Positions 1 through 64,000 of a DNA stretch of 64,000 nucleotides are shown piece by piece. The stretch covers positions 37,696,001 to 37,760,000 of the forward strand of contig OX597831.1 in the NCBI GenBank assembly GCA_951406725.2, read 5' to 3'. A program made the translations under genes and the position numbers. The notes beneath the pieces were generated by a model. That model worked only from the letters and a program-made list of their open reading frames with translations. It was not told the origin of the DNA and searched no databases. Position 1 is the first letter of the stretch. Each line of letters begins with the position of its first letter. The stretch is from Octopus vulgaris (lineage: Eukaryota).

Positions 1-10
1 GTATATATAA

Positions 11-41
<31 letters not shown>

Positions 42-143
42 GTGTGTGTGTGTGTATGTGTATATATAAATAAATATATATATAAATATATATATATGCA
101 TATATATATATATATATGTATATATTTATTTATATATACACAT

Positions 144-194
<51 letters not shown>

Positions 195-509
195 TGCATA
201 TATATATATACATATGCATATATAAATATATATATACAGATATGCATATATACACACATGTATATATATATATATATAGACATGCATATATATATATATA
301 TATATATATATGCTTATACTTATGTATGTTGAAGATGCTGGTTAATAAAGTCGAGTATACATTGTATATATATATATACATTGTATATATATATATACAG
401 ACATATGGTTAATGAGAGATGAAAGATACGAGAATTTTTTCTTAATCACAACAGTTATTTCGGCCCATCTTAAACAACTAGTTCAGTAGCATCCGATGGT
501 GTAGATGTG

Positions 510-563
<54 letters not shown>

Positions 564-1063
564 TGTTGTGTATGTGGTCACTTATGCTTCCTCGCTCTTC
601 TGAATATATTTCAGAAAAAACGATGGAAATGTCTTTTATTGGAATATCTTCTTTCTATGCAAACACTTGTTTCTGCTTTCTGGTACCTCATCAGCTTTGA
701 GCAAACGCTTCTGAATGTATCAAGTTATTAAAAGATTGTATATAAAAATGATTGTTTTGTAATGAATGCGGTGATGAGGTAAGGAAGGAAAGGAGGAAAA
801 AGAATAAGAATATAAAATAAATGTTTTTCCTTTTCCTTGTCAGTCTTTTCTTTCTTACTGTTTCTTTCAAATTTTGGCAGAGGGGCATTAATTTTGAGGG
901 GTAGGGTTAGTGGATTACATTGAGTGATAGTTTATTTTTGTCTATCCTGAAAGAGGGGACGACAAAGTCTGCCTCTGAGCAATCAGAATTTAGAACGTAA
1001 AGGGCCGCTAATCATTTCGTCCCACGCGCTGACGATTCTCCAAACTGGTAGCCAAGCATTACT

Positions 1064-1291
1064 TACTCTTTTACTTGCTCCAGTCATTTGACTGCGGCCA
1101 GGCTGGAGCACCGCCTTTAGTCGAGCGAATCGACCCCAGGACGTATTCTTTGTAAGCCTAGTACTTATTCTACCGGGTCTTTTATCGAACCGCTATGTTA
1201 CGGAGGCGTAAATACACCAGCATCGGTTGTCAAGCGATGTTGGCGGGACAAACATAGACACAGAAACATATACACACACATAAACACACAA

Positions 1292-1360
<69 letters not shown>

Positions 1361-1524
1361 TACGACGGGCTTCTTTCAGTTTCCGTCTATGAAATCCACT
1401 CACAAGGCTTTGGTCGGCCCGAGGCTATAGTAGAAGACACTTGCCTAAGGTGCCACGCGGTGGGACTGAACCCGGAACCATGTTGTTGGTAAGCAAGCTA
1501 CTTAGCACGCAGCCACTCCTGCGC
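1064..1524 (-). mobile_element. tRNA-derived SINE, family A (internal (TA)/(TG) microsatellite)
   Basis: On the - strand: Pol III A-box/B-box-like head, CORE-like CCTTAGGCAAGTGTCTT, internal microsatellite, tail ...GCAGTCAAATGACTGGAGCAAGTAAAAGAG; many near-identical copies in window. Confidence 0.9.
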
Positions 1525-1605
1525 TTTAGAAATAATATAACTCATATGGAATCTATTTTTAGAAACCCAAATAAAATTAGAATAAAAGTGAAACAACTTT
1601 AGCAT

Positions 1606-1990
1606 AGACGCAGAAGTGGCTGTATGATAAGTACCTTGCTTACGAACCACAGTGTTCCGGGTTCAGTCCCACTGCGTGGCAACTTGGGCAAGTGTCTTCT
1701 ACTATAATCTCGGGCCCATCAAAGCCTTGTGAGTGGATTTGGTAGACGGAAACTGAAAGAAGCCCGTCGTATGTGTGTTTGTGTGTTTGTGTTAGTGTAT
1801 CTATATCTGTCCCCCAACATCACTTGGCAACCGATGCTAGTGTGTTTACGTCCTGTGACTTAGCAAAAGAGACCAATGGAATAAGTACTAGGCTTACAAA
1901 GTATATGTCGTGGGGACGATTTGCTCGATTAAAGACGGTGCTCCGGCATGGCCGCAGTCAAATGACTGAAACAAGTAAAAGAATAAAAGA
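1606..1990 (+). mobile_element. SINE family A
   Basis: Head GTGGCTGTATGATAAG...GGTTCAGTCCCACTGCGTGGC to tail GACTGAAACAAGTAAAAGAATAAAAG. Confidence 0.9.
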
Positions 1991-2549
1991 ATGTGTAGAA
2001 GACCGAAATTAGGTTCTAAACGTGAAAATAGAGAAAGCATGAATTCAGTGGTCGTAGATGACGATCTCAGACTTTGGATTCGAATTTTTGGGAATATCTT
2101 AGGCAGGATTATGGTGCCTGCACATAGTAAGAGACTAACCATAAACCGTGACCTGACCTCAAGCAGTTTGATAGCCATTACTGACAACTATGAACAGGAA
2201 AGATTTTGCTCTCACCTCGTCAATTCGTTCATAATATCAGTCATCCATAACAGAACCAGTGCCCTGAAACATATGTAAATCTAACCTTATATAAAATGAA
2301 TATCGCCTACGATTGACTAATTCAGAATTGAGTAAAACGAAATTCTTTGCGTTAGAATCATTTTTTTTTAAATTTTAAGAAGACATTGTTGGAAGCCGAT
2401 ACAACAATAGAAGTGCTTTTGTAGCTGTGATAGATACGACACAAAACCTGAGCTACTAATGACACAAATGTCGGCTTCAAACCACACTACACCGAGGCGT
2501 ATCTCTTTTATTTTGTTCTGGTATAATGCATAATGTTTCATAGAATTTT

Positions 2550-3460
2550 CTTGCATTTAGCTTATCTATTTATGAAGGAACACATATAAAACAATTGAAG
2601 TTATATCAGTAAAAGAAGAAATGTTTGGACTAGAAGCCATGAAAGAAACAGCGTTCATATTAATGTTTACATTAAAACTGCGTTCAACACAGCCTTTCGA
2701 AATGCTGATATTCTACTGAATAAACTTGACAACTTTACAGCAGTAGAAGCACTCGCAAAATTTGTGAGGAAATGTACGATTAAGTGCAATTATGTTAAGT
2801 TACCAAAGCTTTCCCACGTCTCCCTAGTTTTGTTGTCTTATTCATCGTGCATCTTACGCTGAGAATGCAAAGATTATAAGCCCTGCCGTATAAACTGCAC
2901 TGCCGTTTCTGAATTTGTGATGAAGACTTCAGCTTCAAAAAGACTCAATTCCATATCTTTTTGTTGCACTGTAAGAAGGGCGTGCTTAACCACTTTCGTC
3001 TTACGATATTTGTTTGCCTCTGTTGGTGTTTATTAATTTCATTTCCGAAAGAAAATGAAGCGATATAATGAATAAACTATGAGTTCTGAAATTTGGCATT
3101 CCAGGGGTAATAAGCTTTCTGATCTCGCTGAAGTAATTTTCACCTTTTGATATAAAATTAATGTTTCATAAAGAAAGATATCGACAGGAAAATGCCGTCA
3201 CTTTTCCTAACTCACAAGAATGGTAAATACACTACCTGATGGAAAAATAAAGACCACAAGTCAGTGGTAAATTTGTCAAGGACTGCTTCAATAATTTTCT
3301 AGCCATCTTTGCAAAGCTGGAGAAAAGTTCTTGCTTTACCAAACGTCTACAAAGTTGGAAAAGCTGATGTCTTGCCTCAAATATATTGCAGATCTTACCA
3401 GTACTATTTACCCAAGACACTAGTTTCTGCATATATGACTGTCAGTTGTGGAAATAGAAC
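2550..3460 (+). mobile_element. Highly degraded hAT (Charlie/SPIN, GTF2IRD2-like) transposase remnant
   Basis: Manual translation near 2600: VISVKEEMFGLEAMKET ... IKTAFNTAFRNADILLNKL, resembling the VKEELLxLxxMKxTTxG..VPLNKL block; STYxCExLFS-like trace near 3400; many stops and frameshifts. Confidence 0.45.
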
Positions 3461-5458
3461 AACGGAACATCCTACATTTAAAAATGATCCACAATTCCCA
3501 GTCTATAATCTGAATTCCTCTTTGCATTTCGAATGGCTGATGTTGTCATTAACAGATATCCAAACATCTGATGTCTGGTTAAAGAATTGAATGTTGTTAA
3601 AATAGAAATACATATGAACTCCCGTTTAAAGACAATTCGAAGGTCCTCATTTATAATGCGAAATCTGTTTTAATTTTCTCGCGTAATTGCGTTTAAATCC
3701 TAGTCTATAATTTGTTCTGTGAAAAGATATAAAGATGGTTAATAGTTAACAGGAGAAACGTAGTCAACATCTCAACTCCATTTTCAATCTAACTTCTGTT
3801 AGGTATCACTGTATTGTAAATTAAAATTTTGAGGTAGAATTATCGTCTAATTATTAAAAATTGAACCTTGTTAGAACTAATTCGAAGAATATCTTTGTCA
3901 ACATATCGGCCAGATTCTCAATGATCAGCCAAGGTAAAAGTCTACAAGAATAGGAAATATAGCCTATAATAGACCAATAACTATAGTACTTTTCTGTGCC
4001 ATAGAAGGAATGCAGCGAGCATTAGAGCCTCGGGAAAAAACGGCTCGCCTTTTCTCCTTTCATGAGTCGATAAAATAGAACAAAATTCTAATACTTATGT
4101 TCTGCAGACAAAGAGCGTGACTTTCCAGTTGGTGCGGGCTAATGTTACCTTCAATCTCTTTCTATACCGAGACAAAGTAACAACTTCGCCTCAGATTTGG
4201 TGATGCAGATATACACGTCAATAAATGCGCGCCTAATTCCTAGCTTCACGTACTTAAATTTTTAATCTTCTCTGAGATTTCAATACTTATATAATGGTAT
4301 GGCTTTGTGGTTAAGGAATCCGCCTTGTGCCCACGTGATTTCAAGTTTAATCTCACTTCATAGAAACTTGGTCATCTTCTTTATCCTCTTCTTTTGGGTC
4401 ATCTTCTTTAGACCCCGGCCGTCCACTGACTTGCGAGTGAATTTGGCAAAGGAAAATGTGCTGAAGCTCATAGCGTGTAAGAACATTAGAATTAGCGTCT
4501 TCTTCAAACTTCAATAGAATAATTCAAAACATATTCTAACACTGAATATTTCAGAAAAACAAAGCAGACCGGGGTTACCAGCTAAGGATCGGATACAATT
4601 ATCTCTGAATAATATGAACATTTGGACTCTTTCAATTGGCTCGACAAGCGTGTTATGTAATTTAACGCTTCTATTTAATCAACAGAGGGTGTTAACCACA
4701 TACAAACGCGCGCGCACACTCACGCTCACAGATACACGCACACATATACATATATACACACATATATGCATACAAACATACATAGACAGCTGCCAACTGA
4801 TGAAGGGTCATTCTTTATGGTTGTTACTTGTCCTGTTTTCCTATTTGTTTCTCTCGTTGTTTGCATATTGAACTCATTTGTTTTCGTATTTCATGTTGTT
4901 TACTGTTGGTGATGTCCTGTACCCATATATGCATATGTATATATATATATATATATATATGCATGCGTGTGTGTGTGTGTATGTATGCATGTGTATGTAT
5001 GTATCTATATATCTATCTATCTATCTATGTGTGTGTGTGGGTACTCAACTTCCATATAAATCCTAGTATAATAGATACAGCTTTCGCTTGAATTTTAGCA
5101 ATGCCGATAACGATTGACCCAAATAACGTATGAGTTCCTTTATCTCTAAATCTTAATCTTTGCCATATTTTGAAGCTAATTTGCAATGTCTATTTCCAAC
5201 GTTTATGCAACAATACCTCCCATAAATCACGCTTTATATCAGAAGTAATAGGTTAGCGATTATCGAAATAAAACATTTCCCGCAATATCGTTGGTAACAT
5301 CAATCAAATATTCTTTGAATAAGTCTGGAAAATGGAAGAGCAGAAGTATAATCAACAAGTTGACCGGTCATCAAAATGATTCACTATGGTCCGCATAAAG
5401 CAAAGAAACGCGTCGCTGCTTAATAACAGTGAAATGATTGCGTAATATACAACCAAAC

Positions 5459-5624
5459 GGAGTCAACTGAGCGGCATAATAGGTCCCCGGAAAGGTTAAA
5501 GCACTGAAGCCTCTGGCACTTATATATAGTCAGCAAGCCACATAATCCATAGATTAGAATTGGGGCCCTAAACCTGTGAGGCCCTGGGCAATTGCCCTCA
5601 GTGGCCATACCTTAAATTGACTCC
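5459..5624. mobile_element. Possible short MITE remnant
   Basis: Terminal GGAGTCAA / TTGACTCC inverted pair and internal GGGCCC / GGGCAATTGCCC motifs common in hAT-type MITEs. Confidence 0.3.
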
Positions 5625-5640
5625 ACACACGTTGCTCATC

Positions 5641-5810
5641 GGTGCAGGCGTGGTTATATGGTAAGAAGCTCTGCTTCCCAACCACGTAGCTCCGGGTTCA
5701 GTCCTACTGCGTAGTACATTGGGCAAGTGTCTTCTACTATAGTTTCAGGCGGACCAAAGCCTCGTCAGTGGATTTGGTAGACGGAAACAGAAAAGAAGCC
5801 CGTAGTTTAT

Positions 5811-5884
<74 letters not shown>

Positions 5885-6105
5885 GAGTGTGTGTCTGTGT
5901 CTGTGTCTGTGTCTGTATTTGGCACCCCACAATCGTTTGACAACAGATGTGTGTGCGTGTACGTCCCTGTAACCTAGCGGTTCAGCCCAATAGACCGATA
6001 GAATAAGTACTAGGCTTTCACAGAATAAGTCCTGGGATCGATTTGTTCGACTAAAGGTGGTGCTCCAGCATGACGGCTTGTCAAATGACTGTAGCAAGCA
6101 AAAGG
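5641..6105 (+). mobile_element. SINE family A
   Basis: Head, internal (CA)n(TA)n, tail as in other copies. Confidence 0.88.
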
Positions 6106-6165
6106 GTAATCAGTTGAGTTCACAATAATCTACGTGAATATACAGATGGATATGCAATAGCATAT

Positions 6166-6599
6166 ATGCTTCTCTACTCTAGGCACAAGGCCCGAAATTT
6201 TGCGGGAGAGGGATCGTCCATTAGATCGGCCCCAGGAGGCTACTGGTACCTCATCTATCGACCCCGAAAGGATGAAAGGCAAAGTCGACCTCGGCGGAAT
6301 TTGAACTCAGAACGTAGCGGCAGACGAAATACTGCTAATCGTTTCGCTCATCGTGCTAACTTTTCTTATTTCTTTATTGCCTACAAGGGACTAAACATAG
6401 AGGGAACAAACAAGGATAGACAAAGGTATTAAGTCGATTGCACCGACCCCGGTGCGGAACTGGTACTTATTTAATCGACCCCGAAAGGATGGAAGGCAAA
6501 GTCGACCTCGGGGGAATTTGAACTCAGGACGTGGCGGGAGACGAAATACCGCTAGGCATTTCGTCCGGCGTGCTAACGTTTCGGCCAGCCTGGTGCCTT
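6166..6599 (-). mobile_element. Dimeric SINE, family B (Meta-domain-like GTCGACTTTGCCTTTCATCCTTTCGGGGTCGAT)
   Basis: Two tandem units flanked by 13-bp TSD TGCAATAGCATAT (6153-6165, 6600-6612). Confidence 0.88.
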
Positions 6600-6961
6600 T
6601 GCAATAGCATATTTGAGTGTACAGCTTCTGGCTGTTTGTTAAATACAAAATGAGATAACATATAATGAACGACTAAATAAACAGACAAAACAGGAAGTTG
6701 TTAACAAGATAAAAAAAAACAGTTAATGCCAACAAAGAGATATCAGTAAAACGAAACATGATTTAGCGATAAACATTTAACGACGCGATGAACATGACAA
6801 ACACTCACATAAGATAGAAATATATGAAGAACAAAAAATCAGATAAAAATAAAAAAATTAATTGGATAAAAACAACAAGAACATAATTAAACTATAAATA
6901 ATACTGTGAACACTCTAAGCGGTTGTATGAAATAAATAGACACACACACACACACACACAT

Positions 6962-6997
<36 letters not shown>

Positions 6998-7067
6998 GTG
7001 TGAATATGAATGCATATATATATATGTGTGTTTATGTGTGTGTGTGTATGTATGTATGTATGTATGC

Positions 7068-7106
<39 letters not shown>

Positions 7107-7630
7107 CGTGTAGATAATCGAAAATACGAAAAATATAAAATAAAAATATTTTAAAAAATGAGCGTAAAAAAGGATATCAAATAACAAGCTCAAGGAATAG
7201 AGAGAAATAGGTGAGAAGAGACACAGCAACAATAATTGAATACAATAAACAAACATTATAAAGTAATGACAACTAATAAAGAACCAACTTTATGCAAAAA
7301 TAATAATAATAATGATGTAGGTAGAAGTAAATAGAAAAAACAATCAAAGAAAATTAATCAAGCGGATGAAGATAAAATTAAAAATTTGATAAAAAAAAAT
7401 AAACATATCTAAACAACTATAGATAAAACTAAAATATGCCATGAGATTTTTTTTAATGTATCAGAAAAGGAAAACCAAACAGAAAAGATGTAAATTAAAA
7501 GTAAGGGGAATAATGATATAAAATGCAAAATAAAATAAACAAGCAGATAATGAGAAATGGAATTATCAAATATTAGAAACAAGGTTCTACCATTCTAAAA
7601 ACATATCTAACAGTTTCCCTGCACGTGCAG

Positions 7631-7677
<47 letters not shown>

Positions 7678-7678
<1 letters not shown>

Positions 7679-7870
7679 CCTCTGCACGCATTTTTTTCTC
7701 TCCTTGTTTCTCTCCGTGTTTCTTTTCTGTGTATCGTTCTGTTGAAGAGCGTAGGCTCGAAACGTAAAAGACTTGTTTTATTTATATTCCTGAGCACCAT
7801 ACTAATACAATTGTTTGTTTGTATTCCACCTGCCTTCGTCTTTTGTTTATTTTCATAAAGCTTACCGTTA
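7678..7870 (+). mobile_element. Solo Penelope pseudo-LTR-like fragment with hammerhead-like motif
   Basis: CTGTTGA-A-GAGC-GTAG-GCTC-GAAACGTA at 7739-7766; 3' end CACCTGCCTTCGTCTTTTGTTTATTTTC..CCGTTATATA matches the terminus of the Penelope element at 34849-34930; (TA)n on both sides. Confidence 0.75.
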
Positions 7871-7884
7871 TATATATATATGAA

Positions 7885-8181
7885 TTTTTTGCGTAATGAG
7901 ATAAAACAAAAACAAGGTTGTAGGGATATTAGAGCACTTATAGATAGAAGGTCTTACAGCTGTGTCTAGAATATTTAATTCATAATAATATCTCTTCATC
8001 GGAGTCGGTGTGAGAGGAAAAACTAAGTCATAGTTAAATTCGATGTGATACAAAATAGAGAGTGAGGTAAAGGAAAGATTATTATTAATTAATATTCTAG
8101 AAACAACTGTAAGACATTCTATCTATAAATGCTCTAATATCCATACAGCCTTGTTTTTTTTTTATCTCATTACGCAAAAAA
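7885..8181. repeat. Foldback element (~110-bp inverted arms) with degenerate hammerhead motif
   Basis: Arms ~7885-7995 and ~8075-8181; - strand CCGATGA..GACACAGCTGTA, right arm GAAACAACTGTA. Confidence 0.8.
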
Positions 8182-8324
8182 TACAAATATATACACGCTG
8201 ACATAGAACGAACCTTGAAACCTTCATTCGTAATATTACCGAATTTCGAACTTAACTATGGTCTGTCTATAGCACTTATTCAGCATTACCTGACACCTTT
8301 AGGTTTCAATGACACCCAATACCT

Positions 8325-8386
<62 letters not shown>

Positions 8387-8429
8387 ATGTGTGTGTGCGT
8401 GTGTGTGAGTTACATAAATGACCTTTCCA

Positions 8430-9390
8430 GTGTCGTACATCACACATCATTGCAAAGTGAAAATATTTGCAAACACTAAGCTCCAGCAAATCGTCAATGA
8501 AGAAGCAGACCGAACTCAACTCCAGTCTGATCTATATGCTGTGAGTCAATGGGCAGACAGAAACAAAATGCAACTGAACGAGGGAAAATTTGAGCTGATG
8601 CATTTTGGAAGAAAGTCCACACTAAAACAGCCATACTCTCTTCCTTCAGGGGAACCGCTCACAGCCTCTAACAATATCAGAGGTCTGAGTGTAATTGTTG
8701 ATGACAATCTCAGTTGGAGTGCCCACATCAACAATAAGGTCGATATAGCTCGTAGGATGAGCTCCTGGATCTTAAGAACCTTCCGTCCAGAGAACAAGGT
8801 GTCATCATACCACTTTTCCCCTCCTTTGTACGGCCACACCTCGAATACTGCTGCCCACTGTGGTCTCCTCATACAAAACAAAACATCTCAAGGATTGATC
8901 ACCCCAGAGGGCACTCACTAAACGAATTGAAAGCACGACTGCTCTCGGTTATTGGGACCGCCTTAAAGCCTTGAAACTCTACTCTCTCCAACGCAGCCGC
9001 GAGCAGTACATCATTTGTACCATCTGGAGAATATACCGCCAACTTTGCCCAAACGACCTGAACATTAGTTTCAAGGTCCATCCAAGGCTGGGACCATGGG
9101 TCATACGTCCCCTGCCCAATTCAGGATCACAGCATATCGGTACACTGCAACATGATTTCTTTTCCTCAACAGGCCCTGCACTGTTTAACATTGTCCCGAA
9201 AGCGATGAAAGAGGAAAAGGATACCATCAACTTTAAACGGCGTCTGGATAGATTTCTTCAAGGAATACCGGATAAGCCACCCATAGTTAAATACAACTCA
9301 CCCAACAAGAACTCACTACTTGAATGGACCATAAACAAACCTTGATTTAAACAGGCAGGATTTAGATAATCCTAACACGTGGTGCTATGG
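8430..9390 (+). mobile_element. CR1-group LINE 3' fragment (RT C-terminal half, frameshifted)
   Basis: ORFs 8418-8921 and 8971-9345: IFANTKL (FADDTKL-like), LQSDL..WA..NKMQLNEGKFELMHFG, LSWSAHI..KV..ARRMSSWILRTF, LKLYSLQR.REQY, FKRRLDRFLQGIPDKP. Confidence 0.85.
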
Positions 9391-9465
9391 TCGAAAAAAT
9401 GCAAATTAATCTACCTCATCTCCTCTATTTTGAATTCAAATTTCATACACCTATTTGTAAAAATA

Positions 9466-9766
9466 GGAGGCGCAATGGCCCAGTGGTTGGGGCAAATGAC
9501 ACGCGGTCGGAGGATCGGGGTTTCAATTCTCAGACCGGGGGTTGAGTGTGTTTATTGATTGAAAACACCTAACAGCTCCATGAGGCTCCGGCACGGGGTG
9601 TTGGCGACCCCCGTTGTACTCTTTCGCCTCAACTTTCTCTCGCTCTTTCTTCCTGTTTCTTGATGGCGTCCCGTCCAGCTGGGCGGGGGGAACACATACA
9701 CCACAGAAACCGGGAAACCGGGCCTATGAGCCTGGCTAGGCTTGAAAAGGACACATAAATAAGTAA
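9466..9766 (+). mobile_element. tRNA-derived SINE, family C
   Basis: tRNA-like head GGAGGCGCAATGGCCCAGTGG..GTTTCAATTCTC; 13-bp TSD ATTTGTAAAAATA (9453-9465, 9767-9779). Confidence 0.88.
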
Positions 9767-10111
9767 ATTTGTAAAAATAAGGGAATTATTAAAAATTAAA
9801 AATTAAAATCCCTTAATAAATTTTGGATTACACTGTACAACCCACTGATGACACTACAGTTAATGTCTTCGAGGATAAAGCGCGGATTCTCTCCTCATCG
9901 GATGAAGACTTAACGTCAATTACTTCTGGCTTTCCCAGTGATTTCTCCGCTGTGATATCGATGTGGTTTGTCATTGCCGAGGCCTACTGGATGGCCGTGG
10001 AACCAAGAGAAGCTCATTCGGTCTTCGACACACCTTGTCTTCAGTATTGCTTGGTATCTAGACACTATCCTCACAAAAGTATCAAGCTACTTCAGCTTTT
10101 GTGTTCTGGTT

Positions 10112-10295
10112 CTACGTCGGTTACGATGACGAGTATTCCAGTTGGTCTGATCAACATAACAGCCTGCACCTGAAATTAACGGGCAAGTAGCTAAACGTGT
10201 AAGTTTTCAGCGAGACGGCGTCACACAGAATATGAGAAGGCTGGTCCATTGTTTTAGTAACACAACTCATTTTTATCAGTTAGGGGAAATAGAGA
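10112..10295 (-). mobile_element. Degraded SINE family D body/tail
   Basis: Reverse-complement similarity to 54030-54230. Confidence 0.6.
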
Positions 10296-10532
10296 CATTT
10301 TCAACGAGCTCTTTTGTTTCCTTAAGTGTGTCTTGCTGATGAGCAAAAGTTATTGGGACTAATTCTGAAATTGACCAATCAAATACTAATTTATGAGTAT
10401 CTGCGCGCCTAAGTCACCGATTTCAATACGCTGTGTAGTGTAAAAATTATAATTTTTAAGTGGTTTGACAATTTGGCGTCCAGTTATAGTATAGGTATAA
10501 TTACTTCTAAACTTATATTTTATACTATTATA

Positions 10533-10612
<80 letters not shown>

Positions 10613-10692
10613 AATTGCAGCGTGGAAGGTGTTTGTACGCCATTTAAGAAACACACAAAAGCCGTTCGATTCACTTCAACATTTAAGTTTAA

Positions 10693-10743
10693 TTTGTCAA
10701 AATATTTTCGTCGCTAAAATCCGCGACCTGTTCACTGACAAAA
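10693..10743 (-). ncRNA. Minimal type-I hammerhead ribozyme motif, G3-C8 core variant
   Basis: - strand TTTGTCA GTGAACA G GTCGC GGATTTTA GCGAC GAA AATATT T TGACAAA: 7-bp stem I, 5-bp stem II, palindromic stem III. Confidence 0.65.
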
Positions 10744-10821
10744 ATCCGTGCAATTCTGAAATTGTTTTCGTTTCAGCACAAGATCTCAGATAAAATTACT
10801 TGCTATGTGAGTACATCTCCG

Positions 10822-10857
<36 letters not shown>

Positions 10858-11180
10858 TTATTCAGTTGGTTCGTTTCGGAATGTTCCTTGAGCTTTCACG
10901 CGAATATCTTTTAAATTTTATCTTTGTGTTGAGTACATTTAGCTAAATAAGGGCAAGCGCCCCCTGACACAAATCCAGAAAACGATTCTAAGTTATCTGC
11001 CATTCCTACTTCGATTGTTGCAGAGGTAAAACCCATAATTTTTATTCGCCACCCGCTTTTCACCTTGCTAGTTTTGAGGGACCTCTATGTGGTTTGGGGG
11101 TTCATCTGACTCCTATATCTAGGGAGGCTGGTTCTTTACAGCACCACAATTATATTGTACACATACATATGTACATATAT

Positions 11181-11280
<100 letters not shown>

Positions 11281-11480
11281 ATACCCTAAACTTGCTTGCT
11301 TGGTTCATGCTTTCGATTACCACTAATATTGCTTGATACTAGTAATAAATATATATATATTATATTAAATTATATTATATTATACACACACACATATATA
11401 TGTATACATAGGTATATATATATGTATATATATATATGCATATATATATACATATACGTATGCATATATATATATGTGTG

Positions 11481-11559
<79 letters not shown>

Positions 11560-11867
11560 ATATGTGTGTGTGGGCGTGTAAGGATACATACATCCAGCCA
11601 GGTATGTGTGTTTATTCATAACGCATTTCCTTACTGTAGGTTTTTGACACCCCATAAATACAGGAGTATACACACCCACGCACGCACATACTCACACATA
11701 TATATGACATTACATTCCTAGATTATATATATGTATATATATATTGATATCGATATATATTATTGTATTTCATTAAATGTATATTATTATATTTTACATA
11801 CATGTATTTATGTGTATATATATATATATATATGTGTATATATACATATGTGTATATATATATATAT

Positions 11868-11976
<109 letters not shown>

Positions 11977-12843
11977 TATATACACATACACCTACACACA
12001 GATATGTACATATATGCGCAAAAGTTCATACTAGTAGTTTTACACACATATATGCAGACAGGATTGAAACTAAAGTGAAACAATTGGACACACATAACCA
12101 TTCACACTCACACAAACACAGCAAGATACGCATACATACGGACACGCCCGTAGAAACACACTCACTCACATATATAGGCAATAAGAACTCAGTAAGTTAA
12201 GCACAATGCACCCTAACACTTCATATTCGCTTACATCATAAATATTTATAAGTGCAATTCCTTGGTTTATTTTATTTGCAACAGACCGCGGGCGATCTTA
12301 TAATCGAATCAGGTTGATTTTAATTCAAAATGTAAGGAGGTGTGTATACATCGCTTACGGTATTTCATTTTCAAATGACATCCTAGCACAAGATGTCAAT
12401 TGGTAATTGTCGATAAGATATACAATAAATTGCAATGAAGGTAACAAGACCGATTCTTATATCTAAACAAATTTCACACACATTAACGGCATGCGCACCC
12501 AGGCCCTATCTTATTATCGGAGTCTCTAACTACCCGAATGTCGTTAAAAGTAGCATAAAAGTTTTTCCGTTACGTTTTAATGACAATCCACCCAAAAAGA
12601 TACGTGAATTACTTCTGCAGAAAATTTTCAAGTATAACATCTTCTTACAACAATAAGGATAAAGCGGGTACTAGGATATTATACGTGGTAATATAAACGT
12701 GCTGATTTTATACCCTTCGTCTTCAGAAATGTCAAATTCTGAAATGCAAATTCAAGGGATATATGTGTGTATCAGCTTTTATGGATATGTATATGTATAT
12801 ATGTATATATATCTGTATATGCTTATATGTATATATATAAATG

Positions 12844-12887
<44 letters not shown>

Positions 12888-13049
12888 TATATACACACAC
12901 ATATATATATATATGCATACATACGTATATATATACACACACATATATATATATGCATACATACGTATATATATATGTATATATATATATATGCATATAT
13001 ATACATATACATATACGTATGCATATATATCTGTGTGTATATATATATT

Positions 13050-13134
<85 letters not shown>

Positions 13135-13184
13135 GTATATGTATGTATGTATATATGTGTGTGTGGGCGTGTAAGGATACATAC

Positions 13185-13270
13185 ATAATGTATAGTCTAC
13201 TGACAAATGTTCTACATGCTAGGACACTCGTAGTAAAAATTTCTAATTTTTTTTATTACCCTGATATTAT

Positions 13271-13309
<39 letters not shown>

Positions 13310-13311
13310 GC

Positions 13312-13343
<32 letters not shown>

Positions 13344-13465
13344 GCATATAAATATATATATATATATATATATATTTAATAATATCAGGGTAATAAAATA
13401 AAATTTGAAATTTTTACTACGAGTGTCCTAGCATGTAGAACATTTGTCAGTAGACTATACATTAT
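13185..13465. repeat. ~90-bp inverted repeat around a (TA)n tract
   Basis: 13185-13275 is the near-perfect reverse complement of 13374-13465. Confidence 0.9.
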
Positions 13466-13715
13466 TCATATAAATACAGTGTACATTTAAACACATAAAG
13501 GCATCCATCATAGGACTCCTTGCACGCTAGACAGAACAGCTAAATTCCAAACCTCTATTAGGGATAATATTTCGAAAGGAATGAAAAATAAAACACTTAC
13601 CATCTATCTCCTGGACCATGGTTTTTGACTTTTTATTAGCAAATAAAACAATGCCGGCGTTACTTCGAAAATTTTCCAGAAAAAATTATCAATAATTAAT
13701 AATATCAGAGTAATA

Positions 13716-13748
<33 letters not shown>

Positions 13749-13756
13749 AAGAGAGG

Positions 13757-13976
13757 TACAGTAACCCCTCAAATATCGCGTGTTACGCATCAAACCCTTC
13801 CCCACCCCCGACAGGTGAGAATCCGTGAAGTAGAAACAGAACTGTACTGCAAATTTTTTCATTATTCGTTTATATCTATTTTATTATAAACGCAAAACAA
13901 CACCATAAAGTTATCGCTGTAAGCATAAATAATAAACAGTGATGGGTCAACCGCACCGTAGCGACAGGTTGCTCTG

Positions 13977-13978
<2 letters not shown>
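13757..13978. mobile_element. Tigger/pogo-like MITE (degraded)
   Basis: Starts TA-CAGTAACCCCTC..ATCGCG, ends ..GTAGCGACAGGTTGCTCTG-TA; imperfect TIRs with TA flanks. Confidence 0.55.
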
Positions 13979-14048
<70 letters not shown>

Positions 14049-14231
14049 CTTAATCATTGACATTTTATTGTAATTTTAATATTTCTATTATATGTTATTT
14101 TCTAGATGGTGTAATTTGAATTGATAAAAGGTGCGTTTTTTTCTAATTATATATATATATATATATATACATGTGTGTGTGTGCGTGTGTGTGTGTCTGC
14201 GTGCGTGTGTGTGCATGTGTGGATATATGGT

Positions 14232-14473
14232 TATCACGTGATCACATAGCCGGCCGGTATATCAGATGTGACACATTGCTAGACATCGTGCGCGCTGCAT
14301 TCTTTTAGCGTACGAATAATGCCACCCACAGATTGGCCAACATTCCGCCCTAAAGAAAGTGGGTAATTGAGCAATGTAAAACAAAGAGTCTTGCTAAGAA
14401 CAACAGCCCCGATCTGGGATTAGAACCCACGATGTAGGGATCGTGAATAGCAAAACCAAACCACTGGGGCCAA
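14232..14473 (-). mobile_element. Degraded chimeric SINE (family-D-like head, tail shared with 38458 copy)
   Basis: tRNA-like head GGCCCCAGTGG..GGTTCTAATCCC; tail ATCAGATGT..ACACAT..GCATT..TTTTAGC..GCCACCC shared with 38458-38560. Confidence 0.6.
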
Positions 14474-14488
14474 TGTGTATGCGTGTGC

Positions 14489-14573
<85 letters not shown>

Positions 14574-15017
14574 TGTTTGTAAGTATGTATGTATGTAAAT
14601 ATATGTGCGAGTATGTGCGTATTACGTGTCTGTGTGTGCTTGTGTGAGCTTGTGTGTGTGTGTATGCTTGAACGTGCACCTAAAGCATATGTGTTCGACT
14701 TGCCACGTCGACAAAATGAAATATGGTAACGAATTCGTCAATATCGAATTTACATTTCCAAGTTAATTTACTCAACAGTTTTGAATCACTTCCATAATTG
14801 GATATCTTTTATAGCCTCTAACCTTGTGTTTTACGACGAACGCTGATTCAGGGGAAAGTATCTATGTGCTTATATATGTGTTTGTGCATGAGTGTGTATG
14901 TGAACGTGTGTGAGGAACTATCCTAGTGGGACTCTATCTATCTATCTATCTATCTAGTTATATATGTGTGTATGAAAAACATATAGATATAAGTAATATA
15001 TATATATATATATATTA

Positions 15018-15054
<37 letters not shown>

Positions 15055-15635
15055 ACATCATTGGAAAATCGTGTTATTGAGGTGGTTGGAGATGTTGCGA
15101 AAGACGGTGATGAGGAATATGTTGTTGATGAAGATGATGGTGATGGTGATGGTGACAAGAACGACGACGACGATGATGGTGATGATAATTATTTTTATAT
15201 TGGTAGAGTATACTTCTCAAATTCTTTTCATCGGCAATAATTACCTTCCACGAAATCTGACACGCATAGCTTTTGATTGTTCGCCTTTACGCAATGAACT
15301 AAAATAGGAAATGCTAAAATGTATATAGATGTATTTTATATAATCACTGAAGATATTTTTCCATATTTAAAATGAAAGCTTGTTACGTGAGAGGAAAATT
15401 TTATGAAATTATCTGATAAAATATCTATTTTTCTTTCGAAGGTAACGAAATTCAAATCTACCAGTACCTCGAAAGAATGAGTACCCCTTTACCAGTGTTG
15501 AAGACACACGTTCACGCACCAACAAAGACATACACGACACACACGCACACTCTCTTTCTCTCACACACACACGGTCGTGCAGACACGCACACACACACAC
15601 GCAGATATGTTCGGCATTCGCCATGATAGATCGTT

Positions 15636-15800
15636 AGCCACTGCACATTCTTTATCTTCTCCCCTTTTTCTTTCTGTGTTCGTTTCTGTGGAAGAGCGTA
15701 GGCTCGAAACGTAAAATACATTTTCACTTACCGAGAGTTATACTAATACATCTGTTTTTTGTCTACAACACCTGTCTCCATCTTTTGTTTTTTTGTATAT
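15636..15800 (+). mobile_element. Second solo Penelope pseudo-LTR-like fragment with hammerhead-like motif
   Basis: CTGTGGA-A-GAGCGTAGGCTC-GAAACGTA at 15686-15713; colinear with 7678-7870. Confidence 0.7.
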
Positions 15801-15805
15801 GTATC

Positions 15806-15837
<32 letters not shown>

Positions 15838-16177
15838 TGTATGTATGTATGTATGTATGTATGCATGTATGTATGTATGTATGTATACATATTCAAATTT
15901 AAAAGTAGACCACTGGACACTTAGTAAACCATTAGCATCTGGTTTACGTCTGCTCGACACAGAATTATTGTAAGCATGATTATCTCCCTTCTGTCTTTTC
16001 TTTTGTCTCCTTCTTTACAAGCATCTCCTGTTTAATGTTAAACGGTCTTGCTTTCTGATTGATAAATAAGTTACATCGATCAGGAAATCCTGCTAACTAT
16101 AATTACGTTTTTTTTTCTATTTAAGATAGTATGTGTATGTGTATAATATTTTATTTAAAATATGTATGTATATATGA

Positions 16178-16209
<32 letters not shown>

Positions 16210-16449
16210 TTATATACTTATATATATATATGTGTGTGTGTGTGTATGTATGTGTCTGTGTGTGTGTATGTATGTATGTATGTATATGTATATATATACA
16301 CAGATATAGATATAAACATATATTCACATATATATCAATAGACATTATGAGTGTATTTCATGTCTGTATCAATGGAAGTACAGGCACACGCATACACTAA
16401 CAATCACACACACACACACACACATACATAAATATATATATATAAACAC

Positions 16450-16516
<67 letters not shown>

Positions 16517-16924
16517 TATACAGAAAGAGAGAGAGAGAGTGAGAGAGAAATACATACACTTCGTGTTTGCACAGATTTGATCTCGATGTTGGAATTGGCT
16601 TTGCTCAAATCTTGGAACTGAGCAGAAGCACGACTAGCGCCAGGTCCTGCTTACTGAGCCCTTATTTTCGCAGGAAGTAAAAGAAAGTTTGCATCGCATC
16701 AGATTCTCTTTTAGTTTGTCTTCGAAGCACAAGAGTGGCCTTCCAAATGACCTTCCTATTGTTAATTTGCCAAGGAGACGTTGCTTCGGAATTCTCGTAT
16801 CACTCATACGTGAGAGATGTCTTGACTATATAAGCTGTGTTTTGATTGGATGGCTTCAATACCTAATGTCGTGCATTTTATTATCCGTTCTTATTATAGA
16901 ATACAATTCTTATATATAATATAT

Positions 16925-17328
16925 TCTTTACTCTTTTACTTGTTTCAGTCATTTGACTGAGGCCATGCTGGAGCACCGCCTTTAGTCGAGCAAATCGACC
17001 CCGGGACTTATTCTTTATAAGCTCAGTACTTATTTTATCGGTCTCTTTTGCCGAACCGCTAAGTGACGGGGACGTAAACACACCAGCATCGGTTGTCAAG
17101 CAATGCCAGGGGGACAAACACAGACACACAAACACATACACACACACTTATATATATATATACATATATACGACAGGCTTCTTTCCGTTTCCGTCTACCA
17201 AATCCACCAACAAGGCATTGGTCGGCCCGGGGCTATATCAGAAGATACTTGCCCAAGATGCCACGCAGTGGGACTGAACCCGGAATCTTGTGGTTGGTTA
17301 GCAAGCGACTTACCACACAGCCACTCCT
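16925..17328 (-). mobile_element. SINE family A
   Basis: Full-length match to family A. Confidence 0.9.
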
Positions 17329-17564
17329 ATATATATGATTATATCTTTATTAGTTTTAATCAGTGGATGTCGCTTGGACACCAGTTTGAAACGCTTTAGT
17401 TGAACAAAGCAGCAATAATATTTATTGCTTTTAACACCAGATACTATTCTATCGACCCCTTTTGCCGAATTGCTAAGTTACGGGAACGCAAATAAACCAC
17501 AGTTTTCGAGGGGTACAGGGCAAATACAAAGACAAAATTATACACACAAATAGAGATGTGCATA

Positions 17565-17790
17565 TATTCTTTTATTCTTTGATTTGTTTCAGTCATTCGA
17601 CTGCGGCCATGCTGGAGCACCGCCCTTTATACGGAGAAGTCGACCCCAGGACATATTTATTGTAAGTCTGGTACTTATTCCATCGCCTCTTTTGCCCAAT
17701 CGCTAATGTGCAGGGACGTAAACACACCATCATCGTTTTTGTCAAACGATGGTAGGGGCGACAATCACAGACACAGAAACACACGCATAA
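17565..17790 (-). mobile_element. SINE family A, 3' half
   Basis: Tail match, ends in microsatellite. Confidence 0.8.
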
Positions 17791-17798
17791 ATAAATAA

Positions 17799-17832
<34 letters not shown>

Positions 17833-17836
<4 letters not shown>

Positions 17837-18169
17837 GAAATGAAGAAAATGCTGACAAAATAATTTAAGTAATTTAAGTAATTTAATTAGGTGAAAGTTC
17901 TTTTTACCGGTTGCGCATTTGTTATGCTTATCAAAATATATTTTTTAAAGAGAGATTAGAGTTCCTTTTCTGATAGATTTTTTCCTCTTAACTGACAGTA
18001 AGAGGAAACAATACGAGGAAAAAATCTATCAGAAAAGGAACTCTAATCTCTCTTTAAAAAATATATTTTGATAAGCATAACAAATGCGCAACCGGTAAAA
18101 AGAACTTTCACCTAATTAAATTACTTAAATTACTTAAATTATTTTGTCAGCATTTTCTTCATTTCCTTT
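17833..18169. repeat. 155-bp perfect-arm palindrome carrying a hammerhead-like motif in each arm
   Basis: Arms 17833-17987 and 18015-18169; motif TTGATAA GCAT AACAA ATGC GCA ACCGGT A at 18068-18097. Confidence 0.92.
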
Positions 18170-18208
18170 TTATATATCACAACTCGTGTTCCACATCTCC
18201 TTTTTTAA

Positions 18209-18245
<37 letters not shown>

Positions 18246-18300
18246 CAAATATATATATATATACATATACATATACATATATATATATACATATATATAC

Positions 18301-18356
<56 letters not shown>

Positions 18357-18394
18357 GAATTGAGCACTTGGGTCAATGTAAACGACTTAGAAAA

Positions 18395-18663
18395 GAATAC
18401 AAATATAATATCAAATAGAGAAATACCATTGACAAACTAAAAATTTATTTACCCTATAATTTAGTACAATATACTATGAAATATAATATAAGATAATATA
18501 AGATAACGTAACAGATTTAAAAAAAGCTATACAGACCCAACAATTTGTTTCGACTTATATACAGTAGTTAATTTATCAAAAAATGTCCTATCTATGCATA
18601 CAAGCTTCTTCGGGGCTTTTTAGTTCCTCAATAGTATTTCTCTATTTCATTTTGTATTTGTAT
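18395..18663. repeat. Foldback element with degenerate hammerhead motif on - strand
   Basis: Arms ~18395-18443 and ~18616-18663; - strand CCGAAGA..CTTGTAT...ATATAAGTC GAAACAAATTGTT at 18534-18616. Confidence 0.65.
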
Positions 18664-18798
18664 GCTATAATTCTACCCTTTCATCTGTGGCATTGAACTC
18701 TCTCTCTACCTCTACCAGTATATATATTGATAGATAGGTAGATCTATCTATCTATCAACCTATCCATTTATCTATGTATGTATGTATGTATGTATCTA

Positions 18799-18848
<50 letters not shown>

Positions 18849-18964
18849 TACACATATGTATAAACGTATTTGCATATATATATATCTTTATATACATACA
18901 TTTATATGTATTAAGCAGCTCTATTTCTAGCATAAGGGTTGACCCCATAGTGGTCATCCCAGTC

Positions 18965-19133
18965 ATATGTATGTAATACAATTTGCTGAACCTTCAGATT
19001 TTAATATGCCAGACCACTGGTTTTAAATTGATGTTAATCAAATTAATATCCAATTTTCACCCTCATTTTAAATTTATATTTATACATATATATGTATTTA
19101 TATTTATATTTATATATGTATATATACATATGC

Positions 19134-19187
<54 letters not shown>

Positions 19188-19513
19188 GATACATTATATA
19201 TATATGTATATACATGTATGAATATATATTTATATAATCAGTACAACTATCTGAAAGTATATCTTGACTTACCGTTCGTTATATATAAAGTACGAATGTT
19301 TTAAACATATCTGCTATATCATTTATAGCGGTACAATTTTATAATATGTATGTAATACAATTTGCTGAACCTTCAGATTTTAATATGCCAGACCACTGGT
19401 TTTAAATTGATGTTAATCAAATTAATATCCAATTTTTCACCCTCATTTTAAATTTATATTTATACATATATATGTATTTATATTTATATTTATATATGTA
19501 TATATACATATGC

Positions 19514-19569
<56 letters not shown>

Positions 19570-19731
19570 GATACATTATATATATATGTATATACATGTA
19601 TGAATATATATTTATATAATCAGTACAACTATCTGAAAGTATATCTTGACTTACCGTTCGTTATATATAAAGTACGAATGTTTTAAACATATCTGCTATA
19701 TCATTTATAGCGGTACAATTTTATAATATGT
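18965..19731. repeat. Tandem duplication, ~380-bp unit x2
   Basis: 18965-19343 and 19344-~19724 nearly identical, including the microsatellites. Confidence 0.92.
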
Positions 19732-20638
19732 AAATAGAAATGTGTTTGCCAACGAAATAATTGGAAAGAGGTTGATTATATACCTTCTGTATATCTTCAA
19801 TCTGACTGTATTTCGCTTGTAAATGCAAATATTTACTAAAGATATGTGAAGATCCTTCTCTCATTAGCAGTTTACAAAATTTCTCTTTACATTTATAACA
19901 CCATTTGTTTGCATTGCAAAACTGACGCTTTGCTATTGGGTGTCATTGGCGTTTCCTTAATTTCCAAATAAATTGCTGATGCTGTACTTTGATGAAGGCA
20001 ATGCTTTACGGCTAACAAAGTGCGACGTAACATGAGTAAATTACCTTCCGTTTGTCTATTATATGTCTACAGTCTCTTCTCACGAATTTCAAAATCAATA
20101 GATTAGCTCTAACAATAGAGATGTCTCTTTTATGTTTACTCAGTGAATAACTGTGGAATCAATACTTGTGAGGAAATCGACGCCAAAATGGCAACACAAT
20201 CAGTATAAATGCGAAATATTTGAAAGACATCATTTAGTATCATTGTTATAAAAGATTTCTACAGAAGCATAAACAGAGGGGAAAGAAAGGTATTTCCAGA
20301 AGCAAAAATCAAAATAAACGTTTACACTTGATTAATTACGTTCCTACTCAACAGCACATTTTCACCGGAAGTCGTTACGAACAAAGTTTTTCAAGATTTA
20401 GTTGACTTCTGATGAAAAGTTAAACGTGGCAAAGGAGAGATTAAAAGTGCTAAAGGTTGACCCATGGATCTTTAGTTCAATTCCTGCAGGCGGTCGAGAA
20501 TTCTCATCTACCATGTCTTTTCCATCTTCTAACACGAAAATAGCATGTATATTATATTTGCAGATATCTACGTTCAAATCACCAATTCTTTCTCCTAATA
20601 CATCTATGATAATAATAGTAATAATATTTATTATTATT

Positions 20639-20671
<33 letters not shown>

Positions 20672-20684
20672 ACTTTCTTTTTTC

Positions 20685-20980
20685 GAGCGTTGTGCCGCAC
20701 GGTGGCATTGACCGAGACCATTTGGCATTATGCCCTGCTTGAGAAGAAAACCCATCAAGCGCCAAGTGAAACCACAGTCGTGGCAGATACCCGTATCATG
20801 CAAATGGCTCCCATGACGGTGGCACGTAAAAGCCAACATTACACTCTCGGTGTAGTTGACGTTAAGAAGGGCATTCCGCCATAGAAACCACGCCAACCCA
20901 GACAGGAGTCTGTTGCAGCCTTTCAGCTTGCCAGTCCAGGCCAAACTGCATTCCATGCCAGCATGGATAACGGATATTAA
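20685..20980 (+). mobile_element. Degraded RTE-associated SINE/non-autonomous fragment
   Basis: GGTGGCACGTAAAAG..TACACTCTCGG..GTTAAGAAGGGCATTCCGCC..CATGCCAGCATGGA; recognised by resemblance only, single copy here. Confidence 0.55.
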
Positions 20981-20985
20981 AGGAA

Positions 20986-21020
<35 letters not shown>

Positions 21021-21022
<2 letters not shown>

Positions 21023-21570
21023 GAGTGAGAGAGCAGTGCATGCCATCAAAGTGACACTGGGGTAAAATATACGAAGCCCTGTATACCCATCATGACTACC
21101 CGTCTCATAATGGTAAACTAAGCACATGCATCACAACCATATGTGCGCGACATGCTGATCTCATATCCAGATAAAGAACACATGCCCCTGCAGATGGGGC
21201 CCAGTTAGAATGTTCTTCTGGTTGAGTAACCCATCCTACTCAAAGGTCACTGAATAAGGGTTGTTTAAGGATGCTGAACGAAACACTCCAGAGGTGAATT
21301 ATTAAAACCCCAAAGAATACCTCGCAACACATGGCTATGATGCTCCCCCACTATGTCTGCTCGTGATCAGAGATGTACATATCGTCAGCCACTAAGGGGC
21401 ATGCTCAACTGGTTAAGGGTAAACAAATGACAAGCAAATCTGTGGTATTGAGCAGAATATTTGCTGTAGCCCATCTTTTATACCAAGACAAAACAATGTA
21501 CATGATAACACTTTCAATCAGTTAAGATCAGAAACCATGAGAGCCACTGTCTGGTACTGCATCAGGACAG
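21021..21570. mobile_element. Non-coding interspersed element between (ATT)n tracts
   Basis: GC-richer ~550-bp block bounded by (ATT)n at 20985-21020 and ATT-rich sequence at 21572-21628; no ORF. Confidence 0.45.
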
Positions 21571-21628
21571 TTTATTATCATCAACATCGTTGTTATTATT
21601 ATTTTTGTTATCATTATTATTATTATTC

Positions 21629-24334
21629 AGTAGTTTTATTTTTATTTTTATAGCGTGCTTTCACTTCACTACCGAGCGCAGCTCTGTGTGCCTTGGGTAT
21701 GTGCTGTGATTTGTTGTGATGCTCTGATGGTTATTGTATGGAAAGTGTTCTGCGTAGGATGTGGGCAGTGCCTAGTAGTGCAATTTTCTGTATGTTATAT
21801 GTGTTTGTAAGTCCTGGTGTTTTTGTTATGTATTTGTCTGAATATTTTTTTATCATGCCTAATGCACCTACTATGATAGGAATTGTTTCTGTTTTCAGAT
21901 TCCACATTCTAGTTACCTCTATTTCCAGGTCTTTGTATTTTGAGAGTTTCTTCATTTCTTTTAGAGACACGTTGTCATCTGCCGGTATTGATACATCAAT
22001 TAAAAAGCATTTTTTTCTTCATGATCTCTGACAACTATATCTGGTCTGTTGGCCTTAATTTCTCTATCTGTGTGTATCGGCATATCCCAGAGTATGGTTG
22101 CTTTCTCGTTTTCTGTGACCTTTTCTGGTGTGTGCCTATACCATCTTTTTTCTGTTGTTAATCCATAATGTTGGCATAGCTTCCAATGTATGTAGGTTCC
22201 AACTCTTGTCATGTCTGTGAATATATACCTTCTTAGCCAGGACTGGGCAGCTAGAGATAATATGATTTATTGTTTCTTGTCCATCTCCACATATTCTGCA
22301 GTTACTTGTAATATTTCTTTTCATTACATGTTTTTGGTAATTTCTGGTGGGGAGGCTTTGGTCTTGTGCTGCAATTAAAAATCCCTCTGTTTCTGCTTTG
22401 AGTCCTGAGCTTCTCAACCATTGCTGGGATTTTTCTTTGTCTATTTCTTTTGCGTTTAGTTTAGTGCAGTATTTACCATGAAGAGGCTTTTCTTTCCATC
22501 GTTTTATCATGGTTCGTTGCTGTTCTGTTTTTAGTTTGGATTTCATTTGTTTTATAGCTTTTGTTGTTTCTTCATCTTCTTCTTCTTCTTCTTCTTCTTC
22601 ATGTTTATTAGGTGGTATGATTTCTTGTTTGTATTTGTCAGCTTCCTTAAATACTGAGAACAGTTTTTTGTTTTGCTCGTGTTTTGCCGCTATCTGGATC
22701 AGTTTTCCTTCCTTCTGAAGTAGATATTTTTGCAGTCCTATGGTGGTTATTTTATAGTAGTTTTCCAGCTGTATAAGGCCTCTACCACCTTCCATACGTT
22801 GTATATATAGTATTTCTATGTCAGATTTTGGGTGATGCATCCTAGATCCTGTCATTATTTTTCTTGTTTTCCTATCTATTTTGGTCAGTTCATTTCGTGT
22901 CCAGTTAAGGATATTGTAGCTGTAACTTATAACTGGGACAGCTAAAGTGTTGATACCTATTATCTTGTTTTTAGCATTGAGCTCTGTGTTTAGTATTGAT
23001 CTAACTCGTCTATAATATTCTTTTTTTATTTTCTCTTTCATTTGTGTGTGTTGTGTCTTATCTAGTTCATGGATTCCTAAGTATTTGTAAGTTTGGCTTT
23101 GGTCTAATTCTTTTATTTCATTGGTTTTATCTAGTGTGATGTTGTTACTCTTAACTAGTTTTCCTCTTTTCATGGTTACTTTGGCGCATTTTTCTAATCC
23201 AAATTTCATATCTATTTCTTTGGTAAATCCATGAACTGTCTTTAATAGTGTTTCCAGCTGTTTGTCATTTGCAGCGTATAGTTTTAGGTCATCCATATAT
23301 AAAAGGTGGCTGATCGTTTTGCCGTAACATTTATATCCGCATCCAGTTCTATTTAGCATATCAGATAGAGGTGACAGTGCTAAGCAGAAAAGGAGTGGAG
23401 AGAGCGTGTCTCCCTGGAATATTCCTCTTCTAATGGGGATGTCTTTGGTTTTCATGAGTCCCTCTTTTGTTTGGAGGTGTAGGACTGTTTGCCATTTATT
23501 CATAGAGTGCTCTATGAATTTTATGATTGTTGGTGCTACTTTGTTAATGGCTAGTGTTTCGAGGATCCATGTGTGGGGGATGCTATCAAACGCCTTTTTG
23601 TAGTCAATCCAGGCCATACTGAGGCCTTTCTTCTTTCTGTGGCTGTCTTCAGTTATGGCTTTATTAATCATTAGTTGATCTTTACAGCCATATGAGCCTT
23701 TGCGGCATCCTTTCTGCTCTTCTGGGAACAGTTTGTTTTCGTCCAGTTGCTTGTTCAGCCTTTGTGATATCACTGCAGTAAATGCCTTGAACATAGTAGG
23801 GAGGCAGGTTATTGGTCTGTAGTTTTCTGGTTTTTCTGTTTCATTTGATTTGGGAATTAAGATGGTTTTCCCCTTCGTGAGCCATTCAGGCATTGTCTCT
23901 GGCTCTGCTAGTACGTTGTTAAAGTTTTCAGCCAACTGTTTGTGCATTCCTGTTAGATATTTCAACCAGAAGTTGGGGATCTTGTCATGCCCAGGTGCCT
24001 TCCAGTTGCTTAGTCTTTGCAGTGCCTGGGTGACCTCTTCAGTTGTTATGGGGGTCCAAAGTTGTTCAGATGCCGACTTTGTAATTTTGATACTCCTTTT
24101 TTTTGGTGGTTCGTTCGCCGACCATATCTCTCTCCAGAATTCTTCCAATTCTTCTGCCGTTGGTGCTGCAGTGACTTCTATTTTATTTTTGCCCAGTTCT
24201 TGGTAGAACTTTTTGGGGTTGGAGCTGAACTTTTTGTTTTCTTCAAAGAAGCGTTGGCGTTTCTTGTACCGGCGGATCCTTTGTGCTTTGGCAAGGATAT
24301 CTTGCTTCAGCTTTTCTTTTATTTCAGGCAAATC
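21629..24334 (-). mobile_element. R4/Dong-like non-LTR retrotransposon (RT + restriction-like endonuclease), 5'-truncated
   Basis: ORF 22136-24331: KAPGHD, YRPITCL, IDYKKAFDSIPH, GIFQGDTLSPLLF, YMDD, CRICGDGQETINHIISSC, RHD; continues via frameshifts in 22000-22212 (ILWDMPIHTD..ANRPDIVV) and 21731-21970 (KYKDL..IIVGALG..GTAHILRR); (TAA)n at both ends. Confidence 0.93.
21731..24331 (-). pseudogene. RT-RLE polyprotein, 5'-truncated with two frameshifts (~22210, ~22010)
   Basis: Three overlapping or adjacent ORFs jointly encode RT, CCHC finger and PD-(D/E)xK nuclease. Confidence 0.88.
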
Positions 24335-24419
<85 letters not shown>

Positions 24420-24470
24420 CATTATTATTATCATTATTATTATCATCATTATTATCAGTACTATCATTAT
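24335..24470. repeat. (ATT)n microsatellite
   Basis: Direct. Confidence 0.95.
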
Positions 24471-24704
24471 TCTCTTCTTTCAGTTTTGTTTCCATTTTTT
24501 GCCGAGTGTCCTTCCAATGTCTATGGCAAAGAAACTCACTCTCGACATTGGTAGACCATTAAAATAAATACACCATACTGTTCACTTACTGTTCTATCTG
24601 TGATAGAAAACAAAAGCTAAGAAAGACAAGAAAGAAGGAAGAAGAAGAAAGATTGAAAATTCCAAAGAAAACAAAGAAAATTAAAGGTAAATCCGAAAAG
24701 AAAT

Positions 24705-24800
24705 TCACATCTACAATGCTCTTCTCAATACATGTAACGTACCAATTAAGACAATCTTTTGCATATCTTGAATCGAATATAAACCAGAGTTCATCTTCAA
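24705..24800 (-). mobile_element. Divergent RLE-LINE 3'-end fragment
   Basis: ..YSIQDMQKIVLIGTLHVLRRAL* aligns by eye with ..YNIQKIALLGTAHILRRTL. Confidence 0.65.
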
Positions 24801-25129
24801 ATAATTTTTACAGTTCACTTTCTGATCATCCCAAGTGCTCCAACATTCACTGGTGTTGTCATCGTCTTCAAAATTTGCAATGCATATTAATAGTTTTTTG
24901 GGGGGCGGTATCAAACGCTTTAAACCAGTATGCTTAAAAATTGCTGTATAAATATATTTTTCTTTTCAGTCTGTCGCTGTGAATCCTAAAACTTGCATTA
25001 GTAGAACTCCACTTTGTATTTTCATACATTTGTGGATATTAAAACAAATATTACTTGAGCATATTGAGCGTTGTAATCCAATATATGCCTATTCGGTTTT
25101 TCTGTTACGCGTTAATATAGTAGAAATAA

Positions 25130-25285
25130 TTACAATGACACGAGTAGTAATCGATGCGTTGGGAATGATAAAGAATGCAGCTGAGAAGTATATTAACCAA
25201 CTCCCTGGTAACTCTAATCTCCGTGAACTAAAAAATATAATCCTGATGGGTACAGCTTATATACTACGGAAAGCAATCTTATTTG
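25130..25285 (+). mobile_element. Divergent RLE-LINE 3'-end fragment
   Basis: VVIDALGMIKNAAEKYINQLPGNSNLRELKNIILMGTAYILRKAI matches IIVGALGMIKK..PG..IQKIALLGTAHILRR. Confidence 0.75.
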
Positions 25286-25590
25286 AAGTCGATCCCGAAA
25301 GAATGAAAGGCAAAGTCAACCTCTGTAGTATCAGAAAATACGGCGTAAAATGCCGTAAGTGCGTTAGTAATTTTGTCCGACTTGGTAAAGATTTTTTCCG
25401 ACTCACAACCTTAGTACAGGTTTCAAACTTTGGCACAACACCAGCAAGTTCGGAGGTGTCCAACTGATATTTACTTTATCGACCCCGAAAGGATGAAAGG
25501 CAAAGTCGACTTCGGTGGAATTTGAACTCAAGGCGGGCGATATGCCGCTAAGCATTTTGTCCGACGTAATAATAATTCTGCCAGCTCACG
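25286..25590 (-). mobile_element. Two degraded SINE family B units
   Basis: GATCCCGAAAGAATGAAAGGCAAAGTC and GACCCCGAAAGGATGAAAGGCAAAGTCGAC cores. Confidence 0.75.
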
Positions 25591-25599
25591 TCTCACTTT

Positions 25600-25995
25600 T
25601 CTTTTATTCTCTTTTATTTGTTTCAGTCATTTGATTGTTACCATGCTGGAGCGTTACCGTTAGTCGAGCAAATCGACCCCGGGACTTATTCTTTGTAAAG
25701 CTAATACTTATTCTATCGGTCTCTTTTGCCGAACCGCTAAGTTACAGGGACGTAAACACACAACAATCGGTTGTCAAGTGATGCTGGGAGACAAACACAG
25801 ACACATAAACACACCCATATATATATATATATATACATATAAATATATACGACGGGCTTCTTTCAGTTTCCGTCAACGAAATCCACTCACAAGACCTTGG
25901 TAGAAGACACTTGCCCAAATTGCCAGGCAATGGGACTGAACCCGGAACCATGTGGTTGGTAAGCAAGCTACTTACCACGCAGCCATTCCTGCTCC
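25600..25995 (-). mobile_element. SINE family A
   Basis: Match with a small internal deletion. Confidence 0.88.
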
Positions 25996-26044
25996 TATGA
26001 TATTGATAATATTGATAATAATTATAATAATTAAAGCAAAAATA

Positions 26045-26255
26045 GTCCTTTCAACTGGAAGCACAAGGTCTCAAGTTTTGGGAAAGGGATTAAGTCGATT
26101 ACATAGACCTCAGTGCGTAACTGGTACTAAATTTATCGACCTCAAAAAAACTGAAAGGCAAAGTCGACCTCGGCGGGATTTGAACTCAGATTGTAAAGAC
26201 TGACTAAATACTGCTAAGCATTTTGTCCGGCGTGATATCAATACTGCCAGCTCAC
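26045..26255 (-). mobile_element. SINE family B
   Basis: GAAAGGCAAAGTCGACCTCGGCGGGATTTGAACTCAG core. Confidence 0.8.
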
Positions 26256-27041
26256 TCCCTTATCCACAGTAATATAAATAATATTGATAATAAAATAATA
26301 AAACAACTATAGGAACAATGGTAATATAAAAAAATTAGAAGTAAACTTGTGAAGCAGAATATAATTCTTATTTCTGAACAACCGACTTCATTACGAGTAA
26401 TTAGGGACGGGTACACAATGTGAACAAAGCATCATTTTCAATGCTAACATCAACGAAGAAACCAGCAAAAAGAACGAAATACAAATACAAAGCTATAACA
26501 ACATCAGCAATAACAAACAAAAAAATTATTTACCATTATAGAGCAAGAAAGCCAGAACAACATCGATAACAAAATGGTAATTCGCAAGTGTCTTTAAAAT
26601 ACATTCTGGCTCTCCACCAGGGATACGGGGAAAAAACCCCAAAAAACAGAAAGATTGAAAGCAAACAAATGAAGTGATACGGGAAGGAAAACTGGCTTGT
26701 AATATTTACAATGGCAGCAGAATATCAAAGGAAGAAAGACGAAAAAAAAAGAAGTTGAAAAAGAGAAAGGAAGGATAGATGATAGAGAAGAAAAAAAAAA
26801 AAGGTCAGAAGTAGAAAGAAGATTTGCCAGTGGACAGAAGCAGCAAAAACAAAGGAAACAAACAAGAAGATATAAAGTAGTAAATGAAGCGTGCCATCTC
26901 GATTGAGGTGAATGCAATCAGAATGAAAATCAGTAGAGAAAGGAAGTAGCAAAGTTATACCTCTGTTCTGTAATGGTGTGTGTGCATGCATTTCATATAT
27001 GTATGCGTGTATGTGTGTGCATGTGTGTGTGTGTATATCTG

Positions 27042-27103
<62 letters not shown>

Positions 27104-27170
27104 AATATATACGTATACAAATATGTATCCAAATATATATATAAATCTATGTATGTATGTGCAAATAAAC

Positions 27171-27201
<31 letters not shown>

Positions 27202-27246
27202 TATAACTATATATATATATATTCATATATATATATTCATATATAT

Positions 27247-27313
<67 letters not shown>

Positions 27314-27922
27314 TGCTTATGGGTGTGTGTGTGTGTGTGTGGTGTTTTTGTGTGTGTCTGTGTGTGTTCAAAACAATTACAGAGAATAAAAGAACAAGGA
27401 GAGTGGTACATCTTCAAATGTTTCTTTTGATTTAACAGCTCTCGTGCATAAATATGCACACAGACACACACAGACACACAGACAGGCACACACAGATACA
27501 AGCACATACAGATACAAGCACACACACACAGATTCAAGCACAAGCGAACACAAACACACACAACTCGAAATTTAATATTAGAGAAATATTACTCAGAGCT
27601 TATAAGCAGTTCGTCCGCAAAATTAACAGGCGATGATAAGCAACAAAAATAATGATGTTTTGACGTAATAGTTTGCACTAGTTCTCTACCAATGTAAACT
27701 AATTTGAACAGTTAAGGGAACCTTGGTATTGTTATGAATATCGGATTGATCAGTAGCATATAAAATTAGAGAAATGTGAAAGGTAGATGAAAATTAAAGA
27801 AAATACGAACATTGGATGAGATAGAGGTAATAAGGAAATGAAAGATAAAGATCTTAAAGGCGCAACTCCTCACATGATGTATTTTTATCAATGCCCATAA
27901 ATATGTGTGTGTGTGTGTGTGT

Positions 27923-27958
<36 letters not shown>

Positions 27959-28082
27959 ACTGCGAATAGGTATTACCTACGTCCGATTGATGTCCACTCG
28001 TGAATAACAGGGGTAGCATTATTAGCGATGCAAAAAATGTCAGCAATGCCGTGCATCAGGGTTCTCCCTCTACATAGAAAAA

Positions 28083-28229
28083 AACTGGAAGAGATACCTG
28101 GATAGTTGTTTCATTCTTCGGCATGAAAGTATAGAGAGACTTAAAGAATTTCAAGCACTTATAAACGGACTTCACTTAAACGTTCACTTCACAATAGAAT
28201 GTAGCCATCAACAACTTTCATTTCTACGA
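28083..28229 (+). pseudogene. Penelope-like reverse transcriptase fragment
   Basis: In-frame manual translation NWKRYLDSCFILRHESIERLKEFQALINGLHLNVHFTIECSHQQLSFL, matching PLE WxRYxDD..LNxxHxxIxFTxE..LxFLD with YLDD mutated to YLDS; not in ORF track. Confidence 0.75.
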
Positions 28230-28336
28230 CATCCATAAGATGTTCTTCATGATAAAATTATTTTAGCATTTTCTGACGTCTCTTATTTTCCTTGAATGTG
28301 TATATAGGTGTGTGTGAGTGTGTATACAGACAGACA

Positions 28337-28390
<54 letters not shown>

Positions 28391-28594
28391 TATATATATA
28401 TATGTTTATGTATGCGCAATATTTAGAGTGCTGGAGTATTGGAGTGAGTTAGTTCTAATCTTTCCTGTTTGTTCTGTTTGTCATAGGTAAGTGGTCTTCC
28501 ATATTTGTAAGCATTGTAGTTTATGCTTATTTGTATTTGTTAATTGTACGCCTCACGCCCATGCCTCTCTCAATATACATACATACATACATAC

Positions 28595-28641
<47 letters not shown>

Positions 28642-28713
28642 CATATATATATATACATATGTATGTGTGTGTATACCATTATGCGTGTATTCCTACATAT
28701 ATATAAAGATATC

Positions 28714-28772
<59 letters not shown>

Positions 28773-29307
28773 ATGTATACACATACATACACACTGTGAG
28801 AGTAACATACAGACTGTGGTGCTCATAGCATTCTATACACCCCCATCTTCTGATCGATATCAGATAAACAAAAGTAAGTAGCAACACTTCACAAGCCACT
28901 GGAGCAAGACCGACCAGGGAGAACATAACAGATGCAGAAACTCCTATATACACTCACTACACACACACATGCCCACACGCGTAGAAACACAAACACATTC
29001 AAATGTATACACATGGGTATGCACAGCAAGACATACATTCATATATATATCTATGTATTTATCTATCTAAGTGTGTGAGTATGCCCACAATCACACATGC
29101 AGACTGATTTTTTTTAAACAAAAACCGATAAAATTGTTTCAATATAATTATATATTGAGACATATATACATACGTATAAACATGCAAATAATCTACAACC
29201 CCAACCACCTACACACAAACATACACATATAAATATATGCATATCTATATATGTGTCTACACACTCATGTGCACACATATGCAAGTATCTTATACACACG
29301 CGTGAAT

Positions 29308-29352
<45 letters not shown>

Positions 29353-29355
<3 letters not shown>

Positions 29356-29897
29356 TATTATAAAAGGCAGATTTTATCTGCCTCCCTTTGGGAGTTATAG
29401 AAATATACAATATAGGATTTCTTCAATTACAATTTACCTAGCATTTTTAAGAGTAGAATGCATCGGGTCATGCCAGGTCCAGTTTTTAAAATTTAAACTC
29501 CAATTAAGCAAAATTTACAGAAAACTCACATTCTGGTGTGTATGTCAAATGCTTTTCTTAGTCTGGTTTACAGCACACGCAAACGCACACACACAGTGTG
29601 CAACGAATAAAATGAAAGTAAATAGCGACAGAGTGATTTGAGGAAGACTAAACTGAAAGCATTTAAACCACTACTCAAAAAATAAAAAAACACAGCAAAC
29701 AGAAACAAATAAATACATAACCATTTACTCCTCACACAATTTCTTCAATTAGAATTTACCTACGACTTTTCAAAGTACTCCATTCGCTCATGCCATAATA
29801 TATTTCTTTCAATTTCACCCCCAATTAAGACAAAATTCGAGAAAACTCAATATTTTAACATTTCACTCCGAAACCATTGATGTACATGTGTGCGTGC

Positions 29898-29954
<57 letters not shown>

Positions 29955-30818
29955 ATGGGTTGTGCGACACAGAAAGTGTGGTGTGTAAGAATAGTGCTTT
30001 TGTTAGTGTGTGTAAAGAGACAGACAGAGTGAAAGACAGAAATAACTGAAGTTTTCACTATGATATCATCACGTGCGAAAAAATTCGAAGGGTTTTGAAC
30101 AATTGAGATACAGATGTCACGCCTGTATTGAAACCATTGCTAAGCTGCCGTAATTGCTTAATTAAGACTTTGTTTAAATTGAAAGGGGCAAATATGTGAC
30201 GAGGTTGAAAAAAATACCCCAGAAAAAAAATGTACTGCTGGTATTTATATAATTCACTACTATTTTGCTACAACGTCATGAAAAAGAAAAAATTTAGGTA
30301 TGTAAATCGAATTCGCCACCCCCTTTTCCCCGTTCGCGTTTGTGTAAAAAAAATTATTATTTAAGTTTTAAAAATTAATTACTTTGTTCAAAAAATATTA
30401 ATATTAATTAATTTTCAAGAATTATTTAATTTTATTCTGTAAAATAGTAATTAATTCATTTATCTGTAAATCCGCGAGGTTGTTACTCAGGCACCTACAA
30501 TGGTAACCTTCAACTAACACTATCTCCTCCGAGACCCTGCGGTGCAAGTTGACCAAAATTGAGAGTATGGTAGAAGATGGGTTGCTCTTCCTTCCGTAGA
30601 ACATAAAATTCAAATCGGACCATGTTAACACCAAAAATTATTTACATCAAAAAGATGCTTTTTTCTATGAAAATCCCTATTTTTAACGATTTTTTCACTG
30701 CTGTGTCGCCACTTTTCGGTGTATTTCGACCAGAAAAATGTTCACAAAATTTTTACTTTTCAAAATTACAATTCCAGCGGGTCGAAACAAACCCGAGCAA
30801 CGCCGGGCGATACTGCTA

Positions 30819-30819
<1 letters not shown>
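29353..30819 (+). mobile_element. Non-autonomous Helitron
   Basis: 5' A|TCTTATTATAAAAG; 3' hairpin CCCGAGCAACGCCGGG (30792-30807) then CTAG|T; no TSD, inserted in (TA)n. Confidence 0.85.
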
Positions 30820-30864
<45 letters not shown>

Positions 30865-33800
30865 TATAAGGATGTGATTCTTGTCATAGCAGAAACATTT
30901 TGATGTATAAAGGGAGCTCTTTAAATATACTACTAATCAGATTTAGAAGAGATATACTATAATTTTTATAATTTATATAATTTCATCTTCTAAAAAAGGA
31001 ACTTGAAAATTATATCCATCTATCTACCTATCTATCCGACATTTTATCTATCTATCTATCTTTTTGTCTATCGTATTTGTTTGTCTGTCTGTCACGATAT
31101 GGATATGTGAGTGCGATGTATGTGTGTGTATACATACATACATACATACGTATATATATATATACATACAGAAAAATATGTATATATATGTAAATACTGA
31201 CGTACATAATTGCATCATATATACGTACGTACATGCCTACATACATACATACATACATACATACATACATACATGCATGGATACATACATACATACATAC
31301 ATACACAGACGCTTTTGCAGTTGCACTTTCGAAACAACTGCCTGAATGCATCATGTGACAATGTGAACCACCTAGACGTTACCCATTGTAAAATGTACTT
31401 TCGTTTTGTATTCCTCCCATATATGCATAAATTTACTTTGATGTGTGTATGCCCTCTAGGTTTATGTTTTTCTTTATCAATATCTATAGAAATTTTAACG
31501 TATCATATTGAATTATCTTATCAGCTTCAAAATAGCACTCCATTTTCCCAATTGCTCCATCGGAATAATAATTGAAAAATTCTACCAAAAAAATATGCTC
31601 ATGCGTATATGTTAAGAATTAGTACTATTTATCCAAGAAATACACCAAAATACCAATGATGTTCTCTGTTGAGACAAAATATTTTCTTCCATCCTTTCAT
31701 ATGTATAATTATAAAACGATGTAAGCAACTGTTTTCGCAATTTCTATATTGTTCTGATGTAACATCATTAGAAACACTTCTATTCTAAGTGTAATAAGTA
31801 CGTGAATATTGGAAAAGATGCATTCAAGTGCCTTGGTTAACAGAAATGCTAAAAGTTAGCAAAGATTTCCAATGTTAACAAAAACGTTCAACAAAAATCA
31901 CGAACAGCTTTATACATATTACTACAAAAATTCACGGTTACAGAGATGTTTGTGGTTAATAAAAAAGTAACGGATCAAAGTAGTACAATACACCCAATGT
32001 ACCAAAGAATGTCCAGTAGAGGGCGTAAAAACGGTGATGAAGTTTAACAAGATTTTTCAAGGGGAAAACTGTTTTCAACTCATTCTTGATCTTATGATAC
32101 GAGCTTCAAGTTTAAAATTGAGTGATATAATTAAAAACCACCATTAAAATTTCATGTTAATTTAAGTTTAAAACAGCAGCTGAATTCCGATTTGTTTTTA
32201 TTAAATTCTTTATAATTTTTTTTTTTTTCATGATTTATAGAAAGAAAGATGGAGTATTTCAACAGAAATTTGGGAATAAAAGTGTTAACTTTAATGTCAT
32301 GGTCACTAAATGTAATACTTTTATAGAATTAGGATTTTAGGATTTTGCTTTGCCCAGGTCGTTTCCGTGTTTCTCCCAAATAAATAATCTGCCAATATCA
32401 TTAGTGAAAAATATTGTGTATGTGAGTTTATGTGCCAATTACAAACAGAAAGAGAGACGCTCCACATGCGTTCAATCATCGAGGATTGCATCTGTAAAGC
32501 ATTGATAAAGATTCTTGGTATTGCTTTGTCGAGGGATTTGGCCGTGAAAAATTATGCTACCCTAATTATTATACAGAGAGTTGATCGCTCAACTGAATAT
32601 CAGCAATCGTTGTTTCCTTTTGAACATGATGAAAACGGCAGTTGTATGAATTTAAGATTTGTTCTTTTATTCTGTTATCCAACAATATGTTGTCCGCGAT
32701 AGTATGAAAATTTACGACAAGATGTAATGCTTTGACCTCTCCTTAAATATGAAACACAGTTGGCATTTATGCAAATTGTAGATATTCATTGTCCCATACC
32801 TGGTGTTTGGTGATGGCTACCTCCTGTACAGTATAAATGTATAAGCCATTTTCTATGTTGGTAATTCAGCTGTAAAAGTTAAGAACAGTGATTCCAGATA
32901 ATTGTTGTTATTATTAATGCTCTTACGTTATAGCTAGGTGTCGTGGAAGAAACCTCTTTCTCCTGTGGCTTAAGACACTCATATTGGCAGTATTTCAACC
33001 GTATATCCAGCATTTTACATTTGGCAGTATTTTATAGCGAATGGTGCTGCAGTTGTTCAAGACGGTTTGGCTATCAGACAAATTATATTAGAATACTAAG
33101 TTTTGCTTCGGGGATCAAGCGCTGTCAAGACACCTTTCATCCAGTGATCAATAAGTGTACTGGATGTTCTTGCTATTTATACGTTCAGATCAATTCTGAT
33201 TAACCATATCTCTGATTTCTCTGATCAAAAGGTTTCCGGTTACAAATATCTCGGCACATATTCGCGGTTTTACATATAATCAATAAAAAAAATTATCAAT
33301 ATTTCGCGATCCACGTCACACTTATAGATTTGTTTCTTTTCCATTTGAAACTATTCTATTGCTCTTGGATTGATTATAAATTTCATCAAAACACGAAATG
33401 CCACAGAATGTCGTTGAAACTAACTTTTGCATCAAGAAATTAGACCTTGTTAAAATGTAACACATTGATTTTTTTCCCCAAACCAATAATATTATCGTTG
33501 GTTTTCATTTCTTCTGTGCTCTTTCTGTCAAGTACTCCTTTTCCCTCATTAACTGCTTTATATATTTATGTATATTTATATTTTATAATAAAATATTTCA
33601 TATCTTTCAACATTATTTCCCAATTATTTTTAAAAACGGTTTTTGTTATAATTATTTTCCAAAAATCCATACTATAATGGTTGAGATGATTCTGTTAGCA
33701 CAGCGTTTGTTTGAATTCTTGGAGCAGGAATTCTATACAGTTGAGTGATGATTTTCCTTCTCAATTAAAGCAAATCATTCAACTGTGATGTGGGAGTGGC

Positions 33801-34808
33801 ATCAATTTTCACATTTTGTTGATTTAGTGGAATCGATGAATTTTTTTTACCTATTTATTTGTTTTCCTCTAAGAGGTACCAACAATCATCAATTAGAATG
33901 TTCCTATGCTAAAATTTTATATTTTTTCACACAAAAGCTCATAATTAACTGCACAGGTATTAATTCACAAAACTCTTTCATTCACAGATTTGGTGCACAT
34001 AGTCATATAAACACACAAACGCACATACATACATACACTGAAAAATACGCACGTATATGTCTGTGTGTGATGCAAATATATACATATATATACACACATA
34101 TATATGTATACATATACATATATATGTGTGTGTGCGTATATATATATACATATATATATATATATGTGTGTGTTTGTGTGTGTGGGTGGCTTTGCATGTG
34201 CGCGTACATGCAATCATGCAAACAAACCCACGCACACATATATATATTTGTGTGTATATGTATATATGCACTTATATATTAGTGTATATGTATATGTGAG
34301 TGAATATGTGTGCTTGTGTATGTGTGTGTGTGTGTGTGCGTTTATGTGTGCGTGTACATATATTCATGCAAACACATACGTACGTGGGTGTATTGTTTTG
34401 TGTCTTTCAATCTGTAACTAATGCTGCTCACAAGAAATATAACCTTTCCAAACGCTAAATAATGCGCGGTAATAAATGTAAATGGCATGCCATGAAGTCT
34501 TAGCTTATTGCGATGGAGTCGTTTGGGCACCAGCGTGCAATGCTGCATCATTTGGGGCTTCTTTAGACATTGACAAACGAATCGCTTCCGAGGTTTCATC
34601 AGAGCTGATGTCGTCCTAAACAGTATTTAGAGTGACACGCAAGAAGATAGTGAGAATTAGTGAACAATTAAAGGAGTACATGGTTAGTACTTTATCCATC
34701 CGCTTCGGAATAATGCAACGCACACACACATATATACACAGACATATAGAGAAATACAGAGAAATCCATAGTATTATACATGCTTATAAACATACAGAAA
34801 AATATAGA

Positions 34809-34848
<40 letters not shown>

Positions 34849-34851
<3 letters not shown>

Positions 34852-35670
34852 CGGGAAGGTTTGCGAAAATAAACAAAAGACGAAGGCAGGTTTACGAAAA
34901 TAAACAAGAGACGAAGGCAGGTGGAGTACAAACAAGAGACGAAGGCAGGGGAGAGGAGGGGGAGAGGAGGAAGGGGAGGGGAGAGGGATATTAGGAGGGG
35001 AGAGGGAGGGAGATGAGGAGAAGGGGAAGAGAAGAGGAGTGAGGGAGCAGAGAGAAAAAGAGAGGGGGAAGAGGGAAGAAGAAAGAACAAGAGGGAAGAA
35101 GGGAAGAGGAGGGAAAGAAAGTAGGGGTGAAAAGATGAAGGACTGAAGAGAAGTAGGAGTCAGGGTGAGGTTAGATGAAAAAAAAGGGGGGTAGGGGGGT
35201 AGATGAAAAGGGGGAGAGTTGAGACCAAATGGCGTAAAAGAGCGAAGAGAGAAGATTAATCCCTGTTCACGGCGCAAACGGGAATCCGGATGGCCTCTGT
35301 GCAAGGACAATCCGAACACAGACAGGTGTTCCAAGGAGTTACCGGTGGAGCGGAATTGGCATGAGACCGGTTTGTCATTGGCCAGGCGGAGATCCCGGAG
35401 GTGTTCCGTGAACCGGTCAGCCAAGCGGCGTCCCGTTTGTCTGATGTACAGGGAATGGCAGAGAGAGCAGGAGATGCAATAGATGATATTGCTGGAGGTG
35501 CAGGTGAAGGAGTCGATGATGCGATAGGGTCGATGATGGGTGCCAGTGAGGAGGGTGGTGTTGGAGAGGTAAGGGCAAGTGCGGCAACGTTGGCGGAAGC
35601 AGGGGAACGAGCCATGTTTGGAGGTAGGGTCAGGGAAGAAGCTGTGGACCAAGAGGTCTCGTAGGTTTAT
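34849..35670 (-). mobile_element. Penelope-like element 3' part: GIY-YIG endonuclease + 3' terminus
   Basis: ORF 34774-35652: CFRQRCRTC, FTCTSSNIIYCISCSLCHSLYIRQTGRRLADRFTEHLRD, PVS, RLRREQ.LIF.L...P.GLN; ends at (TA)n; 5' end cut at a SINE. Confidence 0.88.
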
Positions 35671-35678
35671 CCTTACAT

Positions 35679-35849
35679 AGGCGTAGGTGTGGCTGTGTGG
35701 TAAGTAGCTTGCTTACGAACTACATGGTTCCGGGTTCTGTCCCACTGCGATCACCTTGATCAAGTGTCTTCTACTCTAGCCTCGGGCCGACCAAAGCCTT
35801 GTGAGTGGATTTGGTAGACGGAGACTGAAGGAGGCCCGTCGTATGTATG

Positions 35850-35890
<41 letters not shown>

Positions 35891-36085
35891 CTGTGTTTGT
35901 CCCCCCAACACCGCTTGACACCCGATGCTGGTGTGCTTACGTCCCCGTAATTTAGCGGTTCTTCAAAAGAGAATAAGTACTAGGCTTACAAAAAATAAGT
36001 CCCGGGGTCGATGTGTTCGAATAAAGGCGGTGCTGCAGCATGGCCACAGTCAAATGACAGAAACAAGTAAAAGAGTAAAAGAGTA
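35679..36085 (+). mobile_element. SINE family A
   Basis: Full-length. Confidence 0.9.
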
Positions 36086-36724
36086 TATGAACACAGTGTT
36101 GTTTAAAGAAACACAGTTCCAGCGCTAATTTTCGAATATTAATGAAATAAATTCATAATTTTTGTATTAGGTGACTTTTGCAAAGGACTTTTCTAAACAT
36201 TGTTAATATACCAACGTTCGGAATTTAATCACTTCTTTCTAATTGCGGTATGTAATGTTCACAGACTCTTCAGCTTTCTCTTCAAATTAAGAAGAATAAC
36301 AAGGAAAATCTACAAACAAATATACACAACTACTCATCATTTGATTCTACGCTCCCTTAATTATCTCTACACGTAGGCTGCGTAGGCAGTCACAGAATTA
36401 TAAATTTTCCGAATTGAAGTCATTGAAATGTTAAAATATATATAAATACGACAGCTGTCAATTCCAAAGTGGAAAAAAAGTTTTTAAAAAAATAGAATAA
36501 GAAAGGTAAGACAGTAACATACGACAGAAAGAACGAGTATAAAATACAAATATTATAGCAACTCATTTTTACAATTAAAGTGGTTTAATTTTCCATTAAA
36601 CATAGTTGTTGACGTTGTTGGTATTGGTGGTGGTGGTAGTTGTGATGGTGCAGTGTTAATAGAGACAACATCAACTTTGTATATGACAGAATTCTATATC
36701 TGTTTTAATTCTACTACAATCATT

Positions 36725-37169
36725 GGATCTTTTCGGTTTGAACGGCAGTTTTTAACATAATTTCTAGGTAACTAAAAAATTTTAAACTTCATATATTGGT
36801 AGAATGTATTCATAAAACATCTTTTTCTCTTGGCTTTATGGAGAAAATTCTATATTTTGCAAGATATTTGTTGTTTTTGTTCTTCAATTTCTGCAATTTT
36901 AACCAATCACTGACGTCCATTGAGGTAAAAAAAACAAACATTCTGTGCCGTATGAATATGTCCGTCGTTTAAGAAACAGATTTGGTTTATTTACATTTGT
37001 GAAGAAAAAAAGATACCCTTTACCCCACCCCTAACCCTAACCCTAACTTTAACTAACCCTAACCCTAAAACAGATTGAAATACAATAGATCGATACAAAG
37101 GTGATAATTGTGGGTGACAATTTCATATGACACCGCTAGAAAAAACTGCCGTTCAAACCGAAAAGATCC
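36725..37169. mobile_element. MITE with ~29-bp perfect TIRs, 8-bp TSD and internal (CCCTAA)n; Merlin-like
   Basis: GGATCTTTTCGGTTTGAACGGCAGTTTTT / AAAAACTGCCGTTCAAACCGAAAAGATCC; TSD CAATCATT (36717-36724) / CAATCCTT (37170-37177). Confidence 0.88.
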
Positions 37170-38457
37170 CAATCCTTCTCACTCTTACCATTTTAGTGAA
37201 AATACTTTTTAACATCGCTATCGACTGTATTCGAATTATCCTTAAAGCCGACATAACTGTTATCATTACTCCTACAAGTATCCTCAAGGCTATTAGAATC
37301 TGTACCAACATTAGAAATGTCACTATCATCAAGAAGATTACCAATAGTGTCATTAATCTATTGAGCAGAATCCCAATAAGGTTTGCCATAGCATGACGTC
37401 AATGAAATTAGGTAAATAGCAACAGCAGAACTGCTATTGGCATCGCTAGCACCAATAGCAACAACAACGAAAGGAAAACATTAGCACTGCTGTGACCAAT
37501 AAGAAAACCGCCAGCGTTACTATAATTATTACAACTAACAGCAACGTAAGGTGTACTAGCCATCTGAATGTGGCTAGCCACTGGGGGTGGGGTGCTACTG
37601 ATGCTTTTAGCCCCAGGCGATCAACGTCACCAGATGGACTTTAGACACAAAATTTCAGTGCCCTTGTGTTATTTGCAAAGGGAGGTCATCCTCCCTCGAA
37701 AACCTAAGTGATACATACGGACTATAGTTTCAAGGTAATTGCCTCTCGTCAACGCATGGTAAACACCGGTTTTCGATGAAGGCGACCCTCTGCAAATAAT
37801 ATTTAACGTTTTTCACAGCAACCACAGTCACTGATTTAGAAAAACTGTCTGAAAGCATTAATAAATCTGCGATGAGAAAAAAATAACAGTAAAAACAACT
37901 ACGAAAACAGCAGTAACGAAATCATCATGGTGATTACAGCCACTACAAGCACAAACCCCACGGCCAGTACCACAGTCAATACTCTCAGCATTCATCAACC
38001 TTCACCCAACATCTCTATTAATATAACTACAGCCATCGCTTTTAACAATACAAGCTTCAATAACATTACAAAAAAAATTTAGATTATATTTACATTCACC
38101 GCCACCGCTACCACACTCAATAAAATTATCACAAACACCACCACCAGAAGCACTTCAGATAACAAGAACAGCTACAGCATCATCACATAGCTTCATTTCT
38201 ATCGCTAATATGATTTCTCTGAGAGAGAAGGCAAGACAAAATTCTATTATTCTAAATTCCAATATTTACTCAACAAAATACGTTATTCTTCAATTCAATG
38301 TTGAAATATTCCTTTTTTTAGAAATCTAGAGCAATCTTCTAGTCTTAGTTCTAATTTAGCAATACAATTACAATATTCGAAGAATTATTTATGTATGTGC
38401 ACGTACGCGCCTGCGTGGTTAGCATGCATACACATATACCTAAATACTTACATTACC

Positions 38458-38759
38458 TTGATCACCGTGACCGACCAGGCTATCAGATGTTGTTACACAT
38501 CGCTGGTCACAACTCGCTTCGCATTGTTTTAGCCTTCAAATGTCGCCACCCCACTGGCTAAGCGAGCAAGCCAACAGAAGAAAGACTGAGAGAAAGTTGT
38601 GGCGAAAGAGTACAGCAGGGATCGCCACCACCCCACTGCCAGAGGCTCGTGGGGTTTTAGGTGTTTTCGTTCAATAAACACTCACAACGCCCGGTCTGGG
38701 AATTGAAACCGCGATCCTACAGCCGTGAGTCCGCTGTCCTAACCAATGGGCCATTGCCT
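38458..38759 (-). mobile_element. SINE family C, alternative tail
   Basis: Head and body match 9466-9650; 3' tail differs. Confidence 0.85.
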
Positions 38760-39190
38760 TGCATATAATATCATAATTCAAGACACTCGTTTCTTTTTTG
38801 CCAAATAACAACGCGTACTATACACGCGTTCTTCACCTCAGATTTATCATTATTGTTATCCTAGTGACCATTGTTTAAAATCTTTCGTCACGCATCCTGT
38901 GACCTCTTCGACGACTCTCTAATCCCCGTGTCTCGTCCTTTCTTTTTTATGCCACTCTGACTTTCTGTGGTGTGTATCTGTGTGTTTGCATGTGTGTGTG
39001 CGTAAATATATATACTTGTATATATATCTAGATTCATAGCTATCTATCTATCTATCTCTCTATATATATATATATATAAATAGATATTATTTTGACATAA
39101 TTGACCTCACAAGTGTATCTCGAGAATCTTGCAGACTGAATACAGAAATGAAATATGTACATATATTTAACTATATATGAACCCATCTAT

Positions 39191-39322
<132 letters not shown>

Positions 39323-40292
39323 TGTGTGTGTGTGTGTGTGTGTGTTGTGTGTGTGTGTATTCATATGTTTATGTGTGGATATATATGTTTCTTGTATATA
39401 TATAAACTAATACATGTGTTTGTTGTTTACACAGCCGTCTTCGTCTAGGTTCCGCGCTATCCGTTTCTCTCGTTAGTAGTTCGAAGTAAGTAAAACAGCA
39501 ACCATTTGGAATATAGTCGATTTAGTATATATTTGGAATATATTACGATTTCTATCAAGAACTGGAGTTCATATATACGACTAGCCCCTTCCACTCAAAA
39601 TTGCTGACGTTGTGCTAAATTTACAAAGACTGCGGTTAAGTAAAATCGCTAGAGCATCCGACAATTTCTTTAGCGTTACTTGTTCTATAATTTTTCCATT
39701 CTTAGTTCAAACCCATCCTAGGTTAAATTTACTTTTTATCCTTCCGGGTTTCACTGTTTAGTTTATAAAGTAAATGTAGCAATGAATTACTTGGGCTGAT
39801 ATAATCGGCTGTTTCCCCACCAACTCAAACATATGAAATGGCTTTGTACCGCTGATAGAAATTATCATTTTTGATATGCGGATATCTCCGTTTGCCGTTT
39901 GTGTGTGTAGATCAGTCAAATTATCTGTATGCAAGAGTGTGTTTAAGAGTGAGCGTATGTTCGTTCAATAAAGCCTGTGAGAATATATGTATGAGAGTGT
40001 GCACGAGCCCGTGCCCGTGTGTTTGAGTTTGAAGACCCCGTAACATTTTAGTTATTCCACGTTTCATCAAATGGCCTGTACATGTGTGCGACTATCAACG
40101 TGTATGCGTTTGTAAATGTTTTCTGTGTGTGTGTGTATATCTGTGCATACGTGCAAATATGCGGGTATATATGTGTATATGTGGGTGATTTGTTCGCGTG
40201 TTTCTGTATTTGAGCAAATTTTTAGGTGTTGATATCTATAAGTATGTGCTTGTGTCTGGTTATACATACATATACACATATATGTGTGTGTA

Positions 40293-40327
<35 letters not shown>

Positions 40328-40374
40328 TATTTATATATATATATATATATATGTGTGTATATATATATATATAC

Positions 40375-40443
<69 letters not shown>

Positions 40444-40969
40444 GTATACGCACACGCCGCGCGCGCTCAATCACACACACATACACAGACGTCCTTATTT
40501 TTATGAGCCTGGATATATCTGTTTATTGATGCGGTGCTATTATATACATATATATGTGTGTATGTTTTTGCGTGTTTGTGTGTGTGTATATATATGCTTG
40601 TGTGCGTGCGGGTTTCTGTCTGTGTGTGTACGTGTGTGGGTTTGTGTATTTGTGTGAGAGAGACAGACACAGACACAGACAGACATAAGGAGCACATTGT
40701 TTACTCTTTTCTTTAACTGTCCTTACACATTTATGTACACACACAAACACACACCGTTTTACTAATATATGATATAGAAAGATAATATTTCGAACAAAGC
40801 AAGTTTTTGTTAATTTCAACAAAACACATACAAGAGTCTGGTTGCTTGTTTTAAACCTTATGTAGGTGAAAATAGATTTAATTATTTGAGTAGGAAAAAC
40901 ACACAACATATTTTCAGATGTAAAATATATGACAACGCGGAAGAAAAAAATAAAACAAATTATCAGTTG

Positions 40970-41290
<321 letters not shown>

Positions 41291-41622
41291 TTGCTCTAAT
41301 AAGATTAATAACAACATTTAAATGGGAAATAATCATCCTTTAACCACAGCTTATGATCATGCAGTCCTAAGGGACGTAACCAAATAATGAAGAACATTTT
41401 GTCCTTCGAAGTCCCTAAGTGCTAATTATCTTTCATTGCTCTTAATGCTATTGATTCACATTTCAATTTACTGGTGTATTTAGTTGTAAAATCATCAGTT
41501 ACATGAAACTGAGATATCTTTTGATGATAGTGTAGTACATGACGGTCACCTATTGCCTACCCTGAGTAATTACAGACGGCACCTGCCTGCTATAAATGGA
41601 GAATAGATAGTATATGTTTTCA

Positions 41623-41788
41623 ATGCAGGAGTGTCTGTGGGGTAAGTAGCTTCCTTAACAACCGACATGGTTCCGGGTTTAGTCCCACTGCGTGGCACCT
41701 TGTGTAAGTGTCTTTTACTATAGCCTGGGGCCGACCAACTCCGTGTGAGTGGATTTGGTAGACGGAAACGGAAAGAAACTCGTCGTGC

Positions 41789-41859
<71 letters not shown>

Positions 41860-42983
41860 AGACCAAAAGTATACTTACATCACTATATGTATATATAAAA
41901 AATCAAAACAAAAAATGGAACGAGACTGTAACAGCGAGAAGAAAACATTCAGACAATAGGTGATACAAAAAAGAATATAAACATGGATGGGACATTCGGA
42001 GCTTTCAATCTGTAGTCGAGAAGAAGATCGTCTTTTGCAGTTTCAGCCTGTTAATCTTGAGACTGCTCTAATCTGGCCGGCCCCAAGGAAATCCAAGCTA
42101 AAAGCATTATATTCTTTGGAAAAAGCAAGCGAACGGATACGAAAAGGACGAAAAGAAAAAAACGGAGGGATAGTACGCAATTGGAAATACAAACAACAGG
42201 ACATTAACAACAGGTGTCTTTCGACTAAGGACGAATTAATTTTAAGCTGGCGTGGTGTATATATGTTTGTGTATCTGTTTTTCTCCTCCTGACATCGCTT
42301 GACAACCGATGCTGATGCCTTAACGTCCCCGTAACCTTCATCATCATTCATTATTGTTCGACCGTGGTCGAGACAATGGAATTTGCCATGCTACGCCAGA
42401 CTTCACGGTCCATTATGGCATTACGGAGGTCCTGTTGCTGGATGCCTGTATCCCTGGAGATTACATCAGGGTAGGAGAGTGTGCGCTGTCTGGTATTGCG
42501 AGTAGAAAGCTTCCAGAGGAGAAGAGTAGAAATTACTTCTTTTTTCAGCTCTACAACAATGTCCTGCAAACTGGACTCTCCTACCTTTCACCAGTGATGA
42601 CACAGGTGGTAGTTTCCCATATATTTGCATTTTGGTTGGATGGCGCTTCCACGAGAGATTGTGAGCTTTCATAATCAGGCGAGTGTAGGTTCGATCCAAC
42701 CGCCTCTCAAGCTTCTTTGATAACATCCAGGTTTCTGAGCCATATAGTAGAATTGGTTCGACTGTGGCTTTGAAGATTTCAAGTTTGAAGTCTCTACTTA
42801 GCTTTGATGACCAGATCTTATGCATGTCATTACATGCATTACCTTAGCGGTTCGACAAAAGAGAACGATAGAATAAGTACTAGGCTTACGACGAATAAGT
42901 CCTGGGGTAGATTTGCTCGACTAAATGCCGTGCTCCAACATGGCCGCAGTCAAATGACTGAAACAAATAAAAAGAATAAAAGA
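41623..42983 (+). mobile_element. SINE family A split by two nested insertions
   Basis: Head 41623-41790, (TA)n, insert ~41858-42255, body 42258-42338, RTE insert, tail 42841-42983. Confidence 0.8.
42339..42840 (-). mobile_element. RTE-clade LINE 3' fragment
   Basis: KIWSSKLSRDFKLEIFKATVEPILLYGSETW..LERRLD.TYTRL..GRRVQFAGHC; (TGA)n tail; ACCTT duplicated at 42334-42338 and 42841-42845. Confidence 0.88.
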
Positions 42984-43002
42984 AAGTTACATATGGACAC
43001 AG

Positions 43003-43745
43003 GACAGCGATCTGGCAGAACCATTAGCACACCGGGCAAAATGTTTAGCGGCATTCCGTCGGCCAGTATGTTCTGGGTTCAAATTCCTCCGAGGTCGACC
43101 TCGCCTTTCATCCTTTAGGAGTCGATAAACTAAGTACCAGTGAAGCGCTGAGGTTGATATAGTCGACTACTCCCTCAATTTCAGGCCCTGTACCTTTAGT
43201 GGAAAGGATATTACATAATATAAGTTCGATTTTTTCACATTTCAATTCACTGTCGTACCGGTATCTCATTTATAAAATCTTCAGTTACATGGAACATTTT
43301 CTAATGGAAATTTCAATATTTCCCTCTAACCTCAACTAAATCTTAAACCGTTCTTGTAAGAATTATATTTTCAAGATTGCTATAAATGAACAATAGACTG
43401 TATATGTTTTCAATGTTTCATACAAACATACGGCAGCGAGCTGGTAGAATCGTTAGCGCACCGGACAAAATACTTTTTCGTCCATCTTCACGGTCTGAGT
43501 TCAATATTTCAACAAGGTCGTCTTTGCCTTTCATCCTTTCAGCAACAATAAAATAAGTACCAGTCATGCACCGTGATCAATGTATATGACCAAACCTCTC
43601 CCTCTGTATTTCAAGCCTTCTACCTAGAATGAAAACGAATATTATGCACTGATATATGTGTTCAAATCCCACCGAGGTTGACTTTACTGTTCATCCTTTC
43701 ATGTTCGTTAAAATATGTACCCGTTGATTTTTGGAGTTGATACAA
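43003..43745 (+). mobile_element. Cluster of three SINE family B copies/fragments
   Basis: GAGGTCGAC..CCTTTCATCCTTT cores near 43090, 43515 and 43675. Confidence 0.75.
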
Positions 43746-43749
43746 TATG

Positions 43750-43950
43750 TGTGTGTGTGTGTGTGTGTGTGTCTCCAGCATCGCTTGACAACCGATGCTG
43801 GTATGTTTACATCCCCGTAACCTAGCGGTTCGGCAAAAGAGACCGATAGAATAGGCTTACAAAGAATAAGTCCTGGGGTTGATTTGCTCGACAAAAGGCG
43901 GTGTTCCAGCATGACCACAGTCAAAATGACTGAAACAATTAAAAGAGTAA
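43750..43950 (+). mobile_element. SINE family A, 3' half
   Basis: Tail match. Confidence 0.82.
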
Positions 43951-44059
43951 AGTTTGTTTTGCATCCATTCTTGGATTGTGTAAGCCTCGCTGGAAGGTAC
44001 CTGAGCCTTATTGAAATACGTATAAATTTCTCCCGAGTAACCCATCCATCTATCCACCT

Positions 44060-44760
44060 CTTTCCAGCACCTAGACGTATATATAACATTAAATTTAAGA
44101 CCCCGTGTGGTTGTAGCATGAAATGACCTTCATTACTCCCCCGTCTAAAAACAAACACAGTTACTGGAAACTTAGTGCCCATCACATGAGACATCCAAAG
44201 TTTCTGCATATAACCATCAGTCATATTTTCTGCTAATTGTGTTAGTCTTGGGAGAGATTTTTTTTATAAGTGGTGAACCAAAGCATGCCATGTTCGTGAG
44301 GGAATTTGCCTTTATAAAGTACATGCTTAGCACGGTTAAATAATTTTCTTTAGACTTCGTACACATTAATTGGCCTCTTCTTAGTACACGCTATTTGTAT
44401 CAAATTTTCTCGCGCACAATAGTTTCTGAAAGGCTCCTCCGATAACTCAGAATTTCTTTTGACGATGGACTCCAGTGGTTTTCTAGTATCATCATTAACG
44501 ATGTTCTGAACCAGTTGGATAAATTGCAGTTTGTTTATTGTGGCCGAAAATTTAGAATATCTCTTTCTTTTTTTCTCTGTGATGTATTTGAAATCTACAA
44601 GAATCTTCCAATTACATCCAACTTTCACCACAAAATATCTTGTAAAATTTAGAAACTTGGAAATTTCTGAATCTATGTCTACCACACATTGAGCCAATTT
44701 GACTATAGGATTTTTCATTTCGTTTATTAGTATTTTATCTGCACTGAACTACTCAGTGCA
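44060..44760 (-). mobile_element. Degraded Tc1/mariner-superfamily (maT/rosa-like) transposase
   Basis: VMGTKFPVTVFVF..SNEGHFMLQPH resembles TKFPATVMV.GVVSNEGHVMPPH; upstream QFIQLVQNIVNDDTRKPLESI is HTH-like. Confidence 0.6.
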
Positions 44761-44889
44761 TATGAACAACTAATTAATTTAAACAGCGGAAGGTGCTGGT
44801 AAATAAAGTCCTTAAATATCCTTTGCAGCCTCTCTCATATCCCCTCTCTAACAAACTCACTCACTCTCTTTCTCTCTTTGTATGTATGT

Positions 44890-45159
44890 ATGAAAAACGA
44901 ACCTGAACTAACTATTCTGCCTATATGCCTGTACACACCTTACAATGCCGTGTATGCCATAAAGTCTACAAATCTAATAGAAGTCTCGAAAGACATTTTA
45001 AGATCCACAAAGATCAGAACTTAACTGCAGCTCTCGGTGGTCCAAATCGGATATGCAATCTATGTGGTTGTCTGGTTCAAAATGCCACATCAGACACTGC
45101 TATGAAACTGCAATGTAGGTACAAGAGGTGGGTCAAACTCTGCGGAGGAGACAAACCCC

Positions 45160-45162
<3 letters not shown>
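44890..45162 (+). mobile_element. LINE (RTE-BovB-like) extreme 3' end with C2H2-like finger
   Basis: CRVCHKVYKSNRSLERHFKIH plus a degenerate second CxxC, ending directly in (TA)n; no TGEKP linker. Confidence 0.5.
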
Positions 45163-45204
<42 letters not shown>

Positions 45205-45210
45205 TGTATG

Positions 45211-45272
<62 letters not shown>

Positions 45273-45277
<5 letters not shown>

Positions 45278-45843
45278 TTAACAATTAAGGATAACTTCTT
45301 AATTAGGAATCTTAACAAGAAATTATCAGGTAGATAGCGTGAAAAACCTCATAAGAGAAAAATTTCGAAAATATTTTTTTCTTATTGAACATATTAATTT
45401 ATATTATATAGAGGGCACTATTACACATAAATGCCTCACGCTAAGATTCTTGTTAAGATTCCTTATTAAGAAGTTATCCTTAATTGTTAAATTTATTCCG
45501 AAAAAAACTTTTCCTACCCGAAATGCAGTTGGAAGAAGCCCGCCATTTACCGGATATATGATTTGTAAACTTCTACATGTGCTTCGTTAGAAAGAGCAGT
45601 TGGCTGTTCGACTTCGACGGTACTGGTCGTTTATTTGATATGTTCGGAATCAGTCTTACTGATGAGCATGGACGCAATTTCTACTGCGGTGAGTGCGAAA
45701 TCACAGGTGATATAAGACTAAATTCATTTTTAAATGTCTTGCTTTGAAAAACTGTATTGGGTATGATTAGTAAAATTTTTTTTGGGTGGAAATGACTTAT
45801 GTCCCTCTTAGCGTGAGGCATTTATGTGTAATAGTGCCCTCTA
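45273..45843 (+). mobile_element. Non-coding PLE-like foldback element with two interleaved inverted repeats and a hammerhead ribozyme
   Basis: A 45273-45321 / A' 45446-45495; B 45409-45446 / B' 45806-45843; long (TA)n on both sides. Confidence 0.75.
45652..45719 (+). ncRNA. Type-I hammerhead ribozyme, canonical core
   Basis: AGTCTTA CTGATGA GCA..CGCA..TGCG..TGC GAA ATCAC AG GTGAT A TAAGACT: 7-bp stem I, all core nucleotides present, predicted cleavage after AUA (45712). Confidence 0.85.
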
Positions 45844-45844
45844 G

Positions 45845-45988
<144 letters not shown>

Positions 45989-48053
45989 TGAAAAGTTATT
46001 TGCCGATACAAGTGCTACCAGTTGAAAGCTCCGCATAGCGGACACTTAGAGGCTTATGATGCCATCAGGAACAAAAGTCCGCCATTTAGGGTTTTTCCTC
46101 TGGACTGCATTAGTGTATACCAACCCTCCTTACTGATCAAATTCTACATCAACTTACTTGGTAGATCAACTGATTTCTAGACTTCGCTCAATATTCTTCT
46201 AGTAGCCTGGGTATCACTATGATGCTATTTCCTTTAGGATTACTTAACCCTAGTGACAATAATGATTGACTCACACAGTTTCAAAGAACCCTCTACACCA
46301 CCACATTCACTGGATAACGCTGTTTTTCAGCCTGCGTCTTCACATTTCTCAAGGAGCGATTGAAATTGGCCATTTTCCAGTCCACGCGGAATCTATTATT
46401 TTCAAGAGGAATCGTTAACTTGACTGGCTGCGCTTTCTTTTTCTCACACTCTATATCTGGTTTCTTTGGAAATGGATTGGTAGTATCCTGGTGTTTTTGC
46501 TATCACTTCCTAGTAGCTGTTCCATCTTTCGACGTTCGCAGGAAGCTTCCTCTTCAAATAGATCCACTGTCATGGAAGATGCATGAAAGTATATTGAAAT
46601 CTGTGGCTGATACCTTATGTGGTTCCCTGTATCTGATGATTAGGGCAATTTAGTTCTTTGCAGCTTTGAAGAGGACCTTACGCGCTCACACACACACACG
46701 TGTGTGTGTGCGTGTGTGGATGTGTCGGTGTGTGTGTATCTGCGCGTCTCCATGTAATATATATATATATATGTATTAGAGGTACATATTAAATTTTTAC
46801 GATATATATGCACATGTATATAGAGACACACACACAGATACCCCCACACGCGTACATATACATACATTCCTACGTACGAATATATATGAGTATGTCAAAA
46901 TATGCAACTATACACGAGAATACATAAAGCAAAAACTACAAAATTGCACATATACATACATACATTGAAATTCCAATGGAACCTTTAATTCTATGTTGGA
47001 AACCGGCTCTTTCTCTATTAGCAAGAAATCTTGAAAGAAAACTGAAAAATGATAAACATACACACATATATATATATACAAGCATACATACACACACATA
47101 CATACATACATACACACAGACATTCATACATACATACATTCATTCATAAATACATACATATATGCCTACATACATTCATACATACATGCATTCATACATA
47201 CATACATACATACATACATACATACATACATACATACATACATACATACATACATGCATACATACATACATACATACATACATACACAAGCTGAAACTGG
47301 GAAGGAGGGAGACTTGAATTTCGTAAAACCGAACAGAAATAGCAGCCAAAAAGCTGTCCATCAAATCATACATTTGCATAGACATGAAAGTAAAAAAAAC
47401 AACAACAACCCAAAGTCACAGATATATGTCTGCCTTAATTAACAACGTAAAGTGTTTTCTGTTCATTATATTCAGATAAAATTTTGAACGAACGAATGCA
47501 GATTCGATAATTTGATAACGCACAATTTGTTTGATAATCTTCCAATATTAACGAAGCATAAGGGTTAAACTGAGAACTTAGCTTTTAAAATGTGAATATA
47601 ATTTGTTGATTCTTTTACATTCATTCATTTGCTCAGCTTGATCAAACAGGATATTTTCAAGATTCATTTATAAGTATTTCCTTTTCTATAGGATTCATAA
47701 AATTGCATTTTAGAAAAGAGAGAAATCTTGTTGGCACTTGTTATATTTGTTGTAGATGATATTCACCCTAATGGATCTGCATACAAGGTTCCTTTTGTAG
47801 CGAAAGACTTCCACTATGAACATGTATCTAGATTCACAAACAATATATCAATATTAATCCAGTAATTATGTAGATTTGCCATTCAGTGCGCAGAGAAGCG
47901 TCATTCAATCTCATCGCATGCATAATTAGCATTAAGTGTACGCAGTCCTTCTTCTCTCTCAAGCACTCTCTCCCTCTCTGTCTCTATCCCTCAGTCTCTC
48001 TCACTCTCCATATATATATATATATATACATACATACATATATATATGTATGT

Positions 48054-48117
<64 letters not shown>

Positions 48118-48394
48118 GTATGTATATATATATATAGGTTTCACCCACTCACTCTCTGCATCGTCCACTCAGAATCTTTTGTCTTGCATTCATTGTTTCA
48201 TTTATCTGTATGCCTTTCACTCACTTTCATTCTGTTTCGCAAACTTGTATCTTTACTGCAAGAAACTTTATCATCCTCCTCTTCATATTTCATTGTTATC
48301 GTCTTCAAACTATCACGCACGTACAGCTAAACGTCATTAACTGCATGATCATACATGAATTACATGCCTATGATATATTATACAGCATATATAT

Positions 48395-48426
<32 letters not shown>

Positions 48427-48783
48427 GTGTGTGTATATAAGTATATATGTATCTATATTCATATATATATATATGTATTAGTTATTATATGAGAGATCAA
48501 TATATAGCGATTTCTGAAAAAAATGTAACCTGTCAGAATCGAAAGCTAAAATTCAAAGACCTAATTGTCCAACAATTCCTTTGGCATAATTATGCTATAT
48601 TGCATAAAGTATTCATCAGTCGTGAAACCACCTGTAGAGACCGCTTCGAATTCCATATTAGCATATGCACTCTCTGCAAATATCATACCTATGTATGTAT
48701 GTATGTATGTATGTATGTATTTATGTACGTAGATATGTTTACATGTATGCATATATGTACCTACATACGCACATGTATATGTA

Positions 48784-48829
<46 letters not shown>

Positions 48830-49014
48830 AATATCACTTTCTCTATTTGACACTATTTAAATTAATTTCCGTTGTATTCCTTCATATTATTAATCCGAAT
48901 TTAACTGAAATTGTTTTGTGTTATTCATCTATTGTCCAATCGTTCGTACTGTCTTCCTTATTTCACCACTTTTCTCCTATTTTCATTGCTATGTAAATCT
49001 CTCCCTTTGTCTCT

Positions 49015-49058
<44 letters not shown>

Positions 49059-49710
49059 GTCTTTGTCTTGTCATTCTCACACAAAATAATCTACAATTAA
49101 GCAACGAATGAGACGCCCATTAGATAAATAAATAGATATATTTATTTCTCCGTTTCACTCAGGCACACAAAATTCTCTAAACTCCCTCACAATGTACAAG
49201 GTCCTTTTAGTTTCCATACAGATAGAGGACATTATTTAGATTTCAAATGCGTGTTGAACACTGTTATGCAAATATAACATTTTTAAGCCTTACGTTATCA
49301 AATCCTAGCTTTTGATTGTGTTAAATATTAATACATACTGGTGCATTAGGTCTCACATCAGGACAAACTGTTTTATTCTATACTACAGCATATACCAGTA
49401 ACAAAAACAACTCCATTGTAGGCAGTCACCTTGGCCTCTACTACTCCCAGCTAGTCATGCACATTATTCCCCCCACGGTGACATCTACGGCCACAAATCA
49501 ATATTTTAATATGATTAACGCTGCTATCACACTCGCTGGACAAAGCAGGGTCACTGCCCCATTAACAATCTATATAAACTCATATTTCTCAAATCTATTC
49601 TTCTGACAATAGGCTAGTAAGCATGAAATAGAAAGATTGCTTAATTATTGTGATTGCATTGTTAGAAACTCTCTTCCTTTCCTTTTACGCTTGTTATTTA
49701 ACCATCATTG

Positions 49711-49780
<70 letters not shown>

Positions 49781-50054
49781 AAATGATGCGTTATAATACT
49801 ATTCCACAGCCATTACAACAATCCAATAATACACTTCCATATATACAAAAACAGCCATACCAACAATCCAACATACCTCCATCATCAGCTGCCCTACGGA
49901 TATCATTACCGGTTTCGACACCTGGGCAGTTCCATTCAATCCGGTGGTATCAACAGCACTAAAATAAATATTGCTTGGGAACAAACAAGCCAAAGAAAGC
50001 AAAACTTTCAAAGTCATTTACCCTATGTACAGCCGCATCGGTATATACATTCAA

Positions 50055-50288
50055 GAAGGCGGAGAGCTGGCAGAAACGTTAGCACGTCGGGCGAAATGCT
50101 TAGCGGTATTTCGTCTGACATTACGTTGTGAGTTCAAATTCCGCCGAGGTCGACTTTATCTTTCATCCTTTCGGGGTCGATAAATTAAGTACCAGTTACG
50201 CTCTGGGGTCGATGTAATCGACTTAATACTTATGTATGTCCTTGTTTGTCCCCTCTATGTTTAGCCCCTTGTGGGTAATAAAGAAATA
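50055..50288 (+). mobile_element. Full-length monomeric SINE family B
   Basis: 15-bp TSD GGTATATACATTCAA (50040-50054, 50289-50303); B box GAGTTCAAATTCC. Confidence 0.92.
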
Positions 50289-50487
50289 GGTATATACATT
50301 CAATAAGTAAATTACAACCAACTCCTAAATACATAATTAAAGAGCGACAAATCTATTAAGTCATACAAATATAATCCCTAGCGTCTGATTTAGTATAATA
50401 CAAGAGTGAAAGCTTAATAACCAAGTTCATTCATCCAATCAATTTATAGGCAGTATTAAACACTAACTTTAATTATATATATATATG

Positions 50488-50574
<87 letters not shown>

Positions 50575-50586
50575 CCAGGGATTTAT

Positions 50587-50678
<92 letters not shown>

Positions 50679-50836
50679 TAAATATACATATTAATAATTA
50701 TATACATAATTATAACAAAGGATTTATTGTAATATATATATACATATATATATATATATTCATTCATACGCACACACATATAGAGAAAGACCGGTAGATA
50801 GATAGATAGATACATACATACATACACACATACACA

Positions 50837-50868
<32 letters not shown>

Positions 50869-52140
50869 GATGTGGGTGACTACGTATCTGCTATATTTCA
50901 TTAAACGATGTTTATCTTCTTGATTTATCGATTGTTTTAGAATTTTCCCATTTAAACTTTGCAGTTGGCTTCGAACGTTTTATTCCTAAATTCATATCAG
51001 ACATTTCCAGAATCCCGAATCAGAAATATCACAGATAAACTATATATATATATAAACTGGTGAATTCAGATGCACACACACACACACACATATAGATAGA
51101 TATATATGTACATATATATATATGAATTCCCCAGTTTATTCATATATTCGCAGAGGATAACTTATATAGCAACTGAACATATTGAACTTCAACTAGTGAC
51201 ATGTATCGCAGATATATGTCCGTGGACTTCCAATGTCATTTGTGCCATCTGGGAAGCCAGATATATGAGAATTAGTGTTGGGGACATTTTTTAATCTATG
51301 TTCGCAATTTGAGGCTAATTCAGTTGCCATTAGTTTATATTGCAGCTGTAATCCTTCTATGTAGCTCCAGGTAGTTCTAAATCTTGGAGCTTCGATCAAA
51401 CATTCTGTATCAATAAACACATGTAATTATAATGGATTATTAAGTGTTATGTTCAAAGGATTTATAATCTTGAGCACGTTGAGAATTTATCAAGGGTTGC
51501 ATTAAAGAAAGGGGATTACAAATTGAAAGAGAGTTGACTGATAATTCTAGCTTTCACGTAGGTTTAGACAAATAAATTGTAATTCAATCTAAACGGTTAG
51601 ATCGGAAAGCAATGAAAAAACTACAAACTGAACGCTGTCTATCTGCAAACTTAACTTCAGTCAACAATATGATATATTGTATAATATTATAAACATTGCC
51701 AATATTATGATGCAGTAATGTTATGAAAACAAAAGAAAATCTTTTTACATATACTTATTAAGCTAGAATATCTGTGGACGAAATTAAAATATGTGTAAGT
51801 TTTAAATCATAAGTGAACATAGCTAAAAGAAAGTAGATTTAAGAGGTAAGAATCATAAATAATATAACTTTATTCACACAGCAATGCAATTACTCAATAA
51901 ATTTCAAATGGAATTTAAATACCTTTTAGAGTGTGTTTTCAATAAGTTTAATTTATTTTCTGCTTCACATATTTGAGCAGAGAATAACCAATATTTCAAA
52001 TGCACTATAAAACCGTCTGAGGATAATGTCAGGCTTGGTGATATTATTCATAAATATAATTCTTATATATATATCGTGGAAATAAAATAAATGTTGTCAC
52101 AAGTGAAGGTTACGATTTATTTCTGCAATTGAATATAAAT

Positions 52141-52174
<34 letters not shown>

Positions 52175-52222
52175 TTATGTGTATATATATATTATGTACG
52201 TATATATGTATGTAAATATATG

Positions 52223-52309
<87 letters not shown>

Positions 52310-52403
52310 TTATATATTAATATATATAATATATATTATGTGTGTGTGTGTGTGTATAATGCTGAATAATAAAAGCACCACTCACCATATTTAGTTGCAA
52401 TTA

Positions 52404-52620
52404 TACTAACGGGTGCTGGAAAGTTGTCGACTTTAGAGGTATTGTGAAAAACCTGGTTGGAAGTTCAGTCTACCGAATTCTTCTACATGGCTTCGAAAAC
52501 CTGATGGGCCGCTGCAATACGTTTGTGAATCAAAGAGGGGTATATGTTCAATAAAATCACAATTAACTGATCCACCTGTATTTTCTTTTTATCAAATACA
52601 AGAATTTCCAGCACACTCAC
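52404..52620 (+). mobile_element. Internally deleted mariner remnant
   Basis: Imperfect TIRs GGGTGCTGGAAAGTT / AATTTCCAGCACAC; inner sequence resembles the mariner C-terminus G..KL..R..KCV...GxYVE. Confidence 0.55.
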
Positions 52621-52749
52621 AGTTTCATTCGTCTCACGGGTTTCAAGGGTATAGAACAAATCCAAATCTGACTACCAACCTTTAGCGGTTGATAATCAGA
52701 ATAAACAACAATTTAAATACCATTTAAATTGGCTTCTAGTTGTGAGCAT

Positions 52750-53600
52750 TTAGGCTTCTACTGATCAGTTTTTAACCACATGTGTTCATGGAGAATCCCC
52801 ATGTAGTAAATGAGACAAGATGTTGGTGTTAGTCGGCATCCTGTTAAGTCTGAAATTCCCAGGCTAGATGCTACAAGTAGTAAAGCGCACTGATTGTTGG
52901 CATTAATTAATCACCCTTCTGTTAATGGTGATATTTCACCGACAACAATTTAAGAGTAGATAGGAAACCGACTTTATTTTGTTAGGTTACATACGAATTA
53001 GCATGACGAGCCTAAGGAGTTGTAAACTGTAGTCTATATGAACAGCAGGGATTATTTACCCAAGTGTTGTATGTGGGTCATTTTAGGAGGTTCTATATGC
53101 GGGTTCTCAGCGGTTAATGACTTAAAGTTCTTTACGATGTGGTAAAAATAAAATAAGTCTGTCTTCCCATTGGACGTTACTGCCGGTTGGCCGAGTATAA
53201 ACGTTTTGATACAGAGTCGTTATTGGAAATTAAGAGTTTCAGTTCAGCAAGAATTGGCTCTGTCAACGATGATGTTGAGGATGTCGTTTTGTTGTTTCCG
53301 AAGATCCCACGTGAAACTCAACGGGAAGAATGCCTATTGCCTATGCATACTAATGAAGATATGCACGTGTTTCGTCAAACCAGCGTAATGTTTCGAGATG
53401 ATATCGGATGGTGTTAGTTAGAATGGTTGTAGAAACTACAGAATTCTTAGGGAGACGATCCTGTAAAAGACCAATTAAATGTGAACAAATACAGTGCAGG
53501 CTTTCCGGTGAAACCTGCATTGACGCTTGCTTATTTCTCTCATAACGTACAATGCTGGAAGCCATATTTTCTAATCATGACTAACCAATCTTAACATTAT
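52750..53600 (-). mobile_element. Highly degraded LINE RT (Ingi/Vingi-like)
   Basis: Traces QAGF, xLPKNSVVSTT (GLPQGSV-like), HLG, GCRLTPTSCLIYYMGI (GCLxPTP..L..LAGI-like) in the expected order; many stops. Confidence 0.4.
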
Positions 53601-53911
53601 GGAAATTATGATGTTGCTGGTATTATTGAATATGTTCTAATTAATGTTGGAATGCTCCTAGAGATGGAAAAATTGAATAAGTGATTGAGTTGGAGAGTTT
53701 GGATTTTCAATGAATATAAACTGTTTTCTCGTTGATATTTCTGTAGGGGGCAGTACCTGTCTGTCTCGACGTAAAGCGCTACTTTTCGCAAGTCGATCTT
53801 TCTCGCGTTGGTAGTAACAGTTATAGTGAGGCAAAATTTAAGAATTATTACAGCGTAATGATTCATACGGCTTCAGATCACCAGGGCCTCATCAATGTAC
53901 AGCCCTGAACA

Positions 53912-54232
53912 GGTGCGTGGCTTAGTGATTAGGGTACTCGGCTCGCGATCTTAAGGTCGTGAGCTCAGTTCCCGGCGATGCGTTGTGTCCTGGAGTAAGA
54001 CACTTTATTTCCCGTTGCTCCAGTCCACTCAGTTTGCCAAAATGAGTTGTACCTGTAATTCAAAGAGCCAGCCTCGTTACACTCTGTGTGACGCTGTATC
54101 ACACTGAGAACTACGTTAAGGTTAAACGTGTCTGCGAGGTACTCGGCCACTTGCACGTTAATTTCTCGGGCAATCTGTTCCGTTGATCGTATCAGCAGGG
54201 ACCCTCCTCGTCGTCATAACCGACGTAGTGCT
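53912..54232 (+). mobile_element. tRNA-derived SINE, family D
   Basis: A box TGGCTTAGTGA, B-box-like GAGCTCAGTTCC, then TTGTGTCCTGGAGTAAGACACTTT..CTCCAGTCCACTCAG. Confidence 0.8.
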
Positions 54233-54828
54233 CCTTTGTTTGTAGATGCAACCAGCAAATGAGAGCTTATAGGTCCAGCACGGAGCACACACATCGATGG
54301 ACAATCGAAATTGAGAAAGAAATACTATGCGTGTGTGTGTGTGTGAGTGTGAGTGTGTGTGAGTGTCTGTGTGTGTGTGTGAGTGTGTGTGTAAATGCAT
54401 ATGTATGCCGTATTAATTGACGATTTAATGTTTTGTTGTCTGATTAGCGTTGGCACAGGTGTGCCTGCCTTCATCCGTGCGATCGTGAGAATGCGTGGTA
54501 TATTTGCATATATATGGTACATCCGAGTCTAATGTGGGTGAGAGTGTTTGTTTTGTGCTAAGTACGTGAGCCTTACGGATATTACACATGCGCATACGCC
54601 ATCACAGAGGAATTGCGTTGTATGTGAAACCCTGTGTAAGCGTGCATATATCGTCGTGTATATTGTATGTGTGATTTAGTGGTGGTGCACGTTTGCGCTG
54701 GTTGGATTCTTTGATATCAGTTGGTATATGCGCGAGCGTACGCAATGGTGATTGCGTTTATATGCGTCTATACTACAAGCGAGCGTGGCGATATTATATA
54801 TGTATGAAAACATAGAAAGTCAGACAAA

Positions 54829-54872
<44 letters not shown>

Positions 54873-55236
54873 CACACACACATTCATATTTAAATGTTTC
54901 TCTCAATTATTTTAAAAGAAGCATGTGACAAAAGTATTAAGAAGCGAGTAAACAATGTTCAGATACGTATTCCTATTCTCTGCATGCAATGTCGAAATGT
55001 TTAACTAATACCAGTTATTTCTATAGTATAGATAGAGAGCTATAATTGCGTCTGAAGGATGGTATATAGATGCATAAATACGCACACGAAATACATGCAA
55101 TTATACCTGTACACACACACACACACAATTATGTGACAATGTTTCAACAAGCAGAATAGCAATCAATTAGCTAAGAGATTAAAGGCAATATTATAATAAA
55201 AACCACACGTCTTAACAAGAGTTGTGGTTTATATAC

Positions 55237-55282
<46 letters not shown>

Positions 55283-55858
55283 GTCCAGATATTTGCAATT
55301 CCTTTCTGCAATAAAGTCTATCCTTTCATATGGAAAATTAATGGCTAAGAATCTTTATGAAATAGTGAAATATATGATTATTTTAAAGAATATATTTCGG
55401 TAAGGCGTTTATTTTCTACATGTTGCAATTTGGATGGAATGTAATCCTCATTTCCATTTTTCTTTTTTTTTCTTCTTTTGGTTCCTTTCCGTATCCGTTT
55501 CTTCAATTTTCTTTTACTTTTATTTATGATTTTTTTTTCAAGCCTTGCTATCTTTTTTTTTTTTTGTTTTCTTTTATATAGTTTGCTTGTTTCTTATTTG
55601 AAATTATTTTCCATTCTTTGTAAAGAGTTTTCCTTTCAATTTATTCCTTAAACAATTCGTATTCAACACAAGCCCGCTAAACTGATCAAGCTATTAATCA
55701 TGGTTCACTTTTTAAAAATTCCTTTATTGTTTCCGACGAAATCAAATAACTATGATTTTTGAAGTCTTTCTAATTATTTACCGATTCATATATTCGTATA
55801 TTTATTATTACTGTTATTGTTGTTGCCGTTGTTGTTGTTGTTATTATTATTATTATTA

Positions 55859-55918
<60 letters not shown>

Positions 55919-56439
55919 TTTCTGTTTAGTCCACCATTCACCCCCTTTCCCTCTCTCTCTCTCTGTACCCTTCGCTGTCTTTCCTTCTCTCTCCCTTTCT
56001 GCTCTCACTCTCTCTCTCTCTCCCTCTCTTCCCACTTTCTCTTTCTCACTCTTATTTCGTTAAATCCCTTTGCAGAAATAAATCTTTAGAAAGTGATAGC
56101 TTAATGAAAACTTTTGAAATTATCTGCATGTAACAAAACAATAAGTTGGATTATGCGTTCTGCATTATAAAAGTATTCCAGCTGTATAAATGCGAAAATT
56201 ACCATTCCATGCAACAAAAGCTTTTTGATTTCTTTTACATGAAAATATATTACTCAATGCTTAAGATCTACAGCAATATATTTTAATTTATTTACATTCC
56301 AATGAAACAAAAATATCAGAAAGGTGATAATCAAATATTTCAATTTGATTCGTAGAAGGGAGTTACAATTAACATAAAATATTCTTAATAAGCGAAATAT
56401 TGCAACACGACTATAAAGTATTTTCATACTCTTTCTCAC

Positions 56440-56803
56440 TTTAATCTTTTACTTGTTTCAGTCATTTGACTATGGCCATACTGGAGCACCGCCTTTAGTC
56501 GAGCACATCGACCCCCCAGAACTTATTCTTTGTAAGCCTAGTACTTATTCTATCGGTCACTTTTGCCGAACCGCTAAGTAACGGGAACGTAAACACACCA
56601 GTATCGGTTGTCAAGCGATGTTGGGGGGACAAACACAGACACACAAATATACACACACATACACACATATATATACATATGACGAGCTTCTTTCAGTTTC
56701 CCTCTACCAAATGCACTCACAAGGCTATAGTAGAAGACACTTGCCCAAGGTGCCACGGAGTCGAACTGAACCCGGAACCATGTAGTTCGTAAGCAAGCTA
56801 CTA
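56440..56803 (-). mobile_element. SINE family A
   Basis: Near-full-length. Confidence 0.88.
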
Positions 56804-57049
56804 TATTTCATAAAATTTGTTATTTAGAGAGTACAAAGATTGTGTAGCTTTGCGGGCTTGACAAACACATTAATGAATGAAAATGAAATAAAATGAATAA
56901 ATGAGAGACGAAACCCAACACCCGCCGATTAGATTTTTCTTGAAAACATGTTTCAAACCTCTTACAAGAAGGAGGCACTAAAACCTCTTATTGAACATGT
57001 CTTTTTTAAATAGACAATTGAGGTTATAAACCACTACAAATAATACTAT

Positions 57050-58180
57050 AAGATGAGGTTTCAAACCCTCCAACGAGACTTTTTTTACCTCCTTCTCATC
57101 GTTATATCCATCGATATATTCATCATTATCTTCAATACCGCTTGAGTTCCTGTATCCCACCATTTCCCATGCCTCACTCATGTAGGACATCTAAGTCATT
57201 CCGGTGTAAGGGCCACCTGGCTATATGCGACAGTCCTCCCCAAATCCTTTAAGCCTTTCCCACAAGGGAAACCTTATGACCTCCACAGGTATCTGCGGAT
57301 GTCATTCGGTATCCCGTGTGAAGGGCATATTTACAGTCTCTTTCTGTTCTTCTATTTTTCCACCTCCCCGCCCTTGTAGAAAAAGATAATTAATTCATCA
57401 TCTTTAAGGGCGGGGGTCGTTTCTTCCACCGTGGGTGGCACAACTTCGGGACATGCAGACGGCACATCATCTCGCCCCTGACTTTGGGAGAATGGGGCTC
57501 TTCCGCTTTGTCCGGAGTCTCTCCCCCTCCTTCCGAAGCCTTAGGGTCCTTCGGCGGGCAACTATTGTTGCCCGCCTTCTTCCTTTTAAATCCTTTTTGG
57601 GTCGAGGAGGCTTCAGCCTTCTCAACCACAACCACCTCTTCCTTTGACCGGGTAGGGGAGGTGGCATCCAGTGTCTGTTCCAGGACGTTACCATGGTCCT
57701 TGGGGCATTTCTTTTTAATGTGGTCCGGCTGCAGGCACGAGTGTCACTGGTGGGTGGACGCCCCTCAAGTATCACCGGATACCTGCAGCCAGCCATTTAA
57801 AAAAACATCTTGAAAAACCAGATCTGTTGTGGCCGATGGGTTCCACAGGGTCAAAATCGCTTTTGACCCTTCTCAAATGACAGCCGGCAATACCCTTACA
57901 TTTAAGAGTCTGGGCCCGCTATCCCCCAGTCCCCGTCGGATGGTATTTTCAATCCAACCCGCCTCGGGTCGTAATTCTTATTTTTCTAATAGCTTCTTTC
58001 CTCGAATTGCTGCACTATCATCGTCCTGTTTTGATGTCTATAATATTCAGTCCTTTAAGCTTTCTGACAACCGACACCTTTTAAATGAAGTTGTAGGCCT
58101 CTTCTTTTCTTTCTTAGTAGGGCATTGCGCTAGAGTGATCTCAAGTGTTGTTTGGGGCAAAAAATCGCCGACAAAGAACT
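57050..58180 (-). mobile_element. Degraded L1/Tx1-type ORF1 (gag-like) remnant
   Basis: RYPVILEGRPP followed, after a frameshift, by (C>stop)HSCLQPDHIKKKCP = CX2CX4HX4C knuckle at ~57701-57746; GC-rich island. Confidence 0.6.
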
Positions 58181-58397
58181 AGTCTGTGATAAGTATCTGG
58201 TAGATCATATTATTCTATGTGGTGGTGAATTTGTAGAGGAGATGAACCATCGGAGAAAGTAGTTGACATTATTCCTACCGGTTTTCCATGTCCTACGTTC
58301 AAATCATAACGTCTTCAGCTTTATTTACCTTACATCATTTTGCAGTTGATAAATAAATCGGTAAATAACATACCACAATTGTTCTGACGTCTATTTC

Positions 58398-58465
<68 letters not shown>

Positions 58466-58472
<7 letters not shown>

Positions 58473-58608
58473 CAAATATAAAATATAAATTACAAAGTGG
58501 GACAAGAACGCAAAAACACACAAAGAGACGACTCAAAAACACAGACGGGTCACTCGCGTTCTTGTCCCACTTTGTAATTTATATTTTATATTTTATATTT
58601 GATTTCTA
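58466..58608. repeat. Short foldback element in (TA)n
   Basis: Arms 58466-58511 and 58556-58608 (7-bp internal duplication in right arm). Confidence 0.85.
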
Positions 58609-58664
58609 TATATATATTAAGGCGGCGTAATGTACCCCTATCTCCTATGTATATATATATATAT

Positions 58665-58767
58665 ATATGTCTTTTAAACTAACTCTACGTGTCACTTTCT
58701 CTCTCTCTCTTTCTCTCTCTACGTGTCTTTTAAACAATCTCTAAGTGCCACACCCTATGTCTCTCTG

Positions 58768-58800
<33 letters not shown>

Positions 58801-59155
58801 ACGTGTCTTTTAAACTAACTCTAGGTGCTACTCTCTCTCTCTCTCACTCTCTCTCTCTATACGTGTCTTTTAAACTACCTCTACGTGTCACTCTCTCCCT
58901 CTATATGTTTGTCTCTCTGTCTACCTCTGGTTCTATCTGTCTGCATTTCTCCCTCTCCCTCTTTCTCTCTACCTCTGCCTCTACCTACCTGCCTCTCTCT
59001 CTCTCTCTCTCTCGATGTCTCTCTCTCTCTCTCTGTCTTTGCCTCTATCTATCTGCGTCTCTCTTTCTCCCTCTCTCTCTTTCTGTCTACCTCAGCCTCT
59101 ACCTATCTGCCTCTCTCTCTCTCGCTATCTTTCTCTTTGCCTCGATCTGTCTGCT

Positions 59156-59190
<35 letters not shown>

Positions 59191-59226
59191 GTCGGCCTCT
59201 GCTTCAATCTGTTTGCATATCTCTCA

Positions 59227-59312
<86 letters not shown>
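58665..59312. repeat. Minisatellite (~60-bp unit ACGTGTCTTTTAAACTAACTCTA..(CT)n, ~4 copies) grading into a (CT)n tract
   Basis: Direct. Confidence 0.85.
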
Positions 59313-59315
<3 letters not shown>

Positions 59316-59687
59316 CACAAATCGGTTGTCAGCTAACGTGGGGAAGAAAAGGATGGCAGCTCTACATATAAAAAAAACACCAAAACTATTCCACGAAAAT
59401 TGATAGGTCTATTTTTTCAGCATAGTAATCTGAGAAAAATACTAGTAAGGTAATTCCGTGTCAACTATATTAACGCTAAAGGAGGGTTTGACTGATATTT
59501 TTTGTACAATAACCTGAATTCATATTCCTTAAAATATATTGCCCTTCGACCACCTCATTTCGCAAATAACTTCTCCGCTAGAAAAGACGTTGGTGGAATA
59601 TTCTACAGCTAACAATAATTAGGGATGCCTATGTTTGTCCTATTTTCCTTTTCGTTGAGAATTCAATGACTACTGTAGACCCATATA

Positions 59688-59902
59688 CTCTTACTCTTTT
59701 ACTCTTTTACTTGTTTCAGTCATTTGAGTGCTGCCATGCTGGAGCACCGCCTTTAATCGAGCAACTCGACACCGGGACTTATTATTTGTAAGCCCAGTAC
59801 TTATTCTATCGGTCTCTTTTGCCGAACCTCTAAGTGACGGGGACGTAAGCACACCAGCATCGGTTGTCAAGCTATGCTAGGGGGACAAACACAGACACAC
59901 AA

Positions 59903-59965
<63 letters not shown>

Positions 59966-60130
59966 TACGACAGGCTTCTTTCAGTTTCCGTCTACCAAAT
60001 CCACTCACAAGGCATTGGTCGGCTCGGGGCTATAGTAGAAGACACCTGCCCAAGATGCCACGCAGTGGGACTGAACCCGGAATCATGTGGTTGGTTAGCA
60101 AGCTACTTACTACACAGCCACTCCTGCGCC
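59688..60130 (-). mobile_element. SINE family A
   Basis: Full-length. Confidence 0.9.
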
Positions 60131-60381
60131 TATATCTTTATTTATCCGCTATTTCAGATAGCAAGTTGGGATTTGCTAGCAAGTTGGGATAGCAAGATGG
60201 CTGCTACATTTAACTTCTTAAATATGGAGTATCTAACTAAATAGAGCAATAGATAATCATTTAGCGACAGGTAAGCTCTATAAAGAAAGCCTGTTGTTAT
60301 TTCTCGCTTCCACCGACTATTTAGTGATTCTTGAATTTGATTCAGCACACATATATACATTGATATATACATATACAATGC

Positions 60382-60444
<63 letters not shown>

Positions 60445-60478
60445 GAAGTACTCTCTTTTTCTCTCTCTTTCTCTCTCC

Positions 60479-60539
<61 letters not shown>

Positions 60540-61190
60540 AATAATACAACGCATATATACAACGTATATACATTCACAGATATGTATATATATATACAGA
60601 GAGAGAGAGGGGGAGAAAGAAAGAGAGACATACATACTCTCTCTCTCTCTCTCTCTCACTTGCTCTTTCCGTCTCTCAGTCATTCTCTCTCTATACACAC
60701 ACACACACACATATATATATATAGGGAGAGAGAGAGGGAGACAGTAAGAGAGCGAAATGTACGTAGGTAGATAGATAGATAAATGGACAGACAGACAGAC
60801 AGATACATACATATATACATACATATATACATACATACATACTTACACTTACACATAGACATATGTATACGTATACACATAGAAATACATGGATTGAGAG
60901 ACTGACAGACATATAGATAGATACTAATACATGTAAGTAAGAACACACCTGAAATAGATCTTGAAGCCAAAGATTATTTATTCACAAGGTTATTAAAGAT
61001 AATTAGATTTATTAGGGATTATCTTCTGAAGTACGGGACTGTAAACATACCTTTGATATTCAATTAAATGGAAGTAAATAAATACACTTTTCCTCGAGGC
61101 TAGATTATGATTTTTATCTACATAGAGATATGCGCTCATACGAAGAGATATATATTTATAAATATTATTCACGTTGCATATAGACATATA

Positions 61191-61234
<44 letters not shown>

Positions 61235-61948
61235 ATCATGTGATTTGAATACATGTATATCTACATACACATATACGTATACATATACATATACATATAT
61301 CATATATATATTATATATATATATATTATTTATATTTATATAATTATGTACATATGTATACCTACATATATTTGCCTGTATACTTGGATGAGTGTGTTTT
61401 CCAATGAAAACACAAACAGTAAATATACATTAGTATATCATCATAAAGGTGCAATTATTACTAATGTCCAACACATAATATACCCTATAGCATCTAGAAA
61501 TAAGGTTATAGCTATGAGTAATTACAGGTGGCATTTATATAACATTTACACATACGACTTGCAGTTGTGTACATAAACATCGAAATATAATACCTACTTA
61601 TATATTATACTTAAATAATGCTATTACATTTTGTATAGTGCCGCTAACAAACGACACATAATTAAATGTCTGTGGAACATGAAATTTATTGAACGAAAGG
61701 AAGCAGATACGTTCTGTGTAATCGCTAATATAGACAACGCTATTATGTTTGAAATCGGTTGGTCACATGATAGCATATGCGTGCATGCATGTTTATATAT
61801 TCATGGGTGTGTCTGTGTGTGTGTGTGTGTGAGTGTGAGTTTACGTATAAATATATATATACTGATATAAATGCATATTTACTTATAAATATACAAATAT
61901 ATACGTATGAAACACACACACAGACACACATATATATACGTACACATA

Positions 61949-62090
<142 letters not shown>

Positions 62091-62151
62091 ATATATAATA
62101 TATATATATAAATATATATATACATGTATATACATACATGCATACATATTT

Positions 62152-62480
62152 AGGCGCAGGCGCGGCAGTATGGTTGAAGTCTTTTTCCAACCTCATAGTT
62201 CCGGGCAGAATAGAAACTTTTGGTGAATTTTGTGGACGGAAACTTAAAGTAGCCAGTAACATATACGCGCACGCGAGTGTGTTTTTTTTACTTGTACCTG
62301 CCTATGTACCTGCGTTTGTTCTGTCCCTCACCATCGCTTGAAAACCGGTGTTGGTTCCTTTATTTCTCTTTAGCGTTTTCGCAAAAAGTTGCCGATCGAA
62401 CAACACAGAAACTGTTTTTAAAAATAAGGAACTGGAGCAGACTTGCTTGAATAAAATATTCAAGGCAAGAATCTAATGAT
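62152..62480 (+). mobile_element. Old degraded SINE family A
   Basis: GGCGCAGGCGCGGCAGTATGG..GGACGGAAACT..CATCGCTTGAAAACCGGTG. Confidence 0.65.
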
Positions 62481-63112
62481 TAAGCAATAATAAATCTCTG
62501 AACGAGATGTAAACAGTAATCGCTCGACAACGTAAAGTATAATAGCCATCACAATATGGCTGACCACTAAGGGTGGGTGTTACTGTAGCTCATCGTCTCC
62601 AGCTGGCTTTAGGCACACTAATGATTGAAACATGAAAAAGTTTAAAAGAATATGTATTCGTTTTAAAGATTCCTAATTGGAGAGCGTATGTTGAAGCAGA
62701 TACTGTCATATTCTTTGATTTACAAAATAAGAACACGCATTATATATTCGTTCTTCGCTGTATTGTTGGTGTTATTTTAGTGTCCTTTGTTTAAAAACTT
62801 CCGTCACCTTTTCAGTAACTCTGTATTCCGTGTGTCTAGACGCTGAGGTTTTCACAGGAATGTATGATGAAAGATTTCTGTCCCAGAGTGAATGGACTAA
62901 ACTGTACAGTCGGAAAAGCGTTGAAAGGAGACTCACTGAAGTGTTCATAAAATATGTGACGCAGGAGTTCAAAGAAAGTATATTAAAACAAGAACAATAA
63001 TAAAGCTAAAGTGAAGAATATATAGTGCGTGTGTGTGGGGTTTTTCTGGGGTTTTTTTTGCAAACATGAACATCCCGAATATAACAATAAAAGTATATAT
63101 ATATATATATAT

Positions 63113-63490
63113 AGGAGCAGGAGTGGCTATATGACAAGTAGCTTGAATACCAAACACGTGGTCCTGGGTCAGTCCCACTGCGTGGCACCATGGGCAAGTG
63201 TCTTCTCCTATAGCCTCGGTCGACCAAAGACTTGTGAGAGGAATTGGTAGATGGAAACTGGAAGAAGACCGTCGTATATGCGTATATATGTGTGTGTTTG
63301 TTTGTTTGTGTGTCTGTGTTGTCCCCCCCAACATCGCTTGACAACAGATGCTGGTGTGTTTACGTCCTCGTAACTTAGCGGTTAGGCAAAAGTACTAGGC
63401 TTACAAAGAATAAGCTCTGAGGTGTATTTGCTTGACTAAAAGCGGTGCTCCAGCATGGCCGCAGTCAAATGACTGAAACAAGTAAAAGAG
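63113..63490 (+). mobile_element. SINE family A
   Basis: Full-length. Confidence 0.9.
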
Positions 63491-63519
63491 TATGTATATG
63501 TATAGAAGAAATATAAAAG

Positions 63520-63924
63520 GAGCAAAAATTTGGTTTAATCGCTCTTCATCGAACTCGACTGGACAGCCAGAACGAGGTGCATCTTTCATGTAAAAATTTG
63601 AACTTGGCATACCAATCTCGAGCGGTTCTTTCAGCTACGGTACCATCTCCATACACAGCACAAATGTCGCGAGCAGCTTTTGCGGCATTAGAACCTTGAT
63701 TAAAAGCGAAAAGAAGGAGGTGTCGAAAATGCTCGTTTTTTCTTAACTTCACATTCCATTTTAATGATCTGTAAATAAACAAAAAATAACTAAAATTAAC
63801 TAGAAAAAACATTTATTCTAAAATGAATCAAAATTTCAATTCTTGAAAAAAGTGGATTCCAAAATTTAAAAACGCAATAAATTCCAAAATCTAAGAAAAC
63901 GGCGGGAACTTAGTTGCCAACCCA

Positions 63925-63925
<1 letters not shown>
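63520..63925 (-). mobile_element. Mariner element 5' part (TIR + transposase N-terminal HTH)
   Basis: TIR TA-TTGGGTTGGCAACTAAGTTCCCGCCGTTTT; NEHFRHLLLFAFNQGSNAAKAARDICAVYGDGTVAERTARDWYAKFK..KDAPRSGCPVEFDEERLNQI. Confidence 0.88.
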
Positions 63926-63998
<73 letters not shown>

Positions 63999-64000
63999 AG

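Follow-up and report, generated by a model that had tools for sequence, protein, structure and literature searches.

Non-LTR retrozymes of animals, as described in PMC7229834 and 10.64898/2026.07.22.740005, are non-coding units of less than 50% GC that each carry one type I hammerhead ribozyme, occur as anything from monomers to long tandems, have a self-paired circular fold and co-exist with Penelope-like elements (PLEs); the octopus family described here is alike in these respects. A PLE origin of animal retrozymes has already been proposed (Li, Clavereau and Pollet 2026, 10.64898/2026.07.22.740005). The hallmarks of PLEs are described as a bias toward (TA)n, partial tandems and 5'-truncated copies in inverted orientation, and with the endonuclease-bearing (EN+) PLEs (Neptune/Nematis, Hydra and Naiad; Craig et al. 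2021, PMC8557442) the octopus family shares the partial tandems, the (TA)n insertion bias, a hammerhead in the repeat and, at the 5' end, a copy that is inverted and 5'-truncated. The minimal hammerheads of PLEs (Cervera and de la Pena 2014, PMC4209133) resemble the ribozyme studied here in their type I topology, canonical core and self-complementary helix III region, and are described as having 7-8 bp in helix II, 4-5 bp in helix I and virtually no helix III. We analysed 64,000 nucleotides of Octopus vulgaris DNA (the window; GCA_951406725.2, OX597831.1, positions 37,696,001 to 37,760,000), and we think it probable (about 0.78) that a hammerhead motif within it is the conserved type I ribozyme of a non-coding, 479-bp animal non-LTR retrozyme that relies on the reverse transcriptase of a PLE, supplied in trans, for its copying into (TA)n.

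The motif occupies 45652..45719 of the forward strand. Its core, CUGAUGA (45659-45665), connects a 7-bp helix I (AGUCUUA at 45652-45658 with UAAGACU at 45713-45719) to a 4-bp helix II (GCAU at 45666-45669 with GUGC at 45693-45696, the fourth pair being U-G), which is followed by GAA (45697-45699) and then by helix III (45700..45711), in which AUCA (45700-45703) pairs with UGAU (45708-45711) beneath a CAGG tetraloop. Cleavage is predicted directly 3' of A17 (45712), that is, between 45712 and 45713 in the triplet AUA. The motif thus joins a CUGANGA core, GAAA and UH at a junction of three helices, of which helix I is the open one. As claimed in the preliminary description, which was made from the letters of the window, the hammerhead is intact in that the stems, core, GAA and AUA can all be read in the sequence. 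The three pairs given there for stem II (GCA/UGC) stand, and the actual helix II adds the fourth, U-G pair; the stem III given as AUCAC/GUGAU with a 2-nt loop is better read as 4 bp with the CAGG tetraloop, and a 2-nt closure of helix III is sterically unlikely.

Loop 2 (45670..45692) opens with G and closes with UGA, as in the RNnA type, and has a hairpin inserted into it (CGCA at 45673-45676 with UGCG at 45685-45688). Helix I has a distal extension (GAA at 45647-45649 with UUC at 45723-45725, spanning 45647..45725 in all) that is set off by an internal loop, and this internal loop is likely the loop-1 partner of loop 2. (Note that for a U to stand first on the 3' side of the internal loop, the seventh pair of helix I has to open.) There is precedent for an interrupted loop 2 from the (-) hammerhead of CChMVd, in which an internal loop, GU:CGCACA, takes the place of loop 2 (Dufour et al. 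2009, PMC2632901); that ribozyme is from a viroid and has an apical loop 1, whereas loop 1 of the octopus ribozyme would be the internal loop of helix I.

When both strands of the window were searched with a descriptor requiring three helices and the core, this motif was the single match, and the same full descriptor found nothing in 40 dinucleotide shuffles. The folding energy of the motif is ordinary (z -0.83), and no Rfam family reached its gathering score on it. Among 19 weak Rfam matches the sole ribozyme was RAGATH-1-hammerhead (18.2 bits, E 3); the others are microsatellite noise. Another repeat, on the reverse strand at 5712-5768, has a CUGACGA core and GAAA followed by the palindromic ACUAUAGU; it looks like a minimal hammerhead and fails the full hammerhead descriptor.

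Conservation of the helices was assessed in genomic copies, as the preliminary description had proposed, and stems I and II do covary. In a set of 49 distinct close copies, paired cells amount to 98.4%, against just 25-52% in slid controls, and two-sided changes occur at four pairs, three of them in stem I. The covariation score was matched by none of 500 shuffles, a control that is inflated by the kinship of the sequences. In these copies the distal extension of helix I is 97.3% paired with no two-sided change, and the arms of helix III are near-invariant, again with no two-sided change. Across subfamilies, the core is present upstream of 188 of 210 helix III matches. In a wider set of 155 copies (from which 33 units of a 31-mer locus were dropped, in which two near-duplicate loci were kept, and in which helix III was fixed by the search pattern), helix I retains at least 5 bp in 149 and helix II at least three of its 4 bp in 152. 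Swaps between A-U and G-C are found in this set at I.1, I.2, I.3, I.4, II.2 and II.4, with I.1 being A-U in 80 copies and G-C in 73, and II.2 being C-G in 84 and U-A in 69. Helices I and II are supported by covariation. Loop 2 varies from 3 to 25 nt, and begins with a purine and ends with A, which is the RNnA motif described by Dufour et al. 2009 (PMC2632901), in 146 of the 155; in a sister subfamily it is a plain GUAA, and the window's loop 2 is GUAA-like with the hairpin inserted. Moreover, a long-range helix encloses the ribozyme domain on the forward strand (45524..45756; UGCAGUU at 45524-45530 with AACUGUA at 45750-45756), and shows a compensatory G-C/A-U change between subfamilies (G-C in 29, A-U in 17 and mismatched in 15 of 64 scored). 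On this comparative evidence we regard the motif as confirmed as such: it appears to be a real type I hammerhead under structural selection, for which self-cleavage is predicted.

The U4C core variant is found in 33 of the 155 copies. This change is reported to reduce hammerhead activity in vitro (PMC3088659), yet one subfamily in which it is nearly fixed (CCGAUGA; L023, L024, L033 and other loci) has been amplified.

In the window the motif sits in a 576-bp insert flanked by two (TA)n microsatellites, which form the target flanks on the left (45160..45274) and on the right (45848..45978). The insert has two arms. The main arm (45447..45847, forward strand) covers positions 17-415 of the 479-bp unit, is 5'-truncated, and runs at its 3' end into (TA)n at a fixed end point. 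The second arm (45272..45446, reverse strand) covers unit positions 374-545, is inverted head-to-head relative to the main arm, is likewise 5'-truncated, and runs into (TA)n at another fixed end point. Where the arms overlap they differ at 1 of 45 and 1 of 50 bases. The second arm is without a ribozyme, and no second ribozyme in cis was found at the window locus. Because the copy has one ribozyme and a main arm shorter than one unit, it cannot release a monomer; it is an ordinary truncated insertion and a dead end, able in principle to cleave its own transcript a single time.

The unit was defined, by comparison with first 30 and later 66 loci, as a circularly permuted sequence of 479 bp. Monomers across subfamilies are 479-497 bp long, with 29-33% GC and a longest stop-free frame of 55-81 amino acids, and scans of 106 loci for a partner ORF found none. 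Like the animal retrozymes, the unit is thus non-coding, has less than 50% GC and contains a type I hammerhead. In the genome searched (2.8 Gb, 227 contigs) an exact 22-mer had 59 matches, and a relaxed helix III pattern had 2,445, compared with 54 for a control, indicating some 2,400 relatives; the unit was matched at 65-93% by 39 of 40 further sampled loci (all located in the first 70 Mb of C1, with the sister type excluded). The sister subfamily alone has 484 exact matches and a unit 76% identical to that of the window, and forms numerous dimers to tetramers and one 31-mer; subfamily units in general are only 66-77% identical to one another. Tandems with a ribozyme in each unit therefore occur in the family, and the window subfamily has a dimer at L011, while a single ribozyme is present in the window copy. 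In 83 of 97 segments from 65 loci the 3' end falls at unit positions 410-419, 425-429 or 65-69. These three fixed end points are TA-rich and run into (TA)n, and the 5' ends vary. All 16 inverted ribozyme pairs have a head-to-head arrangement. When folded as circles, units of two subfamilies are more stable than their shuffles (z -5.1 and -7.3) and that of a third folds like its shuffles (z -0.7).

The partial tandems, inverted 5'-truncated arms and (TA)n ends bear out the link to Penelope-type mobility drawn in the preliminary description, and the combination of partial tandem, inverted 5'-truncated copy and microsatellite target is that of PLE insertions. Unlike an autonomous EN+ PLE (PMC8557442), however, the octopus unit has no ORF and no reverse transcriptase (RT) or GIY-YIG endonuclease domain, and no DNA similarity was found between it and one intact PLE of 784 amino acids that adjoins one copy. 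Judged by its sequence, the family belongs with the animal non-LTR retrozymes on the testable features, and this kind of element is already known. Its unit of 480-497 bp lies above the 150-450 bp given in PMC7229834 and within the 51-972 bp given in 10.64898/2026.07.22.740005. It differs from the retrozymes as described in those two sources in its strict (TA)n targeting, fixed ends and head-to-head arms, and in its 4-bp helix III and the loop 2 hairpin of some subfamilies. Our search of the literature on octopus or cephalopod retrozymes or PLE hammerheads returned only Craig et al. 2021, and the supplements of PMC8557442, PMC7229834 and 10.64898/2026.07.22.740005 may list the family.

We envisage that loci with two or more ribozymes would be transcribed, that the multimeric transcripts would cleave themselves after AUA to give monomers, and that the monomers would be ligated into circles. 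The endonuclease of a PLE would then nick (TA)n, and the RNA could be primed from both DNA ends at fixed TA-rich sites, two or three in number, which would yield head-to-head arms, and tandems would result where copying went through more than one round. On this scheme the copy in the window would be a truncated product of that process. A candidate helper is the 784-amino-acid PLE, which has an intact RT and GIY-YIG domain and a CX4CxxC linker and ends in (TA)n. It is abundant (more than 30 full frames among the 150 matches listed), and by the description in PMC8557442 it is of the Neptune/Nematis type. The protein of an anole PLE is described as cutting both strands of AT-rich DNA and as initiating internally on its own RNA, at a site non-homologous to the target, and the hammerhead of that element as dispensable for insertion in vitro (PMC11167929). 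At L169 (G000:C9:10669500-10679400) there is a young, intact, 4.43-kb tandem PLE with a 446-amino-acid upstream frame and the 784-amino-acid RT-EN frame; its (TA)n end is preceded by what, by eye, is a minimal hammerhead whose core is a U3-A8-like variant.

Three readings compete with that of a retrozyme copied in trans. That the motif is a chance match or a decayed, functionless relic would agree with its ordinary folding energy and with its failure to reach any Rfam gathering score, but is contradicted by the 0 of 40 shuffles and by the extensive covariation, and we find it hardly credible. Another reading is that the unit is the orphaned pseudo-LTR (pLTR) of an autonomous PLE and that its copies are 5'-truncated PLE insertions. 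The insertion anatomy is identical to that of PLE insertions as described in PMC8557442, Xenopus retrozymes are reported to be homologous to pLTRs (10.64898/2026.07.22.740005), and at L147 the 3' UTR of a PLE is joined straight to the unit. However, a junction of this type was seen once among 40 scored candidates, comparison of 130 family loci with two PLE references revealed no other same-orientation passage from PLE into unit, a partner ORF is absent from the 106 loci scanned, and what lies upstream of a unit is the unit itself, up to 31 times; we therefore judge this reading improbable. (Note that the junction at L147, positions 4100-4643, is a one-off in which the retrozyme copy lies directly behind the PLE 3' UTR, and that at L052, positions 4865-4883, a retrozyme copy meets a truncated PLE head-to-head across 17 nt of TA; template switching and nested insertion are alternative accounts of these junctions.)

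Slightly less improbable, though still unlikely in our view, is that no circle exists, and that copies arise from uncut linear transcripts, read through or internally promoted, of loci of 1.2-1.5 units, with arrays formed by unequal crossover. Consistent with this, the window subfamily has no 2-unit segment and its 5' ends gather at unit positions 284-353 (24 of 93), as a transcription start might cause them to do; moreover, unprocessed RNA is reported to be the main substrate of the anole PLE (PMC11167929). Linear transcripts leave unexplained, however, why the ribozyme has been retained through compensatory change across subfamilies that are 66-77% identical, and why dispersed arrays of 2-4 units consist of identical units with standard (TA)n ends.

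A further matter is whether the ribozyme acts as a monomer or as a dimer. The preliminary description had likened the motif to the minimal PLE hammerheads and expected dimeric cleavage. That likeness does not extend to the helices: helix I has 6-7 bp, helix II has 4 bp and a loop 2 of the RNnA type, and helix III is a real helix of 4 bp with a tetraloop; the window motif is also without the extra nucleotide between A9 and 10.1 (PMC4209133). Nor is a near-palindromic stem III a special sign of dimers, because any hairpin stem is near-palindromic. As a hairpin, helix III of the window motif has little stability (+0.4 kcal/mol, compared with -11.2 for the duplex), and by this model it might pair as an intermolecular duplex. 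ViennaRNA favours a fold in which the core is paired (-19.6 versus -15.6 kcal/mol), tertiary contacts lying outside the model, and gives helix III a pairing probability of at most 0.10 in every context tried.

We consider it fairly probable that the window ribozyme works as a monomer, possibly faster as a dimer. An obligate dimer, active solely through an intermolecular helix III, which would leave lone copies like that of the window silent, is less likely, and we regard it as a serious but weaker contender. In its favour, hairpins of four loop variants come to +0.4 to +0.8 kcal/mol against -10.1 to -15.8 for the duplexes, one subfamily has a perfect 12-nt palindrome at helix III, the helix III arms are almost unchanged and lack any two-sided change, and animal type I hammerheads are described as known to act as dimers (PMC4209133). 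Helix III here exceeds, however, the 1-2 bp that are said to force dimers (PMC4209133), and monomers of coral and mussel retrozymes cleave at about 0.8 and about 0.1 per min, respectively, invertebrate retrozyme monomers with a shorter helix III being among those described as cleaving (PMC7229834). Furthermore, two ribozymes in direct tandem occur at only 1 of 53 loci of the window subfamily. Cleavage as a monomer is thus the likelier of the two. Counting against the prediction of self-cleavage itself, only 1 of 9 predicted retrozyme dimers of Xenopus is reported to have cleaved in vitro (10.64898/2026.07.22.740005).

The subfamilies differ sharply in array length. Direct ribozyme tandems were found at 1 of 53 window-subfamily loci and at 17 of 33 sister loci (p 4e-8; the sister list covers C1-C2, with the 31-mer counted once), and every segment of the window subfamily is shorter than two units. 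Divided by loop type, direct tandems number 0 of 22 for AG, 1 of 11 for AT, 1 of 6 for G, 4 of 10 for T and 0 of 1 for A (first 70 Mb of C1, two atypical matches omitted). The 31-unit array of the sister subfamily (G000:C1:64639809-64654973; L110 and L111) has diverged internally by 0.28%, includes an inverted arm and terminates 3' in (TA)n in the standard way. Divergence within arrays does not exceed 0.83% in 12 of 15, compared with 4.0% between arrays (77 of 86 units kept), and three arrays are internally 3.4-6.7% divergent; in the window subfamily it is 1.4% within loci versus 5.2% between them. At 9 of 17 multi-unit loci there are variants private to all of the units, including those in inverted arms, 'private' being defined relative to about 23 sampled loci. 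Such near-identity within insertions fits a single template that was copied repeatedly, with both ends of a cut (TA)n serving as primers; local duplication, or copying of a multimeric source locus, can also give identity within arrays.

The 5' ends of the window subfamily are unevenly placed. Within the 70 nt past the cut site (unit positions 284-353, a bin picked after the data were seen) fall 24 of 93, or 1.65 versus 0.36 per 100 nt. Only 3 of 93 lie within 10 nt of the cut site (p 0.02), and the idea that 5' ends lie exactly at the cut site was rejected, the larger pile-up being 40-60 nt downstream. In the sister subfamily, whose loci were partly picked as multimers, no excess was found (7 of 49, p 0.46). 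The pile-up coincides with the 3' foot of the conserved long-range helix, and a structural stall or a promoter therefore accounts for it as well as cleavage does. A rather doubtful scheme would have the design of the ribozyme set the number of rounds that a PLE RT makes on an RNA circle: subfamilies with a helix III tetraloop, such as the window's, would cut as monomers, so that copying stops just before the cut site and yields fewer than two units, and the subfamily with a 3-nt loop would require a dimer, so that the circle stays closed and arrays of up to 31 units result. Age, a structural stall or a promoter, rather than cleavage, are rival explanations of the subfamily contrast and the 5' ends. 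If the scheme were true, array length in the genome would report on hammerhead cleavage in vivo as a control of retrozyme arrays. The family, with its clear Penelope-type footprint, bears on the enzyme that copies animal retrozymes and on the role of their ribozymes in vivo, and its remodelled ribozymes and contrasting array lengths provide ready-made constructs for comparing monomer with dimer cleavage and for studying rolling-circle copying.

Other features of the window were noted. The reverse strand carries a decayed fragment of a GIY-YIG endonuclease from another Penelope-like family (35362-35664; 27% identical to P0001, E 6e-10) and a stop-free frame of 732 amino acids (22136-24334) that by eye resembles a non-LTR retrotransposon reverse transcriptase, the family of which also interrupts a retrozyme copy at L040. 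Finally, a 382-bp tandem pair, 99% identical, lies at 18965-19732.
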